From positions 1 through 53,871 of the forward strand of contig LSNS01000011.1 of assembly GCA_003056205.1 (NCBI GenBank): 53,871 bases of DNA, written 5' to 3'. Positions 1 to 53,871 of this stretch are shown here, piece by piece. The DNA comes from Parcubacteria group bacterium M6-OD1-4 (GTDB lineage: Bacteria; Patescibacteriota; Patescibacteriia; Patescibacteriales; UBA12465). How positions within the stretch are numbered: position 1 is the stretch's first letter; every line of letters begins with the position of its first letter. Under the pieces are notes generated by a model. That model was given only the letters and a program-made list of their open reading frames with translations, ran no database searches and was not told the origin of the DNA. Both the position numbers and the translations under genes were made by a program.

Positions 1-15
1 GACTACGTACACACT
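1..15 (+). other. Untrimmed sequencing adaptor (454 Rapid Library key GACT + MID RL7 ACGTACACACT)
   Basis: GACTACGTACACACT is the exact reverse complement of 53857-53871. It matches my recollection of the Roche RL key and RL7 MID and cuts through a gene. Confidence 0.85.
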
Positions 16-191
16 GATCCGAAATAATGGCCAGAGAGATAAATCAGAATACTGGCTGCCACCACCAAGGCTGAAATAACCACAATAGTGTTCTGAGACA
101 CCGGACGAGCCAGATTCCAGAAGAAGAAAGTAGAAATAATGATGAAAATGACCGTTTCTAAGATCATTTCTAAAAAAACAGATTTTTTCAT
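16..191 (-). CDS. Hypothetical membrane protein, 3'-truncated at the contig edge
   Basis: Probable ATG at 191 (MKKSVFLEMIL...), two hydrophobic segments, and no stop before the adaptor. Confidence 0.55.
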
Positions 192-337
192 GATGAGGTT
201 TTTAGTTAAACATAGATTTAATTGATTACTAAGACTACTTGCCGAACAACTAAGCTTGGCAATCAATTAAATCTAAGTTATATTTTAAAAGAACTAATAG
301 TTCTAAATTATCATAATAAATAATTACTGTCAATTAT

Positions 338-694
338 ATGATTCAACAAATTATTGCTCTCGTTTTAATCGCTATTTTTATCTGGCGCTTAGTATCACAA
401 AAAAATAAAAAACAAATTAAACAAAATGAATTCATTCTCTGGTTAGTTTTCTGGTTGTTGGGCGCTCTGGCAATTATTTTCATTCATGATATTGATCAAT
501 TTGTCCACTACCTTGGTTTCTCTGGAACTGGAATTAGTTTTCTAATTTATTTAGCTGTTCTAATTCTCTTTTATTTAGTCTTCCGCCTCCGTCTTAATTT
601 AGCTAAAATGGAAGAAAATATTACTAAACTAGTAAGAACAATAGCTTTAGATAAGGAACAAAAACATTCCCAGCATGAAAAATATCAAAAATAA
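338..694 (+). CDS. DUF2304-family small membrane protein
   Basis: Three TM segments, a 'LGFSGTG..LIY' motif and a 'EENITKLVRTIAL' coiled tail; lies upstream of glycosyltransferases. Confidence 0.8.
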   Translation: MIQQIIALVLIAIFIWRLVSQKNKKQIKQNEFILWLVFWLLGALAIIFIHDIDQFVHYLGFSGTGISFLIYLAVLILFYLVFRLRLNLAKMEENITKLVRTIALDKEQKHSQHEKYQK

Positions 695-1829
695 GATAAA
701 AGTTGCTTCTATTGTTTGCGCTTGGCCACCAGCGGCGGGTGGTATTGGAAATAGCGCCTACCAAATTAATCAATTGCTGAGCGATCGGGTAGAGATTGTT
801 AATTTTACCCCCGGAAAAAATCTTCGACCTTGGCTCCAAAAGGGACATGGAGCTTTTTTACCACAACTTCTTTGGCGTTTAAAAGATTTTGATTATTTAT
901 ATTTTCACTATCCCTTTTTTGGAACTAGTGAAATAATCTACTTATTTAAAAAATTACATAAGAAGAGACCAAAATTGATCATTCACTACCACATGGATGT
1001 CAAAAATAGTGGCTTACTAAGCAAAATTTTAAGTTTGCCAAGTCGTATTCTTCGTCGTTCCCTCCTCAATCAAGCGGATATAATTGTGACTGCTAGCTTA
1101 GACTATATTAAACATAGCCAAATTAGAAAATATTATTTCGCCCATCCCGAAAAATTTAGAGAAATTCCCTTTAGTCTTGATCTCCAAAAATTCCAGCCAA
1201 AAAGTTTAAATCAAAGTAGTAGTAACGGACTAATTAGCTATGCCCAAAAAATAGTTCATTATGTTAATAATGAATTTATTAAAAAGAATCAACGACAATT
1301 ACTGTTTGTTGGTGGTTTAGACCGAGCTCATTATTTTAAAGGCTTAGAGGTTTTATTTATCGCTCTTAGTAAGCTGAAAACAAAAAATTGGAAATTAGTA
1401 ATTGTCGGTGAAGGGGATCGCCGAAAACATTATGAAAAATTAAGTGAAAAATTAGCTTTAACAAAAAAAATAGAATTTCGAGGAAAATTATCTGCTACTG
1501 ATTTAATTCGGACTTATCAAGAAGCCGATCTCTTACTTCTGCCATCAATCAATACTAATGAAGCTTTTGGTTTAGTGATTATTGAAGCCTTAGCTTGCGG
1601 AGTGCCGGTCATCGCTTCCAATCTCCCTGGTGTTCGTCAAGTTTTTAACAATGAGCAAGAAGGTCTACTGGTTAATCCTGGAAATAGCGAAGATTTGAAA
1701 AATAAGTTAGAATTTATTTTAAATCATGAAAATTCTCGACGAAAAATGGCCCAAGCGGCTCGCGAATTAGCAGAAAAGAGATATGACCAAGAGAAAATAA
1801 AAAAAGATTTAGAAAGCTTATTTAATTAA
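675..1829 (+). CDS. Glycosyltransferase family 4 (GT-B)
   Basis: PPAAGG N-terminal motif and EAFGLVIIEALACGVPVIAS (EX7E) motif. Confidence 0.92.
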   Translation: MKNIKNKIKVASIVCAWPPAAGGIGNSAYQINQLLSDRVEIVNFTPGKNLRPWLQKGHGAFLPQLLWRLKDFDYLYFHYPFFGTSEIIYLFKKLHKKRPKLIIHYHMDVKNSGLLSKILSLPSRILRRSLLNQADIIVTASLDYIKHSQIRKYYFAHPEKFREIPFSLDLQKFQPKSLNQSSSNGLISYAQKIVHYVNNEFIKKNQRQLLFVGGLDRAHYFKGLEVLFIALSKLKTKNWKLVIVGEGDRRKHYEKLSEKLALTKKIEFRGKLSATDLIRTYQEADLLLLPSINTNEAFGLVIIEALACGVPVIASNLPGVRQVFNNEQEGLLVNPGNSEDLKNKLEFILNHENSRRKMAQAARELAEKRYDQEKIKKDLESLFN

Positions 1830-1838
1830 AGTGGAAAG

Positions 1839-2915
1839 ATGAAAATTGCTATTATTAATAATCTATATTTTCCTTTTAACCATGGTGGTGCCGAACAAGT
1901 CGTCCGAACGATGATTCAAGAATTAAGAAATTCTGGTCATGAAGTTTTTTTAATCACCAGTCGACCCTCGGGAAAGTTTAAATCCCCAACAACAGATTTC
2001 TCAATTTATTACCTTCCCTCTTTAATTTATAATCTTGATCGCCTACCTAGCGGATTACGATTTTGTTGGCATCTCCATAATCTCTTTAATTTAAAAAAAT
2101 ACTATCAACTTAAAAAAATTCTTCAACACACTAAACCGGATCTCGTCATTACTCATAATCTTTTAGGCTTAGGCTTTTTAACTCCCCGCCTAATCAAAAA
2201 ATTGAAGATTAAGCATCAACACGTTCTACATGATATTCAGCTCCTTCACCCTTCAGGCTTAATGCTTCTCGGACAAGAAAAAAAAATTAAGAGCTTCGCA
2301 GCTCGAAGTTATCAATACTGTACACGTTATCTATTCTCTTCACCAGAAAAAGTTATCTCACCTTCAAGATGGCTGATGGCTGAACACCGTCAACGAGGCT
2401 TTTTCCCTGATTCCCAATTAGAAATTAAACCCTTCAAAATTCCAATCCAAGAAATAAAAGTTAAGCAAAATGTTCTTCATCAGCAAGGCGCTGAGAAAGT
2501 CTTTCTTTTTGTTGGTCAACTAGAAATTCAAAAAGGAATTCTCTGGTTGATAAAAGTTTTCCAACAGTTAAATAATAAAGCAGTTAAATTAATTATTGTC
2601 GGAAGCGGTCCAAAAGAAAAAGAAATTAAAAAATTAATTAATTCCAATTCACAAATAGAACTTCGGGGACAATTAAACTCTTCAGAAGTTAAAAAAGTAA
2701 TGTTAGCAAGTGATTATTTAATCGTTCCCTCACTATGTTATGAAAATTCTCCAACCGTGATTTATGAAGCTCAGGCTGTGGCTTTACCAGTGATTGCCGC
2801 CCAAATTGGCGGTATTCCCGAAATACTTAAAAATTCAGACTATCTATTCCCAGCCGGGAATGAAAAAGAATTAATTAGAATTCTAATGAATAAAATTACT
2901 AATAATAAAAATTAA
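1839..2915 (+). CDS. Glycosyltransferase family 4 (GT-B)
   Basis: GGAEQ, FVGQLEIQKG and YENSPTVIYEA (EX7E) motifs. Confidence 0.92.
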   Translation: MKIAIINNLYFPFNHGGAEQVVRTMIQELRNSGHEVFLITSRPSGKFKSPTTDFSIYYLPSLIYNLDRLPSGLRFCWHLHNLFNLKKYYQLKKILQHTKPDLVITHNLLGLGFLTPRLIKKLKIKHQHVLHDIQLLHPSGLMLLGQEKKIKSFAARSYQYCTRYLFSSPEKVISPSRWLMAEHRQRGFFPDSQLEIKPFKIPIQEIKVKQNVLHQQGAEKVFLFVGQLEIQKGILWLIKVFQQLNNKAVKLIIVGSGPKEKEIKKLINSNSQIELRGQLNSSEVKKVMLASDYLIVPSLCYENSPTVIYEAQAVALPVIAAQIGGIPEILKNSDYLFPAGNEKELIRILMNKITNNKN

Positions 2916-2922
2916 ATAGTAG

Positions 2923-3945
2923 CTAAGAGCCCAAACCTTGTAATCTCTTGTTGGCTTGGATATCAAATATAGTTTTTTGAAGACCATTGCGCAGAGTGAC
3001 AACTGGCATCCAAGATAAATCATTCTTAGCGAGACTGATGTCTGGTAAAACTAACTCACTGACAAATAGCTTGCTGGTACTATAAGTAATTTTAGATGAC
3101 GATTTTGTCTCTTCAATAATCAATTTAACTAAATCTGTTAAATTGACATTAACATCAGAACCAATATTAACTGGACCAGCAATTTCTGAAATCATTAATT
3201 TAGAAACAGCATCAATCAAATCATCAATATAACAAAAGGAAGAGGAAAAACTAGCATCACCATGGATAACAACATCTTTGTTTTCTAAAGCACTAATAAT
3301 ATAATCAGGAACAATTTGATGTTCGGCAATAGCCATCCGCGGTCCATAGACTCGAAAAAGGCGAATTAAACGAGCATCAATATTATAGACTGCTCGATAA
3401 TTAGCAACTAGTGTTTCGGCAAAACGTTTTCCTTCATCATAAGCTGCCCGGTCAGCTAACTGATCAACTTGGCCAAGATGATCTTCTTTAAATTTTAACT
3501 CAGAATGAAGAGGATCACGAGGACCATAAACAACCGCTGAGGAGAATTGTAAAAACTTAGCTTGGTATTTAATGGTTAAATCTAATAAATTCTTGACCAC
3601 TAAAGAATTAGCGGCTAAAACTGCTACGCGATTAACTAAGAAATGTTTTGGCGAGGCGGGACAAGCTAAATTATAAATTTCTTGGATTCCTTGAAATTCC
3701 ACCTTAAATTCTTTCAAGTCTTCAATTTTTTCCAATTCCAAAGGTAGGCTTAAATCGTGATTGATAAAAATAAAATTTGGGTTAGCAAGAAGATGATCAA
3801 TATTACGTTCAGTCCCAGAAACAAAATTATCAATACAAATAACCTTATGTTTTTTTACCAATTCGTCACAAAGATGAGAGCCAATAAAACCTGCTCCACC
3901 AGCAACCAAGACATTTTTTTTATCAAAAATTACTTGTTTAGACAT
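2923..3945 (-). CDS. NAD-dependent epimerase/dehydratase, UDP-glucuronate decarboxylase (UXS)-like but divergent
   Basis: GGAGFIG, YNLACPASP and YDEGKR (YxxxK) motifs. Confidence 0.85.
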   Translation of the reverse strand: MSKQVIFDKKNVLVAGGAGFIGSHLCDELVKKHKVICIDNFVSGTERNIDHLLANPNFIFINHDLSLPLELEKIEDLKEFKVEFQGIQEIYNLACPASPKHFLVNRVAVLAANSLVVKNLLDLTIKYQAKFLQFSSAVVYGPRDPLHSELKFKEDHLGQVDQLADRAAYDEGKRFAETLVANYRAVYNIDARLIRLFRVYGPRMAIAEHQIVPDYIISALENKDVVIHGDASFSSSFCYIDDLIDAVSKLMISEIAGPVNIGSDVNVNLTDLVKLIIEETKSSSKITYSTSKLFVSELVLPDISLAKNDLSWMPVVTLRNGLQKTIFDIQANKRLQGLGS

Positions 3946-3966
3946 AGTCTTAAAACTTATTAAAGA

Positions 3967-6003
3967 TTAGTTAGATACTTTTATTATAGCAATATTTGCT
4001 CCACCATGCCAATTAGTTTTCCAAGTATAAAAAGATTGTAGAAGAGCTCCTTGACCATTAAAAATCCTAATTTCTGGGGCAGCCCCTGGTTCGGCACCAA
4101 CAATAATATCTCCAATACCATTATTATTAATATCACCCGCAGCGAGATTAACTCCACCTTGCCAGTTAGTACGGAAAACAAGAAACTTCTTTTTCAAGAC
4201 TGCACGATTAGTAAAAATTTTAATTAAGGGATTCCGTCCTGGACCAGGAGCAACAATAATTTCTTGTTTATTACGATCCCGTCGCCCATCAACATTAGTG
4301 ACCGCTACTTTAATCCCTCCCCGAAAAGTTTTTTCATAAGCATAAAAAGCACTTAAGATTTTACCCGTGGGGGTAAAAATTTTAATCACTGGTGCTCGCC
4401 CACGACCATAAGCAACAACAATCTCTCGATTTTCTTTGCCATCTAAATCACCAACAGCGACACTCAAACCACCACGCCAGTTTTTGCTATCCACTGAGAA
4501 ACTTCTTAATAATCGTCCCTGATTACTATAGATATAAACTTTACCTCGTCCTGCAGAAGCAGCGGTCACAATAATTTCTGCTTGACCATCACCCTGAAGA
4601 TCGCTAACAGCGAGATTAAGGCCACCACGAAAATGGGAATTCAAAACGGAAAATGTTTTCAACACTTGCCCCTGAGAACTAAGAATTTTAATTTGTGGTT
4701 TTTGTCCTAAAGCAGAGGCGACCACAATTTCATTTTGACCATTTCCATAAAGATCACCGCTGGCAACTTGAGAACCAGGCGCTAAACTCTTTAAAGATAA
4801 TTGGCGAATAAAGTCTCCGTTAACTGCTGTAATTTTAGAATGCCGAAAAGTTTTTTTAATATTTTTATTGCTGACAACCACTAGACGAGCTAAATAACTA
4901 TAAAGTTTAGCTTTAGCCATTTCCACCGCCTTAAAAACATCTAAACGTCCATTACCAAGTTCACTGAGATAATGAGGATTCAAACGATTAATATTATCAG
5001 TAGAAGCAAAAAGAATATTAACCACCTGACGAGGACTTAATTCTGGATTAGCCTGTTCAATTAAAGCTAAAGTTGCCGAAACTAAAGGAGCAGCCATTGA
5101 GGTCCCTGACCAATAGCCATCATAAATTTTACTAGGATTATTCTTAATACTCCCAGCGGTGATCGTATTAAAAAAACTAATTCCCGGAGCAGTAATATCA
5201 ACGCAACGTGATCCATAACTAGAAAATTTTGCTTTTTGATCTAAAGCATCAGTGGCGGCAACACCAATCACCATATTTTGATTAAAACTACCATCATAAC
5301 AAGCGGGATAAATTGGTGTTTTACTAATATTATAACCTTGACCATTAGCCTGCCCATTTCCAGCAGCAGCCACCACAATCACCCCGGCTTGATGAGCCCG
5401 AGCAATTGCTTCTTGTAAGGCCTGACTATATTTAAAAGAGGTAAAACTTAAATTAATAATATCCGCACCATTATTAGTTGCATAATCAATAGCCCGAATC
5501 ACATCGCTCACCTTTCCCTGCCCCCGATCGTTTAAAACTCGAAGGGGCATTATTTTAGCTGACCAAGTTACACCCACCACACCAATCTTATTATTTCCTT
5601 GGGCAGCAATAATACCGGCCACCATCGTTCCGTGCGATACTCCAGTTTCCGTCCAACCGGGATCAAATTTAGCCGGTGCTTGAGGAATATTATCCACAAA
5701 ATCCCAACCATGAACATCGTCGATAAAACCATTGCCATCATCATCTCGGCCATTAGCGGGAATTTCTTTTGTATTCGTCCAAATATTATGGCGTAAATCA
5801 GGATGATTTAATTGGACCCGACCATCAATCACCGCAATAACAATGTCGGGGCTGGCAGAAATAATATCCCAAGCCTGATTAGCTTTAATCTTGGCTAAAT
5901 ACCACTGATTGTTATAATAGCGGTCGTTAGGGTGCACCGCTGCTAAAACTGGTTCAGCAATTAAGAAAGCCAGAATAAAAAAAGATGTTAGTATTTTTTT
6001 CAT
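3967..6003 (-). CDS. Secreted S8 (subtilisin) serine peptidase with C-terminal FG-GAP-like repeats
   Basis: Signal peptide; catalytic D (VIDG), H (HGTMVAG) and S (GTSMAAP); repeated GG..VAVGDLDG...EIVV units in the last ~280 aa. Confidence 0.92.
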   Translation of the reverse strand: MKKILTSFFILAFLIAEPVLAAVHPNDRYYNNQWYLAKIKANQAWDIISASPDIVIAVIDGRVQLNHPDLRHNIWTNTKEIPANGRDDDGNGFIDDVHGWDFVDNIPQAPAKFDPGWTETGVSHGTMVAGIIAAQGNNKIGVVGVTWSAKIMPLRVLNDRGQGKVSDVIRAIDYATNNGADIINLSFTSFKYSQALQEAIARAHQAGVIVVAAAGNGQANGQGYNISKTPIYPACYDGSFNQNMVIGVAATDALDQKAKFSSYGSRCVDITAPGISFFNTITAGSIKNNPSKIYDGYWSGTSMAAPLVSATLALIEQANPELSPRQVVNILFASTDNINRLNPHYLSELGNGRLDVFKAVEMAKAKLYSYLARLVVVSNKNIKKTFRHSKITAVNGDFIRQLSLKSLAPGSQVASGDLYGNGQNEIVVASALGQKPQIKILSSQGQVLKTFSVLNSHFRGGLNLAVSDLQGDGQAEIIVTAASAGRGKVYIYSNQGRLLRSFSVDSKNWRGGLSVAVGDLDGKENREIVVAYGRGRAPVIKIFTPTGKILSAFYAYEKTFRGGIKVAVTNVDGRRDRNKQEIIVAPGPGRNPLIKIFTNRAVLKKKFLVFRTNWQGGVNLAAGDINNNGIGDIIVGAEPGAAPEIRIFNGQGALLQSFYTWKTNWHGGANIAIIKVSN

Positions 6004-6105
6004 AACATCTTAATAATATCATAATTTAAATAGATAAAACAAGCTCAAGAATTCACAAAATTACAGCTAAAATTATTTTTGTAAGAGTTTGAAGAGAATA
6101 AATCT

Positions 6106-7317
6106 TTACAGACTTTCCAGTAGTTTCAAAGTTTCTTGAGCACACTTTCGCCAACTAAATTGTTGAGCACGTTTTCGTCCCCGAATAATTAATTGGGCTC
6201 GCAATTGCTGATCACTGATAATATTAAACATCGCTTTAGCAATTGCGTTTTTATCATTTTGATTAAAGTATAAAGCGGCTTCACCGGCAATTTCTCGCAA
6301 AACACTTAAATCCGAAACAGCAGTGGGAACTCCACAAGCAAAAGCTTCTAAAATTGGAATGCCAAAACCTTCATGCTTAGTCGGAAAAATAAAAGCTTGA
6401 GCAGCACTAAAAATATCTGGTAAATCTTTTTCCTGAACCCAACCCGGCAAAAATATCTTATCTTCCAAACCATATTCACTAATCGTATAACCAATTTCAT
6501 CATAACCAAAACTAGCATCGCCCACTAAAACTAAATTCATCTTTAGTTCAGGATGAGCTTCGGTTAATAAGGCAAAAGCTTCGACCAGAGCAACGGTATT
6601 TTTCTTTTTTTCCAAGCGACCAACATATAAAAGATAAGGGGCTTGTAAACCATATTTCGCTAAAATTGCTGATTTTTTTTCCTCAGTACTATTTGCTGGA
6701 TATAATTCTGAATCATAACCATTGTGAATAACCACTATTTTCTCTGGGGAGGTTTTTTTATAAAGTTTTAAAATATCTTGTTTAGTATTTTCCGAAACGG
6801 CGATAATTTTTTTAGCATGGCGTAGGGCAAAAGTAGTTGACCAGTAGAGATAGTCTAAAGATTCTGATCGGTAACGGCCATAAGTAATAATTTTAATAAA
6901 AAAATTTACCAAACGTCGTAAACCAAAAACTTTTGTCTTCAGTTTAAAGGAGTGATATAAGTTACTTTCTTGCCAAAAAGCTAAATCATGAATAGTGTTG
7001 ACGGTTTTGAAAGGGCCAAAAAGCGGTAAACCATGGGCGGGAACAAATAAAACATCTGGACGGTGCCAAAACATTTCCAAAGTTAAACGCCCTAAAGTCC
7101 AGAAAGAAGCGAATGGCCAATTCAAGAGTTTGATTGAAAAATTGGGATGATCTTTAATTATTGCTAAAAGATCTGGTCGCGCTGGTTGGTTGAGATAGAG
7201 ATGGTATTGATTAACAGAATCAATTTCTGCTAAATTTTTAATTAAATAAAAGGAATACCATTCAGTCCCGGTTTTATGAAGTAAATTAGCGCGTGAAGCG
7301 TCGATGCCAATAATCAT
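6106..7317 (-). CDS. Glycosyltransferase family 4
   Basis: TIHDL, YVGRLEKKKN and EGFGIPILEAFACG motifs. Confidence 0.92.
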   Translation of the reverse strand: MIIGIDASRANLLHKTGTEWYSFYLIKNLAEIDSVNQYHLYLNQPARPDLLAIIKDHPNFSIKLLNWPFASFWTLGRLTLEMFWHRPDVLFVPAHGLPLFGPFKTVNTIHDLAFWQESNLYHSFKLKTKVFGLRRLVNFFIKIITYGRYRSESLDYLYWSTTFALRHAKKIIAVSENTKQDILKLYKKTSPEKIVVIHNGYDSELYPANSTEEKKSAILAKYGLQAPYLLYVGRLEKKKNTVALVEAFALLTEAHPELKMNLVLVGDASFGYDEIGYTISEYGLEDKIFLPGWVQEKDLPDIFSAAQAFIFPTKHEGFGIPILEAFACGVPTAVSDLSVLREIAGEAALYFNQNDKNAIAKAMFNIISDQQLRAQLIIRGRKRAQQFSWRKCAQETLKLLESL

Positions 7318-7318
7318 A

Positions 7319-7350
7319 TAAAAAAACGACCATTGAAATCATGGTCTGTT
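7319..7350 (-). terminator. Putative intrinsic terminator after the second mreB
   Basis: Minus strand reads GACCAT-N7-ATGGTC hairpin, then G and a T-run. Confidence 0.5.
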
Positions 7351-7352
7351 AA

Positions 7353-8360
7353 TTATTTAGTCGCTAGAATACTACGTTTATAGGAGTCAAGATTATCAAG
7401 GGCAATTCCCGTCCCTTTCGCTACACACAACATAGCATCATCGGCGACATAAGCCGCCACACCAGTCGTGCGAGCAATCAATTGATCAATATTTCGTAAT
7501 AAAGAGCTTCCCCCGGTGAGAATGATTCCCTTGTCCATAATATCGGCTGATAATTCTGGTGGAGTTTTTTGTAAAACTTTTTTTACCACCGAAATAATCG
7601 CTTCTAGTTCACTTTGAATAGCTTCAGTCACATCGTCACTAGAAACCGTAATACTACGAGGTAAACCAGTAACAATATCTCGCCCACGAATATCTAAATA
7701 TAATTTATCTTCAATATATAAAGCCGAACCAATATTGATTTTTACTTCTTCAGCAGTCCGTTCCCCAATTGCTAAATTATATTTTTTTCGAATAAATTCT
7801 AAAATCGCCGCATCAAATTTATTACCACCAACGCGCACGGAAGTGGAAGCGACGATTCCTCCTAAAGAAATCACCGCCATTTCTGCTGTACCACCACCAA
7901 TATCAATCACCATGTGTCCCGTTGCTGAACCAATCGGAATATCGGCTCCAATTGCGGCAGCAACTGGCTCTTTGATGATATAAGCGGCTTTCGCTCCAGC
8001 AGCGATGGTCGCTTCAATCACCGCCCGTCGTTCAGTGGAAGAAATGCCAGCTGGAACAGCAACCATTACTTCGGGCCGGAATAAACGAATCCCGCCTAAA
8101 GTCTTGTTAACAAAATAACGAATCATCGCTTCGGTGGCTCGATAATCAGCAATAACCCCGTCTTTCAAAGGACGAATGGCGGTAATAATATCGGGAGTGC
8201 GTCCAATCATATCCTTGGCTTCATTACCAACAGCAAGAATTTTTTTATCTTCTACTGACACAGCAACCACGCTAGGCTCATTAACAACGATTCCTCGTCG
8301 CGGAACATAGATTAAAGTATAAGTTGTGCCTAAATCAATACCGATTCGTTTAATAAACAT
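7353..8360 (-). CDS. mreB: Rod shape-determining actin homologue MreB/Mbl (paralog 2)
   Basis: GIDLGT, NEPSVVA, PLKDGVIAD, DIGGGT, TPPELSADI and LTGG motifs. Confidence 0.95.
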   Translation of the reverse strand: MFIKRIGIDLGTTYTLIYVPRRGIVVNEPSVVAVSVEDKKILAVGNEAKDMIGRTPDIITAIRPLKDGVIADYRATEAMIRYFVNKTLGGIRLFRPEVMVAVPAGISSTERRAVIEATIAAGAKAAYIIKEPVAAAIGADIPIGSATGHMVIDIGGGTAEMAVISLGGIVASTSVRVGGNKFDAAILEFIRKKYNLAIGERTAEEVKINIGSALYIEDKLYLDIRGRDIVTGLPRSITVSSDDVTEAIQSELEAIISVVKKVLQKTPPELSADIMDKGIILTGGSSLLRNIDQLIARTTGVAAYVADDAMLCVAKGTGIALDNLDSYKRSILATK

Positions 8361-8405
8361 AAAAATCTTATTAAATACTAGTCTATCTTAATATTTTACC
8401 GAGCA

Positions 8406-8843
8406 TTAGTCAATATCATCTTCATTATTTCCGCTACCACCTTCTTGAGAAAATTTTTCTTTATTAGTAACAATTTTTTTCACTTTTTCAGCAAATTGAA
8501 AAGTATCAAATTCTTCTTTGAAAAAAAAGTAATCAGCTCCTAATTCTAAGCTCCGACTACGACTATCAGCCACACTCAAATCGGTAAAAATAAAGATTTG
8601 CTTATCACTCAGCTCGGGGTCAGCCTTAATCTTTTTAATAATATCAAAACCATCAACTTTCGGCAGGATTAAATCTAAAATAATATATTCTGGAGAAAAA
8701 TCTCGTAAGCGTTGCAATAATTCTTCTGATTCTTCATCCCCATAACTTAGCTCGACGTCAAATTCGGCAGCAGCAAACTGGGATTCTAAGCCATAGAGAA
8801 TATCCGCATCATCTTCAATAATAAAAATTTTTCTAGTTGACAT
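8406..8843 (-). CDS. Single-domain response regulator (receiver)
   Basis: IIEDD acidic pocket, ILDLILP phosphoacceptor Asp, conserved T and K. An alternative start is at 8855. Confidence 0.85.
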   Translation of the reverse strand: MSTRKIFIIEDDADILYGLESQFAAAEFDVELSYGDEESEELLQRLRDFSPEYIILDLILPKVDGFDIIKKIKADPELSDKQIFIFTDLSVADSRSRSLELGADYFFFKEEFDTFQFAEKVKKIVTNKEKFSQEGGSGNNEDDID

Positions 8844-8905
8844 ATTATTAAACATTTTTTATTAACCACTCCATACTTAAAATTTGAGTAATTAATAAAA
8901 TAAAA

Positions 8906-9868
8906 TTAACTTTTAAGTTTTTTCCACCAAGAAGAATGTTGTTGATACCAGTTAATGGTTTCTTGTAATCCTTGTTGAAAATTAATTTTTGGCGACCAAG
9001 AGAGTTCTCGCTGAGCTTTACGAGAATCAATAGCATACCGCTGATCATGCCCAGGACGATCACTAACATACTTAATTTTGCTCTCCGGGAAAGACATTAA
9101 TTTTAAAATTAATTTCGTAATCTCTAAATTAGAATATTCATTATTAGCCCCCAAACAATAAGTCTCACCAATCTTCCCGTGATGAATGATTAGGTCTATT
9201 CCACGGTTATGATCATCAACATGAATCCAGTCCCGAACATTCTGGCCAGTGCCATAAACTGGAACAGTCTGATCTGTTAATAAATTAGTAATGAATAAGG
9301 GAATTAATTTTTCGGGATATTGATAGGGGCCATAGTTGTTAGAACAATTAGAAATAGTAATGGGCAAATTGTAAGTATGGAAATAAGCCCGTACCAAATG
9401 ATCAGCCGCCGCTTTAGAAGCACTATAGGGAGAGTGGGGCTGATAAGGACTCTGCTCATTAAATTTTTCAGCATTAAAGTCTAAACTACCAAAAACCTCG
9501 TCAGTAGAAATATGGTGAAAACGAATTTGTCGCTGACGGGCTGCTTCTAATAGCACTCGAGTACCCTCAACATTGGTTTTAATAAAATCAGCACTATTGA
9601 GAATAGAACGATCCACATGGCTTTCAGCAGCAAAATGAACAATCAGCTCAACGTCCGCCACTAATTTATTAACTAAACGAGCATCACTAATATCACCGTG
9701 AACAAATTGATAATGAGGATGACTACTAATATCTTCTAAATTATCCAAATTGCCAGCATAAGTCAGTAAATCTAAATTAACCAAATAATCAGTGGGATAT
9801 TTTTTTAACCAATAATGAATAAAATTGGAGCCAATAAAACCTGCCCCACCAGTTACTAATAATTTCAT
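8906..9868 (-). CDS. rfbB: dTDP-glucose 4,6-dehydratase
   Basis: TGGAGFIG, LTYAGN, HFAAESHVDRSI, STDEVFG, YSASKA, NNYGPYQ and DRPGHD motifs. Confidence 0.97.
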   Translation of the reverse strand: MKLLVTGGAGFIGSNFIHYWLKKYPTDYLVNLDLLTYAGNLDNLEDISSHPHYQFVHGDISDARLVNKLVADVELIVHFAAESHVDRSILNSADFIKTNVEGTRVLLEAARQRQIRFHHISTDEVFGSLDFNAEKFNEQSPYQPHSPYSASKAAADHLVRAYFHTYNLPITISNCSNNYGPYQYPEKLIPLFITNLLTDQTVPVYGTGQNVRDWIHVDDHNRGIDLIIHHGKIGETYCLGANNEYSNLEITKLILKLMSFPESKIKYVSDRPGHDQRYAIDSRKAQRELSWSPKINFQQGLQETINWYQQHSSWWKKLKS

Positions 9869-9904
9869 AAAAGATGAAAAACTAAACCACTATTTTAATA
9901 AAAC

Positions 9905-10300
9905 TTAACTCCTTAACTTTTTAATAATTTCTTCGGCGGCTCCCGGGGCATAAGTAGTTCGCAACCAAGAACGGTGTTGATCATGAGCATCACGGGGGAT
10001 AAGATGAAAATGGAGATGCTCCACCTCTTGACCAGCGGCACGACCATTATTAACTGAGAGATTATAAGCAGCTAATCCTAATTTGGTCTTTAATAAATAA
10101 GCAACTTTTTTAACCACCGTAATTAAATACTTCAATTCCTCTTCAGGAATTTCTTCCAAATTTTGATAATGTTTTTTTGGAATCACTAAGGTGTGTCCAG
10201 GATTGACTGGTTTAATATCTAAAAAAGCTAAAACTTGCTCATCTTCATAAACTCGATAAGCAGGGATTTCCTGATTAATAATTTTACAAAAAATACACAT
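9905..10300 (-). CDS. HIT family nucleotide hydrolase
   Basis: MCIFCKI start and HLHFHLIPR histidine triad. Confidence 0.95.
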   Translation of the reverse strand: MCIFCKIINQEIPAYRVYEDEQVLAFLDIKPVNPGHTLVIPKKHYQNLEEIPEEELKYLITVVKKVAYLLKTKLGLAAYNLSVNNGRAAGQEVEHLHFHLIPRDAHDQHRSWLRTTYAPGAAEEIIKKLRS

Positions 10301-10332
10301 AGTCTGTTATAAATTAAAACTGATAATTAAAA

Positions 10333-10785
10333 CTATTTAATCTGATAAGGACTTGTCGGATCTTGCTCCCAACGAATTTCATCTATTTTCTCTTTTTTTC
10401 CTAAACCTTTATATAATTTATTAGGAAAATTAATGCTAAAAGCGGGAATCTTAGAAATACATTTATAACCATGGACAACTCCAGGAGGAACAATGACTAG
10501 ACAAGGATTATTTTCACCAACTTCAATCTCGAGAGATTCACCATTCGTTTTTGAGTCTTGACGACGATCCCAAAGATAAAGACGAAAAGTACCAGGACCC
10601 ACAAAAATAAAACAATCACTTTGAGCAACATGCTCATGTGGACCACGCACTATTCCTGGCTTGGTTAAACTGACATAAGACATGGTGGGTTTAAAATCTA
10701 ATTCATCGTTCCGAAAAACTTCCGCCAACCAACCACGTTCATCAGAATATTTAGCAATTTTTCTAATAAGAACATCTTTAATCAT
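10333..10785 (-). CDS. rfbC: dTDP-4-dehydrorhamnose 3,5-epimerase (RmlC-like cupin)
   Basis: DERGW, RGPHEH and VPPGVVHGY motifs; close to rfbB. Confidence 0.8.
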   Translation of the reverse strand: MIKDVLIRKIAKYSDERGWLAEVFRNDELDFKPTMSYVSLTKPGIVRGPHEHVAQSDCFIFVGPGTFRLYLWDRRQDSKTNGESLEIEVGENNPCLVIVPPGVVHGYKCISKIPAFSINFPNKLYKGLGKKEKIDEIRWEQDPTSPYQIK

Positions 10786-10793
10786 AAATAATA

Positions 10794-11798
10794 TTATTTA
10801 ATTTCTTGAGCAGCTGGATATTCTAGTAAACCCCGCTGGGCTCCTAAATGAGAAACTTTCGCCGCTGCATTTAAAAGAGCCAATTCTAAAGCACGATTAA
10901 TATCATTAGAAAATAAGATCATCCCCGCGGCAAACGAAGAATTAAAAACATCCCCAATTCCAGTAGTATCCACGGTTTTTGTCCCTTTAATAATTTGCCG
11001 ACGATAAATCTGCTGACCATCATAAACCATCACTCCTTCAAAACCGAGAGTAATTACGACATACTGGGGGCCAAAACTATGCATAATTTTAATTAAATTT
11101 TCCGGATTATTCAAAAATTTCCGCCCCAGGTGACGATGTTTCTCAGAACTCATAATCAATTCTAGAGCTTCATCCTTATTAGAAGCTAAAACACTAACCT
11201 TCTTTAAATAGGGAGCAATTTTCTTTACTCCTAATAAATATTGAGTCATCCCTGGATTCCAAAATACTCGCGGACTGTTTTTTTGATCCAGCACTGAGAA
11301 AATCTTTTTTAATTCGGCCGGCCAATTACCAGCGAGAGAAGCAATATAGATGTTTTGGGCGGAAGATAAAACCTTTAACTGTCGGGGACTTAAAGATAAT
11401 TTAGTATTTGCTCCTCGCTGAGCAAAAATAATTCGTTCTCCAGAAGGAGAAATCAGGACAAAAGAAGAGCCACTCTCTGCCCCCTTAATTATCGACAGAA
11501 AATTAGTATTCACCTTTTGCTGACGAAGATTTTTTTTGATAAACTCTCCATCCTCATCATCACCAATGGGCGCTAAACAAGCAACTCGAAAACCAAGTTT
11601 TGCTAAACAAACTGCCGCATTCGCTGCCCCTCCGCCAAAAGCATAATAAAATTTATCTACTTTAATCTTCGCCCCAGTTTCAAAAGCGAGAACATTTTGA
11701 CGTAAAAGATCACGACGATTCTTAATCAACACTCCTTGATCAGTAAAAAAAGAAATATCTCGAGTCGTCCCACCAATAGTAATAAAATTATAAATCAT
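10794..11798 (-). CDS. PfkB/ribokinase family carbohydrate kinase
   Basis: GGGAANAAV, NKDEA, VITLG and DTTGIGDVF motifs. Confidence 0.92.
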   Translation of the reverse strand: MIYNFITIGGTTRDISFFTDQGVLIKNRRDLLRQNVLAFETGAKIKVDKFYYAFGGGAANAAVCLAKLGFRVACLAPIGDDEDGEFIKKNLRQQKVNTNFLSIIKGAESGSSFVLISPSGERIIFAQRGANTKLSLSPRQLKVLSSAQNIYIASLAGNWPAELKKIFSVLDQKNSPRVFWNPGMTQYLLGVKKIAPYLKKVSVLASNKDEALELIMSSEKHRHLGRKFLNNPENLIKIMHSFGPQYVVITLGFEGVMVYDGQQIYRRQIIKGTKTVDTTGIGDVFNSSFAAGMILFSNDINRALELALLNAAAKVSHLGAQRGLLEYPAAQEIK

Positions 11799-11819
11799 AT
11801 TGTTATCATAACATAAAAA

Positions 11820-12353
11820 TTATTTCTTTTCCAAAAAGAAGGGTTGCCAACGCCGGCTAAAAAAATTAACTAAGTTAAACATCAGCAAGGCAAAGATTTC
11901 ACTCCAAATAATTTGATAAATAAGGGTCGACCAAAAATAACTATTCTGAAGAAAGAATATTTTGGAACTAGCAAAGGAAAAATAACTTAATGAAGCTAAT
12001 AAAAGATTATAAAAAATAGTTGCTAAAAATATTAACAAACTAAAAGAATATAGAGAACGATTGGTCAGCCATTTTCGTAAAATCCAGCTAACAAAAACAA
12101 CCGTTAAAAATAAAGTAATAAGGTAGAAGCCAAAAAAATTAAAGAACAAAATATCGAGATAAAAACCGCCAATAATGGCCGCACTGGCTGCTGAACGAAA
12201 ATCATAGAAAAAAAGAAGAAAAACTAGAATAATTAATAATAAATTCAAATCACGAAAAAATTGTGGCAAGACGGCTAAAATAGAAAATTGGCTAATAACC
12301 ACCAAGAGAATAAAGAGAAAAAAAAGAATAATTTGTCCAATTTTTTTAAACAT
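11820..12353 (-). CDS. mreD: Rod shape-determining protein MreD
   Basis: Five TM helices and a GFYLD motif; directly after mreC. Confidence 0.75.
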   Translation of the reverse strand: MFKKIGQIILFFLFILLVVISQFSILAVLPQFFRDLNLLLIILVFLLFFYDFRSAASAAIIGGFYLDILFFNFFGFYLITLFLTVVFVSWILRKWLTNRSLYSFSLLIFLATIFYNLLLASLSYFSFASSKIFFLQNSYFWSTLIYQIIWSEIFALLMFNLVNFFSRRWQPFFLEKK

Positions 12354-12412
12354 AGCTGGAACTAAATTGAAAGAAAATTAAATTCTATAAAAGCGAAAAC
12401 AAAAACCACAAT

Positions 12413-13219
12413 TTATTGCGGGATAACAATAGAAACAATAGTTAAATTATCAAAGTTAATTAGTGGTTGAATAGTGGCTGTTTGCCAAACCGCATTACTG
12501 CTTTGATGAATTTGTGAGATCTTGCCAATTAACAAACCGCGAGGAATTTCGTTCTCTAAACCAGAAGTAATAATCATCTCCCCAAGTTTAAGTTTTTCAG
12601 ATTGGGGAATAAAATTCATTTGAATAGTCAAGCCAAGATTACCACTCGTCACCCCTTGCGTTAAAGTTTGATTTTGAACTGCGGCGGCTAATTTACAATT
12701 AATATTCGTGCTTAAACAAGCAATAGCACTAGTATTCTTGACTTCCATAATTTTTCCAATGATTATTCCTTGGGAATTAATTATCGCCAATCCTGGTCGC
12801 AAACCAGATTGCCGACCACGATCAATAATTAAATCTCCTCGATTACCAAGACGAAGCTGTTTAGCAATAATCGTCGCCGTTATCGTCTGAAAATGATGAG
12901 TGCTTTTTAATTTTAAAATAGAACGTAATTTTTGATTACTAGCATTAATTTCTAGACAGCGGGAATTAGCAACTGTGAGCGTATTAACCAATTTCTCAAG
13001 TTGTTGAACTTTGGTCTGCAGGACCTGACGATCATAACGTTGTTGATAAGAACTTCGAAAATTTGTTCCCCAGTCATACAAACGAACAGTTAATGGTTTA
13101 GTAGCAGATAACAAAAAATCTTCTAGCGGAGCTAAAAGACCAATGCTATGTAAAACAATTAGGAAGACAATAAGCGTTGAGAAAATTACTAGGGGATTAT
13201 TTTTCTTAATTTTTAGCAT
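12413..13219 (-). CDS. mreC: Rod shape-determining protein MreC
   Basis: N-terminal TM, coiled coil, IDRGRQSG and ITSGL..IPRGLLIG motifs; ATG at 13219 preferred. Confidence 0.92.
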   Translation of the reverse strand: MLKIKKNNPLVIFSTLIVFLIVLHSIGLLAPLEDFLLSATKPLTVRLYDWGTNFRSSYQQRYDRQVLQTKVQQLEKLVNTLTVANSRCLEINASNQKLRSILKLKSTHHFQTITATIIAKQLRLGNRGDLIIDRGRQSGLRPGLAIINSQGIIIGKIMEVKNTSAIACLSTNINCKLAAAVQNQTLTQGVTSGNLGLTIQMNFIPQSEKLKLGEMIITSGLENEIPRGLLIGKISQIHQSSNAVWQTATIQPLINFDNLTIVSIVIPQ

Positions 13220-13248
13220 ACAAGATTCTTTTCTTGAACAAAGCAAAA

Positions 13249-14289
13249 CTATTCTTCTTCATTGGGCATCATCACCTTATCTAGTAATTCTTTATTATCT
13301 AATAAAATACCAGTTCCCCGAGCCACGCAGGTGAGTGGATCGTCAACTAGTTTAACGGGAATCTTAGTAGCTGCTGATATGGCCTGATCTAAACCACGGA
13401 GTAAACCACCCCCCCCAGATAAAAATAAGCCTCGTTCATAAATATCAGAAACTAATTCCGGCGGAGTAGTTTCTAAAATTGTTTTAATATTTTCAATAAT
13501 CCGATTTACTGTTCGACTCAAAGCTTCCCGAATCTGTTTATCGGTGGCCATTAAAGCTTTAGGCAAACCAGTTAATAAATCACGACCCCGAACTTCAATT
13601 TCTTGAGGACTTTCCAAAGGACCAGCAGAACCAACGGCGATTTTAATACTCTCCGCTAATTGTTCACCAATTAAAATATTAAATTCTTCCCGCACATATT
13701 CAATAATATTATTATCAAATTCATTGCCAGCGGCTTTTAAAGACTTCCAAGTAACGACACCACCAAGAGAAATTACCGCAATTTCAGTTGTGCCACCGCC
13801 AATATCAACAATCATTGTCGCCGTCGCTTCCGTTACTGGTAACCGGGCACCAATAGCTGCCGCCATCGCTTCATTAATTAAATACACTTTCCGAGCCCCA
13901 GCCGATTTAGCAGCATCTTCTACTGCTTTTTTCTCTACTTCAGTTAAATCTAAGGGAATGCCAATCACCACCCGGGGGCGAGATACTAAAGAGAAATTCT
14001 CATGATGAACTTTATTAATAAAATATTTCAACATTTTCTCAGTAATCTCAAAATCAGAAATTACACCATCCACCAAAGGTTTAATGGCCTCAATATGTCC
14101 TGGAGTTTTACCAACCATTTTTTTAGCAGCTTCACCTACTTCCAAAATTTCATTAGTCCGCTTATTAATGGCGACAACGCTGGGTTCATTAATAATAATT
14201 CCTTTATCTGCTAAATAAACCAAAGTATTTTTGGTCCCCAGATCAATTCCTAAATCTTGATTAAATTTTCCAAAAAATTTACCAAACAT
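13249..14289 (-). CDS. mreB: Rod shape-determining protein MreB (operonic with mreCD)
   Basis: GIDLGT, EPSVVA, DIGGGTTE, TPPELVSDI and LSGGG motifs. Confidence 0.96.
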   Translation of the reverse strand: MFGKFFGKFNQDLGIDLGTKNTLVYLADKGIIINEPSVVAINKRTNEILEVGEAAKKMVGKTPGHIEAIKPLVDGVISDFEITEKMLKYFINKVHHENFSLVSRPRVVIGIPLDLTEVEKKAVEDAAKSAGARKVYLINEAMAAAIGARLPVTEATATMIVDIGGGTTEIAVISLGGVVTWKSLKAAGNEFDNNIIEYVREEFNILIGEQLAESIKIAVGSAGPLESPQEIEVRGRDLLTGLPKALMATDKQIREALSRTVNRIIENIKTILETTPPELVSDIYERGLFLSGGGGLLRGLDQAISAATKIPVKLVDDPLTCVARGTGILLDNKELLDKVMMPNEEE

Positions 14290-14346
14290 AATTTAAATAT
14301 AGATGACCATTATTAATTAATAAATAATAATGAAAATATCAGAATT

Positions 14347-15783
14347 TTAATAACTGCGAGCAAATAACCAATCGTGTTTAGCTTCTTGACCACTAATAAA
14401 ACATTTCTTGTTTTTTGGTGCTCGTTGAGCATTTTCAGGTAATAATAAACGAGAAACTATTCCATATTTTTCTTTAAGTTGCTTTTCAGTTTCTGGATCT
14501 TCACTCCAACTAGCCTCAAACCAAACCTGTTGCTTATCAATTTCTTCCCAATTTTCAATTCGTTTAATATGCCCAGTAAAAAAGTTTTGAGCTTGCTGAT
14601 ATAAATTATCTTGAATTTCGGAAATCAAGTTTACTAAATAATTATCTAAATTAACTCGAGAGATTAATTCTTTACGATCATCATCCCGACGAAAAACTGT
14701 GACTTCTTTTTTATTCACTTCTTGCAAACCAATCTCTAAACGAACTGGTACGCCCCGTATTTCCCAATGATTAAATTTAAATCCTGGACTTAAATTCTGG
14801 CGACGATCAATTTTAACCCGATATTTCTTTTGTAAAGTCTGCTCCAATTCTTGGCAATAAGCGAGCACCTGTCGTTGACCATCGTCATCTCGATAAATCG
14901 GAACAATAATGATTTGAATCGGCGCCACATTAGGTGGTAAACGTAAACCATTATCATCACCATGGACCATAATTAAAGCACCAACCGCTCGCCAAGATAA
15001 GCCCCAACTATTCTGATGAACAAGATGTGATTGACCATCGGCCCCTAAATAATTAACGTTAAAAACTTTAGCAAAATTAGTTCCCAAATAATGACTAGTA
15101 GCTCCTTGGATAGCCTTTCCATCCCGAGACATAAGTTCTACCGTCGTCGTCGCTACCGCACCCGCAAATTTCTCACTCTCTGACTTTTGACCAGCTAAAG
15201 ACGGAATGGCCATAAATTTATAAATATCCTGATAAATTTGCGTCATCTTTTGAACTTCTGAGCGGGCCTCCTCTTCATTTGCAAAAGCAGTATGTCCTTC
15301 CTGCCATAAAAATTCACTCCAACGCAAAAAAGCACGTGGTCGTTTTTCCCAACGAACAACATTCGCCCACTGATTTAATCGTAAAGGTAAATCTTGGTAG
15401 CTTTGAATCCAACGAGCATAGGTCTTATACATGGCCGCTTCACTCGTCGGACGAATAACTAATTTATTCTCTAATTCTTTGCCACCAGCATGAGTAACCA
15501 CTGCTAGTTCTGGAGCAAAACCTTGAACATGGTCTTTTTCCGCTTCTAAATTAGCCAGCGGAACAAAAATTGGGAAATAAACATTTTCCACCCCATCTTC
15601 TTCCAAACGCCGACTTAATTCTGCTTTGATTAATTCCCAAATTTTTAAACCATAAGGACGGACAATCCCACAACCGCGGACCTCTGATGGTTCAGCTAAT
15701 TCGGCCTCACGGACCACATCCTGATACCATTGAGGAAAATCAGTAGCTTGCTTAGTAATTGTTTTTTTTCCTGTAATAGACAT
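14347..15783 (-). CDS. proS: Proline--tRNA ligase, archaeal/eukaryote-like type
   Basis: RPTSE, QWANVVRWE, EFLWQEGHT, SHYLG and HGDDNGL motifs; C-terminal FARSY; no editing insert. Confidence 0.97.
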   Translation of the reverse strand: MSITGKKTITKQATDFPQWYQDVVREAELAEPSEVRGCGIVRPYGLKIWELIKAELSRRLEEDGVENVYFPIFVPLANLEAEKDHVQGFAPELAVVTHAGGKELENKLVIRPTSEAAMYKTYARWIQSYQDLPLRLNQWANVVRWEKRPRAFLRWSEFLWQEGHTAFANEEEARSEVQKMTQIYQDIYKFMAIPSLAGQKSESEKFAGAVATTTVELMSRDGKAIQGATSHYLGTNFAKVFNVNYLGADGQSHLVHQNSWGLSWRAVGALIMVHGDDNGLRLPPNVAPIQIIIVPIYRDDDGQRQVLAYCQELEQTLQKKYRVKIDRRQNLSPGFKFNHWEIRGVPVRLEIGLQEVNKKEVTVFRRDDDRKELISRVNLDNYLVNLISEIQDNLYQQAQNFFTGHIKRIENWEEIDKQQVWFEASWSEDPETEKQLKEKYGIVSRLLLPENAQRAPKNKKCFISGQEAKHDWLFARSY

Positions 15784-15831
15784 AATAATTCTTCTTTATC
15801 TTAACCAAAAAAAATGCTCTTGTAAAGTCGC

Positions 15832-17040
15832 CTAAATTCGCTCAGCAAGAATATAATAAGCTTGCTGATCTCCCAAAATAGTGAAAATTAAAAATAACTG
15901 GCCACCTTCTTTTAATTTAGTTCGTCGATAAACTTCTTCCGGTTTAAATGGAAGGTGTTTGACAATCACATTCGCTCGCTCTAAATGGCGAGCTTTAATA
16001 AATTTTTGCAGAGCTGACCAAGAAAAAGTTTCAGAAGCTAAAACTTTAAACACCCGCCAGAGATCGGGAATTTCCGCTTGAACAATATTTTGACTAGTGA
16101 GAAAGGGTAAATAAGGGCTTAATTTTGATAATTGATATTTAAGAGCCAAGTCATCAACGAGATGAGCCTTGACAATCGCTTTATTAGGTTCATACCAGTA
16201 ATTTAAAGCCTGCTTCACAAAAACTGGATTTTTCCGAGGCTGGTTTTGATAAGTTTTAAAGCCATCCGCAGTTAAAATAGTTGCCCGCCGTTCTGCCGTT
16301 TTTAAGTCACCAAACCAGAGCATCACCACTTTATTAGTATTATGTTCAGAAATTACCTCAACTTCAGGTTGTTCTGGTAATAATTTCAATTCCCGATAAT
16401 CAAAGGCCGGAGAAATTTTCACTCCCAAATTTTTAGTAATTGAAAAAATAGCTGGTAGAATTTCCAAGAGAGGAGGCTGAGAATTTAAAAAAGAACGAGT
16501 TTTAGTCTTCCCCGGACGATAACGAGAAGGATCTAAAAATAAAGCATCAACTCCTCCTAATGATTCTTGTTTTGATAATTCTTCTTGAACCTCAGCTAAA
16601 ATAAATTTAATTTTTGAAGAAACTCCCCAAACCTGAGTATTGAGCCGAGCACAAGCTAAATTAACTTCATCCTGATCGATGGCAATCACCCGTCGACAAC
16701 GTCTTGCTAAAGAAATTAAATTGCCACCCAAACCACAAGTTAAATCAGCAACTCGCCATTCTTTTTTGAATCGTTGCGCTAAATAATTAGAGATTTTTTC
16801 TCCCGTTGCTTGTTCTAAGGCTAAAGAACTAAAAAACATTTCTGCGGCACGACTAAACTTTTCCTGAGCTTTCCGCCGTAATTTAAGCAAACTAACCACC
16901 GCTCCCAGATAAGGAGAATCTAATTTTTTTTTGGATCTCAACAATAAACGAAAGAGAGCGGTCTCGTCATCATTGACATACCGCTCTAATAATTCTTTTC
17001 CCGCTGAAGATGTTAAAAAATCTAATTCCGAAATAGTCAT
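15832..17040 (-). CDS. Class I SAM-dependent methyltransferase with THUMP-like C-terminal domain
   Basis: LEQAT, ADLTCGLGG, FLDPSR, KISP and YEPN motifs. Confidence 0.8.
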   Translation of the reverse strand: MTISELDFLTSSAGKELLERYVNDDETALFRLLLRSKKKLDSPYLGAVVSLLKLRRKAQEKFSRAAEMFFSSLALEQATGEKISNYLAQRFKKEWRVADLTCGLGGNLISLARRCRRVIAIDQDEVNLACARLNTQVWGVSSKIKFILAEVQEELSKQESLGGVDALFLDPSRYRPGKTKTRSFLNSQPPLLEILPAIFSITKNLGVKISPAFDYRELKLLPEQPEVEVISEHNTNKVVMLWFGDLKTAERRATILTADGFKTYQNQPRKNPVFVKQALNYWYEPNKAIVKAHLVDDLALKYQLSKLSPYLPFLTSQNIVQAEIPDLWRVFKVLASETFSWSALQKFIKARHLERANVIVKHLPFKPEEVYRRTKLKEGGQLFLIFTILGDQQAYYILAERI

Positions 17041-17042
17041 GA

Positions 17043-17627
17043 CTATTTTTTAAATATTTTTTTTAAAGCCTGTTTAACCCGTTCACCGCTATCTTTAATT
17101 TGAGAGTCTACTAAACTTAAGGCTTGCCGGGCCTCACTGAGAGAATAGCCTAAAGACATTAGAGCATCAATTTCATCACTACTCGCCATTAAACTAAGTG
17201 GATCTAAAGATCCCGTCTGTTGACTGGAGCGAAGAACTTTATTTTTTAATTCCAATACTAAACGTTCCGCAGTTTTCTGACCAATTCCCGAAACTTTTGT
17301 CAGAAGATTAGCATCGCCCCGAATAATAGCTTCACGAATATCTTCTGTCGCCGCCATATTCAAAACACCCAAAGCTGATTTTGGTCCGATCCCAGAAACA
17401 GTTAATAGTAATTCAAATAATTCTAAATCTGCTAAATTCGGGAAACCATATAAATCACTAGCTTCTTCTCGCACCCGATGATGAATATAGACTTCTAACT
17501 CTTGCTTAATTTTTAGATCAGCTAAAAAAGTTTCGCCCATAAAAACTTGATAGCCGATATTAGTAACTTCAATAATTGCATAATTTAAAGTTTTATTAAT
17601 TATTTTTCCTCTTAAAAATGAAATCAT
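17043..17627 (-). CDS. ruvA: Holliday junction branch migration protein RuvA
   Basis: MISFLRG start, LYGF, two HhH motifs (VSGIGPK, VSGIGQKTAERLVLELK) and ALMSLGY. Confidence 0.97.
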   Translation of the reverse strand: MISFLRGKIINKTLNYAIIEVTNIGYQVFMGETFLADLKIKQELEVYIHHRVREEASDLYGFPNLADLELFELLLTVSGIGPKSALGVLNMAATEDIREAIIRGDANLLTKVSGIGQKTAERLVLELKNKVLRSSQQTGSLDPLSLMASSDEIDALMSLGYSLSEARQALSLVDSQIKDSGERVKQALKKIFKK

Positions 17628-17629
17628 AC

Positions 17630-17658
17630 TTGACAAAAAAATTATTAAGTGCTAGTAT
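17630..17658 (+). promoter_or_regulatory. Sigma70-type promoter driving a non-coding transcript
   Basis: TTGACA (17630-35), 17-bp spacer, TAGTAT (17653-58) with extended -10 TG. Confidence 0.7.
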
Positions 17659-17664
17659 ATAGAC

Positions 17665-17955
17665 AAGAAAGCGGCATAAGTATAAGTCGCAAATAATGGT
17701 GGTATTAAACCACCGATAGAGCATGTGGGCAAAATCCCCACTCTGTCATCCGCAGTAAAGGAAGACAGGTTCCGCGTCAAAGTCGGTTATTATATTCTGG
17801 GACTTAAAGCGAAAGAAGTCGAAAAAAATGCTTGAAAAAGCCCCAGTCCCGACGAAGAGAAATGCTCAAAGCACCGCTATATGTTTTTAAAGATGATTGA
17901 TTGTTCTGCAGGACAATTAAATCTATAACTTTAAAAACTATAGCGGTTTTTATTT
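17665..17955 (+). ncRNA. Candidate structured non-coding RNA, family not recognised
   Basis: About nine nested stems, G-U pairs favouring the + strand, a GAAA tetraloop, an upstream promoter, a final hairpin with U-tract, and no credible ORF. Confidence 0.6.
17873..17955 (+). terminator. Long hairpin with U-tract (possibly bidirectional terminator)
   Basis: ACCGCTATA/TATAGCGGT, GTTTTTAAAG/CTTTAAAAAC and TGATTGTTC/GGACAATTA stems, then TTTTATTT. Confidence 0.7.
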
Positions 17956-17967
17956 ATCCTGTAAATA

Positions 17968-19266
17968 TTAAACAACATCGATCTTCCTTCTCAGAACAGT
18001 TAAAGCAGGAATCTTTCCTGTTTTTTTATTTAATTTTAAAACAGCAATTTGACCGCCACCACCACCATGGGCTTCGCTCAGTTCTTCTCCACTGTGAGCA
18101 TCCCATAGTTGTTGAGACTGTACTTTAATTATATCATAATCGGGACGAATAATCTCTACTTCATCACCAACCTTGATTGTATTATGAACTTTAAAATATA
18201 TTAAATTAGCATCCTGGTCTAAATTTTTAAAAACTTTGGCATAACTTTTTAAAGGTTTAAGCACCTGTCCACAGAATTCCCAAGCACTACTATTATGAGC
18301 ATTCGCAATATTTTGATCAGCTTTTTCACCTAATAAAAACCCCGTGGTATAACCCCGTTGGACTAATTTAGTTTCTAACTCGGAATATAAATAATCTATT
18401 TCTTTCTGAAATTCTTGAGGCTTTATTTTTTTATTCAATAGATTTATAGCTCGACGATAGATGCCAACCACATTAGCTTGATAATAAACACTCTTTGCTC
18501 GACCTTCAATTTTAAAACTAGTGACTCCCGCGGCTTTCAATTCTTGAAGATGTTTAATTAAACATAAATCTTTAGAATTTAAAAGATAGGTGCCATGTTT
18601 TTCTTCCACTAATTCTAATTCTTCTTGATGATTGTCAGTTTTTAATTTAAATCTTTGAACATCATAGGGCCAACGACAAGGTTGAGCACAATCCCCTAAA
18701 TTAGCACTCCGATCAACAAATAATTTAGAGAGAAAACAACGCCCGGAATAGGCCATACACATGGCGCCCTGCACAAAATACTCTAATTCCATTTTCGGTA
18801 CTGCTCGATGAATTTCTTTAATTTCTGATAAAGTAACTTCCCGTCCTAAAATAATACGTTGTAAGCCTTGCCGAGCCCAAAACTTAACCGCTGCTAAATT
18901 TGTACAGTTCGCTTGAGTAGAAAGATGAATTTCGGCTTGAGGCCAAGTCTCCTGAACAACAAAAATAATTCCGGGATCAGAAATAATTAAAGCATCCACT
19001 TTTAGCTTTTTAAGTTCCTGTAAATATTGCGGTAATTTTTCAAAATGCTGATTATGAGCAAAAATGTTTAAAGTAATATAGACTTTTTTGTTTTGTTGAT
19101 GAGCTTCTTGAACAGCCTCTTTAATCCCTAATAAATTAAAATCATTAATTCGTACTCGCAAAGAAAAATCAGGAAGACCTAAATAAACAGCATCCGCTCC
19201 ATAAGCAAAAGCGGTGGCCATTTTTAATTTATTACCAGCAGGAGCGAGCAACTCTAATTTAGACAT
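17968..19266 (-). CDS. Peptidase U32 family protein (TrhP/YegQ-like tRNA hydroxylation)
   Basis: ELLAPAG, GADAVY, HLSTQ, CMAYSGRC..S...N.GDCAQPCR and FKIEGR motifs. Confidence 0.93.
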   Translation of the reverse strand: MSKLELLAPAGNKLKMATAFAYGADAVYLGLPDFSLRVRINDFNLLGIKEAVQEAHQQNKKVYITLNIFAHNQHFEKLPQYLQELKKLKVDALIISDPGIIFVVQETWPQAEIHLSTQANCTNLAAVKFWARQGLQRIILGREVTLSEIKEIHRAVPKMELEYFVQGAMCMAYSGRCFLSKLFVDRSANLGDCAQPCRWPYDVQRFKLKTDNHQEELELVEEKHGTYLLNSKDLCLIKHLQELKAAGVTSFKIEGRAKSVYYQANVVGIYRRAINLLNKKIKPQEFQKEIDYLYSELETKLVQRGYTTGFLLGEKADQNIANAHNSSAWEFCGQVLKPLKSYAKVFKNLDQDANLIYFKVHNTIKVGDEVEIIRPDYDIIKVQSQQLWDAHSGEELSEAHGGGGGQIAVLKLNKKTGKIPALTVLRRKIDVV

Positions 19267-19280
19267 AATTTATAAAAATA

Positions 19281-20273
19281 TTATTTTTTCCGAGAGTTTT
19301 TAACTTGAGACTTTTTTTCTTCTCGAAAGCGTTTGACCCGAATTAAACCAGAAATGGGAACAATTTCTATCCCCTTCTTCTCTAGCTCATCTAGAAATAA
19401 ATTCAATCCAAGAGAATCAGAGGCCATATGACCAGCAACCACAACATTTAAATGATGTTTTTCTGCTTCTTGACGATGTTTTTCACTCATATGCATGCTA
19501 ATAATTGTTCCGATTCCTTGTTGAGCCATTTTTTCATAAATATCTTTAGAACCACTTGTTCCCCCCGTAAATTCAGTCACCACAATCCGACCACAAGCAC
19601 CGTCTAAAGAACCGTTAAAAATAATTGGTCCCGCTTTACGGACTTGAGCTTCTTGATACTCGGGAATAGTTTTTAACAATTTTAGTAAGTCTTCTAAAGT
19701 TTCAAGATTTTTTTCATTCTTTTTGAGGAGTTTAATCATAAAATCTGCTCCCAAATTATCAGCGGGAGTATGAACACACATAAAATCTAAACCGAGAATT
19801 TGAGCAATATCAACAGCACGGTTATGATTAATCGGCGACAAACCTCGCAATACTTCAGCAATCCGTGGTCGATCAATGTCTTCGGCAATATTAATTGGCA
19901 CACCATAACGAGCCAAAACTTGCGCTTGAAGATGCATCACTTCGGCTAAATCTGCTAAAGCTGGACCTTGAGGATGATGAGCAATAACTAAATCAATATC
20001 CCCCAACTGTTTCGCCAATAATAATTCAGGTCCTTCCATATCAACCCCCACCAGAATTTTTTTAATTTGTTTTTTCTGATTATCAACCAAAATTAGAGAA
20101 TCAGCATAGGGATTTGTTAATTTACTCTGATCAAAATCCTTTTTTTCGGCAAGGGACAGAGAATCATATTTTTTTTTAATCCGTGCTAAATTCTTAGCAA
20201 CTTGTTCAGAACCACGTAAATCGTGGCTAACCCCTAATTTAATAGCTAAATCATAAATTTGCTTAGTAGTCAT
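19281..20273 (-). CDS. NIF3-like (NGG1p-interacting factor 3) metal-binding protein
   Basis: IAHHP, HTPADN, MH and GHMASDSLG motifs. Confidence 0.8.
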   Translation of the reverse strand: MTTKQIYDLAIKLGVSHDLRGSEQVAKNLARIKKKYDSLSLAEKKDFDQSKLTNPYADSLILVDNQKKQIKKILVGVDMEGPELLLAKQLGDIDLVIAHHPQGPALADLAEVMHLQAQVLARYGVPINIAEDIDRPRIAEVLRGLSPINHNRAVDIAQILGLDFMCVHTPADNLGADFMIKLLKKNEKNLETLEDLLKLLKTIPEYQEAQVRKAGPIIFNGSLDGACGRIVVTEFTGGTSGSKDIYEKMAQQGIGTIISMHMSEKHRQEAEKHHLNVVVAGHMASDSLGLNLFLDELEKKGIEIVPISGLIRVKRFREEKKSQVKNSRKK

Positions 20274-20322
20274 ATATTTTTGACATTAATAAATTTAAAA
20301 ATCTTTTGTGATATTATTTTTC

Positions 20323-21237
20323 TTATATTGCTCGTAACTTTTTAATTCTTTCTTGAATAGGTGGATGATCAGCTAAAGCCCTGCTCAACCAACCCCTTTT
20401 CTTGCGACCACCAATATCTTTTTTAAAAGGTGAAGCAATATAAAGATGAGCAGTCGCTCGATTAGCTTCTCGGAGAGGTTTCCGATCACCAGCAATTTTT
20501 TCCAAAGCTCGTGCTAAACCTTCGGGATAACGAGTCAACAAAGCACTATCAGCATCGGCTAAATACTCTCGTTTTCGAGAAATAGCAAATTGCATTAAAT
20601 AGGCAAAAAGTGGAGCGAGAATAGAAAAAGCAATAGCGGCAATAAACATCACCGTCCCCAACTGTCCTTCTCCTTGAGAATTGCCTCTTCTTCCCCCACC
20701 TAAAAAAGTCCAATTCCGAAACCAGTCCGCTAACAAAACAACAATACCAACCAAAACTGTCACCATCGTTGCTAACAAAATATCACGATTACCAATATGC
20801 GATAATTCATGACCAATCACTCCTTCTAATTCTGGTTTATCTAAAATCTGGAGTAAGCCACTGGTAACAACTAAAACCGCATGGTTTTTATCACGCCCAG
20901 TTGAAAAAGCATTTAAGGCCGAGTCATTAATAATATATATTTTAGGCAAAGGGAGACCAGCGGTAATACAAAGATTTTCGACAATTTGGTAGAGATCACG
21001 AGCATTATCTCGAGAAACCAACTTAGCTTTACTCATCGCTAAAACCATCTTATCGCTATACCAATAACTGATTAAACTATAAGATAAACTGAAGATAACC
21101 ACAATATATAAAATGGCTGGATTTTGAAATTCATAACTAAAAATATAACCAACAATCATGATCACTATTAAAAAACTAGCCAGTAACCACCAAGTTTTCC
21201 GACGATTAGCATCACTTTGATTATAAAGAGTGGCCAT
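20323..21237 (-). CDS. htpX: Zinc metalloprotease HtpX (M48)
   Basis: NAFSTG, HELSH, ISRKREYLAD and HPP..ERI motifs; next to lemA. Confidence 0.93.
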   Translation of the reverse strand: MATLYNQSDANRRKTWWLLASFLIVIMIVGYIFSYEFQNPAILYIVVIFSLSYSLISYWYSDKMVLAMSKAKLVSRDNARDLYQIVENLCITAGLPLPKIYIINDSALNAFSTGRDKNHAVLVVTSGLLQILDKPELEGVIGHELSHIGNRDILLATMVTVLVGIVVLLADWFRNWTFLGGGRRGNSQGEGQLGTVMFIAAIAFSILAPLFAYLMQFAISRKREYLADADSALLTRYPEGLARALEKIAGDRKPLREANRATAHLYIASPFKKDIGGRKKRGWLSRALADHPPIQERIKKLRAI

Positions 21238-21273
21238 ATATTATTTGATAAGATAAATCAGACCCAGATACTG

Positions 21274-21831
21274 CTAGAATTTTACATCAACGACCTGACG
21301 TTCTTGGTCATTAGCTAATTGAAAGAATTTCTTGGCTGTAAAACCAAGCATTCGACCAAAAATATTAGTTGGGAAAATTTGTAACTTAGTGTTGAAGTCC
21401 CGAACATTACCATTATAAAAACGTCGCGAAGCCATAATCTTATTTTCAGTATCCGTTAATTCATTCTGTAAATCTAAGAAATTTTGGCTTGCTTTCAAAT
21501 CTGGATAATTCTCAGCTAAAGCAAATAAAGATTTCAAAGTTGATGAGAGAGCATTTTCAGCCGCCAATTTTTTCTCAACATTTTCTCCACTGGTCGCCAT
21601 TGCTTGATTACGAGCAGCCACTACTTTTTCAAAAGTACCCTGTTCATGGGCCGCATAACCCTTAACTGTACTTACTAAATTAGGAATTAAATCATAGCGA
21701 CGTTTCATTTGCACGTCCATATCACTATAACTTTCGGCGACTCTATTTTTGAGACGAATTAAACCGTTGTACATTGCCATCATCATTAATAGCAAGATGA
21801 GAACAACAGCCACAATAATCCAAGTAATCAT
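21274..21831 (-). CDS. lemA: LemA family protein
   Basis: N-terminal TM, RRYDLIPNLV, ENYPDLKA and RRFYN motifs. Confidence 0.96.
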   Translation of the reverse strand: MITWIIVAVVLILLLMMMAMYNGLIRLKNRVAESYSDMDVQMKRRYDLIPNLVSTVKGYAAHEQGTFEKVVAARNQAMATSGENVEKKLAAENALSSTLKSLFALAENYPDLKASQNFLDLQNELTDTENKIMASRRFYNGNVRDFNTKLQIFPTNIFGRMLGFTAKKFFQLANDQERQVVDVKF

Positions 21832-21905
21832 ACATTTTTTAACTAATAACTAACAGTCTTAATCTATTAGTTAATAATTTTAATTATTTAATAAAAGCAA
21901 TTTAA

Positions 21906-24900
21906 TTATTTTTCTAAACTTAATAAAATAACTTGATCAGCAAACTTCAGTTCCCGTTGCTGTTGACTACTGACTTGCTCTGGAAGACCGGGCAAAAAAT
22001 CTCGGGCAAGAGTCTCTTTCATAATCGTGGTCTTCATTTCTAATAAACTTTGTTTTAAGGCGGAATCAGAAGTCTGATAATAAATTTGTACTTGATCTTG
22101 AAGAGTGAGCTTATTCTCTTTTCGTAATAAATTAAGAGAACGAATAATTTCTCGCTTTAAACCCTCTTGTTTTAACTCTGGACTTAAAACTGTATCTAAC
22201 TCTACTGTCAATTTGGGGGCTTGAGGCTTAGTAAATAATAAGTTCTGAATATTTAATTCGGCTAATACTAAGTCACGATATTCGGGATCAAGAGGAACCA
22301 TTCCTTGAACAGTTAAGCTAGCGAGCATTTGTCTAATTTTAATCTTAGCCATATCACGCTTTGCTAACCCTAACTCCGCAATTTTTCGGACCATGGACAT
22401 CTGTTGAAGAATTTTTTCTTCCCCGCGCTGTGAACCAAATCGTTGCCAAGTACGTTTAATAAAATTATTTCCCGATAGCTGGTCCGCTGGCCAAGATTCC
22501 AAATGAACTGATTGTTTCTCATCTTTAAAATTAAAACCAGTGGTTTTCTGCCAAATTCTCTCAGCAATAAAAGGCATAAATGGCGCCATCAACTTACTAA
22601 GAGTAATCAGGACGGCTTTGGTTGTTTTTAAAGCCAGAAACTTATCTTCTAGATTATCAGACTTAAAACGTTCTCGACTTCGTCGCAAATACCAGGTTGA
22701 TAATTCATCAATAAAAGCGGTAATCGCCCGAGAAGCTTTCACTAAATCATAAGCTTCTAAAGAAGTAGTTACTTTATTAACCAATAATTTTAACTCTAAC
22801 AAAATCCAACGGTCCAAAACATTTTCGCTAACTTGTTCATTATCTTTCAAATCTTCTTTAACATCTTGATCAGATTCTAAAGCAAACATTTCATAGAATT
22901 TATAAACGTTTTCTAAAATCAAAATATTCTTCCGTAAAGCTTCTTGAACCCCTTTTTCCGAAAAGTTTAAATTTTCCGCTAACATTACCGGAGAAGATAA
23001 TAAATAAGCTCGTAAAGCATCAGAACTATATTTTTCCATAATCACTAGGGGATCAGGGTAATTATGTAAACGTTTAGACATTTTCTTGCCGTCTTCCGCC
23101 AACACAATGCCATTGACAATAACATTACTAAAAGCCCTTTTTTGAAATAAGCCTCCCGCTAAAACATGCAAATAATAAAACCAAGTACGGGTTTGATCAA
23201 TTCCCTCCGCAATAAACTGCGCCGGAAAATTATGTTCAAATTTACTTTTGTTTTCAACTGGATAATGAAGTTCGGCAAAAGGCATTGCCCCAGATTCAAA
23301 CCAACAATCTAAAACATCACTCACTCTTTTCATTTCTCCCTCACATTTCTGACACTTAAAAGTTAGAGGATCAACTTTATCTTTATGAATATCTTTAATT
23401 TCTGTGCCAGTTAATTTTTCTAATTCAGCAACACTACCAACCACCTTCCGCGCTCCACAAGAAGTACACTCCCAAATGGGAATAACACTGGCCCAAAAGC
23501 GTTGACGAGAAATTGACCAATCATGAGCACCCTGTAGCCAATTACCAAAACGACCTTCTTTCACATAGCTGGGCGACCAATTAATACCCTTGGCAGTCTT
23601 TAGTAACTCTTTCTTGATCTTCACAACGTTAACAAACCAGGAAGAAGTAGCATAATTAAGCAAAGGGGTTTCACAACGCCAACAATGCGGATAACTATGC
23701 TCATATTTTTCTTTACTAAAAAGAGTTTCATGAGCGGCTAAATATTTGATAATTTCCACATCAGTGGCCTGAGGATTATCCGCTGGCTTAACATGTAAAC
23801 CCGGGAAATCTTTTACTTCTGCTTTAAAAATACCATCCAAACCAACATGCTGAATAAAAGGTAGCTTTTTTTCCTTCCCCAATTTCATGTCTTCCTCACC
23901 AAAAGCTGGAGCAAGATGAACAATCCCAGTACCATCAGTAGTGGTGACAAAATCAGCTAGATACACCTTCCAACCTTGTTCTCTATTTTTTAAAGAATGA
24001 TCGTGATAATAATAATCAAAAACTGGACGATAGGCTCGACCACTTAAATCATAACCTTCATATCTCTCCACAATCTCATAGTTTCCTTCTGGAAAAACAT
24101 GTTCCAAACGTTTTTTAGCGACAATATAATGAGCATCAGCAACCTTGACTTTAACATATTTAATATCTCCGCCAACTGCTAAAGCAACGTTGGCAATTAA
24201 AGTCCAAGGCGTCGTTGTCCAAGCCAATAAATAAGTTCCCGGTTCATCAATTAATTCAAACTTAGCAGTAACTGCTAAATCCTTGACGTCCCAATAACCT
24301 TCAGCAACTTCTGATTGGGATAAAGTAGTTTCACAACGAGGACAAATATGCATTGAACGATAATCTTTGTAAATCAAATCTTGGTCCCATAAACGTTTAA
24401 AAGCCCACCAAACTGAGTCCATAAAATTCAAGTCCATTGTCCGATAAGCATGTTTCATATCAGCCCAACGTCCTAAACGCCGAATAATTTTTTGCCAATC
24501 ATCAACATAAGTTAAAACTTGAGTTCGACACAAATTATTGAATTTTGCTACTCCTAAATCTTCCACTTCTTTTTTGCTTTTTGTCCCTAATTCCTTCTCA
24601 ACAATATTCTCAATTGGTAAACCATGACAGTCCCAACCCCATTTTCGTTCCACATGATAACCCCGCATAGTTTGATAACGCGGAATAGCATCTTTAATTA
24701 AACTAGCAACAATATGTCCATAATGCGGAGTACCCGTCGCAAAAGGCGGACCATCATAAAAAGTATATTCTCCTCGTAAAGATTCTTTTTGTAAAGTTTT
24801 CTGAAAAGTATCAGCCCGCTCCCAAAAATCTAAGACCTCTTCTTCTTGCTGAGGAATGGAAAGCGGAATTATTTTTTTTGTTTCTTCCAGTTTAGAAAAA

Positions 24901-24938
24901 GACAAAGAGCTGTCTATTTGCTGTTTTTCTTCGGACAT
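21906..24938 (-). CDS. ileS: Isoleucine--tRNA ligase, type 2 (archaeal/eukaryote-like)
   Basis: DGPPFATGTPHYGH, GWDCHGLP, WTTTPWTL, DWSISRQR and KMSKR motifs; ATG at 24938 preferred. Confidence 0.97.
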   Translation of the reverse strand: MSEEKQQIDSSLSFSKLEETKKIIPLSIPQQEEEVLDFWERADTFQKTLQKESLRGEYTFYDGPPFATGTPHYGHIVASLIKDAIPRYQTMRGYHVERKWGWDCHGLPIENIVEKELGTKSKKEVEDLGVAKFNNLCRTQVLTYVDDWQKIIRRLGRWADMKHAYRTMDLNFMDSVWWAFKRLWDQDLIYKDYRSMHICPRCETTLSQSEVAEGYWDVKDLAVTAKFELIDEPGTYLLAWTTTPWTLIANVALAVGGDIKYVKVKVADAHYIVAKKRLEHVFPEGNYEIVERYEGYDLSGRAYRPVFDYYYHDHSLKNREQGWKVYLADFVTTTDGTGIVHLAPAFGEEDMKLGKEKKLPFIQHVGLDGIFKAEVKDFPGLHVKPADNPQATDVEIIKYLAAHETLFSKEKYEHSYPHCWRCETPLLNYATSSWFVNVVKIKKELLKTAKGINWSPSYVKEGRFGNWLQGAHDWSISRQRFWASVIPIWECTSCGARKVVGSVAELEKLTGTEIKDIHKDKVDPLTFKCQKCEGEMKRVSDVLDCWFESGAMPFAELHYPVENKSKFEHNFPAQFIAEGIDQTRTWFYYLHVLAGGLFQKRAFSNVIVNGIVLAEDGKKMSKRLHNYPDPLVIMEKYSSDALRAYLLSSPVMLAENLNFSEKGVQEALRKNILILENVYKFYEMFALESDQDVKEDLKDNEQVSENVLDRWILLELKLLVNKVTTSLEAYDLVKASRAITAFIDELSTWYLRRSRERFKSDNLEDKFLALKTTKAVLITLSKLMAPFMPFIAERIWQKTTGFNFKDEKQSVHLESWPADQLSGNNFIKRTWQRFGSQRGEEKILQQMSMVRKIAELGLAKRDMAKIKIRQMLASLTVQGMVPLDPEYRDLVLAELNIQNLLFTKPQAPKLTVELDTVLSPELKQEGLKREIIRSLNLLRKENKLTLQDQVQIYYQTSDSALKQSLLEMKTTIMKETLARDFLPGLPEQVSSQQQRELKFADQVILLSLEK

Positions 24939-25072
24939 AAAGATTATTTTAATTTTCAAGCTTTAATTCTGATAAGATTCTTTCGATATTTTACAAATTT
25001 TACCCTTTAAACTTAACACGAAGAGACAGAAAAATCAAGAATAAAGCCTAATAACACTTATTATAAAAGATT

Positions 25073-25099
25073 AAAAAAATAGACATTTTAAATGCCTAC
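25073..25099 (-). terminator. Putative intrinsic terminator downstream of secA and the hypothetical gene
   Basis: Minus strand reads TAGGCATT-TAA-AATGTCTA (one G-U) followed by T7. Confidence 0.6.
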
Positions 25100-25131
25100 T
25101 CTTTTTAATATGTTTAAAGTTATTTTTATCA

Positions 25132-25842
25132 CTAATTTTTCCGCCGAGCCTGACTATAGGGATGAATATCACCCCAAGGATCACGACCACTTTCATCATA
25201 TTCAATTTCTTCTTCATTGTTAGAAAACTTTTGAGACTGAGAATCCTGAGAAGAGCGTGAAAAAGACGAATGGGGATTTCTTTTTTTTGTTTTGCCTCTA
25301 GCAACTTTGGCTTTTGGCTTATTTTGAAGCTGGGCTTCAGCATCTAAAAAATCTTTATGTAAAACATAAAGACGAGCAATTTCCTGATAAATTTCCTGTT
25401 CGCCATTAGTCGGGTCAACGGTTAGCCAATAAAGCTTCTCCTTCTCTTTTATTTTCTCTTTTCGAGCTGAAGATGATAGACGTTGCCAATCTACCCGCTG
25501 ATCAAATTCTCGATAATCTTTCTTAAATTGTAAATAGCGTTGATGATAGACTTTTAATTCTGGAAGAAATTCTTGAAAGTCTGCTCGAGAAAGATACTCT
25601 TGACGAGTCGTTAATAAGTAATGTAAACGTTCTAATTTTTGTGGACTAAATTTTTTGCTTTCTAATATTTCCAAATTTTCTGTCGGGGCTATTCTTTCAG
25701 AGCTTCTAACTTCGTTGATTTGCTGTCCACCTTTTTCTTTCTCTGCTCGTTCTAGTTTTCGCCCCAACTCTAATTCTGAAGAAGCCTTTTCCTCTTCTCT
25801 TTGATCAAAAATATTAAAAAAATTTAATTGCTTATCAGACAT
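25132..25842 (-). CDS. Hypothetical highly charged protein
   Basis: 236-aa ORF 22 bp downstream of secA, same strand, filling the gap; no recognisable motif. Confidence 0.7.
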   Translation of the reverse strand: MSDKQLNFFNIFDQREEEKASSELELGRKLERAEKEKGGQQINEVRSSERIAPTENLEILESKKFSPQKLERLHYLLTTRQEYLSRADFQEFLPELKVYHQRYLQFKKDYREFDQRVDWQRLSSSARKEKIKEKEKLYWLTVDPTNGEQEIYQEIARLYVLHKDFLDAEAQLQNKPKAKVARGKTKKRNPHSSFSRSSQDSQSQKFSNNEEEIEYDESGRDPWGDIHPYSQARRKN

Positions 25843-25864
25843 ATTCTAAGAAAATATTAAAATT

Positions 25865-28672
25865 TTATTTTCCGTGGCAATGTTTATATTTTTTGCCAGA
25901 ACCACAAGGACAAGGATCGTTACGACCAATTTTTTTGCCACTAGCATCTTTTTCTTTTTCAGGAACTAAATCTAAGGAATCATCGGCCTCACTCTGACGA
26001 TGCATTTGCTTTTCAGCACCACTAAAACTCAATTTCTTCTCCATTCTTTGATTGGCAAAAAGATTAAGACCAGGAGCAGTTGTCAGGCGGAGAGCATCAC
26101 CAGTTTTATAAATAGCATAAACCACTTGTTTGTTAATTAAACCATTTAATTCCTGATAAAGACGATAAGCTTCTTTTTTATACTCCACCAAAGGATCGTG
26201 TTGTCCATAACCCCGCAAACCAATTCCCTGACGTAAATAGTCAATGGTTTCCAAGTGTTCCACCCATAATTCATCAATAGATTTAATTAAAATCCCTTTT
26301 TCAACATCTAAAAATCGCAAATTAGCCCGTTCAAAATCTTCATTCAAAGTTCGATAACGTTGCTCCGCTTCCGTTTGTAGATAATTAATAATATTCTCCC
26401 GTGCTAAATCTTTCGTCTTATAATCTTTTATAAAACTTTCCAGTTTTTCCAAAACTGAAGATTCCACAGTCCAAATAGTTTGAACAGTTTCATAAATTTC
26501 TTTGATATTCCAATCAGCAATATTATCAGCACTGGTATGAAAATGAACTAAATCTTGAATTTCATTTTTAACCATTTCTAAAATAATAGCACTAAGATTA
26601 TCTGTTTCCGAAACAACAACAGCCCCAGAAGAATCAGTAGTTGGAGAAGAATCCTCGGCAGGAGAAACTGGTGCAGAGGTGGTTGGGGTTTGGGTGGTCT
26701 TTTCTTCGGCTAGCATTCCTTCAGAAATCTCAATAATTCGCCGCCGACGATGATAAATCGCTTCCCGGTGACGATTAATGACATCATCATATTCCACTAA
26801 GTGTTTCCGAGTATCAAAGTTATTGCCCTCTACTTTCCGTTGGGCACTTTCAATGGATTTGGAAATCATTTTATTCTCAATCGGCATGTCCGCGGGCACT
26901 TTCAAAGTTTCCATTAAGCGTCGCATCTTATCACCTCCGAAAATACGCATTAAATCATCTTCGGTAGAAACATAAAATTGTGATGAGCCTGGATCTCCCT
27001 GACGACCAGCACGACCACGCAACTGATTATCAATTCGACGAGATTCGTGTCGTTCTGTTCCCACCACATGTAAACCACCGGCTTGACGAACTGCTTCCTG
27101 CTCAGCTTTGAGAGGTGGATTTCCTCCTAGAATAATATCTACTCCACGACCAGCCATATTAGTCGCCAAAGTGATTGCTCCTCGTCGTCCAGCCTGAGCA
27201 ATAGTTTCTGCTTCCTTTTGGTGGTTTTTGGCATTCAACATACTAGGGCGCAAACCCTCTCTCTCCATTAGTTCAGCTAATAATTCATTTTTTTCAATGG
27301 AAATTGTTCCAATTAAAATTGGTTGTCCAGCCTCATGTCGTTTTTTAATATCTTTAATGACCGCCCGAAACTTATCTTCTTCGGTCCGGTAAATAAAATC
27401 ATTAAAATCTTTTCTAATATTTGGTCGGTGGGTAGGGATAACCACAGTTTCTAATTTATAAATCTCATGAAATTCCTCAGCTTCGGTTACTGCCGTTCCG
27501 GTCATTCCAGACAATTTATGGTAGAGACGAAATAAATTCTGAAAGGTAATCGTCGCCATAGTCTGTGATTCTTTTTGGACTTTCACTCCTTCCTTGGCTT
27601 CAATCGCCTGGTGTAGCCCTTCGCTATAACGTCGTCCAGGCATTAAACGTCCGGTAAATTCATCGACAATCATAATTTCATTATCTTTGACCACATAATC
27701 TTTATCACGTTTAAAAAGTACTCGGGCTTTTAAAGCTTGTTCTAAATGCAAAACTTCCTTCACGCCCCCTTCGACATAAATATTCCCAATACCCAAAATC
27801 TTTTCTACTTTATTAATTCCATTCTCTGTAAGAGTTGCCGCCCGCATTTTTTCATCAATATTATAATCTTTGTCTTCTTCTAAATTAGCAACAATTTGGG
27901 AAAATTTAGCATATTTATCAACATTTTCTTCGGCCATTGCACTAATAATTAACGGCGTACGCGCTTCATCAATTAAAATGGAATCAATTTCATCTACAAT
28001 GGCATAGTTTAAAGAACGCTGGACAGCTTGGTCTAAAGTATAAATCATATTATCGCGAAGATAATCGAAACCAAACTCATTATTTGTCCCATAAGTAACA
28101 TCCGCATAATAAGCTTCTCGACGAGGAACGGAACGGAAATGTTTTAAACGTTCATCATACTGATCAGAGTCAGTATATTCTGGATCATAAAGGTAAGCAT
28201 TCTCGTTGACGATTACTCCCGTAGACATCCCTAAAAAATGAAAAACTGGTGCCATCCAACCAGCGCCTAATCGTGCTAAATAATCATTAACGGTAATTAA
28301 ATGAACGCCCTTCTCTTCTAAAGCATTTAAGTAGAGAGGTAAAGTAGCAACTAAGGTTTTTCCTTCTCCAGTTTTCATTTCCGCAATCTCTCCCCGATGT
28401 AAAACAATTCCCCCAATTAATTGGACGTCAAAATGTCGTTGTTTTAAAACCCGCCAAGCCGCCTCCCGAACAGTCGCAAAAGCTTCGGGTAATAAATCAT
28501 CTAAGGTTTTTCCTTTTTTTAGACGCTCCCGAAATTCAACAGATTTTGATTTTATCTCTTCATCACTAAGTTTTTTTAAGGCCGGCTCAAAACTACCAAT
28601 TTGTTCCACTAGCCCTTGCATACTTTTAATTATTTTATCATTCGGATCGGGAAAAAGCTTAAAAATTTTCAT
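25865..28672 (-). CDS. secA: Preprotein translocase ATPase SecA
   Basis: MKTGEGKT, DEIDSILIDEARTPLIIS, ATNMAGRG and QLRGRAGRQGDPG motifs; C-terminal GRNDPCPCGSGKKYKHCH. Confidence 0.98.
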   Translation of the reverse strand: MKIFKLFPDPNDKIIKSMQGLVEQIGSFEPALKKLSDEEIKSKSVEFRERLKKGKTLDDLLPEAFATVREAAWRVLKQRHFDVQLIGGIVLHRGEIAEMKTGEGKTLVATLPLYLNALEEKGVHLITVNDYLARLGAGWMAPVFHFLGMSTGVIVNENAYLYDPEYTDSDQYDERLKHFRSVPRREAYYADVTYGTNNEFGFDYLRDNMIYTLDQAVQRSLNYAIVDEIDSILIDEARTPLIISAMAEENVDKYAKFSQIVANLEEDKDYNIDEKMRAATLTENGINKVEKILGIGNIYVEGGVKEVLHLEQALKARVLFKRDKDYVVKDNEIMIVDEFTGRLMPGRRYSEGLHQAIEAKEGVKVQKESQTMATITFQNLFRLYHKLSGMTGTAVTEAEEFHEIYKLETVVIPTHRPNIRKDFNDFIYRTEEDKFRAVIKDIKKRHEAGQPILIGTISIEKNELLAELMEREGLRPSMLNAKNHQKEAETIAQAGRRGAITLATNMAGRGVDIILGGNPPLKAEQEAVRQAGGLHVVGTERHESRRIDNQLRGRAGRQGDPGSSQFYVSTEDDLMRIFGGDKMRRLMETLKVPADMPIENKMISKSIESAQRKVEGNNFDTRKHLVEYDDVINRHREAIYHRRRRIIEISEGMLAEEKTTQTPTTSAPVSPAEDSSPTTDSSGAVVVSETDNLSAIILEMVKNEIQDLVHFHTSADNIADWNIKEIYETVQTIWTVESSVLEKLESFIKDYKTKDLARENIINYLQTEAEQRYRTLNEDFERANLRFLDVEKGILIKSIDELWVEHLETIDYLRQGIGLRGYGQHDPLVEYKKEAYRLYQELNGLINKQVVYAIYKTGDALRLTTAPGLNLFANQRMEKKLSFSGAEKQMHRQSEADDSLDLVPEKEKDASGKKIGRNDPCPCGSGKKYKHCHGK

Positions 28673-28698
28673 AAACTTTAATAATATTATTACTTAAA

Positions 28699-29022
28699 CT
28701 AAGCGTTTCGTCGCTTCGTGATTAATTTTTCTTTATACTTTTTAATTACTAATTCTAAATGGTCTTTGACCTTGTCAATCGCTTTATATAAATCCTTCTC
28801 AGTTTTTTCGACCCGCAACAAACGTCGGGGAACTTCTAGATTAACTTCAGCCCGAAAGATTTCTCCTTTGCGACGGGCACCGAGAGTCTTTTCAACCTCA
28901 ACATCACAATTAATAACCGGAACATCACCCAAATATTTTTCTAAATAATTCATTTTAAGTTGAAGATAGTCCCGAATTGCTGGACTTAATTCTAATTTAG
29001 TCGCTTTGATATTAATTTTCAT
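28699..29022 (-). CDS. hpf: Ribosome hibernation factor HPF/RaiA (short form)
   Basis: MKINIKA..LELSPAIRDY start and DLYKAID..KYKEK motif; upstream of secA. Confidence 0.92.
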   Translation of the reverse strand: MKINIKATKLELSPAIRDYLQLKMNYLEKYLGDVPVINCDVEVEKTLGARRKGEIFRAEVNLEVPRRLLRVEKTEKDLYKAIDKVKDHLELVIKKYKEKLITKRRNA

Positions 29023-29098
29023 ATAATTATGATAATTCACTTCCCAACTTTCCAAGGCTCTTGATAATATTAGTACCTAATAGAATTAGAGCAGAAAG

Positions 29099-30259
29099 TT
29101 AAAACAAGCGAATAATATCTTTGTAAGTAACAAATAAAATAAGAACCATTAAGAGTAAGAAACCAATATTATGAATTAAATTCTCTGTTTCTCGCCGAAC
29201 AGGTTTTCCTTTAAATTTTTCAATAATCAAAAAGAGAATTCGTCCGCCGTCCAAAGCAGGAAAAGGCAGAATATTAATGACCGCTAAGTTTAAAGAAAGT
29301 AAGGCGGTAAATTGTAAAAGATAAGAAAAACCTAAACGAGCAGCTTGACCAGTAATATTAGCAATACCAATTGGACCAGCAAATTGGGCGGTAACACTTT
29401 GACCACGAAAAAGCTCAGCAACTAATAACCAAAGCGAAATAAAAATCTGTCCCAGAAGCCAACCTGTAGTTTTTAAACCCTCCCAAATTGCCCACCAGAA
29501 AGGATAAGAGACTAAACCAGAATAAGAAATTCCCACTCCAATTAAGGCGCGTTGGCCATTTTTAGCTTGGGGTTCAACTTGAACTGTCTGTTCCTGACCA
29601 CCCCGCTTAATAACTAAAACTGTTTTTTGATTAGCACGGCTAGCTATTACATCTTGAAGAGTTTTTTCGTTTTTAATTTGAATATGATTAACTTCTAAAA
29701 GAAGATCACCATCTTTTAAACCAGCACGAGAAGCCGGAGAATTTGACAGCACTTGAGCAACCATCACCTGCGATTGAGTAATATGGGCTTGCGGACCTAA
29801 ATTACCACGAGATTGAGGCATGCCGATTAAATAGCCCCAAGAGAACAGAAACCAGGCCAGCAAAATATTCATAATCACCCCCGCTGACAAAATCAAAACT
29901 CGTTGCCAAATTCGTTTAGAAGCAAAACTATTAGTCGCTTCTTTTTCCTCACCATCCTCTCCTTTAATTTTCACAAAACCACCGAGTGGTAACCAGTTTA
30001 AAGAATAAACAGTATTTTGTGGACCAGGAATTAAATCTTGATTTCGATTATTCTGTAATTGTTCAATTTTTTTATTCCCCCAAACTAAACGCCCATGTCC
30101 AGCTTGATTTCGATACCAACCAATTGCTCGTGGCGGAAAACCTAAACCAAATTCTTCCGCCTTTACTCCTAAGCGCCGGGCTGTAAAAAAATGTCCCGCC
30201 TCATGAGCAAAAACCAACACTGACAGCACAGCAATAAAAATAACAATCGTAAACAACAT
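29099..30259 (-). CDS. rseP: RIP metalloprotease RseP (M50, PDZ)
   Basis: HEAGH, LPLGGFV, one PDZ (SPASRAGL) and NILPFPALDGG motifs. Confidence 0.95.
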   Translation of the reverse strand: MLFTIVIFIAVLSVLVFAHEAGHFFTARRLGVKAEEFGLGFPPRAIGWYRNQAGHGRLVWGNKKIEQLQNNRNQDLIPGPQNTVYSLNWLPLGGFVKIKGEDGEEKEATNSFASKRIWQRVLILSAGVIMNILLAWFLFSWGYLIGMPQSRGNLGPQAHITQSQVMVAQVLSNSPASRAGLKDGDLLLEVNHIQIKNEKTLQDVIASRANQKTVLVIKRGGQEQTVQVEPQAKNGQRALIGVGISYSGLVSYPFWWAIWEGLKTTGWLLGQIFISLWLLVAELFRGQSVTAQFAGPIGIANITGQAARLGFSYLLQFTALLSLNLAVINILPFPALDGGRILFLIIEKFKGKPVRRETENLIHNIGFLLLMVLILFVTYKDIIRLF

Positions 30260-30367
30260 AAAATTAAATTTCTAAACTAGCTAATAATTAATACGAAATT
30301 TTTATCTACTTAAATACTAAATTCAGCAAACAACAAAGAACAATTTAGCATATTATTCCCAGAAAAG

Positions 30368-30922
30368 CTAAATTTCCATAATGTCTTTCTCTTTGTTATC
30401 ACGAATATTTTTCAATTCTTCATTCTGTTTAGCAGAAAATTCATCCAACTCTTTAATAAAACGAAATTTATCATCTTCGGAAATTTCTTTATCTACAAAC
30501 ACTTTTTCAATAGAATTCTTAATATTATCTCGAACCGCCCGTAAACTAATTCGGGTTTTTTCCATTTTTTCGTTTAATTTCCGCACTAAATCTTGACGAT
30601 TTTCTTCGGTTAGAGGCGGAGCACTTAAACGTAATTTATCGCCTTCATTAACTACTCCTAAATTAAGATCCGCTTCAACAATTGCTTTTTCAATACTCTT
30701 CATAATTTTCTTATCCCAAGGAATAATCAAAATACTCCGAGCATCCGCCACGCTAATATTACTAACCGCATTGAGGGGATTTAAAATGTCATAAGCTTCC
30801 ACCTGAACTGTCTCTAAAATTGCTGGATTAATACGTCCCGTTCGTAAATTATTAATGTCTTGCCGAAAGAAATCTAAGGCTTTATTAAATTCACTTTGTC
30901 CGGCTTCTAGATATTGATTCAT
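30368..30922 (-). CDS. frr: Ribosome recycling factor
   Basis: LRTGR, PWDK, PPLTEENR and ISEDD motifs. Confidence 0.96.
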   Translation of the reverse strand: MNQYLEAGQSEFNKALDFFRQDINNLRTGRINPAILETVQVEAYDILNPLNAVSNISVADARSILIIPWDKKIMKSIEKAIVEADLNLGVVNEGDKLRLSAPPLTEENRQDLVRKLNEKMEKTRISLRAVRDNIKNSIEKVFVDKEISEDDKFRFIKELDEFSAKQNEELKNIRDNKEKDIMEI

Positions 30923-30933
30923 AGAATTAATGA

Positions 30934-32061
30934 TTATTTATTAAGTTTAACTGTTCCTAAGTAAATATTGTTAGGGTTCTGAGCATCAATTAAAAGCGCT
31001 GCCCCGCTCCGCCCAGTTGGTAATTTTTGTGTTTTCCAAGTTACTCCGCCATCATGAGAACTAAAGAAAGCATAGTCAGTAACATAATAAAGATCAGCGG
31101 AGTTATGAGGATTGACAGCGAAAGTTTGAATTTTACTATTTTGCGTTGTGGATAGCAATTTAATTTTTGCCCAAGAAATTCCTTTATCCGTGGAACGCAG
31201 AATTAAATTATCAGTGGCCAAGAAAATTGTTCCGTCTTGAGGATTAACAATAATGTTTCGGAAATGAGAACCAAGCTGATAATCGGCTAATACCGTGTTA
31301 AGATCAGTCCAATTATCAATTAAGAAATTTTGATTGATATTAGCAGACGGTGCTAAATTAGTATTACTATTAGAATTAAAACGAAAAATTTTATTATTAA
31401 CGCTAGCCACAAATAATAAACTACTATCAGCGGGAGAAATAAGTAATTTAGCAATACCACTCGGCAAACGGTGAATGGTTCGCCAAGACACTCCCCGGTC
31501 AATACTTTTAATAATATTCCCCTGCGAAGTACCTAGGTAAATATTACGGGGATTAACATAATCAATAGCTATTGTATTAATGGTCGCTTGTTGGTCATTA
31601 TCAAAATAAATTTGTTTCCAGGTCCGGCTACAATCTGTAGAACGATAAACACGATTAGCTAAGGCAACATAAATTGTGCATTTATTTTGGGGATCAACTT
31701 GAACATCATTAATCATCGTCGCTGGTAAACCAGAAACAAACTGCCAACCTTGTTGAATATGATAAGTATAGTAAAGTCCCCGTTGCCAGCTACCAAGATA
31801 AATCGCTGCGGGATCTTCAGGGTCCGCTCGTAAGACCTTAACATTCAAACCGTTTAAACTTAAACGCTGACCATTGATAGTCGGGATAGCATCAATTGGA
31901 CGCCAAGTATTGCCACGATTGATGGTGAAAAAAACGCTATCATTATTAGCCTTGCCAGCAATTTTGCTACGCGAGCTGTTAACACTAATAAAAGAACAAG
32001 CCGAGGTCAAGAAAACCACTGCCCCCAAGGCTACTAATAGTTTGATAAATTTAATAGACAT
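30934..32061 (-). CDS. Lipoprotein with BNR/Asp-box repeats (YCF48/VPS10-like beta-propeller)
   Basis: Lipobox LTSAC; repeated S.D.G.[TS]W boxes (STDCSRTW, SIDRGVSW, STDKGISW, SHDGGVTW). Confidence 0.85.
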   Translation of the reverse strand: MSIKFIKLLVALGAVVFLTSACSFISVNSSRSKIAGKANNDSVFFTINRGNTWRPIDAIPTINGQRLSLNGLNVKVLRADPEDPAAIYLGSWQRGLYYTYHIQQGWQFVSGLPATMINDVQVDPQNKCTIYVALANRVYRSTDCSRTWKQIYFDNDQQATINTIAIDYVNPRNIYLGTSQGNIIKSIDRGVSWRTIHRLPSGIAKLLISPADSSLLFVASVNNKIFRFNSNSNTNLAPSANINQNFLIDNWTDLNTVLADYQLGSHFRNIIVNPQDGTIFLATDNLILRSTDKGISWAKIKLLSTTQNSKIQTFAVNPHNSADLYYVTDYAFFSSHDGGVTWKTQKLPTGRSGAALLIDAQNPNNIYLGTVKLNK

Positions 32062-32070
32062 ATAATTTAA

Positions 32071-33057
32071 TTAAAAATTAATAACAATTTGCTCCAAAAC
32101 TAAATGCGGATTAAGATTGCTACGCAAATACTCACGAGCTTGAGCAATTAATTTTAACCTCTTTAAAATAATTAATAAAACATCATCAGCAAAACGTTCT
32201 TTCATGACAACTAAGGCCTCTTCTAACTCGGGTCGTAAAACGGAGTGTTGAATTCGATCTTGGTTTCCCCAACTCAATAATAGCAAATCTCGTAGTAAAC
32301 CTTCAAACATCGCTAAGACATTAGTTGCCGAATCAAGGGCCTGTTTGCTCCAAGTTTTATCTTTAAAAATTTGATTAAGAACTACTAACCGCTCATTAAT
32401 ATTTAAACTCGGGATAGTTAAGGCTTGCTGAGCTTTTTGCAAATAATCTTGATACTCTTCAGGTTTTTGTAATAATTTAACTGCTAACAGTGGTCGTCCT
32501 AAAGATAAGCTTGCTAAATCTTTAGCAAAAGAACGATTAACTTGATAGGTGGAAATTAAATAATCATAAATTATCTGATTAGCAACTGGATGAAAATATA
32601 AAATTTGACTGCGGGAAAGAACAGTCGCTGGCAAATTATCTTGATCGGCCACCAATAAAATAATTACCACTTTCTCACGAGGTTCCTCTAAGGTTTTCAA
32701 TAAAGCACTCTGAGCCGCAGGACTTAATAAATCCGCTTTACGAATAATACCAATTTTATAGGAATTTGAAAATGAACTAAGATTTAAAGTTTTAATAAAT
32801 TCTCTGGTGGCTTCAATAGAAATACTTTTTTTCTCTTCTTCGGGTTGAAGAATATGTAAATCACTATTAAAACCCTCCTGGGGCGCCCCTTGAAGATTAC
32901 GAGCAAAAGCGAGAGCAACGGTAAATTTCCCTAAATCACTTGGTCCAGTAAAGATATAGGTTTGAGCCAGCTTATCATTCTGTAAACTGCGCTCCAAAAA
33001 ACTAATCGAAACCTGATTACCAATATCTGGCCAAAAATGTTTCTTAGTTTTTGTCAT
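32071..33057 (-). CDS. holB: DNA polymerase III subunit delta'
   Basis: YIFTGP..LGK, AQSALLKTLEEP and LPATVLSRS motifs. Confidence 0.9.
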   Translation of the reverse strand: MTKTKKHFWPDIGNQVSISFLERSLQNDKLAQTYIFTGPSDLGKFTVALAFARNLQGAPQEGFNSDLHILQPEEEKKSISIEATREFIKTLNLSSFSNSYKIGIIRKADLLSPAAQSALLKTLEEPREKVVIILLVADQDNLPATVLSRSQILYFHPVANQIIYDYLISTYQVNRSFAKDLASLSLGRPLLAVKLLQKPEEYQDYLQKAQQALTIPSLNINERLVVLNQIFKDKTWSKQALDSATNVLAMFEGLLRDLLLLSWGNQDRIQHSVLRPELEEALVVMKERFADDVLLIILKRLKLIAQAREYLRSNLNPHLVLEQIVINF

Positions 33058-33072
33058 AAAAATTGATTAAAT

Positions 33073-35730
33073 TTAATTAGCAATTGGAATTTCTGCTAAA
33101 TTACCATTAGTAATCCCCAAAGCTTGAGTTCTCATCACCCGAAAAGCATCTGCGGGCCTTCCTAAATAATAAAGCCGAAGATTAACCGCCGAAAAATAAT
33201 AAGCTCGACCATGATCAGCTGGTTTCAATAAAATTCGCCCCGCTAAACGACGCCAAGCGGAAGGATTTTTTTCTAAAGCCGAAAAATTTTGATTAGAGAT
33301 TCCCAAGGCTAAACGACGCATAAGATTAAAAGCGTCCGCTGGTCGTCCGAGAAAATATCTTTTATCATCCACCGGGTTAACATACCAAGCTTGTCCCCGA
33401 GATTGAACCGCCAATAAAATTCGTCCTCCTAAGCGTTGCCGCAAAGTCTGGGAAACAGAAGATGAAGAATTGGGAGAAGGCGCTGAATGAGCCACGGCAG
33501 AAAAACTAGAACTGCGAGGGATAATTCCAGCAGCGACCGCTGGTAAATAAAAACTCTGGCGATCAGTAATTAAATCTGAAGCACTAATTCGTAAATTAAC
33601 AGAATAATTTTCACCATGTCGTAAATAAAAAGCTTGACCATATTGCTGATTACCTAAACCGGTATAAATCGCTAAATAAGTACCAGCCGCCAAAGACTTT
33701 TGTAAACTCTGACCAATTTTTAACTGCCAAGAAGCTAATTTCACCCCCCGTTGATAATGACCAGTGCTATTGAGAATTAGGGAATAAAGTTGAAGAGTCG
33801 GATTGTTAGCCATCTCTTGCCCTTGCGGGTTCAGCAAGCGAAAACTAACCATACTAGTTTTTAAAATTAAAGCTGGAGTAGTTTGACCTAAACGAATATT
33901 CCAAAAAATATCTTGACGATTTAAATCATCAGGAACAACTAAGGCATAGGTCCCAGCGGGATATTCAAATTTAAACTGCCCTTGACTATCAGTTTGTAAA
34001 TTTAATAATGAAGAACCCAGACCTAAATAAGGGCCAGAAGTATTCTCCCGATAAAGCTTTAAACTCTTATTAGCTAATAATTGCCCATTAGCATCACGAA
34101 GTTCCCCTTGTGCACCACTAAGGATAGATTGGAAAGTCTGGTCCTGATTAGTAGCTATCTTAATATTATAGAAAGAGCTATCCCGACCACTGGCATCGCG
34201 AACTTTCAAAGCATAAATTCCTGATTGTCCAGGAAGATAAGGATTATAGGGAGCAAGGTAAACCGTTGCTTCTCCCCCGCCATTAGTTCTCAAATTAGTA
34301 ATCGCATCACTATCTTGATAAAAAGCCTGATGATCAGCATCATATCTTTGTGCGTACAAAGAAAAATCATAATTACGTTTTAACTGCCCCTGACTATTAC
34401 GTAAAATAATGTGTAGGGCGGGAATCGTCTTGGTGAGTGTCCGACTTTGTCCACAAGTAAAACGTACTGCTGAAAAAAACCAAAACGCCCCTAAACGAGA
34501 ATTACGATCCCAAATTTTTAAAGCATAGAGACTGCGAGGATCAGGACGAAAATTAAAACTCGCTTGACCACTACTACTAATTTGTCCGTTACCTACTTGC
34601 TGCCCAGCAACTGGTAAGCCCTGGATACTAGTTCCCTGTTGATATAAAGCAAAATTTAAACCGGGAACTAATTGACCAGCAAAATTCTGAACGGCGAGAG
34701 TAAAAGTAGAATTATTTTGGCAACTATTCGTTGAAGAATTATTATTTAAAGAAGTCGTGCTAGTCACCGTATAAGTATTAGCTTGACCACGATTGACTTG
34801 CATATCCCAAAAGTATTGATAAGTATTATTGTTGTTTTTAATCCCTAAAACATAAAGACCGGCTGGTAAATCAATCGTTCCCGAGCCATTATCACCGAGA
34901 GTAAAATCACCGACTTCTTGACCAACTTGACGAAGATTATTAGTATCAACGGTTTGTTTAAACACCATCACTCGAGTGCCTTTTGGAAAAAGTGCTCCCG
35001 TCGCATCTTGTAATTTAACTTGGAGAGCAGGAATAAAATAATTAACAGTTGTTAGTTGACCATCGTGAACTGCCAGATTATAGAGATTAAAATTTTGATT
35101 GTGGTAGTTAAGATTTAAAGCATAAACATCGCTTGCTTGACGATCCATACTTCGCAAACTTCCCTGAGGCAAATAAACCGTTACTTGACCAGTAACACCG
35201 GAGCTCGGACTAGTTAATAATTGATTGAATTGTTCTTGTGGACTAGCGAGAGAATTATAAACCTGCGAATAAATATTAAAACGAGTGTTAGTTAAAGCTT
35301 GCCCAGCAGAATCATGTAAAATAAATTTAAGACCACTGAGAGTTTTTTGAAGGGTAAGGGTCTGACCACAACTAAAACTTTGATTATAATACCAAAAACT
35401 AGCTTGCGAATTATTGATAGTTTGAAGTTTCAAAACATAAACAGCGGTATCCGAAGCCAGGCGCCAACTAAGATGAGCCGTTCCTAAAATAGCATCGGTC
35501 TGACCCCAAGCCACTTGTTGACCTGGTTTGGGCTGACCATTAATATCCAAGACTTGCTGATAAACTGTCACTTGAGTATTCGGAATAAAAGCACCAGCAG
35601 GATTAGAGACAACAACATTAATATTAGTATTTTGCGAACAAGTACTGGCTTGAGCTGGTAGACTGTAAAAACCAAAGACCAGCAAGGTAAAAACTAGAAA
35701 TAAACTATAAATTTTGAAATTCTTGAACAT
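33073..35730 (-). CDS. Large secreted multi-beta-sandwich protein with two C-terminal CPR-type 'GRILL..AWYVNP..LGRP.DAF' repeats
   Basis: Signal peptide, about six ~100-aa beta-rich units, a Ser-rich linker and tandem C-terminal repeats. Confidence 0.75.
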   Translation of the reverse strand: MFKNFKIYSLFLVFTLLVFGFYSLPAQASTCSQNTNINVVVSNPAGAFIPNTQVTVYQQVLDINGQPKPGQQVAWGQTDAILGTAHLSWRLASDTAVYVLKLQTINNSQASFWYYNQSFSCGQTLTLQKTLSGLKFILHDSAGQALTNTRFNIYSQVYNSLASPQEQFNQLLTSPSSGVTGQVTVYLPQGSLRSMDRQASDVYALNLNYHNQNFNLYNLAVHDGQLTTVNYFIPALQVKLQDATGALFPKGTRVMVFKQTVDTNNLRQVGQEVGDFTLGDNGSGTIDLPAGLYVLGIKNNNNTYQYFWDMQVNRGQANTYTVTSTTSLNNNSSTNSCQNNSTFTLAVQNFAGQLVPGLNFALYQQGTSIQGLPVAGQQVGNGQISSSGQASFNFRPDPRSLYALKIWDRNSRLGAFWFFSAVRFTCGQSRTLTKTIPALHIILRNSQGQLKRNYDFSLYAQRYDADHQAFYQDSDAITNLRTNGGGEATVYLAPYNPYLPGQSGIYALKVRDASGRDSSFYNIKIATNQDQTFQSILSGAQGELRDANGQLLANKSLKLYRENTSGPYLGLGSSLLNLQTDSQGQFKFEYPAGTYALVVPDDLNRQDIFWNIRLGQTTPALILKTSMVSFRLLNPQGQEMANNPTLQLYSLILNSTGHYQRGVKLASWQLKIGQSLQKSLAAGTYLAIYTGLGNQQYGQAFYLRHGENYSVNLRISASDLITDRQSFYLPAVAAGIIPRSSSFSAVAHSAPSPNSSSSVSQTLRQRLGGRILLAVQSRGQAWYVNPVDDKRYFLGRPADAFNLMRRLALGISNQNFSALEKNPSAWRRLAGRILLKPADHGRAYYFSAVNLRLYYLGRPADAFRVMRTQALGITNGNLAEIPIAN

Positions 35731-35734
35731 AAAT

Positions 35735-37153
35735 TTAACCTAAAATAAAGCTCTCATTAATATTATTAATCGTCGGACTCAATTGTAAATTATAAACTTG
35801 CCCGACAACCGTCATATTAGTAACTTGTAAATTATAAGTATCTTGAGAATTATAACCAGTAATTAAATCGGCTTGGACGCTTAAATTCAGAGTACTATTT
35901 TTAACTAAGCGTAAATAATTAATATCAAAAACAATTTGTCCATTAGAATTAACCGCGGAGCTACGGGCAATTACTTGACCATTTTCCCATAAACTAAAAT
36001 TATGCCAATCTCGCAGGTTAGCTGAACCATTATTAACGAAAGTAATATTCTTAATTAAAACATCTTCATTGCCAGAATCTTCACTAAGAGTCAGTTTACT
36101 CAGTAAACGACGCCCACTAGCAACTAATAAATCATTCTTTGCTAATTTATTCACTTGAACACTAACTCGTCCGAGAACATTAGCAGCGGACACTAAAGAA
36201 AAACGAGTTCCTAATAATGGCCAAGACGCTGAAACCACTAAGTTAGACTGAACATCAGAAGCTTGTTGTAGCTCTAAATCTAAGCTTTGATTATTACAAT
36301 TATGACAAGTTTTTAAATCCATTGTCACCTTAACGGTCGCTGGCAGATTAGCTTTTAAAGTTAAAGGTGGACGAAAATTAATAATTAATTGACGGTCAGT
36401 TGAACGCCAGTTAATATTGGCTTCATAATTTTGTCCCTGAGCATTATAAACCTGAAAACGATCCACCGCTGAGGCATTATAAACTCCGGCAAGATTAAAA
36501 GTAATAGCTGTTAAAGTTGCGACAGTCGGAGCGCTAAAATGAAAAATTCCCAATAAATTATCTTTAGTCCCGGGCACTAAAACGTTGCCATTAGCTCCCG
36601 GCACTAAGTCGTTAGTAATTTTTAAAACACTTTTGGACTGAGTTGAGGAAGGAGACTTAGGCTTGGTAGGAGGATTATTATCAACGACTGCTGAAGAATT
36701 AGAAATAAGACCAATATCAACGGCAGACACAGTTTGATACTGGACTAAATCAACTTTGCTCACTTCTAACACCGGTTCACCAGTTAAATGAAAACGAATT
36801 AAATCGGCCAGACTAGTAATTAAAGTTTTTTGTTGATTATGAATATAATAAATATGAGCAGTACCCGCCACCCGAAATAGTTTAGCACTTGGCCAAGAAT
36901 TCAAATAAGTAGCAGAAACCACGCGGATATCAGACCAGTGATTACCATAACTTAAATAAGCGACAGCATTAATATAAGCCTTTTTAAGATGGTCCTTTTG
37001 ACTTAAAAAATAAACTGTCGAACTATCTTTAGTTTTAACTTGAGAACTAAAATTTCCGGCCGCTTGGCTAACAGGAATAAGACTAAAAAAACAAAAGAAA
37101 GCAAGAGCAAAACTGAGGACTATAAAATAATATTTTTTATTTAATATTAGCAT
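35735..37153 (-). CDS. Secreted surface protein with CPR-type N-terminal repeats and two Ig-like domains
   Basis: Signal peptide, a VKTKDSSTVYF...YLSYG..WSDI repeat, a Pro/Ser linker and two similar beta domains. Confidence 0.7.
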   Translation of the reverse strand: MLILNKKYYFIVLSFALAFFCFFSLIPVSQAAGNFSSQVKTKDSSTVYFLSQKDHLKKAYINAVAYLSYGNHWSDIRVVSATYLNSWPSAKLFRVAGTAHIYYIHNQQKTLITSLADLIRFHLTGEPVLEVSKVDLVQYQTVSAVDIGLISNSSAVVDNNPPTKPKSPSSTQSKSVLKITNDLVPGANGNVLVPGTKDNLLGIFHFSAPTVATLTAITFNLAGVYNASAVDRFQVYNAQGQNYEANINWRSTDRQLIINFRPPLTLKANLPATVKVTMDLKTCHNCNNQSLDLELQQASDVQSNLVVSASWPLLGTRFSLVSAANVLGRVSVQVNKLAKNDLLVASGRRLLSKLTLSEDSGNEDVLIKNITFVNNGSANLRDWHNFSLWENGQVIARSSAVNSNGQIVFDINYLRLVKNSTLNLSVQADLITGYNSQDTYNLQVTNMTVVGQVYNLQLSPTINNINESFILG

Positions 37154-37239
37154 AACATCAAAATAGAACGTTGAAAGACGATCTTAATTTTATTATAACA
37201 TATTTTTTAAAATAATAAAGAAAATTGATCACTTTTTAA

Positions 37240-37268
37240 TTGATTTTTAGGAATGAAATTGCTATATT
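37240..37268 (+). promoter_or_regulatory. Putative sigma70 promoter of the sugar transferase
   Basis: TTGATT-N17-TATATT with extended TG. A divergent TGTTATAAT lies on the minus strand at 37192-37200. Confidence 0.5.
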
Positions 37269-37308
37269 GATAAGTAAGAATAATTAAATAATTAAACTCT
37301 AAACTGTA

Positions 37309-38634
37309 ATGCGCAAACAATGGAAAAAATTTATTATTTTTTTGGGAGATATTATTGCTTTGCATCTCGCTTTATTCCTGACAATTGTTATTCGTTATCC
37401 CCAAAATACTTGGCTAATCAATTGGCAACGACATTGGCCAAATTTTATCTTAGTTTTTATCATTTGGCTCTTAATCCTCTATATCAATGATCTCTATAAT
37501 CTAAACATAAAAACAACTAGCCGTCAATACTTAGTCCGTTTGGGCAACACCACCATTATCAGCACTTTCTTAGCAATGGTTTATTTCTATCTTAAAGTCG
37601 CTTCTAATATTACTCCGAAAACCAATCTCTTGATTTTCACGATCATTTTCCTGATTCTTTTTTTCATTGTCCGCAGTCTTTATCAACTTCTCATACATTC
37701 CGATCACTTAAAAGAAAACTTAGCGATCATTGGCTATAACGATAAAACTAAAAAACTTCTGGAAGAGTTAGAAAACAAACCAGCGGCGGGCTATGTCAGC
37801 GCTTTAATCTTTAAAAACAAAGAAGAGCTTGCTTCTCTAAAACAAAAAATCAAAGAAAAAAACATTCATACCATTGTCGTCGGAGATGATTTTGGACAAG
37901 CTCAAGCCGTTAATCAAGCTCTTTTTGAATGTTTGGTCTATAAAATAAGCTTTTTCAATTACCCCAGTTTCTATGAACTACTAACAGGAAAAATACCAGT
38001 GGAAGAAATTGACCAGAATTGGTTTTTAGAGAATATTAATGAAGGAAGCAAAAATTATTTTGATTTCCTAAAAAAGATATTAGATTTTAGTAGTGCCCTA
38101 ATAATGCTAATCATCACTCTTCCCTTCTGGCCACTAATTGTTTTGGCAATTAAATTGGATAGCCCGGGTTCTATTTTCTTTCACCAGCAACGTCTCGGAA
38201 AAAACGAAAAAAACTTTCAAATCATTAAATTCAGAACCATGCGTGAGAAAGATAATGACCACTCCCTAACCCTCCCGAATGATCAACGAATTACTAAAAT
38301 TGGTTCTTTCCTCCGCCGAACTCGTTTAGACGAAATTCCCCAACTCCTAAATATTCTAAAAGGAGAGATGAGTTTTATTGGCCCCCGTCCCGAACGACCA
38401 AAAATTGTTGATCAACTAGAAGAAGCCATTCCCTTTTACAAAACTCGCTTATTAATTAAACCCGGTTTAACTGGTTGGGACCAGATCTCTGGTGATTATC
38501 ATTCCCCAAGCATTGAAGACAGCCTCAAGAAGCTTCAGTATGATCTCTACTATCTCAAACACCGTTCCATCTACTTAGATCTCGCTATCATTCTCAAAAC
38601 CATCGCCACGGTGATGTCCAGGGGCGGACGATAG
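37309..38634 (+). CDS. Priming polyprenyl-phosphate glycosylphosphotransferase (WcaJ/WbaP family sugar transferase)
   Basis: Four N-terminal TMs; KFRTM, LRRTRLDEIPQ, GEMSFIGPRPE, KPGLTGW and DLYY motifs. Confidence 0.95.
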   Translation: MRKQWKKFIIFLGDIIALHLALFLTIVIRYPQNTWLINWQRHWPNFILVFIIWLLILYINDLYNLNIKTTSRQYLVRLGNTTIISTFLAMVYFYLKVASNITPKTNLLIFTIIFLILFFIVRSLYQLLIHSDHLKENLAIIGYNDKTKKLLEELENKPAAGYVSALIFKNKEELASLKQKIKEKNIHTIVVGDDFGQAQAVNQALFECLVYKISFFNYPSFYELLTGKIPVEEIDQNWFLENINEGSKNYFDFLKKILDFSSALIMLIITLPFWPLIVLAIKLDSPGSIFFHQQRLGKNEKNFQIIKFRTMREKDNDHSLTLPNDQRITKIGSFLRRTRLDEIPQLLNILKGEMSFIGPRPERPKIVDQLEEAIPFYKTRLLIKPGLTGWDQISGDYHSPSIEDSLKKLQYDLYYLKHRSIYLDLAIILKTIATVMSRGGR

Positions 38635-38823
38635 AAATATAAAAAAATATTTATCATAAAAACATTGCTGAAATACTTGAGCGGAACAATTTTGGAAGAA
38701 AAAATTAGTTCTCATCAAAGATTATACTTAACTAGTTCCTTTATCACAGACCAAAAATAAAGCGATCTTTAATTTAGATTCAATTACTCTATTTTGTTGA
38801 TTAAAAGTTAAAATTCTATAATT

Positions 38824-38852
38824 TAAAAAGAACTCAAAAAGAGTTCTTTTTA
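38824..38852. terminator. Bidirectional terminator-like hairpin
   Basis: TAAAAAGAACTC-AAAAA-GAGTTCTTTTTA perfect inverted repeat. Confidence 0.65.
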
Positions 38853-38913
38853 TAATCATTATTAAAATCTTCTAATCAATTATTACACAAGTAGAAATGA
38901 TGAGAACAAGCCC

Positions 38914-38959
38914 TTGCAAGCTTTTTTAGGATATGGTATAATTTTTATACTAATTCCTA
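38914..38959 (+). promoter_or_regulatory. abiE promoter with overlapping inverted-repeat operator
   Basis: TTGCAA (38914)-N17-TATAAT (38937) with TG. Inverted repeat TAGGATATGGTATAA-TTT-TTATACTAATTCCTA (12/15) covers the -10. Confidence 0.7.
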
Positions 38960-38967
38960 TAAATCAT

Positions 38968-39603
38968 ATGAAACTACAAGAAATTCAAAAAAAAATTGAT
39001 AATTTACTAATATTAGATAAAAAATATTTAAAATTATTAGAAAAAGATAGTAATAATTTAAATTCTAATCTAAAATATTGGTTAAAAAATAAGGAAATAA
39101 TTGCCTTAAAAAACGGTTCGTATATCTTTACAAAAAAATATAATCAAGAAAAAGATAAAAATTCCTATCTAGAATATCTAGCCAATCAACTCCTCAAGCC
39201 TTCTTATCTGTCTTTAGAATATGTTTTAGCTAAATACCAAATTTTAAGTGAAGCAACCCGGGTTATAACCTCCGTCAGTCAAAAATTAGCTAGAGAGTTT
39301 AAATCTGACATTGCCACTTGGCGCTACTATAGTTTACCGCCAAAATTGTTTTTAGGTTATAAAATATATTATTTCCATAATCAACCGATTGCGATAGCCA
39401 CCAAAGCAAAAGCTCTATTTGACTTTCTTTATTTAAGATTCCGCCGAGGACCGCAAGCTAATTTAAAAAATTTGGAAAATTTGCGTCTTAATTTAGAAAA
39501 TTTAACAACTAAAGAAAAAAATGAGTTATATGATTATTTTACTAAACTACCAGAAAAACGTTGGCAAAATTTTAAAAATATATTAAAACAATATGTTGAT
39601 TAA
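38968..39603 (+). CDS. Type IV toxin-antitoxin antitoxin AbiEi-like
   Basis: LKNGSY, PSYLSLEYVL..Y.IL.E and AT.AKALFDFLY motifs; overlaps the downstream nucleotidyltransferase; ATG at 38968. Confidence 0.85.
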   Translation: MKLQEIQKKIDNLLILDKKYLKLLEKDSNNLNSNLKYWLKNKEIIALKNGSYIFTKKYNQEKDKNSYLEYLANQLLKPSYLSLEYVLAKYQILSEATRVITSVSQKLAREFKSDIATWRYYSLPPKLFLGYKIYYFHNQPIAIATKAKALFDFLYLRFRRGPQANLKNLENLRLNLENLTTKEKNELYDYFTKLPEKRWQNFKNILKQYVD

Positions 39604-40435
39604 ACTCCTCCAAGAATATGTCGATCAAAAAAGGGCTATTAACTGGCCAGATTTTGTAATAGTTAATGCTCTTAAAGAATATTTACAATTCCCAGTTTTA
39701 ACTTTTATCTATGCTAAGCCCCAGTATCAAAATTTTATCTTCATGGGTGGTTCAGCCCTGCGTATTATTTATAAACTTCCCCGCTTATCCGAAGATTTGG
39801 ATCTTAATCTTTCCAAGTCAGATTACAAAAATTTAAATCTAAAAAAACTGGGGGAAGAATTACAAAAATATTTTAAAGATAATTTTATCATGAATTTAAG
39901 TTATCGAGTTCAAGGTAAGAGTGAATCAGGACAAACACATCTCTATCTAAAATTCCCCATCCTCAAACAACTGGGTTTAGCAAAAAAGAATGAAAGTGAT
40001 TTTCTTTTTGTAAAAATAGAACCTCAACTAGAAGATTTTAAAGATCCGGATTATGAAATTCATCCTATCTCTGGTTTTGGTTTTAATTTTCTTGTAAAAA
40101 GTTATAGCTTGAAATTCTTAATGACTGGAAAAATAATGGCAATTTTAGAACGAAATTGGTTTAAAGGTAAGAATAATGAAATAGATATTAAAGGCCGAGA
40201 TTATTATGATTTATATTGGTATTTAGAAAAAGGCGTTCAACCAGATTGGTCCGCTCTTCAAAAAAAATTTAATTTCAAAGATAAATCAGCCATAAAAAAA
40301 GCTCTGAAAGAAAAAATTGATAATCAAGTAAGCGAACGTAAGTTACTATACGATTTAATAAATTTTTTCCCAGAACAAGACTTTATTAAAAATTTCTGTC
40401 ATAATTATAAAGAAATAATAAACAGATATTTGTAA
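39593..40435 (+). CDS. Type IV toxin AbiEii/AbiGii nucleotidyltransferase (DUF1814)
   Basis: FMGGSALRI...RLSEDLD, GK..A...R and KGRDYYDL motifs. Confidence 0.92.
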   Translation: MLIKLLQEYVDQKRAINWPDFVIVNALKEYLQFPVLTFIYAKPQYQNFIFMGGSALRIIYKLPRLSEDLDLNLSKSDYKNLNLKKLGEELQKYFKDNFIMNLSYRVQGKSESGQTHLYLKFPILKQLGLAKKNESDFLFVKIEPQLEDFKDPDYEIHPISGFGFNFLVKSYSLKFLMTGKIMAILERNWFKGKNNEIDIKGRDYYDLYWYLEKGVQPDWSALQKKFNFKDKSAIKKALKEKIDNQVSERKLLYDLINFFPEQDFIKNFCHNYKEIINRYL

Positions 40436-40440
40436 TAAGA

Positions 40441-40482
40441 AATATATAAAAAGCTTTAGCTACCAGTATCACTGGTCAAGAT
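40441..40482 (+). repeat. Decayed direct-repeat copy of the gmd 5' end
   Basis: 40448-40482 matches 41654-41688 at 31/35 nt. AATATAT lies just upstream of both, and the ATG is lost in this copy. Confidence 0.85.
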
Positions 40483-40537
40483 AATCGCTAAAGAACCTCA
40501 AATTGTCCCCCGGTAATTTCTTAATTCTATATTCAAT

Positions 40538-41392
40538 TTAAACTAAAGATTTTTTATTATTCTGATTCATTAAATAATTTTTTTTATTTATCAGCGATCG
40601 TTTGAGACGTTTCTCTAAATTTTTTCGGGCATCTCCAGCAATATCGCCACCGGCCTTAGAATCATCTTTTAATTTACTAAAACCCTGCGAATCTTCAACC
40701 CGATGAATTTCCGTGGTGGCGCGCTCACCTAACATATTAAAAATAAGCTCTAAATCGTCCATATGATCACGTAAATTTTCTCTTTTCAGACCCTTAACTT
40801 CTTTATACTGAGTCGGCGTTAAACCAAAAGTCGCTTTTGATATTTCGGCCGTTAGAATTTCATAATCCAAAACATCTTTAGCACCGCGATTTTTCCATTC
40901 ATCGGTCAGTTCTTCTCGAATAGCAATACCGCGCATTCTTTTCTCAATCCAGGAATCGCTATAACCCTTTAGTTTATAAAGTGCTCTAGTTCTCTTGGTC
41001 GCTAACCCTGGATCGCTAATTTCTTGAACACGCTCGTAACCGACTTTTGCTAACCAGCGCTTGAACGGTTCGGCTTTAGGCGAAGGAATAGACTGAATTA
41101 TGCGAAATATTCCTTCGGTATTAGCGCAGTCAGTTCCATATTTTTTACCATCAGAACTTTCCAATTTCAGTTGTCCCCAATTTGGGGACAACTGAAAATC
41201 ATTAAAATCTCTAATCTTAATTTTTTCCCAATACTACCTTGGAGTTGGACTTTCTGATAATACAGCACAAACATCAACCACTGAAAACCACCACTCATCA
41301 TTAAAAATAACGCGCCGAATTTTTTTCCCTTTAAATAACACCGGCTCGTTTATTTTATTTTTTTCAATATTCTTATTTAAATTTTTTTTCAT
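40538..41392 (-). pseudogene. Bro-N (phage antirepressor-like) protein interrupted by an in-frame TAG at codon 53
   Basis: MKKNL...KIRRV...WWFSVVDVC.VL.ES..PR*YW is in frame with RIIQSIPSPKAEPFKRWLA..G.ER and LRDHM; TAG at 41234-41236. Confidence 0.85.
41165..41197. repeat. 33-bp palindrome inside the Bro-N coding sequence
   Basis: TTTCAGTTGTCCCCAA-T-TTGGGGACAACTGAAA has perfect 16-bp arms. Confidence 0.95.
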
Positions 41393-41421
41393 AAATTTAG
41401 ACGATTAATTATTACTTTCAT

Positions 41422-41450
41422 ATTGTAACAATTTTTTAAACCAACATCAA
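41422..41450 (-). promoter_or_regulatory. Putative sigma70 promoter of the Bro-N gene
   Basis: Minus strand TTGATG-N17-TACAAT with extended TG, about 30 nt upstream of ATG 41392. Confidence 0.6.
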
Positions 41451-41649
41451 GCTTAATAATCACTAATATTAGATGAAATATTAATAAATTAATAATAAAG
41501 TTTTTATAAATTATTTCCCATCAAATTTAAGCTAAAAGTCTTAATTACAGCATTTTATAGTGCTTCCCCCTTATAATCTTCAAAAAATTATGATAGGCTA
41601 TATTCAATGGAGATATAAGCAAAAATTATAAAAATCATTAAACAAATAT

Positions 41650-42702
41650 ATGAAAAAAGCTTTAATTACCGGTATCACCGGTCAAGATGGTTCTTATTTA
41701 GCTGAACTATTACTAAATAAGGGTTATGAAGTCCATGGTATTATTCGTCGCGCCTCCACCTTTAACACTGAACGAATTGAACATCTCTATCGAGATCCTC
41801 ATTTAAAAAATGTAAAACTATTTTTACACTATGGCGATATCTCTGATAGTAGTAATATCAGTCGTCTAATAGAAACTATCCAGCCTGATGAAATATATCA
41901 TTTGGCTGCTCAAAGCCACGTCCGAGTCAGTTTTGAACTCCCTGAATACACTGCGAACACTACTGGACTAGGAACGGTCCGCATTCTTGATGCTATTAAA
42001 AACTCAGGTTTAAAAACTAAATTCTATCAAGCCTCTACCAGCGAGATGTTTGGGAAAGTAAAACCAGAAGATTTACCTTTAAATGAAAATACTCGCTTTC
42101 ATCCTCGTTCTCCCTATGGTTGTGCCAAAGTCTACGCCTACTGGATCGCTAGGAACTACCGAGAAAGCTATAATCTTTTTATCACTAATGGTATTCTCTT
42201 TAATCACGAATCTGAGCGTCGTGGAGAAACTTTTGTTACTAGAAAAATCACCCGCGGTCTAGCGAGAATTAAATTAGGAATAGATGAAAAACTTTTTTTA
42301 GGAAATTTAGATGCCCAACGTGATTGGGGCTATGCTCCTGACTTTGTAGAAGGAATGTATTTAATGCTCCAAGCCAATCAACCCGAGGATTATATTCTCG
42401 CTACGGGTGAAACTCATCGTGTTCGAGAATTTGTGGAACTAGCAGGAAAATCCCTAGGGATGAAAATCATTTGGCAAGGAGAAGGGCTAACTGAAAAAGG
42501 AATAGACCAAAACACTGGAAAAACTATCATTGAAATTGACCCTAAATATTTTCGTCCAGCCGAAGTTGAAGTTCTTTTGGGCGACTATTCTAAAGCTAAA
42601 AAAGAATTAAATTGGCAACCAAAAGTAAAATTTGAAGAATTGGTTAAAATTATGGCTGAAGCTGATTTTAAAAAAGAAAAAAATAAAATTAGAACAAAAT
42701 AA
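41650..42702 (+). CDS. gmd: GDP-mannose 4,6-dehydratase
   Basis: [40 protein letters not shown] and RDWG motifs. Confidence 0.98.
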
Positions 42703-42722
42703 TCAATTTAAACATTTATAGT

Positions 42723-43655
42723 ATGAACTCTAACAGTAAAATTACCGTCTTCGGAGGAAGCGGTTTAGTAGGAAGTTCAATACTTCGAGAATTAAAAAAA
42801 CAAGGATATCAAAACCTTGATGCTCCCCGAAGTAAAGAGCTTAATCTTTTAGATAAGAATCAAGTAGAGGAATATTTTAAAACTAAACAGCCAGAATTTG
42901 TTTTTATGGTCGCTGGCTTAGTCGGCGGTATTTATGGCAATATGACTCATCCCGCTGATTTTCTCTACCAAAATTCAATGATGATTTTAAACATTATGGA
43001 AGCTATTAAAAACTTTAGTCCACAAACTAAAATCCTCTTCACCGCTTCCACCTGTATTTATCCCAAAGAAAACCCTCAACCCATTAAAGAAACTAGATTT
43101 ATGACCGGACCTCTAGAAGAAACTAACAAGGGTTATGCCGTCGCTAAAGGTTTGGGAATTGTCGCTACTCAATTATATCGCCAACAATATAATATCCAAA
43201 GCATTGCTGTAATGCCCACTAATATGTATGGCCCCAATGATACTTATGATCTAAAAAATGGTCATATGATTCCCTCTTTAATTAAAAAATTTGTCGAGGC
43301 TAAAAAGAATAATACCTCTCTAACTTTTTGGGGTACTGGAAAACCTCGCCGAGAGGCCTTGTATGTTGATGATTGCGCCGATGCTTGTATCTATTTAATG
43401 AATAACTACGAAGAAAAAGAACTAATTAATATTGGTACGGGTTTTGACTATTCTATTAAAGAATTCATTGCTATTCTAGAAGAGGTAATAGATTATAAAG
43501 CACAAATCAATTGGGATACCAGTAAACCAGATGGAACCCTGGAGAAACGAACTGATATTACTAGATTAAAGAAAATAATGCCCAACTTCGCACCTCGTTT
43601 CTTCCAGGCTGGTCTAAAAGAAACTTTGAAGGCAGATTTTGGATGGAAAAATTAG
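42723..43655 (+). CDS. fcl: GDP-L-fucose synthase
   Basis: GGSGLVGS, VGGI, STCIYP, LEETN.GYAVAK, PTNMYGPND and WGTGKPRRE motifs; follows gmd. Confidence 0.94.
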   Translation: MNSNSKITVFGGSGLVGSSILRELKKQGYQNLDAPRSKELNLLDKNQVEEYFKTKQPEFVFMVAGLVGGIYGNMTHPADFLYQNSMMILNIMEAIKNFSPQTKILFTASTCIYPKENPQPIKETRFMTGPLEETNKGYAVAKGLGIVATQLYRQQYNIQSIAVMPTNMYGPNDTYDLKNGHMIPSLIKKFVEAKKNNTSLTFWGTGKPRREALYVDDCADACIYLMNNYEEKELINIGTGFDYSIKEFIAILEEVIDYKAQINWDTSKPDGTLEKRTDITRLKKIMPNFAPRFFQAGLKETLKADFGWKN

Positions 43656-43707
43656 AAAAAAATATCTAGAAGTAAATGGAAAAATAATAAAAATAAACAA
43701 TTTAATT

Positions 43708-44439
43708 ATGACGAGATTAACAAAACAAGAATATTGGGACAATTCATATAAAAATATAAAATTTAAACCAGATAATAGAAAATCTTCAATAATAAAAATA
43801 ATTAACAAAAATTTTAAAAGTGGAACAGGAAAAACAGTTTTAGAAATAGGATGCTTCCCAGGTAGAACACTATTTTATTTCGGATTAAACGGATATGAAA
43901 TAAACGGAATAGACTATTCTATATATTTAGACAGATTGAAAGAGTGGTTTGAAAATAAAAAATTTAAAATAGGTAAATTTGAAAAAGCAGATATAGATAG
44001 AATAAAGATTGACAAAAAATATGACATTGTATTTTCAAGAGGGTTTATAGAACATTTTTCAGATTATAAAGAAAAAATTAAAAAACATATAGAGGCCACT
44101 CAAAAAAATGGATATATACTAATAACAACTCCTAATTTTTCAGGTAAAATACAAAAATTCTTGCATAAAATATGTGACAAAGAGACTTTAGATAAACATT
44201 ATTTACCGGCAACTGATTACAAAAATTGGATAAAAACTTTTGAGGAAAATAATTGTTCTATAGAAAAATCTGGATATTTTGGTGGCTTTGATTTCTGGAT
44301 AGATAAACCTAATATGTCTAAATTAGGAAGAGTAATATTAATGATATTATATAAATTATTTAAGACTCCATTATTTAGGTGTCTCCCCAACAATAAAATG
44401 TGGTCTCCAACAACAGTAATGATTGCTAAAAAACACTAA
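43708..44439 (+). CDS. Class I SAM-dependent methyltransferase (glycan locus)
   Basis: VLEIGCFPG, GIDYS, YDIVFS.GFIEHF and LITTPN motifs; ATG at 43708. Confidence 0.88.
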   Translation: MTRLTKQEYWDNSYKNIKFKPDNRKSSIIKIINKNFKSGTGKTVLEIGCFPGRTLFYFGLNGYEINGIDYSIYLDRLKEWFENKKFKIGKFEKADIDRIKIDKKYDIVFSRGFIEHFSDYKEKIKKHIEATQKNGYILITTPNFSGKIQKFLHKICDKETLDKHYLPATDYKNWIKTFEENNCSIEKSGYFGGFDFWIDKPNMSKLGRVILMILYKLFKTPLFRCLPNNKMWSPTTVMIAKKH

Positions 44440-44543
44440 AGATTTTCCACTTAAAATATAATAAACTATATAAAAATTAATTAGGTGTTTTACAATACAT
44501 AAAATTAGATAAAAATCAAAATAAAAAAATATTATAAATAACT

Positions 44544-45356
44544 ATGAAAATGGCAATACTCTATATATGTACGGGCAAATATAAAATTTTTTGGAAAAAA
44601 TTTTATTTAAGCTGTGAAAAATATTTTATTTCTAATATTAAAAAGGAATATTTTATTTTCACAGATTCTGATTCCTTAAAATTCTCTGATAATAAAAATG
44701 TGCATATAATTTCACAAAAAGACTTAGGTTGGCCATATAATACCTTAATGCGCTATCAAATATTTATTAATTCGCAAAAAGAATGGAGCAATTGTGATTT
44801 TACTTTCTTTTTTAATGCAAATTTGATTTTTAATAAAAAAATAAATAGTGAAGATTTTCTGCCATCTAACAAACAAGAACTAACCGCTTGTTTACATCCT
44901 GGTTTCTTTAATAAAAAACGAAAAGAATTTACTTATGAAAAAAATCCAAGATCAACGGCGTTTATCCCTGAATATAAAGGTCAATATTATTTCGCTGGTG
45001 GAATTAACGGTGGAATAACTAAAAACTTTATAAAAGTAATAACTGTAATTGGAAATAATATTAATAAAGATGAAAAAAATAATATTATTGCGGTTTGGCA
45101 CGATGAATCCCATTGGAATAAATATATAAATGAACATATTAATGAGATTAAAATAATATCTCCATCATATTTATACCCCGAAAAATGGAATATCCCGTTT
45201 GAAAAGAAAATAATTATAAGGAATAAAAATAAGTACGGAGGACATAACTTATTGCGTGGAGTTGATGATGTTAAAAAATCATTAAAAAAGAAAATAATCA
45301 ATCAAACAAAACAACTCATAAAATCCATCTTTTTAAAAGGAAAAAAAATTATTTAA
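44544..45356 (+). CDS. Glycosyltransferase family 6 (ABO-like alpha-1,3-GalNAc/Gal transferase)
   Basis: ICTGKY, WP.NTLMRY, FFNAN (NXN in place of DXD), YFAGGINGG and AVWHDESHWNKY motifs. Confidence 0.9.
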   Translation: MKMAILYICTGKYKIFWKKFYLSCEKYFISNIKKEYFIFTDSDSLKFSDNKNVHIISQKDLGWPYNTLMRYQIFINSQKEWSNCDFTFFFNANLIFNKKINSEDFLPSNKQELTACLHPGFFNKKRKEFTYEKNPRSTAFIPEYKGQYYFAGGINGGITKNFIKVITVIGNNINKDEKNNIIAVWHDESHWNKYINEHINEIKIISPSYLYPEKWNIPFEKKIIIRNKNKYGGHNLLRGVDDVKKSLKKKIINQTKQLIKSIFLKGKKII

Positions 45357-45475
45357 AAAATTTTTAATTAACAATTTTTGTAAATTTATTAAAAACGCTA
45401 ATCCAAATATAATAAGAACTTTAAAGTATTAGTGTAAATGTTTTTTATTTTTTAAATAAAAATAAAATATTAAAT

Positions 45476-46288
45476 ATGCATATTATTTCTATTAAAAACC
45501 TCAAAATATTACTAAAACAAACGTTCTATTTTTTAAATAAAAATAAGTTAAAAACAATAAATAATAAAAAAGATTTTATTGATATAATAACCATAGCTTT
45601 TAATAATGTATCTATACTAAAAATTCAATATTTTTTTATAAAAAAGAATTTAAAAGATTGTTATGAATATTCAATTATTGATAATTCAACAAAAAAAAAT
45701 GTATCAAAATTAATAAAAGAATTTTGCAAAAATGAGAATATTGAATATGTTAAAATACCACAGATTAATATTACATTAAACCCTAGCGATTCTCATGGTT
45801 TAGCTATCAATTGGGCTATTAAAAATTTTATTAAACCCAGGAAGGCAAAATATTTTGGTATAATTGATCATGATATATTTCCTATCAAACCAACAAAAAT
45901 AATAAACATACTAAAAAAACAAGAAATATATGGACACTTACAAATTAGAAAAGCTGGATGGTATCTATGGGCTGGGTTTTGTTTTTTTAATGAAAAGTTT
46001 ATTAATAACAAAAAAATGAACTTTTTACCAAAAAATGGGATGGATAGTGGTGGAGGTAATTATAATGATTTATATAAACATTTAAAACTAGAGAAATTGT
46101 ATTTTCCTTATTATAAAATAAAAAAAATTGGAAATAATAACATAAAACAAAACGATTACATTGAATATATTGGTAATTGGATGCACATAATTAATGCATC
46201 TGGTTGGTTTAATAATGGAAATGAAAAAGACAAAATTAATAAGAAAAAAAAAATAATTATTAAAAATTATAAATATAATGAAACTTAA
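45476..46288 (+). CDS. Putative GT-A-fold glycosyltransferase-like protein
   Basis: IIDNS, SHGLAINW and IIDHDIFP (DXD) motifs; lies between GT6 and GT11. Confidence 0.55.
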   Translation: MHIISIKNLKILLKQTFYFLNKNKLKTINNKKDFIDIITIAFNNVSILKIQYFFIKKNLKDCYEYSIIDNSTKKNVSKLIKEFCKNENIEYVKIPQINITLNPSDSHGLAINWAIKNFIKPRKAKYFGIIDHDIFPIKPTKIINILKKQEIYGHLQIRKAGWYLWAGFCFFNEKFINNKKMNFLPKNGMDSGGGNYNDLYKHLKLEKLYFPYYKIKKIGNNNIKQNDYIEYIGNWMHIINASGWFNNGNEKDKINKKKKIIIKNYKYNET

Positions 46289-46294
46289 ATATAA

Positions 46295-47185
46295 ATGATA
46301 GTTATTAAATTAAAAGGTGGCCTGGGCAATCAAATGTTTCAATATTCTTTTGGTCGCAAACTAGCCAATCTTAATAAAACTGATTTGTTTTTGGAATTAT
46401 CTTCTTATCGTAAAAAATATTTTAAAAAAATAATTAAAAATATTTTAATTATTTCTTTAGAGTGTCTCAAATCTGGCAGAATAAAAAAATCCTTACAAAA
46501 AATCAGACAAGACAAAAGACAATATAATCTCAAATTTTTTGTTCTTGATAATAAAATTAAAAGAATATATACCACCAACTTGCCAGAAATTGCTGAAACA
46601 AAAGAATTTTATTTTGATAAGAATCTATTACATCGGGGAAATAATTTTTCGTATGATGGTTATTTTAATAATGAAAAATATTTTACTGATATTACTAATA
46701 TTATACATGAAGATCTAAAATTAAAAAAAAGGTACCAAGAGAAAATTCCTAAAGAATTAGTTACCAAAATTTTACAATCAGCATCCATATCCTTGCATGT
46801 ACGCCGTGGTGACTATATACACAACAAAAAAATTAATAAATTTCATGGAACATGTTCTATAACATACTATAAAAAATCTATAGAAATAATTAAACAAAAA
46901 ATAAATAATCCTCATTTCTTTGTATTTTCCGATGATATAGAATGGTGTAAAGAAAATTTAGAATTAAGTATAGAAACTACATTTATGTCTAACTTAAAAA
47001 ATTATCAAGATTTATATCTAATGAGTCTTTGTAAACATAATATAATAGCTAACAGCACATTCTCCTGGTGGGGCGCTTGGCTAAATAGTAGTCCTAATAA
47101 AATTGTAATTGCCCCAAAAAAATGGTTTAATAATAAAAAAATAGATATTAGAGACTTAATACCAAAAAAATGGATAAAAATTTAA
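46295..47185 (+). CDS. Alpha-1,2-fucosyltransferase (GT11)
   Basis: GGLGNQMFQY, HVRRGDY, FVFSDD and ANSTFSWWGAWL motifs. Confidence 0.95.
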   Translation: MIVIKLKGGLGNQMFQYSFGRKLANLNKTDLFLELSSYRKKYFKKIIKNILIISLECLKSGRIKKSLQKIRQDKRQYNLKFFVLDNKIKRIYTTNLPEIAETKEFYFDKNLLHRGNNFSYDGYFNNEKYFTDITNIIHEDLKLKKRYQEKIPKELVTKILQSASISLHVRRGDYIHNKKINKFHGTCSITYYKKSIEIIKQKINNPHFFVFSDDIEWCKENLELSIETTFMSNLKNYQDLYLMSLCKHNIIANSTFSWWGAWLNSSPNKIVIAPKKWFNNKKIDIRDLIPKKWIKI

Positions 47186-47988
47186 ATATCCCGCTGGTAA
47201 GTATACTTCTGCCAGTATACAATATGGAAAACTACATTAGAAACTCAATTAAAAGCATATTTAAACAGAGTTATCAACTCTTTGAATTAATAATAATTAA
47301 CGATGGGTCAAAAGATAATACGATCAATGAAATTAAAAAGTTTAATGATTCTCGTATAAAAATTATTGATAACGCAAATAACCTTGGAATACAAAAAACC
47401 TTAAATAAAGGAATTATTGCTTCTTCTGGAAAATATATAGCCAGACTGGATGCTGACGATGAATGGATTAATAAAGATAAATTAAAAAATCAAATTGAAT
47501 TTTTAGAAAATAACACTGAATATGTTTTAATTGGTACTGGAGCTGTATATATTAATGAACAGGGTAAATATCTTTATAAATATTTAAAACCTAAAACGAA
47601 TAAAAAGATTAAAAAAACGCTATTGGGTTATAATTGTTTTATCCATTCTAGCGTAGTATTTAGAAGAAACTCAGTTTTATCTGTTGGGCTATACTCCGAA
47701 GAAAAAACCGATAAACACATAGAAGATTATAATTTATGGCTCAAACTGGGAACTATTGGCAAACTCTACAACCTATCGTCATATGACATTAATTTAATGA
47801 AAAGAAACGATTCTGTTGGACACAAAAATTTAATAGAACAACTAACAAAAACTATACAAATAGCCAAGAAATTTAAAAAATATTATCCTCATAATAAATT
47901 TATTAACTTAATGAGAAATAATATTAGATTAATACTATATAAATATTTTAAAATATTTATATCACTAATACAGCTATTTAAATCCTAA
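47170..47988 (+). CDS. Glycosyltransferase family 2
   Basis: SILLPVYN, INDGSKD, ARLDADD and EDY motifs. Confidence 0.93.
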   Translation: MDKNLNIPLVSILLPVYNMENYIRNSIKSIFKQSYQLFELIIINDGSKDNTINEIKKFNDSRIKIIDNANNLGIQKTLNKGIIASSGKYIARLDADDEWINKDKLKNQIEFLENNTEYVLIGTGAVYINEQGKYLYKYLKPKTNKKIKKTLLGYNCFIHSSVVFRRNSVLSVGLYSEEKTDKHIEDYNLWLKLGTIGKLYNLSSYDINLMKRNDSVGHKNLIEQLTKTIQIAKKFKKYYPHNKFINLMRNNIRLILYKYFKIFISLIQLFKS

Positions 47989-47990
47989 AT

Positions 47991-48878
47991 ATGATCTCTG
48001 TTATTATTCCAACTTATAACAACGTTTACGCACTTATTCATTATTCTCTTCCTAGTTTATTAAAACAAACCTATTCTAATTGGGAGGCTCTGATTATTGA
48101 TGATGGTTCTACTGACGGCACTTCAGAGGTAATAAAAAATTTGTTAAAACAAGATAAACGCTTAAAACTAATTAAACGAAATATTAATTATGGATTAGCT
48201 GCTAGCTTAAACTTAGGGGTAAATAAAGCGAAAGGAAATATTATTGCTATTTTAGAGCATGATGATATCTGGCTACCCAAAAAACTTAGTTCACAAATTA
48301 AAGTATTTTCAACGGGGGTAAAAGTTTCTTTTACTCGTGCAATTGTTTATGATATAAATCTTAAAAAATTTACAAAAATAAACGATGGTAATCTTTCCTG
48401 TTTTATGTTCACAAAGGATATTTCTAAACTTATCTTTCCTATACCAGAAGAAAATAAAAAATATCTAGGAATAGAAGATGGAATAATTACAGCAAGATTA
48501 AAAATTATCAAAGCTGAAAAAAGGATTAAAGACAACGAAAACATTCATATAAATACAATATTAACTATAATGAATTCTAATAACACCACACTTTCTGGAA
48601 TTAAAAATAGTTCAATTATGATGAATAGATATAAAAACGTTTTAAACTTATTTTACTCTTTAAATGGTAAATACTCGGAAATAGATAAATTGCTAAATTT
48701 TTGGAAAAACCATTATTATTTTAATTTAATAATTTCTTATCTACCAATATTTATAAAAAAAATAATTTATCGTCTTATAGAGAGGACCAAAAATAAAAAA
48801 AATAAAAAACTAATAGAAGACTTTAAAAGAAACAAAGAATATTTAATAATTAAAGAATACCGAAAACTTTTTGGTTAA
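47991..48878 (+). CDS. Glycosyltransferase family 2
   Basis: SVIIPTYN, IDDGSTD and LEHDD motifs. Confidence 0.9.
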   Translation: MISVIIPTYNNVYALIHYSLPSLLKQTYSNWEALIIDDGSTDGTSEVIKNLLKQDKRLKLIKRNINYGLAASLNLGVNKAKGNIIAILEHDDIWLPKKLSSQIKVFSTGVKVSFTRAIVYDINLKKFTKINDGNLSCFMFTKDISKLIFPIPEENKKYLGIEDGIITARLKIIKAEKRIKDNENIHINTILTIMNSNNTTLSGIKNSSIMMNRYKNVLNLFYSLNGKYSEIDKLLNFWKNHYYFNLIISYLPIFIKKIIYRLIERTKNKKNKKLIEDFKRNKEYLIIKEYRKLFG

Positions 48879-49768
48879 AACATTAACCCTTTTATCATCC
48901 CAAGCCCTTTCCGAAAATTTCTGGCTAAAAATTGTCTTAAAACCCAACCCAAATTAGCCCAATAAAACCAAGCTAATAAATAAAAGCTTGGTTTCTTATT
49001 TATAGATTTAAATATTATTTTTCGGTTACGGCTTTCTTTATAGCCTATTGAAAATTGCCCTTCCCGACTGATTTCGCTAGGATAATGACATAGTTGAGCC
49101 CTAGGCTCAATAATAAAATGATATCCATACTTTTTGGCACGCAAACAGAAATCAACATCCTCTAAAGCCGTCCGACCTCCAGAAAAATTTGAAAATTTTA
49201 ATTTTTTAGTTATATCTAATTTATATGAACAAACTCCGCCGTGAGCATAATATCCGATAGAAGCATGTTTGATTTCTTCATTCCAGACTTGAAACCCTAC
49301 GCTATTAACATCCCAATAATATTTTGAATTTATACCAAAAAAAATATTAAAATACTTTTCAAAAGATTTTTTTATACGATGATTTTTAATTATACCGCCA
49401 ACACCAATTAAACTGCTGTCATTTATTGAACTATGCCAGACTTTTATTATTGCTTCACAAAAGTTAGTCTCTAAAATAATATCATCATCTAAAATAAAAA
49501 ATATATTATTTTGTATTAATTCTAAAGATCTATTTTTAGATTCTGATAACCCTCTTCTCTCTTTTTTATGATTCTTTTTATAATAAAAAAAATTAATTTT
49601 ATGTTGATTAAAATTAATTTTATATATATCAATAAAATCTGATGATAAATTACCATCATCAATAATAATAATTTCATCAGGTAAAACTGTTTGATTAAGA
49701 ATAGAATTAAGGCATTTCTTAAGATCTTTTTGGCGATTATATGTTGGTATTACTATACTAAACTTCAT
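48875..49768 (-). CDS. Glycosyltransferase family 2
   Basis: SIVIPTYNR, IDDG, LDDD and EDVDFCLR motifs. Confidence 0.92.
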   Translation of the reverse strand: MKFSIVIPTYNRQKDLKKCLNSILNQTVLPDEIIIIDDGNLSSDFIDIYKINFNQHKINFFYYKKNHKKERRGLSESKNRSLELIQNNIFFILDDDIILETNFCEAIIKVWHSSINDSSLIGVGGIIKNHRIKKSFEKYFNIFFGINSKYYWDVNSVGFQVWNEEIKHASIGYYAHGGVCSYKLDITKKLKFSNFSGGRTALEDVDFCLRAKKYGYHFIIEPRAQLCHYPSEISREGQFSIGYKESRNRKIIFKSINKKPSFYLLAWFYWANLGWVLRQFLARNFRKGLGMIKGLMF

Positions 49769-50846
49769 AAATATCTTGATATTTTTTAACCATATTAATA
49801 TCTGAAAATAATTTATTATTAATTATGGCTTGATTTTCTCCTTTTAATTTATTCAAAAATTCTTCTTTATCATTTACTTCAAAACAATTCTCCACTCCGA
49901 CAATTTCTTCATTTCCTCCTACTCGACTGGAAATAGCCGGAACTTTAGCACTGACCGCCTCAATTAAACTTATTGACAAACCTTCAAAAATTGAAGGTAA
50001 AACAAATAAATCAAAGGCTTTTAAATAACGACTAGCTTGTTTAATTTCTCCACTTAAAATTATTCTATCTTCTAGTTTATATGATTTTATCAGATTTTCA
50101 TACTTAATTCGTTCTGGTCCTTCTCCAATAATTAATAATCTAGCTTTAGGTTCTATATTTTTAACTGCCTTGAAAGTATTAATTAAAAATTCATAATTTT
50201 TAGGATAAGCTAATCTACCGATTGAACCATAAACATAGTCTTCGGGATTTAATTTTAAAATTTGGCGAGCTTCTTCACGACTAAGCAAATAATCAGGTGG
50301 AAAGCTAACCCCATTATAAATTAAAGTACTTTTATTTTCTAAACCCCGGAGTAAACCAGAAGTTTTAGCAAAATCTAAATTAAGACGACTAACAAAAACT
50401 ATTTGATCTAATTTTTTAAAAGCCAGTCTGAAAAACAAACGATAAATTAATTTAAGAGGAGCAAAAACTTGATACCTATTGTCTAAAAGCGACAAACCGT
50501 GAACAGTAAAAATTAAACGTGGTCTAGACTTTAATTTAGCTAAACCCCAAACTCCCAATAAAGTGTTAGAACTATTAAAATGAACAACATCAAACTTTTC
50601 ACTTATTACATAATTTTTTAATTCCGAGATAAAACTTAAATTTTTAAAAGGATTATTGCCTCGCTTTAATTTATTTAAACGTTTAAATTTAATGTCTATT
50701 TTTTTCAATTCTTCTGGCAAATAATTTCCATCACCAGCGGCTACAACAACTTCATTATTATTTTCTTTTAACCCTCGCGCTAAATTGAGCACTACATTTT
50801 GAGCTCCGCCTATTTCTGCTTTAGTTATGACCAGAAGAATTTTCAT
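49758..50846 (-). CDS. Glycosyltransferase family 4
   Basis: GGAQ, FTVHG, IGRL..PKN and EGLSISLIEA motifs. Confidence 0.92.
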   Translation of the reverse strand: MKILLVITKAEIGGAQNVVLNLARGLKENNNEVVVAAGDGNYLPEELKKIDIKFKRLNKLKRGNNPFKNLSFISELKNYVISEKFDVVHFNSSNTLLGVWGLAKLKSRPRLIFTVHGLSLLDNRYQVFAPLKLIYRLFFRLAFKKLDQIVFVSRLNLDFAKTSGLLRGLENKSTLIYNGVSFPPDYLLSREEARQILKLNPEDYVYGSIGRLAYPKNYEFLINTFKAVKNIEPKARLLIIGEGPERIKYENLIKSYKLEDRIILSGEIKQASRYLKAFDLFVLPSIFEGLSISLIEAVSAKVPAISSRVGGNEEIVGVENCFEVNDKEEFLNKLKGENQAIINNKLFSDINMVKKYQDIYEV

Positions 50847-50869
50847 AATGTAGACTGATAATAGTTATT

Positions 50870-51682
50870 CTAATTCCCATTTTTTATCTTGCATTTCCCA
50901 TTCTTAACAACCTCTTCACACCTAGTTTTAATATCAAAACAATTGATTTTTTTCTTTTTAACAACCTTCCTTCTGCTAATTTTAACATTAAAGCAATCTA
51001 TTTTTTCATTTTTATTCTTGTTTTTATTTAGATCTTTTATAATATCAATTATTTCTTTTTTAAAAAATAAATACTTTTGAAAAATTTTATTTTTTTGAAT
51101 TTCTTCTGTATTGACAATATTGCCATAGGGGTTGCCAAAATAAATAGCTGTAATTTTTCCTATTTTTTTAAAATCATAATTTTTGTCATTACCGAGGTCA
51201 TCTAAAAATCTATACTCATTCTCATACTCCCACACTAAATTCTTTGCTAATAATATTTTTTTAACTTGTTTTTTAATACCAGTACCGTTATTGATAAACC
51301 GAGGTCCGCGATAATAATATTTAATAGAACTTATTTTAGAACTTTCTTCAGAATCTTTTACGCTAACTTCAATAGCCACTCCTTTAAATCCCCCAGCATA
51401 ATGTCCCCACATTAGTGGACTATGAAAGCCCTTTCCACTTTTATCATCTCCAGAATCTCCAGAAAAAGAGCAAATCTTATACCGCGCTTTCTCCCCATGT
51501 ATTTTACTAATTTCTTCAACTACTTCCTTATTATTAAAAATACTAAAAACACCCTCCATAGGATCATTCAATTCCCAAAAGTTTGAACACCAAAATTCCC
51601 CAGTTTCAATAATTCGTCTCAAACGACAAAAATTAGTTCCATTAATTAATGGTCTAAATTTATATATTTTCATAACTGACAT
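50870..51682 (-). CDS. DUF2971 domain protein
   Basis: IYKFR, LNDPMEG, CSFS...LMWGHYA...GVAIE and K...WEYENEYR motifs. Confidence 0.85.
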   Translation of the reverse strand: MSVMKIYKFRPLINGTNFCRLRRIIETGEFWCSNFWELNDPMEGVFSIFNNKEVVEEISKIHGEKARYKICSFSGDSGDDKSGKGFHSPLMWGHYAGGFKGVAIEVSVKDSEESSKISSIKYYYRGPRFINNGTGIKKQVKKILLAKNLVWEYENEYRFLDDLGNDKNYDFKKIGKITAIYFGNPYGNIVNTEEIQKNKIFQKYLFFKKEIIDIIKDLNKNKNKNEKIDCFNVKISRRKVVKKKKINCFDIKTRCEEVVKNGKCKIKNGN

Positions 51683-52112
51683 AAATTTTTATACATAGAA
51701 CGCTAATCAAGATATAACTATTATACATTATGGTAATATTATACACTATAAGCGAAATTTATTGAATTTTAATTATTTTTATTTATCATCTTCACTAATC
51801 ATTCTCTCTTCCGTTATTTAGGTTTAAGCGAGATTATCTTTATTTCATCAATTAACTTCTTTAAATATAAACTATAAATCCATTGTAAAAATGACCAAAA
51901 AATAAAAAGCCTATATTATAATATACTTTAATATAAGCTAATATCTCGCTATCAATAGGTCTAATTATTAGTCTAATTCAACTAGGCTCTATTGGTCTAA
52001 TTTTTCCGACCTTAGAACTAGACTCGTAGTTTCTTGAAGATAAATATCGGCAATATTTTATATCTCCTAATTAATAAGAAGACAATATAATTAAAGATGG
52101 TACTGAACAATA

Positions 52113-52141
52113 TTGACAAACATTTTAGACTTTGTTAATAT
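52113..52141 (+). promoter_or_regulatory. Sigma70 promoter convergent on the DUF3800 gene
   Basis: TTGACA (52113)-N17-TAATAT (52136) with extended TG; no + strand ORF follows. Confidence 0.7.
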
Positions 52142-52147
52142 ATCCAC

Positions 52148-52219
52148 ATAAGATATTATCATTCATAATACCTTTGAAGACAGGCGTTACCCATTGTGGG
52201 TTATGGCCTGTTTTTGTTT
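52148..52219 (+). ncRNA. Candidate DUF3800-associated small structured RNA (antisense to the gene 3' end)
   Basis: Small hairpin TATTAT/ATAATA, then GAAGACAGGC-GTTACCCA-TTG-TGGGTTATG-GCCTGTTTTT with G-U pairs on the + strand and a U-rich end. Confidence 0.65.
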
Positions 52220-52999
52220 AGCATATTTTTTAGCTTTTGATCGGTTACAATCAAAAATTGTTGCCCTAATTTTATCCCCTGATAAAATATAATTCCTAGT
52301 TTTTCGAGATGAATTTATAAAAAACGATTCTTTAATATTTAGCTTCTGATAAACGAAATTTAAAAACTTTCTTTTATATTTATTTTTACCAATAATTATT
52401 TTTTCAGTTTTTTTCAGATCATATACAATGGCTCCTAATATTAAATCTGTTAATTGTAATAAATCTGATGATTTTGAGTTTATTTGGCAAACACCAGCAA
52501 CAACAAATTTTTGATAATGATTATTTGTAAATTTTTTTATGGTATTTTCTATTTCTAGCCTTTCTGGAGTGAAATAATCATCTGCTAAGACAATCAAAAC
52601 TTCTTGAGGAATTTTGCCGACAACTAGTTTTAAAAGAGAAATTGTAAAACTTCTGTAAACTTTACATAAATCATTATTGTACTCTTTTGCAAAATCTAAT
52701 TCATCCTTATTTAATATAATACAATTAAATTTAACATCAACTTCATTTAAAAAACATTTAAAAATATCCATGGCGATATTAAAACGAATTTTTGAATTTA
52801 ATTGGGCCCACTTCACTTCTTCATTATAGTTAGATCTTTGTCTAATTTTTCTTATTTTGTTATAAATTTTTTCAGGATAACTACATTTTACTAATCCTAA
52901 TGCAAAATATTTATCTTTTTTATCAAAAATTAAACCAGTCTCATCTAAAAAACAAAAACTTGTTTTTATATTTCTAAAATCTTTTCCCATTATAGACAT
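52187..52999 (-). CDS. DUF3800 domain protein (RNase H-like acidic residues)
   Basis: FLDETG, EVKW, ADD and SKSSDLLQLTDLILG motifs. Confidence 0.88.
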   Translation of the reverse strand: MSIMGKDFRNIKTSFCFLDETGLIFDKKDKYFALGLVKCSYPEKIYNKIRKIRQRSNYNEEVKWAQLNSKIRFNIAMDIFKCFLNEVDVKFNCIILNKDELDFAKEYNNDLCKVYRSFTISLLKLVVGKIPQEVLIVLADDYFTPERLEIENTIKKFTNNHYQKFVVAGVCQINSKSSDLLQLTDLILGAIVYDLKKTEKIIIGKNKYKRKFLNFVYQKLNIKESFFINSSRKTRNYILSGDKIRATIFDCNRSKAKKYAKQKQAITHNG

Positions 53000-53044
53000 A
53001 AATCTAACATTACCGATTTGACACTAAGTTTATTATTAAACAGA

Positions 53045-53073
53045 ATTATAGCATTCATTAATAGATATTTCAA
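53045..53073 (-). promoter_or_regulatory. Sigma70 promoter of the DUF3800 gene
   Basis: Minus strand TTGAAA-N17-TATAAT with extended TG. Confidence 0.7.
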
Positions 53074-53169
53074 GGCTAATATTAGATAAAATTATTCTAA
53101 AATAAAAATAAAGTTTTTATAAAGAACAATCTATTTATTTATTTCAAAAATCTTTTTAAAAATAAGCTT

Positions 53170-53856
53170 CTATTCGCTCCGCTCCACTATCTTCGCTAAG
53201 CTCCCTTTACCCATAATCCAAACACCCAGTGGTAAAGTTAGATAAGAAACTAGGGTGGCAATTGCTGCCCCTCTAATTCCCAGGAGAGGAATAAGTATTA
53301 AATTAAGGCCAACATTAACGACCATTGCTAAGAGATTAACAATAAAAATAGTTCGCACCTTGTCTTCAGCCATTAAATAATAGCTTAGAGCCATCCATAA
53401 GAACAAACCAACATTAGACCAAATATAAATTTGTAGGACACTAACCGCTGCCAAAAACTGACTACCAAATAACCAATAGATTAAAGGACGAGCAAGAAGG
53501 GCAATGGGGATAACAATCGCTAAAGAAATTAAAACCATAAAGACATAAAAATTCTTTAAACGTTGTCGGTAACTAGCTTGATTGGTTTTCCGAGCGTTAA
53601 TAATCGCCGGGAAAAGAGAAACCGCAATCATTCCCGGGATAAAATTCCAAACTTCTGCCAATTTAACCGCGGCCGCATACAAACCAACTTCTAAACTATT
53701 GAGCATATTACCAATCATCACCTGATCAATCCGAGAATAGATATAGCCCGCTGCGGAGGCCAACATTAAAGGCCAAGAACTCTGCCAAATTCGTTTTGCT
53801 AAGGATTGGTTAAAATGCCAAAGCTTGATCTTGAGACCCTCTAAGCGATAGGTAAT
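53170..53856 (-). CDS. Wzx-type polysaccharide flippase, 5'-truncated
   Basis: Frame is open to the contig edge; SWPL, RIDQVMIG, VGLYAAA and NLILIP..G..GAAIAT motifs. Confidence 0.9.
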   Translation of the reverse strand: MTYRLEGLKIKLWHFNQSLAKRIWQSSWPLMLASAAGYIYSRIDQVMIGNMLNSLEVGLYAAAVKLAEVWNFIPGMIAVSLFPAIINARKTNQASYRQRLKNFYVFMVLISLAIVIPIALLARPLIYWLFGSQFLAAVSVLQIYIWSNVGLFLWMALSYYLMAEDKVRTIFIVNLLAMVVNVGLNLILIPLLGIRGAAIATLVSYLTLPLGVWIMGKGSLAKIVERSE

Positions 53857-53871
53857 AGTGTGTACGTAGTC
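53857..53871 (-). other. Untrimmed sequencing adaptor (reverse complement of 1-15)
   Basis: AGTGTGTACGTAGTC. Confidence 0.85.

Follow-up and report, generated by a model that had tools for sequence, protein, structure and literature searches.

A predicted promoter-to-terminator small RNA gene antisense to the U32–ruvA transcript, found in a single Parcubacteria species

The window analyzed here, a stretch of 53,871 nt from Parcubacteria group bacterium M6-OD1-4, carries ruvA and a peptidase U32 family gene next to each other on the − strand (Table 1), in a neighborhood that extends from MreC to IleRS and consists entirely of housekeeping genes on that same strand. In most relatives this synteny is tighter still, with the U32-family gene directly adjoining ruvA. 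The spacer between the two genes occupies positions 17637-17967, or 340 nt if the ruvA start codon is the ATG at 17627; with that start, the earlier note was right to single out a 340-bp gap in a compact genome, and right as well that this gap is GC-richer than other spacers. Crude ORF calling, on which the gap statistics of this genome rest, gives a median intergenic gap of 53-62 nt and 62-72 gaps of at least 300 nt, and GC content reaches 0.37 in the U32/ruvA gap and 0.43-0.46 in its core versus 0.26 for the median gap and 0.374 at the 90th percentile. By fold z-score the gap ranks 9 among the 97 gaps of 180-450 nt in the genome. It is, in short, unusual within its own genome but not unique.

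Table 1. Genes and predicted features at the U32/ruvA junction, in window coordinates.
Feature	Position	Strand	Basis
ruvA	17043..17627	−	Pfam RuvA_N, HHH_5, RuvA_C
Sigma-70-type promoter TTGACA-N17-TAGTAT, TG before −10	17630..17658	+	Scores 10/12 with TG
Predicted non-coding transcript, ~290 nt	17662..17958	+	5' end inferred from −10 box, 3' end from U-tract
5' hairpin 1, GCGGC/GUCGC, one G-U pair	17671..17690	+	Minimum-energy fold
5' hairpin 2, GGUGGU/ACCACC	17698..17714	+	Minimum-energy fold
Multi-branch domain closed by GAGCAU/AUGCUC (17719-24/17863-68)	17719..17868	+	Minimum-energy and centroid folds
Predicted intrinsic terminator: ~31-pair hairpin 17873-17947, then UUUUUAUUUAU	17873..17958	+	−30.6 kcal/mol, z −7.56
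Peptidase U32 family gene	17968..19266	−	Pfam Peptidase_U32 and its C-terminal domain

At the ruvA end of the spacer, the + strand carries the TTGACA-N17-TAGTAT promoter announced in the earlier note, together with a TG upstream of the −10 box; its −35 box is 3 nt away from the ruvA ATG. A genome-wide search for TTGACA-N16-18-TANNNT returned 76 matches, 50 of which fall within the ~11% of the DNA that is intergenic, an enrichment of about six-fold. When genes were called somewhat differently, there were 48 intergenic matches: 38 had a same-strand gene or tRNA at most 200 nt downstream, and the promoter described here belongs to the other 10, which have neither within that distance. Over promoter and start region, 37 of 45 positions agree with the corresponding region of a NusA-like gene (C6:41181-41208). 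Judged by its sequence alone, the promoter is of its own genome's type and would provide the independent start expected of a generic stand-alone bacterial sRNA gene.

Minimum-energy folding of the predicted transcript returned both 5' hairpins proposed in the earlier note and, downstream of them, the claimed GAGCAU/AUGCUC helix, which encloses the hairpins GUGGG/CCCAC and CUGUC.UCC/GGA.GACAG. A further arm of this multi-branch domain combines GUCGG/CCGAC, CUGGG/CCCAG and GCUU-GAAA-AAGC. These three helices had been described as parts of a sub-junction, the second of them one pair shorter; a fourth, GACTT/AAGTC, is present in the sequence but absent from the fold, and the same applies to GGGACT/AGTCCC, put forward as a competing pairing. 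The 75-nt closing hairpin with its U-tract was found as described, with TTTTTATTTAT directly 3' of the stem. The U-tract follows the stem on the + strand only; the − strand reads GCUUUGAGC at the corresponding place. Fold z-scores were about −5.1 for the whole gap on either strand. For the core without the terminator (17662-17872), the + strand scored −4.68, with none of 200 shuffles as good, and the − strand −3.51, while the junction domain by itself reached −3.24, equaled by one of 200 shuffles. The predicted transcript has an AT skew of +0.2 to +0.3, and its unpaired stretches on the + strand are A-rich. An imperfect internal repeat, AAAGCG..AAGTCG.AAA.AATG, occurs at 17668-17698 and 17806-17830, with copies 79-87% alike and a small hairpin after each; it may reflect a duplicated module or arise by chance in sequence so rich in A.

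We compared the region upstream of ruvA across 40 further species from the same genus, one of which has no upstream DNA, leaving 39 informative genomes. In 35 of these the upstream gene, mostly the U32 gene but a NIF3-like gene in some, ends at most 80 nt from ruvA; the remaining four (L027, L028, L030 and L042) have other, unrelated non-coding DNA at this place. BLASTN found the element in none of 60 relatives, none of 68 other genus genomes and none of 315 other order genomes, where two candidates per genome were scored. A covariance model (R1), derived from this one sequence and its predicted structure, retrieved nothing credible from 40 genus genomes under strict filters or, with filters off, from 29 ruvA loci and from 20 of 80 metagenome ruvA loci; its best E-values (0.08-0.3) fell on AT-rich stretches outside the syntenic spot. 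Homologues were likewise not found in phage and plasmid collections, nor did BLASTN (word size 7) or tblastx reveal a source sequence within the genome itself. Among metagenome RuvA relatives, one is 99% identical and the next at most 69%; the contig of the former begins 23 nt before ruvA, which cuts the element off. The element is thus an insertion into an otherwise tight U32/ruvA junction and is found in this species only. The earlier note had spoken of a stand-alone structured RNA, possibly CPR-specific. The first half of that description fits what looks like an ORF-free, promoter-to-terminator unit that matches no Rfam family, whereas a CPR-wide class is contradicted by the empty genus and order searches and by the tight junction in most relatives.

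Contigs from four DNA runs belonging to three studies of vent-type metagenomes span the element, and because they come from three studies we take it to be real DNA. In hairpin 1, one and the same variant carries 17675 C>T, which turns a C-G into a U-G pair, and 17687 T>C, which turns G-U into G-C, plus loop indels; hairpin 2 shows 17714 C>T (G-C to G-U) and, in its loop, TA inserted after 17705. Further changes are 17694 T>C in the linker and, in the junction, 17774 G>A with 17777 T>C on one haplotype, the latter disrupting a helix of 2 bp in the minimum-energy fold. Indels are confined to the two hairpin loops and to the linker that follows hairpin 1, and over 17778-17959 the strain contigs are identical to the reference. 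All three stem substitutions keep pairing on the + strand, while two of the three would make A-C mismatches on the − strand. These pair-keeping changes are few and all transitions, of a kind that keeps pairing by chance in about half of cases, and they lend weak support to + strand pairing of both 5' hairpins. In run X5, the element has 5 substitutions in 331 nt as compared with 4 in 370 nt of flanking coding sequence; change at the strain level is at least as fast as in the flanks, with the 5' hairpin region the most variable. Conserved structured ncRNA classes are defined by homologues with compensatory changes, and here only strain variants with one-sided, pair-keeping changes were found. 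Since nothing is conserved beyond strains, the candidate does not make a new RNA class: it is an undescribed, orphan candidate for a stand-alone or cis-antisense bacterial small RNA.

A serious rival, which we hold to be rather unlikely, is that the unit is a neutral insert, either a cassette in decay or non-coding DNA captured recently from a foreign or mobile source, in which a promoter-like site and a hairpin occur by chance; it would perhaps be transcribed but have no function. Confinement to one species fits such an origin, as do the unrelated non-coding inserts at the same junction in 4 of 39 relatives, a strain-level change no slower than that of the flanks, and the failure to find either a phage or plasmid homologue or a source within the genome; against it stand a promoter of the genome's own intergenic-enriched type, extended −10 and start region included, a core fold well beyond its shuffles and a GC content far above that of other spacers. 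Its ends also argue against this reading, with no terminal inverted repeats and no convincing target duplication. A 23-nt direct repeat at the insert ends was considered as such a duplication and rejected: its copies are 74% alike, which is chance level for AT-rich DNA, and a binomial estimate gives ~20 such pairs expected in 481 AT-rich bases. A MITE or similar mobile element was discarded too, the sequence being single-copy in the genome, devoid of terminal inverted repeats and with an end-to-end direct repeat at chance level.

The junction itself seems prone to insertions. The non-coding inserts upstream of ruvA in L027 (G032), L028 (G029) and L042 (G031), 150 to ~300 nt in length, are unrelated; that of L027 is AT-rich and repetitive, and that of L028 forms a long palindrome that includes a TTGACA pointing toward ruvA.

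The same spacer could also function on the − strand, as a structured intercistronic spacer or ruvA 5' leader, for example an attenuator or a processing site, a reading that we consider improbable. In its favor, every neighboring gene lies on the − strand; the − strand also folds (z −3.5 to −5.2); a 9-bp helix, CUGGGGCUU/AAGUCCCAG, is perfect there only; and at 17714-17698 that strand has a GGUGGU/ACCACC hairpin followed by AUUAUUU, which would form a terminator-like element ~60 nt before ruvA. However, no TTGACA-type promoter was found on the − strand, where the sole 10/12 site lies inside the big hairpin, riboswitch and T-box models had no match, and relatives have no leader at all. Full-length folds contain five G-U pairs on the + strand against two on the − strand, which bears out the strand preference that the earlier note had drawn from such pairs, and GAAA tetraloops, of the GNRA type, occur on the + strand. 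Given the consensus promoter, the U-tract, the GAAA loops, the A-rich unpaired stretches, the G-U count, the core z-score and the strain changes (both informative substitutions), we judge the + strand considerably likelier than the − strand to be the functional one. A riboswitch or T-box leader was rejected for either strand, the next + strand gene being convergent and the − strand giving no model match.

None of the 4227 models of Rfam 15 matched the window at gathering scores, and a permissive search of 17550-18050 gave at best an E-value of 0.16, with 21 bits against a threshold of 155, in keeping with the claim of an undescribed RNA. ARAGORN detected no tRNA or tmRNA in the window. The genome has its RNase P RNA at C8:8556-8970 (170.7 bits) and its tmRNA at C6:35326-35709 (130.4 bits), and on account of these copies the element was discarded as either RNA; neither the SRP RNA models (RF00169, RF01854) nor the 6S RNA model (RF00013) matched anywhere in the genome. 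The statement that the element is not a tRNA, tmRNA, RNase P, SRP or 6S RNA stands on these copies and on the silent models. A 6S identity was further rejected in view of the predicted fold, which is multi-branched rather than a rod with a central bubble. In the parts of the literature available to us, we found no description of such an RNA. As far as could be seen in the accessible parts of PMC6429828, PMC8632094 and PMC11109978, structured ncRNA candidates have been drawn from long, GC-rich intergenic regions of AT-rich genomes; the element shares their signature of a long GC-rich spacer, a stable fold and no ORF, but the classes presented there are defined by many covarying homologues, of which it has none.

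It is very improbable that the element is instead a highly divergent housekeeping RNA, either a 6S RNA or an SRP RNA with an Alu-like 5' domain. What invites the comparison is that both RNAs went undetected in the genome, that the element is near the long form of bacterial SRP RNA in size, and that two 5' hairpins preceding a long-range helix loosely resemble the SRP Alu domain. Yet the element matches neither SRP model, has neither the symmetric loop of helix 8 nor a suitably placed GNRA motif and folds unlike the 6S rod, and the genus-wide conservation expected of a housekeeping RNA is absent; its absence from all relatives largely refutes the idea. Because Ffh and FtsY, the partners that an SRP RNA would need, were not found in the genome either, and because conservation would be expected of any housekeeping RNA, we do not regard the element as an SRP RNA candidate.

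As an observation in its own right, no signal-recognition-particle system was found in this genome, and the searches made in relatives and in a sample of the phylum were negative too. RF00169 matched none of 41 genus genomes. The SRP54 GTPase domain was not detected over cut-off in this genome or in any of 31 order-level genomes, and the M domain of Ffh (SRP_SPB) was found neither here nor in 121 genomes sampled across the phylum. TIGR00959 reached only 14.6 bits in this genome, not over its cut-off, and the DTAGR motif is absent from all of its ORFs of at least 150 aa. SecY is present (349 bits). Some CPR genomes are reported to have ffh and ftsY, which conflicts with the absence seen here. 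A published statement of SRP absence was not found in those parts of the literature that were accessible.

There is hardly any likelihood that the locus encodes a small protein, or a type I toxin-antitoxin system, through one of the ORFs of 36-42 aa that occur on both strands (one of 36 aa on the +, two of 42 aa on the −, one of the latter with a hydrophobic tail), given that a 2-nt TA insertion in the contigs of all four DNA runs frameshifts both − strand ORFs, and that the + strand ORF begins with GTG, lacks a ribosome-binding site and has undergone two substitutions, both at second codon positions and non-synonymous. No ORF of at least 60 aa lies within the predicted transcript (17662-17958). 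With the − strand frames shifted and the + strand changes non-synonymous, no small ORF is conserved, and the strain variants side with the earlier claim of an RNA gene rather than a small ORF. Promoter and same-strand intrinsic terminator, as predicted, are thus separated by no conserved ORF, which is the arrangement of an sRNA gene.

We favor, with moderate confidence, the reading that the spacer holds a real, orphan small RNA gene candidate on the + strand, antisense to the U32-to-ruvA transcript. The function of the predicted RNA can only be inferred. Going by the sequence signals, the housekeeping-type promoter at 17630-17658 would start transcription near 17662-17665 on the + strand; the RNA of ~290 nt would fold into two small 5' hairpins and then the multi-branch domain closed by GAGCAU/AUGCUC, and the 31-bp intrinsic terminator would end it near 17955. 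The ruvA transcript, whether U32 read-through or the product of a weak internal start, would cross this unit in antisense. On the − strand, the terminator hairpin makes a poor terminator, and internal promoter-like sites are weak only. Since no ruvA transcript could bypass the antisense strand of the unit, cis-antisense control of, or transcriptional interference with, ruvA would be the simplest function. Action in cis, by transcriptional interference and/or pairing with the U32–ruvA intercistronic RNA and the ruvA leader, seems most likely, and ruvA expression would be uncoupled or dampened as a result. A trans-acting or protein-binding role of the folded domain would be equally conceivable. 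Several findings count against the small RNA gene: no search returned a homologue, and with it no sign of long-term selection; strain-level change is not slower than in the flanks; 17777 T>C disrupts a predicted helix; the 9-bp helix is perfect on the − strand only; and eight gaps of the same genome have a more extreme fold z-score.

GadY of Escherichia coli is a cis-encoded antisense small RNA to an operon spacer. The element resembles it in being an independent promoter-to-terminator unit, as predicted, opposite a co-oriented gene pair and fully complementary to the RNA between the two genes. Unlike GadY, it is much longer and more branched, has no sequence relation to it, occurs in one species and is known here from its DNA only. 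If transcribed, it would be a recently arisen regulatory RNA gene, confined to one species of an ultra-small bacterium whose genome has hardly any DNA to spare, and one that splits a conserved operon-like gene pair and runs antisense to a recombination-repair gene. Such a gene would bear on the origin of new RNA genes in reduced genomes, although by itself it is a modest finding.

One of the four relatives with other DNA at the junction, G010 (L030; G010:C13 1285-1500), has a different unit of ~165 nt with the same predicted promoter-RNA-terminator layout, in the same orientation between U32 and ruvA. A distance of 7 nt separates its TTGACA from the ruvA start codon, it folds with a z-score of −3.5, and on the strand opposite ruvA (the − strand of that locus) a U8 run comes after its closing stem. 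It has no Rfam match, occurs in one of 69 genus genomes, its own, and shows no alignable similarity to the element beyond the promoter. RuvA of G010 is 70% identical to that of our species, whereas closer relatives (77-78%) have no insert, so that the two units look like independent gains. We count this parallel case in favor of the small RNA gene. The occurrence in two species of unrelated units in the same orientation, each with the ruvA start codon only a few bases away from its −35 box, could be taken further: mobile or quickly arising antisense cassettes might land at the U32/ruvA junction in this genus and rewire a DNA-repair gene, and the branched 150-nt domain could then represent a new class of ligand- or protein-binding module. 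We regard this extension as doubtful.

Other gaps of the genome also fold strongly. On the + strand of C1:9303-9469, a rod-shaped hairpin of ~125 nt that ends in a U-run lies downstream of a consensus promoter (TTGACA...TATATT), and the gap folds with a z-score of −7.8. The gaps at C10:92038-92316, C10:48290-48647, C12:25359-25559 and C10:22080-22363 (z −9.6, −7.8, −7.2 and −6.6) are ORF-poor and free of tRNA genes, with z-scores beyond that of the U32/ruvA element, and two of these four contain consensus promoters.

Follow-up and report, generated by a model that had tools for sequence, protein, structure and literature searches.

Inverted repeats inside genes are expected to be rare and short-lived. 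The target genes of diversity-generating retroelements have a variable region with a hairpin or cruciform at its 3' edge, and the attC sites of integrons are imperfect palindromes in which structure matters over sequence and which are tied to exchangeable cassettes. Template-switch mutation at quasi-palindromes is reportedly described by a model of Ripley. In E. coli, DinD is SOS-induced and has a RecA-modulating role. According to one study, template switching homogenises the arms of inverted repeats and inverts spacers in yeast coding genes (PMC8604942), and in another it is proposed to keep bacterial inverted repeats perfect (PMC5941160). PDC systems are untested defence candidates found by 'guilt by embedding', as laid out in a preprint (bioRxiv 10.1101/2024.01.29.577857), the main text of which does not mention PDC-S13. 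A search of openly accessible literature yielded no description of a palindrome or inverted repeat in DinD, Bro-N or KilA-N genes.

The stretch of DNA analysed here, referred to as the window, comprises 53,871 nucleotides from Parcubacteria group bacterium M6-OD1-4 (GCA_003056205.1 LSNS01000011.1:1-53871) and carries a palindrome inside a Bro-N gene. The relevant features are:

40538..41392, minus strand: Bro-N / PDC-S13 (DinD-like) gene of 284 codons with one in-frame TAG
41045..41323, minus strand: Bro-N domain, residues 24-116 (Pfam PF02498)
41234..41236, minus strand: in-frame TAG at codon 53, in the same frame as the remaining gene
41132..41248, minus strand: hypervariable cassette, about residues 49-87 (from the identity profile, pairwise DNA profiles and the structural model)
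41165..41197, no strand assigned: perfect 33-bp palindrome with arms 41165-41180 and 41182-41197 and centre base 41181
40541..41044, minus strand: conserved helical C-terminal domain, residues 117-284 (from the model and column identity)

With quasi-palindromic template-switch sites this palindrome shares mirrored multi-nucleotide changes, apparent centre flips, lasting perfect arms and the joint replacement of amino acids. In contrast to those sites, it represents one site at a fixed codon position throughout a whole family, in many phyla and in a sister subfamily, lies inside a hypervariable, apparently exchangeable cassette, and is known by comparison alone. Perfect inverted repeats in organelle genes are likewise embedded in functional coding sequence as a compromise between protein and nucleic-acid structure. 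However, those repeats are many, long (up to 284 bp) and present in few species, with both arms encoding conserved protein, whereas here there is one short element per gene with one arm in a tolerant loop. Retroelement target genes have in common with the window gene a variable coding stretch of about 100-150 nt and a hairpin-forming element near its 3' border, but the differences between cassette types are wholesale here, include indels and are not adenine-specific. Integron attC sites show the same precedence of structure over sequence and the same link to exchangeable cassettes; the element described here, however, is located inside the reading frame and not at a cassette end, and the borders of exchange are off its centre.

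An inverted-repeat search of the window returned two arms of 16 nt each, 100% complementary and separated by a single nucleotide, which confirmed the 33-bp palindrome described in an earlier annotation (referred to as the sequence-only reading). The palindrome occupies nucleotides 196-228 of the CDS and encodes residues F66-K76 (FQLSPNWGQLK) of the minus-strand Bro-N gene; the plus strand, in frame across the palindrome, reads FQLSPIWGQLK. Both peptides had been given in the sequence-only reading and were verified by translation, and N and I are swapped between the strands because the centre of symmetry coincides with a codon's second position. No second copy of the 16-mer arm occurs in the window with up to 3 mismatches allowed. 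Across the 784,737-base genome, 62 perfect palindromes (arms of at least 10 nt, loop of at most 6 nt) were counted. Most of them lie outside long ORFs and have A-run/T-run ends as in terminators. The palindrome at 41165-41197 is the second longest of the 62, and among the 13 inside long ORFs the runner-up to it has arms of 12 nt. Folded as single-stranded DNA, the palindrome reached -16.6 kcal/mol (z -6.5), with none of 200 shuffles as good. The palindrome is therefore far beyond chance. It is identical in contigs from 4 other public runs (2 studies), and these contigs differ from the window solely at positions 40883, 40967, 41007 and 41009.

The sense strand folded as RNA to -30.5 kcal/mol (z -6.6; 0 of 200 shuffles as good), which speaks for a hairpin acting in the mRNA, e.g. 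as a target of RNase III, as a pause during translation or in RNA-level autoregulation. Against this explanation, no Rfam family reached its threshold (best RAGATH-7 with 21.3 bits vs 111.8, and snR36 with 19.1 vs 50). The makeup of an intrinsic terminator was likewise missing, as no T-run follows the stem on either strand; the sequence after the hairpin is TTGGAAAG on the sense strand and ATCATTAAAATC on the other strand. A search for RNA runs containing the stretch found none.

The window protein matched PF02498 with an E value of 5.7e-13 and 49.7 bits (cut-off 25.6) over HMM positions 1-92 of 96, and the gene scored 52.0 bits in a genome-wide search with the Bro-N HMM. Residues 15-281 aligned to positions 5-274 of 286 of the PADLOC PDC-S13 profile PDLC04920 (E 8.9e-111), and phrog_15286 matched at E 1e-85; the NCBIfam search of the protein gave no family. 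VioA (E 0.015), the sole solved-structure match by sequence, was taken as spurious. Codon 53, where the window gene has TAG, encodes a variable residue (D/T/A/K/V/S) in homologues. TAG terminates 65 of the 378 long ORFs of the genome, and no suppressor tRNA was among the 44 tRNAs found by ARAGORN. As TAG is an ordinary stop and the same TAG is present in the contigs from the 4 other public runs of 2 studies, we concluded that the gene is truly interrupted in the population. It occurs as a single copy in the genome, flanked by an AbiEii toxin gene on one side and a GDP-mannose 4,6-dehydratase gene on the other. The window gene deviates at 3 of 105 highly conserved columns, whereas intact main-group members deviate at a median of 1 and a maximum of 10; it appears otherwise well kept, and this count is uninformative on the time since gene death.

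Relatives were collected in a scan of one genome per species, in which at least 588 of 600 candidate stretches proved to be relatives. Of these, the best 80 were kept; they share 65-83% protein identity with the window protein and represent CPR groups, Omnitrophota, Pseudomonadota, Bacteroidota, Nitrospirota and other phyla. Within the window's own order, the family is present in 83 of 201 genomes, with as many as 6 matches in a single genome, the best relative being 78% identical. In 77 of 81 genes (the best 80 plus the window), the top-scoring palindrome of the entire ORF has its centre 87-93 nt ahead of the conserved motif SIPSPKAEPFK (61 at -89, 13 at -87, 2 at -93 and 1 at -90). Thus, homologues are palindromic at the same spot with other sequences, as the sequence-only reading had predicted. 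The four exceptions are L065, which is truncated by a contig end, L027 and L029, in which the palindrome ranks second, and L071. In the 13 genes at -87, the centre occupies codon position 1 and not 2, and the position is therefore fixed in the DNA and not in the reading frame. An independent sample was obtained by a Bro-N HMM search of 120 further genomes of the phylum; in 21 of its 21 subfamily genes the best palindrome was situated 142-159 nt from HMM position 1.

The palindrome encodes different peptides across the genes, among them QLSTICRQLK (ttcagttgtcgacaaTttgtcgacaactgaa), VTFCHG (cgtgacaTTTtgtcacg), SQPFPFWEQL, KGWGQIATPL, VSEKIGQ and GGVQFVPPL. A VTNCHQLK-like homologue, a form mentioned in the sequence-only reading, was found to be palindromic at the same position (L109). 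FQLSPNWGQLK is intact in two genomes of the same genus, with perfect arms of 18 nt in L089 and of 16 nt in L092. The window and L092, which belong to the same subtype, differ at four palindrome bases, all of them mirrored (cagttg/caactg vs caactg/cagttg), and both palindromes are perfect. Judged by these comparisons, the window palindrome appears to be this genome's copy of a position-fixed dyad that is family-wide and should be able to form a hairpin or cruciform.

Pairing was quantified on 106 sequences (103 distinct), which were aligned gap-free on the palindrome centre and scored for the 16 stem pairs of the window. The set consisted of 78 of the best-80 loci, 27 of 29 loci from the window's own order and the window itself; L039, L065 and L106 (contig ends) as well as L098 (internal TGA) were left out, and row L085 represents a second, 46%-identical paralogue in that locus. 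Perfect arm lengths ranged from 2 to 18 nt, with at least 7 nt in 78 genes and at least 14 nt in 15. Paired cells, the counts of which do not equal independent events because the sequences are related and recombining, amounted to 80.3% compared to 59.1% after shuffling of partners (0 of 500 as high) and 34-44% after sliding the partners by 1-3 columns. The covariation score was 0.557 vs 0.186 in shuffles. Changes on both sides were observed in 15 of 16 stem pairs, the compensatory pattern for which the sequence-only reading had proposed a test. That reading had argued for selection on DNA/RNA symmetry inside the CDS; the arms change together, so something acts on the symmetry.

Complementarity is partly built into the amino-acid pairs S/R, T/C, P/W, V/H and Q/L, which would be in line with chance or with constraint on the protein alone, for example a symmetric peptide. 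In further accordance with that explanation, redrawing the codons synonymously according to family usage still gave a mean best score of 3.96 (5.0-6.6 for synonymous shuffles in the E. coli-type subfamily discussed below). However, the observed mean was 10.06, and the score observed in the respective gene was reached by 0 of 200 redraws in 51 of 79 genes and by at most 10 of 200 in 77 of 79. The codon-shuffle and slid-partner controls contradict the explanation, as does the other codon phase of the centre in 13 of 81 genes (best 80 plus window), and we regard it as next to impossible.

Within single cassette types, the pairs 12/34, 15/31, 18/28 and 19/27 displayed complete association and were always Watson-Crick. 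Partner columns outside the arms gave association values of 0.0-0.35, and 1-3 of more than 100 non-partner column pairs per type reached 0.9. Several of the fully associated columns are synonymous sites located 10-22 nt apart. These patterns suggest that the inherited feature is intrastrand complementarity, and neither the sequence nor the peptide. Mismatches within the arms were, on the sense strand, G.U in 4 cases, A.C in 20 and other combinations in 28, compared to 899 Watson-Crick pairs. Seventeen sequences of the VTFCHG subtype have U.G at position 14/32 when read on the sense strand, which would agree with a hairpin in the mRNA. However, G.U is the rarest mismatch class, and its lack of enrichment argues against an mRNA-only hairpin; given also the Rfam and T-run results, we consider this explanation unlikely.

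Pair 12/34 toggles between A-T and G-C in VTxCH genes (13 and 8 of 21 distinct sequences). In the VTFCHG subtype, it is A-T in 8 and G-C in 6 sequences by reading of the alignment and always paired, although mismatches, G.G and T.G, occupy the two positions immediately inside it. Two further explanations are affected by this pattern. The sequence-only reading had considered an operator encoded within its own reader, i.e. a dyad bound by a protein dimer via the residues that the site encodes. Toggling of paired bases among genes of one peptide type argues against it, because a fixed reading head should hold the bases fixed. The second explanation is a selected, structure-specific cis element, namely a DNA hairpin or cruciform with a job that needs pairing alone. 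The co-variation of the outer VTFCHG pair across an internal mismatch supports such an element, and is easier to obtain by selection on pairing than by copying, because a fold-back primer would end on a mismatch. Pairing as a function of distance from the centre points in the same direction: it was 85-100% at distances 2-8, fell to 57-69% at 9-10 and was nevertheless 99-100% at 11-12 (103 distinct sequences), before dropping to background beyond about 15 nt.

Of the 106 genes, 65 have T and 41 have A as the centre base, and none has C or G. Central triplets form reverse-complement pairs (ATT 29/AAT 27, TTT 28/AAA 10, GTT 2/AAC 1). The STxCR, VTxCH and SPxW types each show both centre orientations, and A-centred GQIA and T-centred VQFV, labelled as separate types, constitute a matching pair in the second codon phase. 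Within the window subtype, SPNWG occurs in the window, L089 and L092, and SPIWV in L083 and L087. At the protein level these swaps are radical (I/N, F/K, I/F), and the conservative transitions expected of a free centre base (I to V, N to S) are missing among the 106 genes. A centre that is restricted to A/T and paired by reverse complementarity is the pattern that spacer inversion would give, with the 1-nt centre making inversion indistinguishable from an A/T transversion. It would also suit a selected structural element, the centre being A/T-only and A/T-rich; an A/T-rich centre favours cruciform extrusion. The sequence-only reading had suggested looking for AAT/ATT polymorphism in reads. AAT and ATT do alternate between homologues, but the contigs of the 4 other runs, which drop rare variants, contain no centre-base polymorphism.

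The protein was modelled by AlphaFold2 on a 41-sequence alignment (mean pLDDT 73.1, pTM 0.42). The model has a helix at residues 55-63, a loop at 64-71 and wing strands at 72-78 and 84-91, with pLDDT values below 50 for residues 66-68. In this model the left arm (FQLSP) corresponds to a floppy loop, and the first strand of the wing is encoded by the right arm (WGQLK), which would fit one arm being free to follow the other. An operator would find some support in the dyad symmetry and in its location, since the helix and wing concerned are the variable portion of a DNA-binding domain; the site would then be passed on together with its reading head in a single cassette. However, the left-arm peptide is a low-confidence loop in the model.

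Per-column identity among 105 genes was 0.35-0.47 at residues 48-85, compared to 0.60-0.69 at residues 18-47 and 0.81-0.95 at residues 96-165. Between L086 and L096, DNA identity amounts to 40-47% over the stretch -90 to +30 but to 83-100% from +60 on, and L010 and L054, which come from the same MAG, display a similar cassette-wise difference. The palindrome sits in the cassette's 3' half, and its centre does not coincide with a cassette border: the upstream border is about 100 nt away and the downstream border 20-60 nt. When cassette type was mapped on a tree built from the 165 C-terminal residues, it required 65 changes compared to 65.9 for shuffled labels; as the resolution of this tree is poor (4 of 101 branches starred), the pairwise profiles constitute the firmer evidence. 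The hypervariable stretch thus seems to behave as a cassette that is swapped among otherwise near-identical genes.

The location of the palindrome inside a cassette exchanged between near-identical backbones, as in L086 and L096, is among the points in favour of a selected structural element, as are the tree result and the occurrence of up to 6 family matches per genome. In one variant, the element could be prone to breakage or initiate recombination, and paralogues would in this way come to exchange their specificity cassettes. This variant faces a hotspot paradox, since a break site would be lost by conversion unless all donors carry one. The borders away from the palindrome centre, the poor resolution of the tree and the uneven length of the perfect arms (2-18 nt) also count against a selected element. 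In another variant, the structure could be bound by the DinD/DdrC-like protein itself or by a host factor, setting expression. Foldseek returned DdrC (7qvb_B), a DNA-break-binding protein, as the top match of the model, which is weak (E 1.6e-3, TM 0.23-0.26, rmsd 14.4).

The 8 remaining Bro-N matches of the independent sample are of the E. coli DinD type. Like the window protein, DinD combines an N-terminal Bro-N domain with an apparently related helical C-terminal domain: it carries Bro-N, and its residues 122-250 match PDLC04920, the model matched by the window protein, with E 2.2e-16. However, DinD belongs to PDLC04919 (E 2.4e-121), and E. coli K-12 DinD shows little direct similarity to the window protein (BLASTP E 0.014, confined to the C-terminal part; hhalign probability 2.8%). 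At the equivalent place, codons 58-68, K-12 dinD carries a palindrome whose 15-nt arms are 93% complementary, a T.T being the sole mismatch. The E. coli-type genes were scanned with loops of 0-24 nt, since their repeats include even-centred ones. In 10 of 10 genes the best inverted repeat lay over the DHF...M segment. In 6 of the 10 it stood above the synonymous shuffles, no more than 9 of 300 of which scored as high (0 of 300 for K-12), and it was not above them (300 each) in L142, L135, L143 and the O157-type allele. The element is thus apparently common to both PDC-S13 subfamilies and weaker in the E. coli type. E. coli dinD exists in two forms that differ over nt 30-246, the region surrounding its palindrome, and the K-12-like dinD genes of strains C4, EC21Z-101 and 405 show no palindrome changes. 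Both the occurrence in two subfamilies, K-12 dinD included, and the dimorphism favour a selected structural element. ORF6N genes next door carry analogous coding palindromes.

An accessory gene family accordingly keeps a palindrome at a single codon position at the cost of amino-acid changes. This family occurs in many phyla, is multi-copy in small CPR genomes, is a candidate for phage defence and is kin of the long-known SOS gene dinD. A template-switch site was among the options named in the sequence-only reading. As an explanation of the palindrome, we favour a self-correcting hairpin at the DNA level that is kept by template switching and has no dedicated role, a reading to which we would give about an even chance. 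The process would act as follows. Intrastrand template switching at the hairpin would rewrite one arm from the other, homogenising the arms, and the same copying would flip the centre by spacer inversion. Selection on the protein would then filter the products, with the right arm (WGQLK) as the constrained part and the residues of the left arm (FQLSP) largely dictated by complementarity to it. The outcome would be a coupled change of several residues in a variable loop. The comparisons establish the fixed position, the covariation, a nucleotide-level complementarity that exceeds codon choice, the A/T-only centre, the situation within the cassette and where the two arms fall in the protein model; that template switching maintains the pairing and that a dedicated function is lacking are inferences.

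Several observations fit such hairpin-templated copying, namely the mirrored arm changes, the apparent centre flips and the placement of one arm in a tolerant loop. The mirrored bases of the window and L092 fit as well, and so does an orphan copy at L045. About 180 nt upstream of the L045 gene, in a frame closed by stops, lies a palindrome similar to the PFPFWE type, which has a mirrored 1-nt deletion and an inverted spacer and yet perfect arms. Together with the documented cases of template switching, these fits are the reason for favouring a self-correcting palindrome. Against it count the number of genes with perfect arms of at least 7 nt, which is only 78 of 106, and the absence of centre polymorphism in the four-run contigs. 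The relatedness and recombination of the sequences, which preclude a reliable cassette tree and keep cell counts from being event counts, weigh against it too. In addition, persistence in two weakly similar subfamilies and in the ORF6N neighbours counts against a mere by-product of copying. If copying errors do keep the palindrome, it would provide a clean natural case of a self-perpetuating DNA structure, and the coupled amino-acid replacements would be misread as positive selection or coevolution.

The VTFCHG pair, the two-subfamily persistence and the ORF6N palindromes lead us to retain the selected structural element as a possible, if rather doubtful, alternative to the copying-driven palindrome. 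Tentatively, one DNA stretch may then encode both a protein loop and a selected cruciform or hairpin signal in the specificity cassette of DinD/PDC-S13 genes. Selection would imply a hidden structural signal in coding sequence, within the very segment that varies between alleles. Such a signal would start the replacement or rewriting of the cassette, making it a built-in diversifier of a candidate defence gene; alternatively, the structure would be sensed by the structure-binding protein itself.

An operator read by its own product would be expected to have further sites nearby or elsewhere in the genome. A second site within 3 mismatches of the gene's own 19-nt core was detected in about 1.5 kb of surrounding sequence at only 2 of 106 loci, one in the neighbouring ORF6N gene and one as a degenerate remnant. 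In five genomes, matches to a 17-nt core with up to 3 mismatches were about as numerous as those to a reversed-pattern control. Given also the toggling of paired bases, the low-confidence loop and the very uneven arm length, the self-referential operator of the sequence-only reading was not borne out, and we regard it as highly unlikely. The best extra core match (2 mismatches, in G113) is located in an ORF that, as read from sequence, encodes an adenylosuccinate synthetase.

Palindromes within coding sequence were also found in the gene that precedes the DinD-like gene at three homologous loci from other genomes (L107, L093 and L015). This upstream gene has ORF6N-type sequence, confirmed by a match to Pfam ORF6N (PF10543) for L107 and L015 only. 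The positions concerned are:

L107, ~930-1030: ORF6N-type upstream gene
L093, ~660-750: ORF6N-type upstream gene
L015, ~968-995: ORF6N-type upstream gene

The coding palindromes occur immediately before the GGRRxLPYxFTEQG strand; LKSQIATS, for example, is encoded by aacttgaagtcgcaaAttgcgacttcaagtt. The genes of L107 and L093 each carry two of them, in frame and spaced 63 nt apart. An additional palindrome was located outside the gene at a further DinD-like locus, L045:

L045, ~1183-1207: orphan palindrome with perfect 11-nt arms around an AAA centre

The DinD-like gene lies ~180 nt downstream of this element, whose frame is closed by nearby stop codons. It resembles a PFPFWE-type element, one of the palindrome types of the family, apart from a mirrored deletion of 1 nt and inversion of the spacer.

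In E. coli, dinD is dimorphic, as determined by comparing L111 5790-6006 (nt 30-246 of K-12 dinD) with locus L112. In the region of the palindrome, the K-12 form was matched in 1896 of 5426 complete genomes. A further 2774 genomes had a match; most of these, judging from sampled rows, are identical only from ~42 nt past the palindrome. The O157-type allele differs over the whole of nt 30-246 and retains only a repeat with 7-nt arms and a 14-nt loop. In strain RM9088, an IS1A insertion truncates dinD (L113 456-739), and the annotation there is of a frameshifted BRO family pseudogene. The K-12 protein was also compared to PADLOC profiles:

L111, 5761-6582: E. coli DinD

DinD matched the profile of a Type I restriction specificity subunit, PDLC03083, at positions 6-267 of 717 (E 3.1e-114). 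Judged by this match, some HsdS proteins appear to be fusions with a DinD-like module.

Within the window, the Bro-N gene and its surroundings contain the following features:

41234-41236, minus strand: in-frame TAG, codon 53 of the Bro-N gene
38914-40435: AbiEii toxin gene (PF08843, E 5.2e-23) and upstream 229-aa ORF

Contigs from four further runs, which belong to two studies (2018 and 2021), carried the same TAG, indicating that the gene has persisted in interrupted form within the population. In run X5, two contigs (records 12 and 13) begin or end within the palindrome and overlap at window 41165-41186, most likely reflecting an assembly-graph break at the self-complementary 33-mer. Immediately downstream of the Bro-N gene, the 229-aa ORF and the AbiEii toxin gene overlap by 11 bases. 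The ORF had no Pfam match and is possibly the antitoxin partner of the toxin gene. Just past the sugar-nucleotide genes, a stretch of low G+C content begins (window 44001-50000; 0.22-0.26, compared to 0.31-0.40 elsewhere in the window).
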